From Candidatus Heimdallarchaeota archaeon (GTDB taxonomy: Archaea > Asgardarchaeota > Heimdallarchaeia > Heimdallarchaeales > Heimdallarchaeaceae): a stretch of 20,510 nucleotides of DNA. Made by a program: the position numbers and the translations under genes. The stretch is taken from the NCBI GenBank assembly GCA_019057375.1, contig DXJF01000071.1:1-20510 (forward strand), read 5' to 3'. Under the pieces are notes generated by a model. That model had not been told where the DNA came from. It saw only the letters and a list, made by a program, of their open reading frames with translations, and did not search any database. Positions within the stretch are counted from its first letter, which is position 1. Each line of letters begins with the position of its first letter. Shown one piece after another: positions 1 through 20,510 of this stretch.

Positions 1-39
1 CTAAAAAGTAGTTAAGAAAAAATGAAGAACAAAAGAACA

Positions 40-1047
40 TCAGATCACATCACCTTCAATTTTTTTCTTTTTCCAAGCATGGGTTATACGTTTCCATCCT
101 TTGACAAAATGGTGTTTCTCATATAACTTTAGAGCAGCTTCATTAGCGCTATCAACGACAAGACTCATAGTTTTGTATCCTTGTTTCTTGAGTGTAACAA
201 TTGCGTGGTTTAGCAGTTTAGATCCTAGTTGACGTCCTCTATATTCGGGAATGACGCCCATAATCCACAAATGACCATTCCCTTCTCCATGTGTAGGTTT
301 AACGAGTGTAAAACCTATGACTTTGGTTCCTTCAACAAGTACTATTGATGCATCATCTATCATTTTGTCTTCCTTATCAAAATGTTCTTCGAAATATTCT
401 TTTCTTTCTTCATCTGTTTCAGAAAGAAAATTCCTATCTCCACTTTCACTAAAGGAATCATAGAAACAAGTATACAGGTCATTATCAGCAGCATTTTTCA
501 AGAGAATAGTTTCTATTCCTTGTGGAAATTCTACTTCAAGAAGTTCTTGATCTGTTAAGTTAAGAGACATGAAAACAATTTCATCTTCCTCCATAAGATT
601 ACACTGAGGATATATGGAAGGATCAACGGGATATTTCTCTGAGGAATCCTTTTTCTCGTAACACAATTCTATTCTTGTGTGATCATTTTGTAATGCGTAG
701 TTTATACATTCTTTTAGTAAGAGTTGTGCAATTTCCAACCTTTTGGGTTCATTAGGAAGGATATGAATGTGTCCTCCTAATGCCCACGGATTAATCTCTA
801 ACCTTTTGGAATCATGTATAAAGAGAAGAATCCACCCCACTAATTTCTCTCCTTTGTAAGCCTTCACTATAACAGGAATCTCTTCAAAAACAAGATTCTT
901 TATCCAATTTCCTATTCCTTCAATAGATGCATTGATTTCAGGTTTTGTAATTTTCCAAAGATTACATGTTAAATGTGCTAGTTCTTGAACATTTAATTGT
1001 TCATCTAACAATTGAGTTTGAATTTGTATATGATTCATATGTCTCAT
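40..1047 (-). CDS. Tandem (two-domain) GNAT acetyltransferase, MshD/RimI-like
   Basis: 335 aa. C-terminal domain has acetyl-CoA motif A (MGVIPEYRGRQLGSKLL) and motif B (VDSANEAALKLYEKHHF). The N-terminal half has a degenerate GNAT pattern (LVGWILL ... RLEIAQLLLKECINYALQNDHTRIEL). Confidence 0.85.
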   Translation of the reverse strand: MRHMNHIQIQTQLLDEQLNVQELAHLTCNLWKITKPEINASIEGIGNWIKNLVFEEIPVIVKAYKGEKLVGWILLFIHDSKRLEINPWALGGHIHILPNEPKRLEIAQLLLKECINYALQNDHTRIELCYEKKDSSEKYPVDPSIYPQCNLMEEDEIVFMSLNLTDQELLEVEFPQGIETILLKNAADNDLYTCFYDSFSESGDRNFLSETDEERKEYFEEHFDKEDKMIDDASIVLVEGTKVIGFTLVKPTHGEGNGHLWIMGVIPEYRGRQLGSKLLNHAIVTLKKQGYKTMSLVVDSANEAALKLYEKHHFVKGWKRITHAWKKKKIEGDVI

Positions 1048-1160
1048 ACCTTTAGTTAGAATATTCAGTCATAGAATTCAGTTAATTTATAGAAATAAGG
1101 TTTATAAGAGTTTTATAGAAAATATAATAGGATTGAGATTCTATTTAGGAGATTTAGCAT

Positions 1161-1355
1161 ATGCGATTAAGGATTTTAGGAAATAGTGCTCTAAAGGTAT
1201 CAGAAATCAGCTTAGGAAGCAGGTTGTCTGTAGGAGAGAAGAATTTCTCTAACGAAAATGCAGGTTCCCCATCAATAGAGGAAAAAGAAACAGGATTAAA
1301 AATTCTAGAAAAAGCTGAGTTAGCTGAACTAGTAGAAAAGGGATTTGAGAAATAA
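1161..1355 (+). pseudogene. Truncated aldo/keto reductase, N-terminal fragment only
   Basis: MRLRILGNSALKVSEISLGSRLS matches the typical AKR start (MxYRxLGxSGLKVSEIxLG). There is a good RBS (AGGAGA) upstream. The ORF stops after 64 aa, before the GINFFDTA segment, whereas AKRs are ~300+ aa. Confidence 0.7.
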
Positions 1356-1393
1356 ATTCTTTTGTTGAATTAAATTAATTAAAAATAGGATTA

Positions 1394-2704
1394 TTAAACA
1401 TTAATAGATTTAGTTAACAAATCTTTGAGTCTTCTTTGAGCATTTTCTGCAATTATGTTCATTCTTCTCTCATCATGCCTTGATTCAAGGAAGTGAAAGT
1501 GAAAATTCATTCTATCACGCATGGTATAGACAAGTACAGTAATTGTACCAATAGCAAAGGAAACTGCTCCATAGAAAGATTCAATTGAGAATTTCTTTGA
1601 GTCAAGTTTGATCCCCATCCTATCTAAAGAACCTAGATTTGTTATTGCAAATGCTTCTTGATTCCCAGCTATTTCAATGAATATTGGACCCAATTCATTA
1701 AGGATTTTGAGAGATACACCTGTATGAACCATTTTGTGAATTTTGAAAACCTTCTTGTCTCGTAAACCAAAATATAATTTTCTCTGATATTTTTTTGCAT
1801 TTTTCCAAAAATCTCTTCTCTCATTATACTTCTTCCTTATGACAGTTCCTCCAGCGTAAAGTCCAAATGCTTCACCTATTGGAAAAGCTAGTCTCTCTCT
1901 AAGATTCACTGGATTATTTATAGTAGATATTTCTGGGAGAAAAAGTGTACATACTGCACTATGAACAGCTAGTCTATTCTTTTTACACAATTTTAGAAAC
2001 TGGTTAGTTTCCTCTTCATCTAGATACCATGTTATTAATCTCAAATCATCTTTCTTGTATTCATCTGCATGTATGACATCTTCTTTCTTCTTACCAAACT
2101 TGATGAAATAATATATTCTCATAAAGAAAAAGAAGATTTTGGTACGAAAAGTTGTTTTTGGAATTCTTCTTCTGATTTTAGAAGGAAAAATATCTTCTTC
2201 TTTTGAAGGAGAAGTTATTGGTGAAATTTCTGCATCAGGATAGTTCAAGAAATGAACAAGATCTCGAGTAAGAAAAACCATAGACAGACCATCAGTAATC
2301 GTATGCTGACCACAGAGAATTAAATCTGTTTGCTCTTCAGAAGTGAGTAATGTTGTCCTGAATAAGGGTAAATGTATATTTTCATAATCGAAAGGAGTTT
2401 CTAAATTTTCAAGAAATAGAGAGTTAGTATGTGTGTCATTTTTGTATTGGGCAGTTACAAATGGTATCTCTTGAACCTCTTCAGATGTTAACCAATAATC
2501 TTCATTTTCATCAATTTCCACCCTAGCTTTTAGTAAAGGATGCATCTCTTGAGCTTTCTTTAGAGCACCACTTAATTCTTCTTCAGAGATTTTCCCTTTG
2601 ATTCTAAGTACTACAACTAAATTGTAAGGTTGTCCTATTGAAAAATTAAGATACTCCAAATCATTTAGCTTTCTTCTCATAAGAATCATTCGTCCATTTA
2701 ACAA
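1394..2704 (-). CDS. CoA-dependent acyltransferase, condensation-domain / PapA5 / alcohol acetyltransferase-like
   Basis: 436 aa with HxxxDG catalytic motif (QHTITDG), N-terminal ALKKAQEMHPLLKARV, PLFRTTLL and C-terminal AITNLG, all typical of the CAT/condensation fold. The true start may be one of the ATGs a few codons after the TTG at 2704. Confidence 0.75.
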   Translation of the reverse strand: MLNGRMILMRRKLNDLEYLNFSIGQPYNLVVVLRIKGKISEEELSGALKKAQEMHPLLKARVEIDENEDYWLTSEEVQEIPFVTAQYKNDTHTNSLFLENLETPFDYENIHLPLFRTTLLTSEEQTDLILCGQHTITDGLSMVFLTRDLVHFLNYPDAEISPITSPSKEEDIFPSKIRRRIPKTTFRTKIFFFFMRIYYFIKFGKKKEDVIHADEYKKDDLRLITWYLDEEETNQFLKLCKKNRLAVHSAVCTLFLPEISTINNPVNLRERLAFPIGEAFGLYAGGTVIRKKYNERRDFWKNAKKYQRKLYFGLRDKKVFKIHKMVHTGVSLKILNELGPIFIEIAGNQEAFAITNLGSLDRMGIKLDSKKFSIESFYGAVSFAIGTITVLVYTMRDRMNFHFHFLESRHDERRMNIIAENAQRRLKDLLTKSINV

Positions 2705-2784
2705 TAAATTGGTTTATTCTTTCTTTCCAGATATGTAGAGATAATGAGGAATCTATAAATAGATTTTCTAGATAACTAATACTA

Positions 2785-3657
2785 ATGTGTGGATATAGAA
2801 AACAACTAAAACAAGGCTATAAGAAACTTAACAATATAAAATCCAAAATCTATAAATCCAAACTAGGGGACATAGAATATATGTTAGAGGGAGAGGGGTC
2901 AACAGTTCTTGTTTCGCACGGTCATTCAGGTGGAATAGATCAAGGCATCCTTCTGGCAAACAATTTCTTTGATAAGAATTATAGATTCTTGTTTGTATCT
3001 AGATTTGGTTATTTGAAATCTTCAATTCCAAAAATTCCCTCGGCAGAATTACAAGCAGATGCCTTCAAGGAATTGTTAGATCATTTGGAGATTGACAATA
3101 TAATTATGTACGCAAATTCAGCTGGAAGTACTTCAGTTCTACAGTTTGCCATTAAGTATCCACAATTATGTAGTGCTATTATCCTCCAGTCAGCAAATGC
3201 ACCTTTAGATTTCAAACCTAGAGCTCCTCCTAAATTCATTTTTAAGTCAAACGTTCTATATTGGTTTTTCTTGAAATTGTTTGGAAGTATGATGTTTTCA
3301 ATGTTTGTTCCTAAAACAATTCTGAAAGAATTACCAAGAGAAGAAAAGAAGAGTTTAATGGATGAAGTTTTCTTTTCAGTTCTTCCAGTTACAGAAAGAA
3401 GCAAGGGCTGTATTTTTGATTCTTTTATCTCTAATCCTTCTATTTGCGACAACCTAACTTATGAGAAAATTGTTTCACCAACACTTATTCTAAATGCCAC
3501 AGATGACCCTGCTACAGTTATTTCTGGTGCTAGAACGCTATCTAAGAAAATACCTAACAGTAAGCTTATTGAGTTTGAATCAGGAGGTCACTTACTTCAC
3601 AGACAAGTAGACAAAGCTAAAGGAGAAATATGTAGATTTCTTAAAGAATTCTTATAA
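2785..3657 (+). CDS. Alpha/beta hydrolase
   Basis: 290 aa. Oxyanion region SHGHSGG, nucleophile elbow ANSAG (GxSxG variant), acid in ATDDP, catalytic His in GGHLL. Confidence 0.85.
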   Translation: MCGYRKQLKQGYKKLNNIKSKIYKSKLGDIEYMLEGEGSTVLVSHGHSGGIDQGILLANNFFDKNYRFLFVSRFGYLKSSIPKIPSAELQADAFKELLDHLEIDNIIMYANSAGSTSVLQFAIKYPQLCSAIILQSANAPLDFKPRAPPKFIFKSNVLYWFFLKLFGSMMFSMFVPKTILKELPREEKKSLMDEVFFSVLPVTERSKGCIFDSFISNPSICDNLTYEKIVSPTLILNATDDPATVISGARTLSKKIPNSKLIEFESGGHLLHRQVDKAKGEICRFLKEFL

Positions 3658-3783
3658 AGTTTAATATGATAAACTTAAGTCTCTGCTACATTCTGGAAAA
3701 ATACCTTCGAATTACTAAAATTCTGAAAGAGAGCAATTGCAGAATTTCATCAACTGCTCGTGAAATAAGGCAAGCAATAAATG

Positions 3784-3833
3784 AAAAAGGGAAAAAAAGG
3801 GAGAAGAGTAAACCTAGAAAATAGAGAAAAAAA
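3784..3833 (-). terminator. Possible archaeal oligo-T terminator downstream of the NosD gene
   Basis: Minus strand directly after the stop codon reads T7 (3833-3827) followed by further T7 and T5 tracts. Oligo-T termination is established for archaea, but T-runs are common in this AT-rich DNA. Confidence 0.3.
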
Positions 3834-3837
3834 GAAT

Positions 3838-5001
3838 CTATTTCCTTTTCTTAATGTATACAGCTAATGGTATTGCCAGGAATATAGTAATCATGACGAA
3901 TGACAAGTAACCACTAATATATTCAAAAATCACTGGAACATAACCTAAAGGATAAAGGTCTTCAGAACCTACTGCACCATCAATAGTATAGGAACTACCA
4001 GTTGAACCAGTAAAATCGTCCCACCAATTACCCTCTAGTAACACTTCATCATACCATTGATCTCCAGCGTCATCTAACGCTTGAATTGTACTGCCAGCAA
4101 GATTATTATCAAAGAATGCATTATGATATATCTTGTTAATTCCTACGGAAAGAGACATGCTTAGCCCATATGATGTACTAGATTCAAAGTGATTGTTAGT
4201 GATTAAACTATTTGATGAACCCACTATCCTCATGCCAAAGAAATTGCCAATTAGATAATTATTGGAAATAATTAAATCTAGGCTGTTTTCGGCCAAAATT
4301 CCAGTATCAACATTATTTGAACAATTATTATGAGTGATGCTTGTACCATTTGAGTTCTCTATACTTATTCCTATCCCAGTAGTTTCGTCGAGTATATTTT
4401 TGTGTATTATAACTCCATGAGAATCTAGTATGTGAATACCAAGTTCTGCAACAATCTTATTATTCTTAACGTAAGTGAAGTCAGATTCTCTTATATCGAT
4501 TCCACCTGTAAAGGAGACTATATAGTTATCATTAATTGCAGAGCTTATTCCTCCATTTAGTTTAATACCATCATTTCCTGTTGAGATTATCACATTATTG
4601 AGAATGACTACCGTTTCTTCAGCCATGTTCTGATATTTACCTAAGTAGATTGCATAGTTTGTGTCTGTCTTCAGAAAACAATTTTGGATAATGAAATGTT
4701 TAGTAGTATATCCACCGAAATTAAGACAATAATCACCAGAAGTTGTGATATTGTAATTTTCAATACGATAAGGGTCAACAGCTGATCCTTCTCCAGGCAA
4801 TCCATAAGATTCAAAATCAGAATCATAATCAATAGTCATTGGTGACTGTACAATCAAATCTTCTAATGATGGTTGATCTGAGGGGAAACTCAAGGATGTT
4901 TTAGCAGATGAGTTACTAACTCCTGCATCTAATGCAACATTATAAAGAATTAAGAGAGATAGAATTAACATTATTGATACTTTTAGATTGTTTTTTTTCA
5001 C
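3838..5001 (-). CDS. Membrane-anchored right-handed beta-helix (NosD/CASH) surface protein
   Basis: 387 aa, GTG start. N-terminal signal/TM, PGEGSAVDPYRIEN motif, repeated GIxIxxSxxxxIxxN beta-helix coils, GNWWDD...EDLYPL, C-terminal TM plus KKRK tail. Confidence 0.85.
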   Translation of the reverse strand: MKKNNLKVSIMLILSLLILYNVALDAGVSNSSAKTSLSFPSDQPSLEDLIVQSPMTIDYDSDFESYGLPGEGSAVDPYRIENYNITTSGDYCLNFGGYTTKHFIIQNCFLKTDTNYAIYLGKYQNMAEETVVILNNVIISTGNDGIKLNGGISSAINDNYIVSFTGGIDIRESDFTYVKNNKIVAELGIHILDSHGVIIHKNILDETTGIGISIENSNGTSITHNNCSNNVDTGILAENSLDLIISNNYLIGNFFGMRIVGSSNSLITNNHFESSTSYGLSMSLSVGINKIYHNAFFDNNLAGSTIQALDDAGDQWYDEVLLEGNWWDDFTGSTGSSYTIDGAVGSEDLYPLGYVPVIFEYISGYLSFVMITIFLAIPLAVYIKKRK

Positions 5002-5073
5002 TTTAGTTCATTCCTAAAATTAACTGCTATATATTACAATTTTAGTATGCTATTAACGTGTTATTAAGTATTT

Positions 5074-5255
5074 TTGAGACTCATTATTCGCAACTTTACA
5101 GCAGATGATTGGCAAGAACAGCATGAAATAGCTATGGATCATGAGCAATCAGAGTATGCAAAATATAATCAAGGCCATGGCCAGATGATCTAGGGGGATA
5201 TAGGGGGGTAGCAGAATGGTTTGCTAAGAACCTCGAGAAAGAATGGAGAAAATAG
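5074..5255 (+). pseudogene. Frameshifted N-terminal remnant of a RimJ/RimL-type GNAT acetyltransferase (not in ORF track)
   Basis: Frame from 5074 reads LRLIIRNFTADDWQEQHEIAMDHEQSEYAKYNQG. After a 1-nt shift at ~5175 it continues PWPDDLGGYRGVAEWFAKNLEKEWRK* (stop 5253-5255). RLIIRxFTxDDW is the characteristic RimJ/RimL N-terminus. No start codon remains (in-frame TAA at 5065). Confidence 0.6.
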
Positions 5256-5353
5256 GAGATGAATGAGAAAAAAATCAGAAGGAATAAATATACAAATTCA
5301 TGAACAAGAGATAATTTTAATAAGTTTAGAGTGTTTTAGAATATTTAGTAGAG

Positions 5354-6298
5354 GTGGGAATAATATTGTTTCGAAGAATCAAAGGAATCTCTAATATTGC
5401 GGAGTTAGTGTTGACAGTATTAATTTCTAGTTTCCTCTTGAAATTCATACTAAGAGTCACACCTGTAGGATGTGCGTTTTTTATACCGTATAAGATTTCT
5501 GTTTTTGACATTTCAGTTATTATAATACTCTGTGTTTTCTCTATTTTAGTTTTTATCTATTTTATATTTAATGAAATTCATGATAAAAGAAGGAAAATTC
5601 TTTTTTTGAATCAACGTTTAGTGAATGTAATTCTTAGTCTCTTAGGTCTTTTTTATTTGTTTAACTGGTTTGACAAGTTCTGTATTCATTATCGCATTTG
5701 GGTATCGATTTACTCTTTCATAGCTCTTCCATGTTGCTTGGCACTTCCTTTCATTTACCTCATCCTAAGAAGAATGAAACAAAGTTTTTGCGAACCAGAA
5801 AAGTATAAACTTCACAATCTCAAGATTTTTCTAGCTAAATTGTGGAAAACTTTTGCATTTATCGTTTACGAAACTCTGCTAGTTGTGGTTATCATATTGT
5901 TTTTTTATACCTTACCAATCGTTTATCCTTTTACAAATATAGGGTGTGCGTGGGGACTAGTCTACAATGTCCATTATTCAACAATTTTATTCCTTATTAC
6001 AATATTTCTAATTTCAACTATAAGCTTCATAAAACCATTCTTTACTAAGAAGATACTCATTTCTGATGCATTTCCCCTGATTTTTTTGAGATTTATTATT
6101 CTCATTACAACACTAGTAGGGAGAAAGTATTTTGCTTCATATCAGCAAGGAAACTGTGTCATTATGTCTCAAGAAAGCTGGATATTAATTATAGCAACGA
6201 CTTGGATTCTTAGTGTTTCATTAGTTTTGTTCTTATTGAAATATATTATAGATGTAGTAAGAGGTTATGTAAACATCCATAAGAGCAATAGACAATAG
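5354..6298 (+). CDS. Hypothetical polytopic membrane protein (~8 TM, two 4-TM repeats)
   Basis: 314 aa, GTG start. About eight hydrophobic segments; GCA motif repeated at residues 39-41 and 197-199. No family recognised. Confidence 0.7.
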   Translation: MGIILFRRIKGISNIAELVLTVLISSFLLKFILRVTPVGCAFFIPYKISVFDISVIIILCVFSILVFIYFIFNEIHDKRRKILFLNQRLVNVILSLLGLFYLFNWFDKFCIHYRIWVSIYSFIALPCCLALPFIYLILRRMKQSFCEPEKYKLHNLKIFLAKLWKTFAFIVYETLLVVVIILFFYTLPIVYPFTNIGCAWGLVYNVHYSTILFLITIFLISTISFIKPFFTKKILISDAFPLIFLRFIILITTLVGRKYFASYQQGNCVIMSQESWILIIATTWILSVSLVLFLLKYIIDVVRGYVNIHKSNRQ

Positions 6299-6421
6299 AA
6301 CATCTTTTTCAATAAAAACTGTTTATTCTGTATTGGATTCTCTCTACAGCTTTTTTAGTTTTATTGATTACTTACATCTCTATTTTCAAGTAATGGTGTG
6401 AGAAGCTGAGAACCTTTCAAA

Positions 6422-6846
6422 TTGGGTACAATAAATCAACTAAAAACAATAATGAAAGCTAGAAAAGTAAAACAAAAAGATTGATTGGGATGATGACAAA
6501 GATTAGAGATGAAATAACAGGAGAAGTAAGAACAGATGGATCTATAAAAAAATCTCTAACTAAAAAAGACCAAGAGAGCGTAGATGAAGCTTATGAAATA
6601 AACAAGAAGATATTGATTGCTTCAGGAGCAAAACCAGAGACTATAACTAGGGGTGTAAATGAGTCAGGTCATCCTTGTTGTACCACTCCAATTGGAAAAG
6701 TAGTGGATGACAATCAGGAAACTAAAATAAATTATTTGTTTGAAAGTGATGCAAGTGCATTTCCTGGTCCTTTAGGAACGCCACCCATATTGACAATAGT
6801 TGCTCTATCTAAAGAATCGGCTAAGTATTTATTCGCAAATACTTGA
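6422..6846 (+). pseudogene. C-terminal remnant of a GMC-family oxidoreductase
   Basis: ORF 6481-6846 has GHPCCTTPIGKVVD...NYLFESDASAFPGPLGTPPILTIVALS, the GMC C-terminal signature (HxxGT..G.VVD...L.V.DAS.P...G.PP.LTI.AL). There is no FAD-binding GxGxxG N-terminus. A different frame just upstream (6422-6484, ...IMKARKVKQKD*) looks like the frameshifted continuation. Confidence 0.75.
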
Positions 6847-7136
6847 AATAATAAGTTGTTCTGAGTTTTTCTTAACTCCAGTGGAAGTTTGCTTAATTTC
6901 CATTGCCGAAAAGGTACTATTATACAACAAAGAAGAGGAAACAAGAAGATACCTTACCAACAAATAAGACAAAATCTATTGCATTGTGCTGAAAGAATCA
7001 CTGGGTGATAATAAGTAATCTAGAAGAAGAATTCCTTAAAAATCTGTTTAAAAATAAATAGTTCTTATATCAAGACAAAAGAAAAATACTGCACTTTATA
7101 AAGTATAAATTTGTGAGAAATATATGGGATTGCAGG

Positions 7137-8252
7137 TTAAGGAGTTAATTCATATTCTAATTGTTGCTTGATTTTTGGAATTTCTAATAAATCATTAGTA
7201 GTGTCCATTGATTGTTTTTTGCTTTTGTTAGTCAATAGTGCATTTGCACAGTCAATACTTTCTGGAATTACTATGCTTTCTTGAGGAACAGCAAGAAGTA
7301 TTTCCAAAGAATCATCAAAGTCACACATTTTTTTAACTTGAGCTGCAACAACATATGAATCCTGGTTCCAAAATTGTCTGCTTATTTCAAACAAATCTCC
7401 GCTGAATAAACCAGGGGGGTTAATTACAGCTATTCTAGGGTCTTTTCTTAATAACTCTTCAACATCTTCTGATTCAATATTGTCTTTAAATAGAACAGTA
7501 AGCGAGTGTCCATGAAAATGCGACATTGGAACTGCAAAAGCTGTTGTTCCTATTTTCAAATTAGGGTATATTGTGTTTAAGTCATGTCCGTGATGGGAAT
7601 TTGCCTCTGCTTTGAATGCATCAATAAAGCTTCCTTTTTTTGAACTTGGATCTATGCTTCTTCTCACCAATGTGTTGTAAGCTCTGTCTATTTCAGGAAT
7701 CTTTTTGTTTTGCAATAAAGAATATAGTGGTCTTCCCATTCCTGTTGTGTTGCAACTTACAACTCGTTGATTTAGAGATTCATTACTAACCTTGTCATAA
7801 CAAGGATTTGCTATAAAACTAGATTCAGCAACTTCTGGCGATTCACCGCCTTGGTAAATGACTTTAAGCGGTTTTAAGCCAATTTCTTCACGTTTTTGTT
7901 TCAGAATTTTGTGTTCATACAATATTTTATTATTAATTCCCATTTTACTCGGAGTTGCATCAAAAATTATATCCGCTTCTAACAATAGATCAATTAGATG
8001 TCCTGATGGATTATACTTATCAAAATCAGCTTTTTTGCTTTTTAATCTAATCTGCATATCATCAAAAGAATATTTTTCCATGTTAATGTTCTTGCTAACA
8101 TAAAATGGATGTTTAGAAATTAGATCTTTGAATCTGCCTCCTATGCTTGTTTTTGCAAACCCGGCAACTTCATAATCTTTGTGTTCTTCCATTTCATTAA
8201 TTATTCTCCATCCAATAGCTCCTGTACCTACTATGCCAACTCTATAAGTCAA
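7137..8252 (-). CDS. gap: Archaeal type II glyceraldehyde-3-phosphate dehydrogenase
   Basis: 371 aa, TTG start with AGAGGTG RBS. Rossmann GTGAIG, DATP, IYQGGE, catalytic RVVSCNTTG, SHHGHDL and VPMSHFHGH all match archaeal type II GAPDH. Confidence 0.9.
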   Translation of the reverse strand: MTYRVGIVGTGAIGWRIINEMEEHKDYEVAGFAKTSIGGRFKDLISKHPFYVSKNINMEKYSFDDMQIRLKSKKADFDKYNPSGHLIDLLLEADIIFDATPSKMGINNKILYEHKILKQKREEIGLKPLKVIYQGGESPEVAESSFIANPCYDKVSNESLNQRVVSCNTTGMGRPLYSLLQNKKIPEIDRAYNTLVRRSIDPSSKKGSFIDAFKAEANSHHGHDLNTIYPNLKIGTTAFAVPMSHFHGHSLTVLFKDNIESEDVEELLRKDPRIAVINPPGLFSGDLFEISRQFWNQDSYVVAAQVKKMCDFDDSLEILLAVPQESIVIPESIDCANALLTNKSKKQSMDTTNDLLEIPKIKQQLEYELTP

Positions 8253-8685
8253 GAATATAACACCTCTATATTAACTGTCGATTTTTAATCATACCTACTT
8301 TAAATATCTTATCCTACAACTGTACTCACTCTCATTTTTTTCTACTCAACAGGTATCACTTTCTAAAAAATGAGATGATGTATTATTGAATGTTCAAGGA
8401 AAAAAAATTATCACAGATTCTTAAAAGAATCTAAAGAATGACTTAATTGTTTTCCTAATATATCTAGGGAATTTCGTGGATAGAATTTTCCCACAAGATC
8501 ATTTTTCATTATGATGCAATCTAGAACAACTTCTCATAAGTAGGAGGTACTAGAAATTCATGAATTTGTATTTTAGTTTGCACAGTAGATTTCTAGATAT
8601 AAAAAAATAAATAATCGGTTGAATTCAAAAGAGATTAAATTTGTCAGACAAAGTATATTAATCTTTGAAATAAGATAGAATTTGT

Positions 8686-10434
8686 ATGTTCTTCTCCAGC
8701 AAAAAAAAGTTTGTTTTGAAATCTATTATATTCATAATACTTATTCTATCTATTCTGTCTTCTTTTATAATTTGTACACAATTTTCTTTTGAGGAACAAA
8801 AAAGTGATAGTGTACTAGCTCAAATGTCATTAACAGACTCTTCGATACTTGTAGTCCATGATCCAATAATTATTGATAGTGATTCAGATTTGGATACTTT
8901 AGGATTTCCTGGGGATGGAAGTATAGATAATCCGTACATCATAGAAAACTTTCGCATAGTTGTTGATGATTATTATTCCATCTCAATATCAAGCACATCA
9001 AAATATATTACTATTCGAAGTTGCTACACTGAATCAATAAATTCAGGTATAAGAATTGATGATACAGTAAGTTCAAACACAATTTTGATTGAAGATAATG
9101 AATGTAGAAATAGTGTTTATGGAATAAAGATTCGAACTTCATCTTCAATTATTCAAAATACTTGTATTAATAATACCTATGGCATTTCAATTAAAAGTTC
9201 ACCAACTTCGAAGGTTCATAATAATGAATGCTTAGATAATAGAGTAATGGGAATAACAATTTCTGATTCAGCAAATTCTGAAGTAAAAGGCAATATATGT
9301 TCAAATAGTCAAAGAGAAGATGGAATTCATATAGACAATTCTCCTAATACAAGAGTAGAAGATAATACTTGCAAGAATAATGGCTATAATGGAATTTGGA
9401 TACGCTATTCACACTCATCAATCATTTCCCACAACGAACTTACAAATAACGGATTAACGATTTACGAAAACAATAAGGGTGATTATTTGTCTTACTCTTT
9501 TGAAAGTAATAGTGTTAATGCTAAAATTCTAGGATATATCGAATCCCAAAGTGATATAATATTAGAAGAACCAATATATGGTCAAATATTTCTAATTGAT
9601 TGTGAAAATGTTGTAGTGAAAAATCAAGAGATTTACGATGCTAGTATTGGAATTAAGGTTTTATATTCAAAATCTATAACGATTCAAAAAAACATTTGCT
9701 TAGAAAATTCTTGGTATGCAGGAATACATATTGAACATTCTACTGAGTGTAAAGTAATGGATAATGAATGTTGGTTCAATGAAATGGCGGGTATTAGAAT
9801 CACATCATCAGAAAATACAACAATAGAAAATAATCTTGTTGTTTATAATAAGATTGGAATTTCTATTGATTATTCCTTATTTTCTTCAATTACAGATAAT
9901 CAATTACTCAATAATACTCTTTCAGGATTAAGTGCATATGAAATTGATTACTCTAATATTTGGAACAATACATGTTTCAGGAATGATAGAGGAATAGCTT
10001 TAGCTGCAACTGCAGATTGTGAAATTAAACACAATTTCTTTTCAAGCAACACTTTACATGGTTTGTTTTTAAGATACGGGACTTATAACAATACAGTACA
10101 TCATAACGCGTTTGTTGATAACAATATCAATGAACATTCTCAAGCTAAAGATGACGGGGAAGGTAACTTATGGTATGATGTGATTTCTGAAGAGGGAAAT
10201 TACTGGTCAAATATTGGACAAAATTATACTTATATGATAGAAGGATCAGCAAATTCCATAGATTCTTATCCATTAAGTGTATCACCAATATCAATTGAAC
10301 TACCAACTCTACCAATTCCTCCGTTTATAAATACTGAAAAGACGATTTTTCAATTCTATCCTATTTATGTAATAAGCTTATTGTTTGTCATATATATATT
10401 CTTGAAAAGAAAGAGATTTCAATACGTTGACTGA
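8686..10434 (+). CDS. Membrane-anchored right-handed beta-helix (NosD/CASH) surface protein
   Basis: 582 aa. N-terminal TM/signal, HDPIIIDSDSDL..LGFPGDGSIDNPYIIEN, many GIxIxxSxxxxIxNN coils, GNYWSN...IDSYPL, Pro-rich linker, C-terminal TM plus KRKR. Paralog of 3838-5001. Confidence 0.88.
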   Translation: MFFSSKKKFVLKSIIFIILILSILSSFIICTQFSFEEQKSDSVLAQMSLTDSSILVVHDPIIIDSDSDLDTLGFPGDGSIDNPYIIENFRIVVDDYYSISISSTSKYITIRSCYTESINSGIRIDDTVSSNTILIEDNECRNSVYGIKIRTSSSIIQNTCINNTYGISIKSSPTSKVHNNECLDNRVMGITISDSANSEVKGNICSNSQREDGIHIDNSPNTRVEDNTCKNNGYNGIWIRYSHSSIISHNELTNNGLTIYENNKGDYLSYSFESNSVNAKILGYIESQSDIILEEPIYGQIFLIDCENVVVKNQEIYDASIGIKVLYSKSITIQKNICLENSWYAGIHIEHSTECKVMDNECWFNEMAGIRITSSENTTIENNLVVYNKIGISIDYSLFSSITDNQLLNNTLSGLSAYEIDYSNIWNNTCFRNDRGIALAATADCEIKHNFFSSNTLHGLFLRYGTYNNTVHHNAFVDNNINEHSQAKDDGEGNLWYDVISEEGNYWSNIGQNYTYMIEGSANSIDSYPLSVSPISIELPTLPIPPFINTEKTIFQFYPIYVISLLFVIYIFLKRKRFQYVD

Positions 10435-10443
10435 CGATTTCTT

Positions 10444-10476
10444 TATCCTTGTCTTAAGGTCCCCTTCTTGGAGTTT
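10444..10476 (+). repeat. Dispersed direct repeat, copy 1
   Basis: TATCCTTGTCTTAAGGTCCCCTTCTTGGAGTTT; 27/33 identical to the copy at 16201. Lies between convergent stop codons. Confidence 0.75.
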
Positions 10477-10486
10477 AATAGCTTCT

Positions 10487-11500
10487 TTAGTGAACAATTC
10501 TTGTAAGTTTAGCTCCACATCTTGGACATGAATATGTTTTTGGAGGAATCTTACAATTACAATTCGGACAATACTTGATCTTCTGTTTATCTATGGTTGT
10601 ATCTATTCCTAGAGGTTCCAAAAAGATTCCTTTATCCTTTACCTTCCATGTGTATAAAAATGCACCTTCGACCTCTTCTACTACATTTTCCGGAAGAGTA
10701 ATTCTGTTTTGATTATCCATAACTAGCAATCTGGAACTATCTAAATCCATTAAGTTAACACCTAAACCATGTTCCCCTATAATGATTCCATCATTTATTT
10801 CCAAAGATCTCCCAGAATATTCGGCAACTATAGGATCATGAGAACAGACAAGATAAGACGTTCCCATATCATTTGATAAGTCTTTGAATAACTCAAGAAT
10901 CTGTGAAGAATTTTCTGCATCTAAGTTCCCTGTTGGTTCATCTGCCAATATTAACTGGGGTTCATTTGCTAAAGCTCTAGCAATTGCTACACGTTGTATT
11001 TCTCCACCTGATAGTCTATTAGGAGTATGATTTTTTCTATGACTAATGTCTAATCTTTTCATAAGTTCGTTAGATTTTTCTTTTCTCTTTGTTTGAGGAA
11101 CAGAATTAAGTTTCATTGGCATTTCTATGTTCTTTTCTGCTGATAGATGATTGATCAAATTATGTTCTTGGAAAACATACCCAATATTGTTTCTTCTGAA
11201 ATTATGCATTTCTTCCTCAGGAAGTTTTGATATATCGGTACCGTCAGAATAAATGATTTTACCCGCTGTTGGTTTCAACATTCCTCCAAGTGAAAGTAGA
11301 AGTGTAGATTTGCCTGAACCACTAGGTCCAACAATGCCTAGTATTTCACCTTTCTTTATATCAAAAGATACGCCTTTGAGAGCTACTACCTTATTCTGAA
11401 GTTTCAATCCATAAACATGATAAACGTCTATAATTTGGCTTGATAGATTTTCTGGTAAAGGTTGGGGTTCAGAGTTATTTGTTTTCATTTTGTTAGACAT
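10487..11500 (-). CDS. ABC transporter ATP-binding protein (LolD/MacB-type) with C-terminal AbrB-like segment and zinc ribbon
   Basis: Walker A GPSGSGKS, signature LSGGE, Walker B LILADE, H-loop CSHD. The extension LVMDNQNRITLPENVVEEV resembles AbrB/SpoVT, followed by CPNC-x9-CPRC. Confidence 0.88.
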   Translation of the reverse strand: MSNKMKTNNSEPQPLPENLSSQIIDVYHVYGLKLQNKVVALKGVSFDIKKGEILGIVGPSGSGKSTLLLSLGGMLKPTAGKIIYSDGTDISKLPEEEMHNFRRNNIGYVFQEHNLINHLSAEKNIEMPMKLNSVPQTKRKEKSNELMKRLDISHRKNHTPNRLSGGEIQRVAIARALANEPQLILADEPTGNLDAENSSQILELFKDLSNDMGTSYLVCSHDPIVAEYSGRSLEINDGIIIGEHGLGVNLMDLDSSRLLVMDNQNRITLPENVVEEVEGAFLYTWKVKDKGIFLEPLGIDTTIDKQKIKYCPNCNCKIPPKTYSCPRCGAKLTRIVH

Positions 11501-11508
11501 ATCATCAC

Positions 11509-14304
11509 CTATTGAGTTCTCATCTCCTCAACAACATTAATTCTAGAAGCGAAAATTGCAGGTATAAGAGCAGACAATATTATTACTATAAACGAAATGA
11601 CTACTGTTACAATAAGAGATGTAACTGGTATGTATAACAGTCTGTTAAATGTGGCTAAATCAAAAACATCAAAGAAACTATTGAACTGGTAAGCTGATAA
11701 GAATCCTATAACAAATCCAAATAATGTTGAGAATATTGCTAAAGACATAATTTCACATAAGACTAATTTGATTAACTGCTTCTTTGAAGTTCCTTCTGCA
11801 ATCAAAATTGCAAATTCCTTTCTTCTTTTGTTTATAATCATAAACATAAAAATGGATATCCCGATTATTATTGCTGAAATGGAAATAATATAATCAATAG
11901 ATAATAATCCTGGTATACCATAGAATCTACCTTGAGAATCTTCCACTTCCTTAAGTACGTCATCATAAGTATAAACTTCACTTATCCACTCAAATGAATT
12001 TAGCAGTTCTGTTTGTAAATTGTTAGAAGCAGGATCAATACCAGGTTTAAGATTGATAATCGCACGAATTAATCTAGTGTCATTCAAGAAATTAGTTAGT
12101 AAGAATTCAGTATCTGTTAAAACATTTAAATCATTCGAATATTGATCAACATTTTCTATTGCTGGTATATGATTGAAAAAAACCTCCGCAACGGCAGAAG
12201 CTGTTGGTAAATATGAACCTCTGCTAGCAAAGCTAAGTGTGGAATTTTGTGTTACCTCTATAAGTTCTTTAGTTTCCTCATTTACAGCAATTGTATTGGT
12301 AGGATTATCCTCTAGAGGAGATAAACCTTCTTTCCAGTTTTTATTACCAACAAGAGAATCCCTATGCCAATTAGCGTTTTCCTTATACAGTGAAATATTC
12401 GTACCATAACAATGAGCTGTACGATAATAACTTGAAGCTATTGAGAGTTTTAAATTTGCATAGTAGATAGGTACAATTGACTCTATCTGATCTTCAAAAC
12501 CTGTGAAATTAGTTTCGGATAGAACGAGTGAAGATGTATAAATTTCTACCTTCAGATCTCCTCCTACAATGAATTCAGCTTGTCTATTTAGTGCATTATC
12601 TCCAGTATATCCTTGAATCGCAGCTAATACACTTAAAGAAATAGATAAACAAAGAAGTACAGTTATCCGAGGATAATGCTGATTTCTTCTACTTAGACTT
12701 CCTTTAATTAACATTCCAATATCCTTGAAAAATCTTATAATGAATTTATCTAGAATTTCTGGGATTTTTGTTGCTACTCGACTTGCTATGAATGCAGCGC
12801 CAAACCACAGAAATATTGGAGATATAAATTGAATTAAAACTGTTGAAAAACCAAATGATGTCTCTGGATTAAATTCTTGGATGAGATTTAGAATAACACC
12901 TAATAAACCAATGATGAAAAATATAAAATCACCATATATTCGTTTGAAGAGATTAGGTTTCTTCTTCTCAATTGTACCGCCTTCAACAACTTCTTGAGAA
13001 ATGAAGGTTTTTGTTTTTATTGATGAAGTGATTAAAGATATCCCCATAGAAATTGAGATTGTACCTAGAATTGAAAGAGGAGTTAAACTTATTGTTCGAA
13101 AAGCTTCACCAAATGTAGAAAAATCTAAAGTCATAAAACGTGAAATAGATAGCACAAGTGAAGAGATTAAAGTTCCCAAAAAAATACCAATAAGTGAGGT
13201 AATTGATCCAATAATTATCACTTCAGTATAAATCACTTGCTTGACTTGTTTTGGACTTGCTCCTTGTGCTTTTAAAGAAGCAATTTCGTGTTTTCTCTCC
13301 TGCAAGGACAGTTCAGTTCCTGAAGTTGTGAGAATTAAAGAAAGAAATATTGCGGGGATATAGAGAATAGTATCGATAAGTTGCATTATAATAATTCTCA
13401 TCTGATTTTCTCCAAGCCAAGTAGAAACAATATTAATACCTAATATCTCTCCTCCATTTTGGATTTCAACTCTCTCTACTAAACTGTCAATCTTCCTATT
13501 TAATTCCTGTAATTCATTAACAGGTAAATTTGAATAATCCAATTTAGTAAAAAAACTATAGAGTTTGTATTCAGTTAATCTATCTATTAGTTCTGTGTCT
13601 AAATCCTCACTTGAAAATATTACAGCGCTATCATCAAAGAGAATTGATTGGAAGAATCCTGATACTGTAAGATTAATGAGAGAGTAATAGATTGAAGTGA
13701 AAGTGTAACCATCAGGGTGAATAAAAATTTGACCAATAGTCATATTGAAATTTAGTGTCTGATTAACTGAAATACCATATGTACGGGCAATCTTATCTGA
13801 TAATAAACAACCTCTATTATCAAAATTGAGATCACCTTGAATAATTTTAAGATCTTGAATTAACTCTCCTTCTTGATCAGTAGAATCAAATATATTTGCT
13901 TCAAAATTCTCTCCCCAGGGGAAATGTATGATATCTGTGGAATTATCTTCTAGCAAGTAAAAACCTGTTAAATAATATATTTTCCCTGAAAAATCCTGAC
14001 CATAGAAAATCGTTGTATCAATAAATTCTTCATTCTCCTCAATTGATTCTGCTAATTCTGTGGGTGATTTTGAAGTATTTATTGCTGCATTTGGATAAAA
14101 AATTACTTCAGCTTCAACATCATTTACAATATCTTGAACAGCAATAGTGTTTACTTGTGCTCCATAAAAGAAAATACTTGAGAAAATTGCCGCACCTAGA
14201 ATTATCCCTGCTCCTATCGATAAATTCCTTCTTTTATGGGAAATTATAGAATGAAATGCGTAACCAATATATGAAAAGGGGTTCCCTATTTTCATTTTTT
14301 TCAT
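11509..14304 (-). CDS. FtsX/MacB-family ABC permease with duplicated permease module
   Basis: 931 aa. Two FtsX-type segments (ERKHEIASLKAQGAS and KRRKEFAILIAEGTS), large extracellular domains, C-terminal PAIFASRINVVEEMR. Confidence 0.88.
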   Translation of the reverse strand: MKKMKIGNPFSYIGYAFHSIISHKRRNLSIGAGIILGAAIFSSIFFYGAQVNTIAVQDIVNDVEAEVIFYPNAAINTSKSPTELAESIEENEEFIDTTIFYGQDFSGKIYYLTGFYLLEDNSTDIIHFPWGENFEANIFDSTDQEGELIQDLKIIQGDLNFDNRGCLLSDKIARTYGISVNQTLNFNMTIGQIFIHPDGYTFTSIYYSLINLTVSGFFQSILFDDSAVIFSSEDLDTELIDRLTEYKLYSFFTKLDYSNLPVNELQELNRKIDSLVERVEIQNGGEILGINIVSTWLGENQMRIIIMQLIDTILYIPAIFLSLILTTSGTELSLQERKHEIASLKAQGASPKQVKQVIYTEVIIIGSITSLIGIFLGTLISSLVLSISRFMTLDFSTFGEAFRTISLTPLSILGTISISMGISLITSSIKTKTFISQEVVEGGTIEKKKPNLFKRIYGDFIFFIIGLLGVILNLIQEFNPETSFGFSTVLIQFISPIFLWFGAAFIASRVATKIPEILDKFIIRFFKDIGMLIKGSLSRRNQHYPRITVLLCLSISLSVLAAIQGYTGDNALNRQAEFIVGGDLKVEIYTSSLVLSETNFTGFEDQIESIVPIYYANLKLSIASSYYRTAHCYGTNISLYKENANWHRDSLVGNKNWKEGLSPLEDNPTNTIAVNEETKELIEVTQNSTLSFASRGSYLPTASAVAEVFFNHIPAIENVDQYSNDLNVLTDTEFLLTNFLNDTRLIRAIINLKPGIDPASNNLQTELLNSFEWISEVYTYDDVLKEVEDSQGRFYGIPGLLSIDYIISISAIIIGISIFMFMIINKRRKEFAILIAEGTSKKQLIKLVLCEIMSLAIFSTLFGFVIGFLSAYQFNSFFDVFDLATFNRLLYIPVTSLIVTVVISFIVIILSALIPAIFASRINVVEEMRTQ

Positions 14305-14305
14305 T

Positions 14306-15040
14306 TTATTTCCTCTTCTTAGATGTTCTTTCCCTTATCTCATTTGATTTCTCTTCTATTACTTTACCCTCTTGAAGTATATAGACTCTGTCTGTTTCTC
14401 TTGCTGCTCTATGATCATGAGTACAAATAATAACAGTGATATCCATATTATGACTGATATCCTTTAGAAGTTGAATGATTTTCATTCCAGTAACTGCATC
14501 TAAGTTTCCTGTAGGTTCATCAGCGTAGATAATATTGGGTTCATGAGCTAATGCTCGTGCAATTGCAACGCGTTGTTGTTCCCCCCCACTTAATTCTTCT
14601 GGAAGATGGTCTTTACGGGAATACAAATCAACAGCTTCTAAATATTGTAGTGCTTTTGTTTCAGCATCGCTATGAGAAACACCTCTAACTATCAAGGGAA
14701 GCTTGACATTCTCTAAAGCTGTTAAATAATCAATTAAAGCGAAACTCTGAAAGATGATAGCTGAATGAGATCTTCGAAAATTAAGCAGTTCAGAAGTTTT
14801 CAGTTTGTTTATATGAACTCCATCAATATTCACTTCTCCAGCTGTTAAAGACTCTAAAGATGATAGAATATTGACGAGAGTAGATTTTCCACTTCCTGAA
14901 GGCCCCATCACAGCAACGAATTCTCCTTGATCGATTTCCAGATTCAAGCCAGTGAGAACATGAACACTATTTCCATCAGGTAATTCGAAGTTTTTCACTA
15001 AATCTTTAGTTACAACTGCTGATTCCTTTCTATTTCTCAT
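14306..15040 (-). CDS. ABC transporter ATP-binding protein (LolD/MacB-type)
   Basis: 244 aa. GPSGSGKS, LSGGEQQRVAIARAL, IIYADEPTGNLD, CTHD. Stop codon is 1 nt from the permease start. Confidence 0.92.
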   Translation of the reverse strand: MRNRKESAVVTKDLVKNFELPDGNSVHVLTGLNLEIDQGEFVAVMGPSGSGKSTLVNILSSLESLTAGEVNIDGVHINKLKTSELLNFRRSHSAIIFQSFALIDYLTALENVKLPLIVRGVSHSDAETKALQYLEAVDLYSRKDHLPEELSGGEQQRVAIARALAHEPNIIYADEPTGNLDAVTGMKIIQLLKDISHNMDITVIICTHDHRAARETDRVYILQEGKVIEEKSNEIRERTSKKRK

Positions 15041-15129
15041 AGTCCATTGACTTTAGTGACAGACATTTATATTACTAGCTAAATCAATTACCTAGTTTGT
15101 ATTATAGGCGAAAAGCTGTCTCTTTCATT

Positions 15130-15188
15130 AAACTTGGCTTTAAGGTCTATTTCCTGGAAGTTCAAACTCTACAAAAACCTCTTCTTAT
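15130..15188 (+). repeat. Dispersed direct repeat, copy 2 (most diverged core, long 3' extension)
   Basis: AAACTTGGCTTTAAGGTCTATTTCCTGGAAGTTC-AAACTCTACAAAAACCTCTTCTTAT; 44/60 identical to 16201-16260 with one gap. Lies in a divergent intergenic region. Confidence 0.6.
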
Positions 15189-15284
15189 TCAAACTAGGAT
15201 AGACTTCTTATTTAGGCGAGATTCTTTTTTTCCCTAACTTTAATTCTAGAAAAGCTTAAAAATGTGATAATAAAGGATTAGATA

Positions 15285-16198
15285 ATGTTTAGAGAGATTC
15301 TTCAAAAAGTTGAAGAAAATGGTTTTAAGGGTTCTATTCTTCCTATTAGTCGACTTAAGGATATTGAACTAGAATTTAAAACAAACTTTGAACAAGGAAT
15401 ATTTGATGAAGAATTCTATCGGGAAAGGTTATCAGTCTTTAATTTTAATTTTAAGCAGTTCTTCCAAGAAGCCAAATCAATTATTATTGTTGCAGTTCCT
15501 GTTCCACAACATGAAGTAACATTTATCTTAGAAGGTAACAAAATTTCAACAATTCTTCCACCAACTTTTTTATTCTATGATCAAATTAGCATTCAAATTG
15601 AGGAATTGCTTAATTCACTTCTCAAACCAGACGGATTTCAAGTAGTGGAAGCATATTTACCCTTTAAGAGTTTAGCAGTACATAGTGGATTAGCAAAATA
15701 TGGAAGGAATAATATAACCTATATACCAGACATGGGGAGTTTTCACAAGTTATCTGCTTTTTATTCAGATGTTCCGAGTGAAGAAGATACTTGGAAAGAA
15801 TACGAATTAATGGAAATGTGTGAGAAATGTAAAGCATGTTTTAGAAACTGTCCAACTGGAGCAATATCAGCTGATCGATTTATCTTAAATGCTGAGAAGT
15901 GTTTAACATTCCTAAATGAAAAAACAAGTGAAGTTGCATTTCCTACTTGGTTAGATCATCAAAAAATAACTGCTTGGTGGGTTGTATGATTTGTCAGAAG
16001 GTTTGTCCATTAAATAGAGAACATAGGGATTGGATAGAACAAGGACTAGAATTTACTGAAGAAGAAACAAAACTGATTTTAGAGGATATACCATTTGAAG
16101 AACTTCCTTTTATTACTAAAACCAAACTTATAGAAAGTGAGTTAGCAGAATATATCAAGTCTCTTTCTCGAAACTTAAGAGCTTTAATTCAAAAATAG
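15285..16198 (+). pseudogene. QueG-like (epoxyqueuosine reductase / reductive dehalogenase-like) double Fe-S cluster protein, split by a frameshift
   Basis: ORF 15285-15989 has GLAKYGRNNI and CEKCKACFRNCP...CLT. Overlapping ORF 15947-16198 supplies CLVGCMICQKVCP. One extra base at ~15957 gives a continuous WLDPSKNNCLVGC. Either a real pseudogene or a sequence error. Confidence 0.75.
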
Positions 16199-16200
16199 TT

Positions 16201-16260
16201 TAACCTTGCTTGAAGGTCCTCTTCTTGGAGCTTCCAAACTCTTTGAATACTTCTTCTTAT
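16201..16260 (+). repeat. Dispersed direct repeat, copy 3
   Basis: TAACCTTGCTTGAAGGTCCTCTTCTTGGAGCTTCC(AAACTCTTTGAATACTTCTTCTTAT). Begins 2 nt after the QueG-like stop. The first 35 nt are 31/35 identical to 20161-20195. Confidence 0.8.
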
Positions 16261-16450
16261 CTGAATTCTGAAGCATCATTAACAAAGAAGAGGATATAAG
16301 AACATGGTTCATAGTATAGATGAATAAATCTCTTTGCACTATAGTGTAAAAAAACCAGCTGTTAAATAACAAATTTTTATGACGATACTAGGAAAAATGT
16401 TATGAAAGTTTTTACAAAAAAATTATAATTTAGGAATTCTATTCTATCTA

Positions 16451-16780
16451 ATGAGAAATCTATTAGAAAAAAACAAAGATGCAATCAAAGCTGAATTGAA
16501 AGCAATATGCCCAGATCATATAGATATACTACAGATAGATCCAAATAAACTACCGGAAGATTCTACTGAATATTCTGAAAAGACACCAGCCTGGGAAGAC
16601 ATTATTCAAGTTTTTCTTGTTGCAAAGGGAGTCTATGGAGTTACACTAGAACTTGCTAGAATCAAGGATGTTATACAGATTTATTTCCTGGAATTTACCA
16701 TAGATTATAGAATTATTTTTTCTGAAATGAAAGGGGATGATTGTTGGATAAGATTAGATATTGCTGTTGTAGAAAAATAG
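16451..16780 (+). CDS. Hypothetical protein
   Basis: 109 aa ATG-started ORF with natural, acidic composition. No family recognised. Confidence 0.6.
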   Translation: MRNLLEKNKDAIKAELKAICPDHIDILQIDPNKLPEDSTEYSEKTPAWEDIIQVFLVAKGVYGVTLELARIKDVIQIYFLEFTIDYRIIFSEMKGDDCWIRLDIAVVEK

Positions 16781-17090
16781 ACAGAGTCTTCTTTTTCTAT
16801 TACTATTATGTTCCTCTAAGATTTGCAATAAAGTTAGTCATGAAAGTAATTATATAAGGATGAGTAAAAAATTCCTATAAACCAATCTAAGAAATGAATG
16901 AACTATTAAAGAAACTATTTTTGGAGAGAGTAATCACTCTTTTGAGCGATTTGTAATTCCCAAATTATTCTATGGTGATTTGCTTCTCAAAAATTCAATT
17001 CATTAAGAAATTGATTTCAACAGTTATTAGGACAGCTTAATGTTTAAATAAAGCAATTACAAAATCCATGTTTCAATAAAGTATACTTTT

Positions 17091-17870
17091 CTAGATTTCG
17101 TTCCACCTTTGAAAAAAGAGATCTTTCATAGATTTCATGACTTCATTTATTTCCTTAATAATTGTATCTTTGTTTCCTAAGTCTTTTATACTACTTCCAA
17201 TTGTCCAACAATTTTCTTTAAAAATAATAAATCTATCATGTATTTTCTTGTTTATTTTCACTCTGACTTCAATAGCAGATTCTTTCTTCATTTTTTCTAT
17301 ATAATCATCAAATTTCTCCTTATTATAAATGTTCGCTGTTAGAATCTTCAAACTTTTTATTTTATCCTTTAGCACTATGAAAGGAAACAGAGTTTGCGTA
17401 GAAACATGGGAATCACACAATAAAATTTCCTCACACTCACATTGATTAATTAGGAAATCTTCAAAGAACTTGATAGCAGAAAAATTTTCTCCTGATTTAA
17501 AAATGTAAACTGGTCTTTTTCCAAATTGTCCAGTTATTTGATTTAACTTCTTTAATCCCTTACTCATGAATTTTAACTTTCCATTTTTCTCAAGAATGAA
17601 AGATTTCTTTTTTGCATCAAAAACATATTTTCTGAAATCATCTTCTTTTCTTCCCAGAGATTTAAACACATTTTTGCATTTATTATATTCAGCTCCAGAA
17701 ATACCAATATTATATTCTATCAGATGAATAGAAAGCAATAAAACATCCAAATTTGTTAAAGTATCATCAGCTATTATGTCATCATAATGTTTGTGAAATA
17801 AACCAGATATCTCTTTAGGAATATCAAAAGTCCCAATTTCCTCGTCTTCATCAGTGTTTTTGGATAACAT
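17091..17870 (-). CDS. Putative wHTH-like DNA-binding domain fused to a PLD-like nuclease domain
   Basis: 259 aa, AGAGG RBS. The C-terminal half has EEILLCDSHV, IHDRFII (H211, HxR variant of HxK) and GSSIKDLG, the pattern of single-domain PLD-superfamily HDR-type domains. The N-terminal helical part ends in a KNGKLKFMSKG wing-like hairpin (fold inferred). Confidence 0.65.
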   Translation of the reverse strand: MLSKNTDEDEEIGTFDIPKEISGLFHKHYDDIIADDTLTNLDVLLLSIHLIEYNIGISGAEYNKCKNVFKSLGRKEDDFRKYVFDAKKKSFILEKNGKLKFMSKGLKKLNQITGQFGKRPVYIFKSGENFSAIKFFEDFLINQCECEEILLCDSHVSTQTLFPFIVLKDKIKSLKILTANIYNKEKFDDYIEKMKKESAIEVRVKINKKIHDRFIIFKENCWTIGSSIKDLGNKDTIIKEINEVMKSMKDLFFQRWNEI

Positions 17871-17887
17871 TTTTAACCTCTATTTAA

Positions 17888-18307
17888 TCATTCAGAATTT
17901 ATTTTATCAAGAAATTCTTCAATTTTACTAGGATTGAATTGATATACACCATCATTTGGTTTAATAATGAAATTTCTATCAAATAATGTTGAAACATGAC
18001 CTCGAACACTTGATTCACTTAATTTTGTCATTTTATATAATTCCTTCAATGTAATTGATTCGCTGATATTACCTTCTAATCTGTTTGCAAGATATCTAGC
18101 TAAGATTATTAAAGCAATTGTATCAATCTTTTGAAGATTCTTATTTTCTATAATTACTCTACCTTCAGAAGTTATCTTGCAGTGTTTTAATATTTGCATT
18201 ACATATTGTTTTGTTTTGGTTGTATTATAGACAAAACTATCCACAATAAATTGCTGTTTTAAAGTTTCTAACTCTTCCATTTCGTTCTCCCGATTTTCAA
18301 GATTCAT
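17888..18307 (-). CDS. Winged-helix DNA-binding protein, paralog 3
   Basis: 139 aa, GGAG RBS. ITLKELYKMTKLSESSVRGHVSTL HTH followed by a DGVYQFNP wing. Aligns with the two upstream ORFs. Confidence 0.75.
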   Translation of the reverse strand: MNLENRENEMEELETLKQQFIVDSFVYNTTKTKQYVMQILKHCKITSEGRVIIENKNLQKIDTIALIILARYLANRLEGNISESITLKELYKMTKLSESSVRGHVSTLFDRNFIIKPNDGVYQFNPSKIEEFLDKINSE

Positions 18308-18331
18308 TTATTACATCTCCTTTAGGGTTTG

Positions 18332-18742
18332 TTAACCTTTATCCTTATTTTTCTTAAAAGTAGTACTAATATTGTTTATGTCTTCAGTTATTTCAACTGG
18401 ATTGATGAAGAATCTTCCTCTTTCAGAGGAACATAATTTCTTCTTCCTTTTAAGTTCAGATAATCTTGAACTAATTGTGTCTTTGGTTTTACCTGTAAAA
18501 TCTATTAGTTCCTGGTTTGATACCTCAGGTTTTTCTCTTAAACCTAGATCATGAGCAAATCTTGCACCTACAATATACAGTAGTATATTTTGCTTATCAG
18601 TAAGGGTTTTTGCTGGTATTTTGAACTTTATAACTCCATTAGTTTTATTTATCTGAAGTAGTGGTTCTACCTTCAAAATTATATCTTGAAGAATCTCCTC
18701 ATCATCAAATAATAGCTCTTTTAATTGTTCCTTGTATGTCAT
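18332..18742 (-). CDS. Winged-helix DNA-binding protein, paralog 2
   Basis: 136 aa, GGTGA RBS. VSNQELIDFTGKTKDTISSRLSELKR HTH followed by an ERGRFFINP wing. Confidence 0.78.
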   Translation of the reverse strand: MTYKEQLKELLFDDEEILQDIILKVEPLLQINKTNGVIKFKIPAKTLTDKQNILLYIVGARFAHDLGLREKPEVSNQELIDFTGKTKDTISSRLSELKRKKKLCSSERGRFFINPVEITEDINNISTTFKKNKDKG

Positions 18743-18750
18743 GAATTCAC

Positions 18751-19143
18751 CTATATGTGTTTCGAAATTATATTCTCAAGAAAGCTCTTTATATCATAAA
18801 AAACCACTTCATATTTTCCTCTATCTTTAAATCTGACCTTTCTTTCTCGTACTAGTTCTGATATACGAGCAGATGAGATTTTTTTATCAGCATTTAGGTT
18901 TCTTGAAATTTCATCAAGGGTAATAACGCAGTCATCTGATAGTTCTGCTTCATGAGCAAACTTCTTTCCAATAAGTAGAAGCAGGATCTTTTCTTTGAGA
19001 CTTATCTCCTTCCCTTGAATTTTAAGAAGAATATCTCCATTTTCTGTAATGCCAATAACCTTACTTGCTAAAGATACAAGTTCTTTCAAATTCTCTTCCT
19101 CACGTATTAGAAGAGCTTTCCGAATAGTTTCCTTTTTTGACAC
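18751..19143 (-). CDS. Winged-helix DNA-binding protein, paralog 1
   Basis: 130 aa, GTG start with GGTGA RBS at 19154-19150. ITLDEISRNLNADKKISSARISELVR HTH followed by a DRGKYEV wing. Confidence 0.78.
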   Translation of the reverse strand: MSKKETIRKALLIREEENLKELVSLASKVIGITENGDILLKIQGKEISLKEKILLLLIGKKFAHEAELSDDCVITLDEISRNLNADKKISSARISELVRERKVRFKDRGKYEVVFYDIKSFLENIISKHI

Positions 19144-19177
19144 TTAATGTCACCATAAATAACAGCAGTGATAAAAG

Positions 19178-19194
19178 TATATAAATCTTTTTTT
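19178..19194 (-). promoter_or_regulatory. Archaeal BRE + TATA box of the wHTH operon
   Basis: Minus strand reads AAAAAAAGA-TTTATATA, with the TATA ending 35 nt before the GTG at 19143. This is a canonical archaeal TATA with purine-rich BRE at plausible spacing. Confidence 0.6.
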
Positions 19195-19540
19195 ACACGC
19201 TAGTTTTAAATTGTACATGTGTAGGCTTCTAATGCCGAAATTAAGAGTATAGATAGTGTGTTATGACGCCATTTTAGCGTATTCTTTGTATTACGCTACA
19301 CTTAAAATAGAAGATATAAATAAACCACATTTCTATGCTCTAGAGATTGGAAATCTCTTCTAACAATCGAGTTCTTACATGAAAAGAAATAAAAAATAAT
19401 TAGCTTATATGTAGTAGAAGAAATTAATGTAAATTTCTTTAAGTTTGTGATCATTTTCTTTATTCTGCAAAACCTACTCTCTTCCTAGAAGTAGGATGAT
19501 TTGAGATTACTTTTTGTTTCTAAAGTTAGATGAAACAACA

Positions 19541-20101
19541 TTATAAGTGCATAATCTCAAAATCCCATTCTCCTTTCCTTTTTTCAGATGGAATTCCTCT
19601 TCCTTCTCTGTAGTAGTTTTCATACCATGTTCCTCTGTAGTTAACAAATCGGTAGAAATCAGTATTTTTATCAATACTAAGGAAGTATACTCTTTTAATA
19701 TCATTATCATGTTTTTTTAGATATTGAAACTTCTGTATGTCTTTTTGAGCTTCTTCATCTTTTAATTTTGGTAGGAACTTAAACTCAAAAACAAACCAAA
19801 ATCGTCCTATATCTCGGTACCAAAATTCTTCATTTTCCCATTCTGAAGCTACTTGTGACTTCATTATCACTAAATCGTAGAAATAATTATAATCTGGATC
19901 TTTGTATTTTAAGAACAGTCTAGTTCCTGGGTATTTATCGATAAAGGTCCTCAGATGGTGATAAAATGAAGCAATTAAAGTATCTTCATAATACATTATA
20001 TTTCTATTCTCCAAATCCTCCTTTACTTTTACAGCCCATACTCTTTCGATTTCCTTTTCTAGTTCACTTATGTTAGGATAATTCTTCATTCTTTCATTCA
20101 T
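19541..20101 (-). CDS. PD-(D/E)XK restriction-endonuclease-like protein
   Basis: 186 aa, GGAGG RBS. Ordered motifs EDTLIASFYHHL, YDLVI, VFEFK and KDIQKFQYL match the PD-(D/E)XK core. It has no cysteines, so it is not Cas4. Confidence 0.65.
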   Translation of the reverse strand: MNERMKNYPNISELEKEIERVWAVKVKEDLENRNIMYYEDTLIASFYHHLRTFIDKYPGTRLFLKYKDPDYNYFYDLVIMKSQVASEWENEEFWYRDIGRFWFVFEFKFLPKLKDEEAQKDIQKFQYLKKHDNDIKRVYFLSIDKNTDFYRFVNYRGTWYENYYREGRGIPSEKRKGEWDFEIMHL

Positions 20102-20160
20102 TAAACAACCTCCTCTGATTGCACATAATTATTTGATTATATCTTTATTAATTTTATGAT

Positions 20161-20195
20161 TAACTTTGCATTAAGGTCTTCTTCTTGGAGCTTCC
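20161..20195 (+). repeat. Dispersed direct repeat, copy 4
   Basis: TAACTTTGCATTAAGGTCTTCTTCTTGGAGCTTCC; 31/35 identical to 16201-16235, exactly 3960 nt away. Confidence 0.8.
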
Positions 20196-20281
20196 TCCTT
20201 GTAAGAAGATGTTGCTGATTACAGGATACTGCAAAGTACTTATTACAGGAAATTTCCTAAGCTAGCTACTTCAAAAGTTTC

Positions 20282-20510
20282 ATTTTCTCACTACTAAGTT
20301 TAACTTAAACTTTCATCAGCCCATTCTGGACGGTAATCGTGTTTGATTAATTATTTTCACACTACTAAGTTTAACTTAAACTTTATAGATGTCCGAAATG
20401 TAATGCTGTCTTAAAAGATTTTCACACTACTAAGTTTAACTTAAACATAATATTTGTTTTAAACGTTCTGCCTTATCCATATATTTTCACACTACTAAGT
20501 TTAACTTAAA
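20282..20510 (-). CRISPR. CRISPR array, probable trailer end (4 repeats, 3 spacers visible; truncated by window edge)
   Basis: 29-nt repeat ATTTTCACACTACTAAGTTTAACTTAAAC at 20353-20381, 20418-20446 and 20483-20510 (last base cut), plus a one-mismatch copy at 20282-20310. Unique spacers of 42, 36 and 36 nt. The reverse complement GTTTAAGTTAAACTTAGTAGTGTGAAAAT has the usual GTTT...GAAA(A)T polarity, and the degenerate copy then falls at the trailer. Confidence 0.92.

Follow-up and report, generated by a model that had tools for sequence, protein, structure and literature searches.

What does an operon of three small winged-helix genes and one longer gene do in an archaeal genome? Such an operon lies in the window, meaning the whole 20,510-nucleotide stretch of Heimdallarchaeaceae DNA that we analysed. 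We hold, with a little more belief than doubt, that it is a horizontally acquired conflict module, either an antivirus or antiplasmid defence or a toxin-antitoxin-like addiction cassette, made of winged-helix (wHTH) regulators and a dimerisation-dependent nuclease.

Operon organisation and candidate regulatory sites

The open reading frame list and the sequence give an operon of four co-oriented genes on the minus strand, W1, W2, W3 and N4, preceded by two candidate regulatory elements:

17091..17870, minus strand: N4, 259 aa, winged helix plus MIT_C-type PLD-fold domain, predicted effector (model, mean pLDDT 92)
17888..18307, minus strand: W3, 139 aa, family-A winged helix (A-profile E 4e-19)
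18332..18742, minus strand: W2, 136 aa, family-A winged helix (A-profile E 2e-22)
18751..19143, minus strand: W1, 130 aa, GTG start, family-A winged helix (A-profile E 5e-24)
19178..19194, minus strand: candidate archaeal promoter, with TATA-like TTTATATA at 19185-19178 (direct reading, consensus resemblance only)
19197..19298, no strand assigned: candidate operator, three TAGCGT half-sites

The gaps W1-W2, W2-W3 and W3-N4 measure 8, 24 and 17 nt, and a GGTGA, GGAG or GAGG box lies 6-9 nt 5' of every start from W1 to N4. A purine-rich, BRE-like stretch (19194-19186) is found upstream of TTTATATA, which lies 35 nt from the GTG start of W1. One TATA-like element, a candidate promoter, heads all four genes. 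The gene structure described in an earlier note on this DNA (four co-oriented genes with these gaps, a ribosome-binding site each and one TATA-like element) was therefore confirmed. Operon G+C is 0.26-0.27, the lowest in the window. Scans for sigma-70 promoters and intrinsic terminators were uninformative, as expected for an archaeon.

Upstream of the promoter, one TAGCGT half-site (19197-19202) abuts the BRE-like stretch, and the other two form an inverted repeat, TAGCGTA-N10-TACGCTA, at 19275-19298. Half of the six TAGCGT copies in the window fall in this 100-nt stretch, against 1.8 expected for the whole window, for a motif that was chosen post hoc, after inspection. No clear motif was common to the upstream regions of five related cassettes. 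We accordingly treat the TAGCGT sites as a local, post-hoc operator candidate.

The three small proteins are diverged paralogues

A profile of family A, built only from the homologues of other genomes, matched W1, W2 and W3 at the E-values listed above. The three proteins can be aligned end to end. W1 shares 31% identity with W2 over 126 residues (E 3e-14) and 23% with W3 in a colinear alignment (E 0.02), and the pairwise comparison of W2 and W3 detected no similarity. Judged from these alignments, W1, W2 and W3 are old paralogues. The profile matches, the end-to-end alignment and the low pairwise identities bear out the claim that they are diverged triplicates rather than recent copies.

Each of the later two has its nearest relatives in other genomes' cassettes. 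W2 is most closely related to an A protein, that of loci L008/L052 (E 6e-23). W3 is closest to the A proteins of two cassettes without a B gene (L005 and L053, E 2e-20), and it is nearer to homologues from Pacearchaeota and metagenomes than to W1 or W2. It did not match the profile of B, a second small family that in most other cassettes fills the slot taken here by W3.

The W1 model (pLDDT 87) runs helix, helix, hairpin, H1-H2-H3, wing, helix; with helices at residues 49-65, 76-83 and 87-99 and a wing at 103-113, it shows the three-helix bundle and beta wing of a winged helix. The Foldseek matches were all to generic winged helices of the MarR, ArsR and Crp kinds (E ~0.01 or weaker), and we rejected a specific fold relative for W1 on these grounds. 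The same search gave a weak fold match to the pNOB8 centromere-binding protein. Sequence matches of W1-W3 were to the winged-helix regions of HTH_24, RepL, AbiEi and Csa3, at or below cut-offs. These included W2 to Pfam HTH_24 (E 0.002) and W3 to the Pfam RepL wHTH region (E 2e-4), the latter a marginal pass at 21.2 bits against a cut-off of 20.3 and confined to the generic winged-helix part.

N4 joins a winged helix to a PLD-fold domain with an invariant signature

The N4 model is a confident one with two domains, in agreement with the suggestion that the fourth protein has a wHTH-like N-terminus and a PLD-like C-terminus:

17517..17804, minus strand: N-terminal winged helix, residues 23-118 (helix, hairpin, three-helix winged helix, C-terminal helix)
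17094..17516, minus strand: PLD-fold domain, residues 119-259 (116-259 in the model; VIA Z 11.3-12.3)
17169..17240, minus strand: predicted active-site motif His211-Lys234, H-D-R ... G-x-S-I-K-D-L-G-N-K (from conservation)
17412-17414, minus strand: Asp153, partner residue of the predicted active site (invariant)

The N-terminal domain resembles SSV1 F-93, AF1382, the Rio2 winged helix and DtxR (VIA Z 9.1-9.7), and its topology matches that of the W1 model. Profile-profile alignments of A, B and the N4 N-terminal domain were colinear over the winged helix, with E of only 0.004-0.23, and we rejected the three as sequence-proven paralogues. For W1 and the N4 N-terminus, shared topology of the predicted models is all that can be stated.

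VIA matched the C-terminal domain to MITD1, FAM83, the SauUSI nuclease domain (21% identity), Zucchini, NucT and Nuc. Superposition on Nuc, NucT, Zucchini and SauUSI (Z 11.5-12.1, rmsd 2.9-3.3 Å over 132-135 residues) shows the PLD alpha/beta fold, and Foldseek matched PLD nucleases at E 5e-5 to 4e-4.

His211 is invariant in 73 homologues. The full invariant set, D153, H211, R213, G225, S227, I228, K229, D230, G232, N233 and K234, holds in a sample that includes relatives of 26-34% identity with other architectures. Since the signature is invariant down to 26% identity, it is typical of an active site. Asp153 follows a strand (148-152) and His211-Asp-Arg213 precedes another (214-217), which is the arrangement of the MIT_C/PB-PLD1 signature. 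His211 and Gly225-x-Ser227 are in register with the canonical HKD motif. However, N4 departs from the canonical HxK(x)4D(x)6GSxN in having Arg213 at +2, no conserved Asp at +7 and Ile228 at +17. Because the motif is not a canonical HKD, nuclease activity is a prediction, and we refer to N4 as a predicted nuclease. Of the PLD nuclease in the earlier note, the PLD fold stood and the canonical HKD motif did not, with Arg in place of Lys and Asn displaced.

The cassette recurs across phyla

Homologues of N4 numbered 116, at 45-61% identity. Their hosts include archaea (Aenigmatarchaeota, Nanoarchaeota, Pacearchaeota, Woesearchaeota, Nitrososphaerota, Bathyarchaeia, Heimdallarchaeaceae and Methanoperedens) and a few bacteria (Ignavibacteria and Bacteroidota). 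At the majority of 66 loci, the N4 homologue has small A and/or B genes immediately upstream, co-oriented with it and often overlapping it. The genes either side of the cassette vary between loci. The proposed four-gene unit is thus co-conserved, in the sense that small wHTH genes precede N4 homologues at most of these loci and in many phyla.

The number and kind of small genes differ. The commonest order is A, B, N, found in 27 of the 66 loci, and B-A-B-N occurs in three. B stands beside N in 11 further loci, and A-N or A-A-N in seven. The window's locus alone among the 66 has three A genes and no B. Three paralogues therefore describe the architecture here; elsewhere A-B-N with two small families is usual, and the triple A is a local variant. 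An A-A fusion also appears among the small-protein variants.

The distribution across phyla is patchy. Neither 24 congeneric genomes nor 16 others from the order yielded an N4 homologue, and the genome itself has no further copy of A, B or N4, leaving a single cassette. The cassette is horizontally spread, and this Asgard genome acquired its copy recently by that route. We rejected a viral, plasmid or phage origin, as no N4 relative was present in IMG/VR, PLSDB or INPHARED. Domains of N4 are also swapped into other combinations: P0339 joins an N-terminal module of the N4 type to a HEPN RNase domain, and P0353 joins a PLD domain of that type to TIR.

These observations bear on the alternative that survives best, which we nevertheless consider unlikely: a transcription or chromatin set like TrmB/TrmBL2, in which N4 would be a DNA-binding regulator whose PLD-like domain binds a phosphate-bearing ligand or mediates oligomerisation instead of cutting, and W1-W3 would be co-regulators. 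In TrmB and TrmBL2, too, the winged helix comes first and the PLD-like domain second, and TrmBL2 (5bpd, 5bpi, 5bqt; E 1e-8) and TrmB (3qph) are the best full-length Foldseek matches of N4. One relative in family A scores at the Pfam cut-offs for the TrmB winged-helix (E 1e-5) and HTH_24 models, the non-nucleolytic PLD-like folds FAM83 and PPK score as high as nucleases, and the MIT_C domain of MITD1 is without shown catalysis. However, full-length superposition gives an rmsd of 18-22 Å, so only domain order is common to TrmBL2 and N4, which is without the coiled-coil arm. N4 had no match to Pfam TrmB or Regulator_TrmB at E up to 1, which places it outside the TrmB family. Regulators with no target of their own would not be expected to spread across phyla as a cassette of three or four genes that is absent in 40 close relatives, and the His/Asp/Arg/Ser/Lys/Asn signature, invariant down to 26% identity, and the swaps onto HEPN and TIR count against a regulatory set. 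The PLD-like domain of TrmB is not known to keep a His/Asp/Arg site.

Genomic neighbourhood

The operon lies ~1.1 kb from a CRISPR array:

20281..20510, no strand assigned: terminal part of a CRISPR array continuing past the contig edge (repeat of 29-32 nt, period of 65-71 nt, degenerate first copy)

The same repeat opens another contig of the assembly (C8), which carries cas1, cas4, cas3, cas5, cas7, cas8b and cas6, and the CRISPR-Cas locus beside the operon is type I-B. Elsewhere, the commonest recurrent neighbour families are methyltransferases and type I, II and III restriction genes. There were six methyltransferases and two ResIII among 90 neighbours, and a second neighbour set (n = 79) held six methyltransferases together with HsdS, HsdR, Eco57I, PstI-type and MjaI-type enzymes. 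The defence-like context that the neighbourhood had been expected to show is present, in the form of type I-B CRISPR-Cas here and recurrent restriction-modification genes at other loci. About three quarters of loci have housekeeping neighbours only, integrase genes made up two of the 90 neighbours, and no Nsn family was among the top neighbour families.

A restriction-type endonuclease, which we regard as quite unlikely, would explain these neighbours differently. N4 would be a sequence- or modification-dependent winged-helix reader joined to a PLD cutter, comparable to BfiI, NgoAVII/NgoFVII-type enzymes or the SauUSI nuclease head, and W1-W3 would time transcription in the manner of C proteins and not inhibit N4 directly. 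Structural alignments of the PLD domain to the nuclease domain of SauUSI (Z 12.1, 21% identity), to NgoAVII R (Z 10.0) and to BfiI (Z 9.7) would fit; NgoFVII-family enzymes pair a DpnI_C winged helix with PLDc_2 (an Atlas lead with a score of only 0.76); and in L002, L003, L004, L009 and several metagenome loci the cassette adjoins restriction-modification genes. Yet those adjoining systems come with Res or R subunits of their own, no methyltransferase lies near most loci, the window included, and N4 matched no REBASE-type PADLOC model above noise. This alternative overlaps with the conflict module, the main difference being the role of the small proteins.

The operon sits inside a 4-kb stretch bounded by a 36-nt direct repeat, 89% identical. 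The flanking genes (109 aa and 186 aa) were linked to the cassette in none of 20 loci, and we therefore do not count them as parts. Comparison with empty sites in relatives gave no precise insertion boundary. Synteny of the flanking genes is not kept across the genus; G004 has its matches to the ABC ATPase gene and the Fe-S gene 30 kb apart. We consider it very unlikely that the operon serves to maintain or replicate an unrecognised integrated element, with Rep- or partition-like winged helices and with N4 doing the nicking or processing: the marginal RepL match of W3, the pNOB8 fold match, the two integrase neighbours and the direct repeat would fit, but the RepL match covers only the generic part, the other two genes in the repeat-bounded stretch are unlinked to the cassette elsewhere, the window has no integrase, primase, helicase or partition ATPase, and virus, plasmid and phage collections gave no homologues.

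A proposed mechanism for the conflict module

In the conflict module that we favour, N4 would be the effector, placed on nucleic acid by its winged-helix domain. Its single MIT_C-type half-site (Asp153, His211-Asp-Arg213, Ser227, Lys229, Asn233 and Lys234) would pair with that of a second copy into one active site, by analogy with Nuc, BfiI and Zucchini, and would cut phosphodiester bonds via a phospho-histidine intermediate. The small winged-helix proteins, three A paralogues here and A plus B in most other genomes, would regulate N4. They would probably act through the TAGCGT sites as repressors of the operon, and may keep N4 inactive, whether by direct contact or as competitors for the DNA that it binds, such that infection or loss of the cassette would release it. 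Catalysis, dimerisation, substrate, the roles of W1-W3 and the trigger are the parts of this scheme that we infer.

Several lines of evidence count for the conflict module: co-conservation, mobility, defence context, the PLD fold with its invariant signature, the domain swaps, a match to the PDC-S05 defence models described below and the published prediction, also given below, of a nuclease effector for the Asp + HDR domain in other systems. The order of the genes, regulators first and effector last, and the TAGCGT half-sites at the promoter also count in its favour. The earlier note had envisaged the small proteins as a heteromeric scaffold that recruits the nuclease; a role as inhibitors or autorepressors fits the gene order at least as well. 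Against the conflict module are the lack of a demonstrated enzymatic activity in any MIT_C-type domain, the description of MITD1 as a membrane-binding PLD fold, the absence of the HKD Lys and Asn, the full-length matches to TrmBL2 and TrmB, which are DNA-binding regulators with a non-catalytic PLD-like domain, and the housekeeping neighbours at about three quarters of loci. The lack of homologues in virus, plasmid and phage collections also counts against it, as does the fact that the PDC-S05 models are matched in their C-terminal 40-45% only and that their validated representative has RhuM.

We extend the conflict module tentatively, and with more doubt than confidence, to the proposal that the A/B-N cassette is a new, mainly archaeal immune or addiction family, in which small winged helices of the same topology as that of N4 would serve as decoys or partners that gate dimerisation of an MIT_C-type PLD nuclease. 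If this gating were true, it would be the first enzymatic function for the Asp + HDR PLD domain of BrxL, NsnC variants and eukaryotic MITD1.

CRISPR and restriction-modification apart, the defence systems recognised in archaea, and in DPANN especially, are few (PMC12988326), and the cassette is widespread in archaea, including DPANN, without having a name. Whether an Asp + HDR (MIT_C-type) PLD domain is an enzyme is a question raised for BREX BrxL, Menshen NsnC variants and human MITD1 (PMC12065111), for which the cassette offers a compact and tractable test. Its small-protein variants (A-B commonly, B-A-B, A alone, the A-A fusion and A-A-A here) form a series for dissecting effector control. 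As a recent arrival, the Asgard copy gives no information on the origin of eukaryotic MITD1.

Comparison with known systems

The single-motif PLD nucleases Nuc (1byr), NucT (6ehi), Zucchini (4ggj), BfiI (2c1l), NgoAVII R (4rct) and the SauUSI head (7clg) have the same fold as the PLD domain of N4 (Z 9.7-12.1 over 131-137 residues). PLD nucleases work independently of metal. Like the single-motif enzymes, N4 has one His half-site per chain and Gly-x-Ser at +14/+16 from the His; unlike them, it has Arg for the motif Lys, its Asn is not at +17, and there is no sequence-level match. BfiI and NgoAVII also carry a separate DNA-binding domain on the same chain, although that of N4 is an N-terminal winged helix and not a C-terminal B3-like domain. 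The comparison with BfiI and DrmC in the earlier note holds for analogues by fold and goes no further, N4 having the MIT_C-type Asp + HDR instead of HKD.

MIT_C (PF16565; MITD1 4a5z, 2ymb) is the sole solved structure detectable by sequence (E 0.002-0.003). HMMER aligned the Asp and I-H-D-R of MITD1 with N4, and MITD1 gave the best VIA score (Z 12.3). Against Pfam MIT_C itself, N4 scored 16.9 bits (E 0.006), below the gathering cut-off of 25. We know of no MIT_C-type domain with demonstrated enzymatic activity. The MIT_C/PB-PLD1 signature, Asp/Glu after beta2 and HDR before beta5, was proposed to be catalytic, and for BrxL C-termini and variants of Menshen NsnC the Asp + HDR domain was predicted to act as an effector nuclease (PMC12065111). 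A reference title in the same paper describes MITD1 as a membrane-binding PLD fold. N4 differs from these proteins in being without a MIT domain, ParB, NsnA/B or BREX partners and in adding the invariant S-I-K-D-L-G-N-K stretch. It matched none of the Nsn models of Menshen (NsnABC) and falls outside that system; a distant relative, P0114, touches NsnC (E 4e-4).

PADLOC's candidate system PDC-S05 is among the closest known systems. Hits to both of its models (PDLC04879 and PDLC04869) fall in the PLD-type C-terminal domain of N4 and of its relatives, at E 1e-10 to 1e-19; for N4 itself, E is 1.4e-14, covering positions 160-278 of 285 and 155-292 of 306. PDC-S05 is reported to be mainly bacterial (PMC12988326), and one representative lowered T7 and T5 plating ~1000-fold in E. 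coli and protected E. coli B from T7, T5 and T4 (10.1101/2024.09.26.614923). In contrast to N4, however, PDC-S05 is defined as a single-gene system, N4 homologues having A and/or B genes directly before them in most of 66 loci, its tested member has a RhuM domain where N4 has a winged helix, and the N-terminal half of the models is unrelated. The expectation of no named system for this architecture was right for the architecture as a whole and needs amending for the C-terminal domain, which the PDC-S05 models match at E 1e-14.

Finally, no known toxin or antitoxin family in Pfam or the PADLOC models matched the operon, and type II toxin-antitoxin systems have one upstream protein rather than two or three. 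They nonetheless resemble the cassette in placing small DNA-binding proteins first and a nuclease-like protein last in tightly coupled or overlapping genes; like them, the cassette is small, mobile and often in small genomes, with palindromic promoter sites.

Organization of the operon

The earlier note had described four co-oriented genes behind one promoter-like element, and this layout proved correct: the gaps are 8, 24 and 17 nt, and a Shine-Dalgarno-like box stands at every start. The first three genes encode small winged-helix proteins (W1, W2 and W3), and the fourth (N4) encodes a winged helix followed by a PLD-fold domain.

19185-19178, minus strand: candidate promoter element TTTATATA, preceded by a purine-rich stretch, 35 nt ahead of the W1 start codon
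19143..18751, minus strand: W1, 130 aa, GTG start
18742..18332, minus strand: W2, 136 aa
18307..17888, minus strand: W3, 139 aa
17870..17091, minus strand: N4, 259 aa

The G+C content of the operon (0.26-0.27, compared with about 0.31) is the minimum of the window. Three TAGCGT half-sites cluster at the promoter, one adjoining a BRE-like stretch and the remaining two forming TAGCGTA-N10-TACGCTA. The window has six TAGCGT copies in all, against an expectation of 1.8, and half of them lie at this promoter; the cluster is a candidate operator for autorepression.

W1 and W2 are, by sequence, clear paralogues (31% identity, pairwise E 3e-14). Pairwise comparison gave a marginal, colinear match between W1 and W3 (E 0.02) and detected no similarity between W2 and W3. 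A profile of family A, the small winged-helix family holding all three, was built from homologues in other genomes only and aligned end to end with W1, W2 and W3 (E 5e-24, 2e-22 and 4e-19, respectively). The closest relatives of W3 are the A proteins of two cassettes elsewhere, L005 (Pacearchaeota) and L053 (E 2e-20), and W1 and W2 are both closest to the A protein of L008/L052. The copies are old, in line with the diverged triplicates of the earlier note. Family A comprises at least 404 clusters, none of them named or carrying a Pfam domain. The W1 model (pLDDT 87) begins with a pair of helices and a beta hairpin, continues into a three-helix winged helix complete with its wing, and closes with a helix at the C-terminus. 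The structures nearest to it are generic winged helices of the MarR, ArsR and Crp kinds, at weak E-values.

Fold and signature of N4

In the N4 model (mean pLDDT 92), a short linker of low confidence connects two domains. The first, residues 23-118, is a winged helix (Z 9.1-9.7 against SSV1 F-93, AF1382 and DtxR) with the same order of elements as the W1 model. Residues 116-259 adopt a PLD fold, with effectively tied VIA matches (Z 11.3-12.3) to MITD1, FAM83, the SauUSI nuclease head (21% identity), Zucchini, NucT and Nuc. MITD1 is the sole solved structure reachable by sequence from N4 (E 0.002-0.003), in an alignment spanning the conserved Asp and I-H-D-R; the Pfam domain of MITD1, MIT_C, scored under its cut-off on N4.

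Seven residues are invariant among 73 N4 homologues: D153, T160, H211, W222, G225, G232 and K234. When relatives of other architectures (26-34% identity) were added, the invariant set was D153, H211, R213, G225, S227, I228, K229, D230, G232, N233 and K234. Relative to the canonical HKD motif, HxK(x)4D(x)6GSxN, the His and Gly-x-Ser of N4 are in register, but Arg replaces Lys and the Asn is out of place, so the motif is not canonical HKD. The model bears out the PLD-like fold of the earlier note, and nuclease activity is a prediction.

Distribution and cassette architecture

A word-indexed search returned 116 N4 homologues at 45-61% identity, those named coming from Aenigmatarchaeota, Nanoarchaeota, Pacearchaeota, Diapherotrites, Parvarchaeota, Bathyarchaeia, Conexivisphaerales and Heimdallarchaeaceae. 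Twenty genome loci added Woesearchaeota, Nitrososphaerota, Methanoperedens, Ignavibacteria and Bacteroidota. An exhaustive profile search placed 42 clusters at E <=1e-30, constituting the full-length family, and about 3000 at E <=1e-3, which mostly have only the PLD domain in common with it.

Searches of 24 other species in the genus and of 16 genomes from the order turned up no copy of the cassette. This absence, its single copy in the host genome and flanks that differ in each genome (e.g., RpoB, ArgRS, ribonucleotide reductase and PPDK) point to horizontal transfer. Since the cassette is missing in all 40 relatives searched, its presence here reflects recent transfer, and its occurrence in an Asgard genome should not be tied to the origin of eukaryotic MITD1.

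With HMMs of our own, we sorted by architecture 66 loci that came from 20 genomes and 80 metagenome contigs. Besides family A and the N4 homologue (N), these loci include a second small family, B (about 132 aa, no Pfam match), which resembles A and the N-terminus of N4 only faintly, in colinear profile alignments.

Cassette forms among the classified loci
A-B-N: 27 loci
B-A-B-N: 3 loci
B next to N, other forms: 11 loci, including 7 truncated at a contig end
A-N or A-A-N, no B: 7 loci

No classified locus other than that of the window has three A genes, and the window has no B, which makes A-A-A-N a rare local form of a three-gene cassette that is more common. Small genes directly upstream of N are co-conserved in most of the 66 loci, the usual form having one A and one B. 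In other loci, reading frames of cassette genes overlap. In L009, a 302-aa protein (1801-2709) occupies the A position; its first half matches family A and its second half is HTH-like (PaaX-like, weak). Two small winged-helix units seem to have been fused in this protein, a hint that units of this kind act together.

A putative effector and its proposed winged-helix regulators

Two metagenome representatives from the exhaustive N4 search, on contigs of 1.5-2.5 kb, exchange domains. In P0339 the N4-type N-terminal winged helix (E 2e-19, profile positions 10-114) precedes a RiboL-PSP HEPN domain, and P0353 has a TIR domain followed by the Asp and HDR PLD domain. Conflict systems typically swap nuclease-type domains behind a constant N-terminal module, which argues that the PLD domain of N4 would be an output rather than a ligand sensor.

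We lean slightly towards N4 being a nucleic-acid-targeting effector with the upstream winged-helix proteins as its regulators. Single-motif PLD nucleases need two copies for one active site, and the single half-site of N4 would likewise pair with a second copy. The upstream proteins would regulate, with autorepression at the candidate TAGCGT operator. Because W1 shares the topology of the N4 N-terminal domain, the small proteins might in addition gate the dimerisation of N4, either by pairing with it or by competing for DNA. A gene order with regulators first and the effector last, together with the overlapping frames in other loci, would fit a toxin-antitoxin-like or abortive-infection design. 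Alternatively, the proteins could be TrmB/TrmBL2-like regulators, which share the domain order of N4 and give the best full-length Foldseek matches, but this leaves the mobility, invariant polar signature and domain swaps unexplained.

Genomic context

A CRISPR array (20281-20510; 29-32-nt repeat, 65-71-nt period, first copy degenerate) ends the window, and its repeat recurs at the start of contig C8 (L023) of the same genome. Positions 1-8989 of C8 carry cas1, cas4, cas3, cas5, cas7, cas8b (TM1802) and cas6 on one strand, a complete type I-B set. The array is not cas-less, because the assembly breaks inside it and it continues on C8; the shared repeat thus places the operon about 1.1 kb past the degenerate-repeat end of a cas-linked array. 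Beyond the cas genes, C8 encodes a 477-aa TrmB/HTH_24 winged-helix protein (9394-10827). The only gene between the operon and the array end (19541-20101, 186 aa) matched nothing in Pfam or PADLOC and has no relative beside any other cassette.

Most cassette loci have housekeeping neighbours, and the most frequent recurrent neighbours elsewhere are restriction-modification genes, whose enrichment is plain when judged on raw counts. The 90 neighbours at 20 genome loci include five N6/N4 methyltransferases (in L002, L003, L004 and L009), one C5 methyltransferase and two ResIII helicases, which directly adjoin N in L002 and L003; the 79 at 25 metagenome loci include six methyltransferases together with HsdS, HsdM, HsdR, Eco57I-type, PstI-type and MjaI-type genes. 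In the two DPANN loci L002 (2212-6757) and L003 (6734-11968), the cassette stop lies 2-4 nt from that of the convergent ResIII gene. Next come genes for a large N6/N4 methyltransferase and for a protein of some 230 aa, so that the cassette meets a type III-like restriction-modification set tail to tail. Such neighbours, and fold matches of N4 to SauUSI, NgoAVII and BfiI, would suit a restriction-type enzyme with controller proteins, a reading that overlaps the effector model; most loci, however, are without a methyltransferase.

A 36-nt unit with core TTGC-N-T-N-AAGGTC-NN-CTTCTTGGAG-N-TTCC occurs in four co-oriented intergenic copies (10443-10478, 15129-15164, 16200-16235 and 20160-20195). It is low-copy and genus-wide, with six copies in the host genome, three to four in two relatives and none in reversed-pattern controls, and is a candidate recombination site, terminator or RNA. 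Two units bound a MacB-like ABC operon (10487-15040) that encodes a 931-aa FtsX-type permease and a pair of ABC ATPases, one of which carries a zinc ribbon at its C-terminus; the ATPase genes have a 121-nt stretch in common (72% identity). The last two units, 89% identical, bracket 4 kb containing the operon and two unlinked genes. This direct-repeat pair and a marginal RepL match would favour a maintenance module of an integrated element. Against this reading, the window has no genes for integration or replication, and no N4 relatives were found in virus, plasmid and phage collections. Elsewhere in the window, NosD/right-handed beta-helix repeat proteins of 387 and 582 aa are encoded on opposite strands (3838-5001 and 8686-10434), near a condensation-domain protein (1394-2704) and a GNAT acetyltransferase (40-1047).

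Comparison with known systems

The N4 signature is exactly that given for MIT_C, in which an acidic residue follows beta2 and HDR precedes beta5; it also occurs in many BrxL C-termini and, among Menshen NsnC proteins, in the PB-PLD1 effector domain that some of them carry (PMC12065111). These domains are proposed to be enzymes, and the authors call for further study (PMC12065111). We found no description of the A/B-N cassette in the searchable literature, in line with the earlier note, which recognised no named system in the architecture, and we rate it as belonging with small mobile conflict modules that combine a PLD-type effector with winged-helix partners.

The nearest database entity is PDC-S05, treated as a candidate system that is single-gene and chiefly bacterial (PMC12988326). 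A representative, reportedly with a RhuM domain, lowered T7 and T5 plating about 1000-fold in E. coli B (10.1101/2024.09.26.614923). A novel system had been expected to give no PADLOC match; the PDC-S05 models do hit the PLD domain, in N4 as well as in its relatives (E 1e-10 to 1e-19), but across only the C-terminal 40-45% of the models, and what PDC-S05 and the cassette share is the effector domain only.
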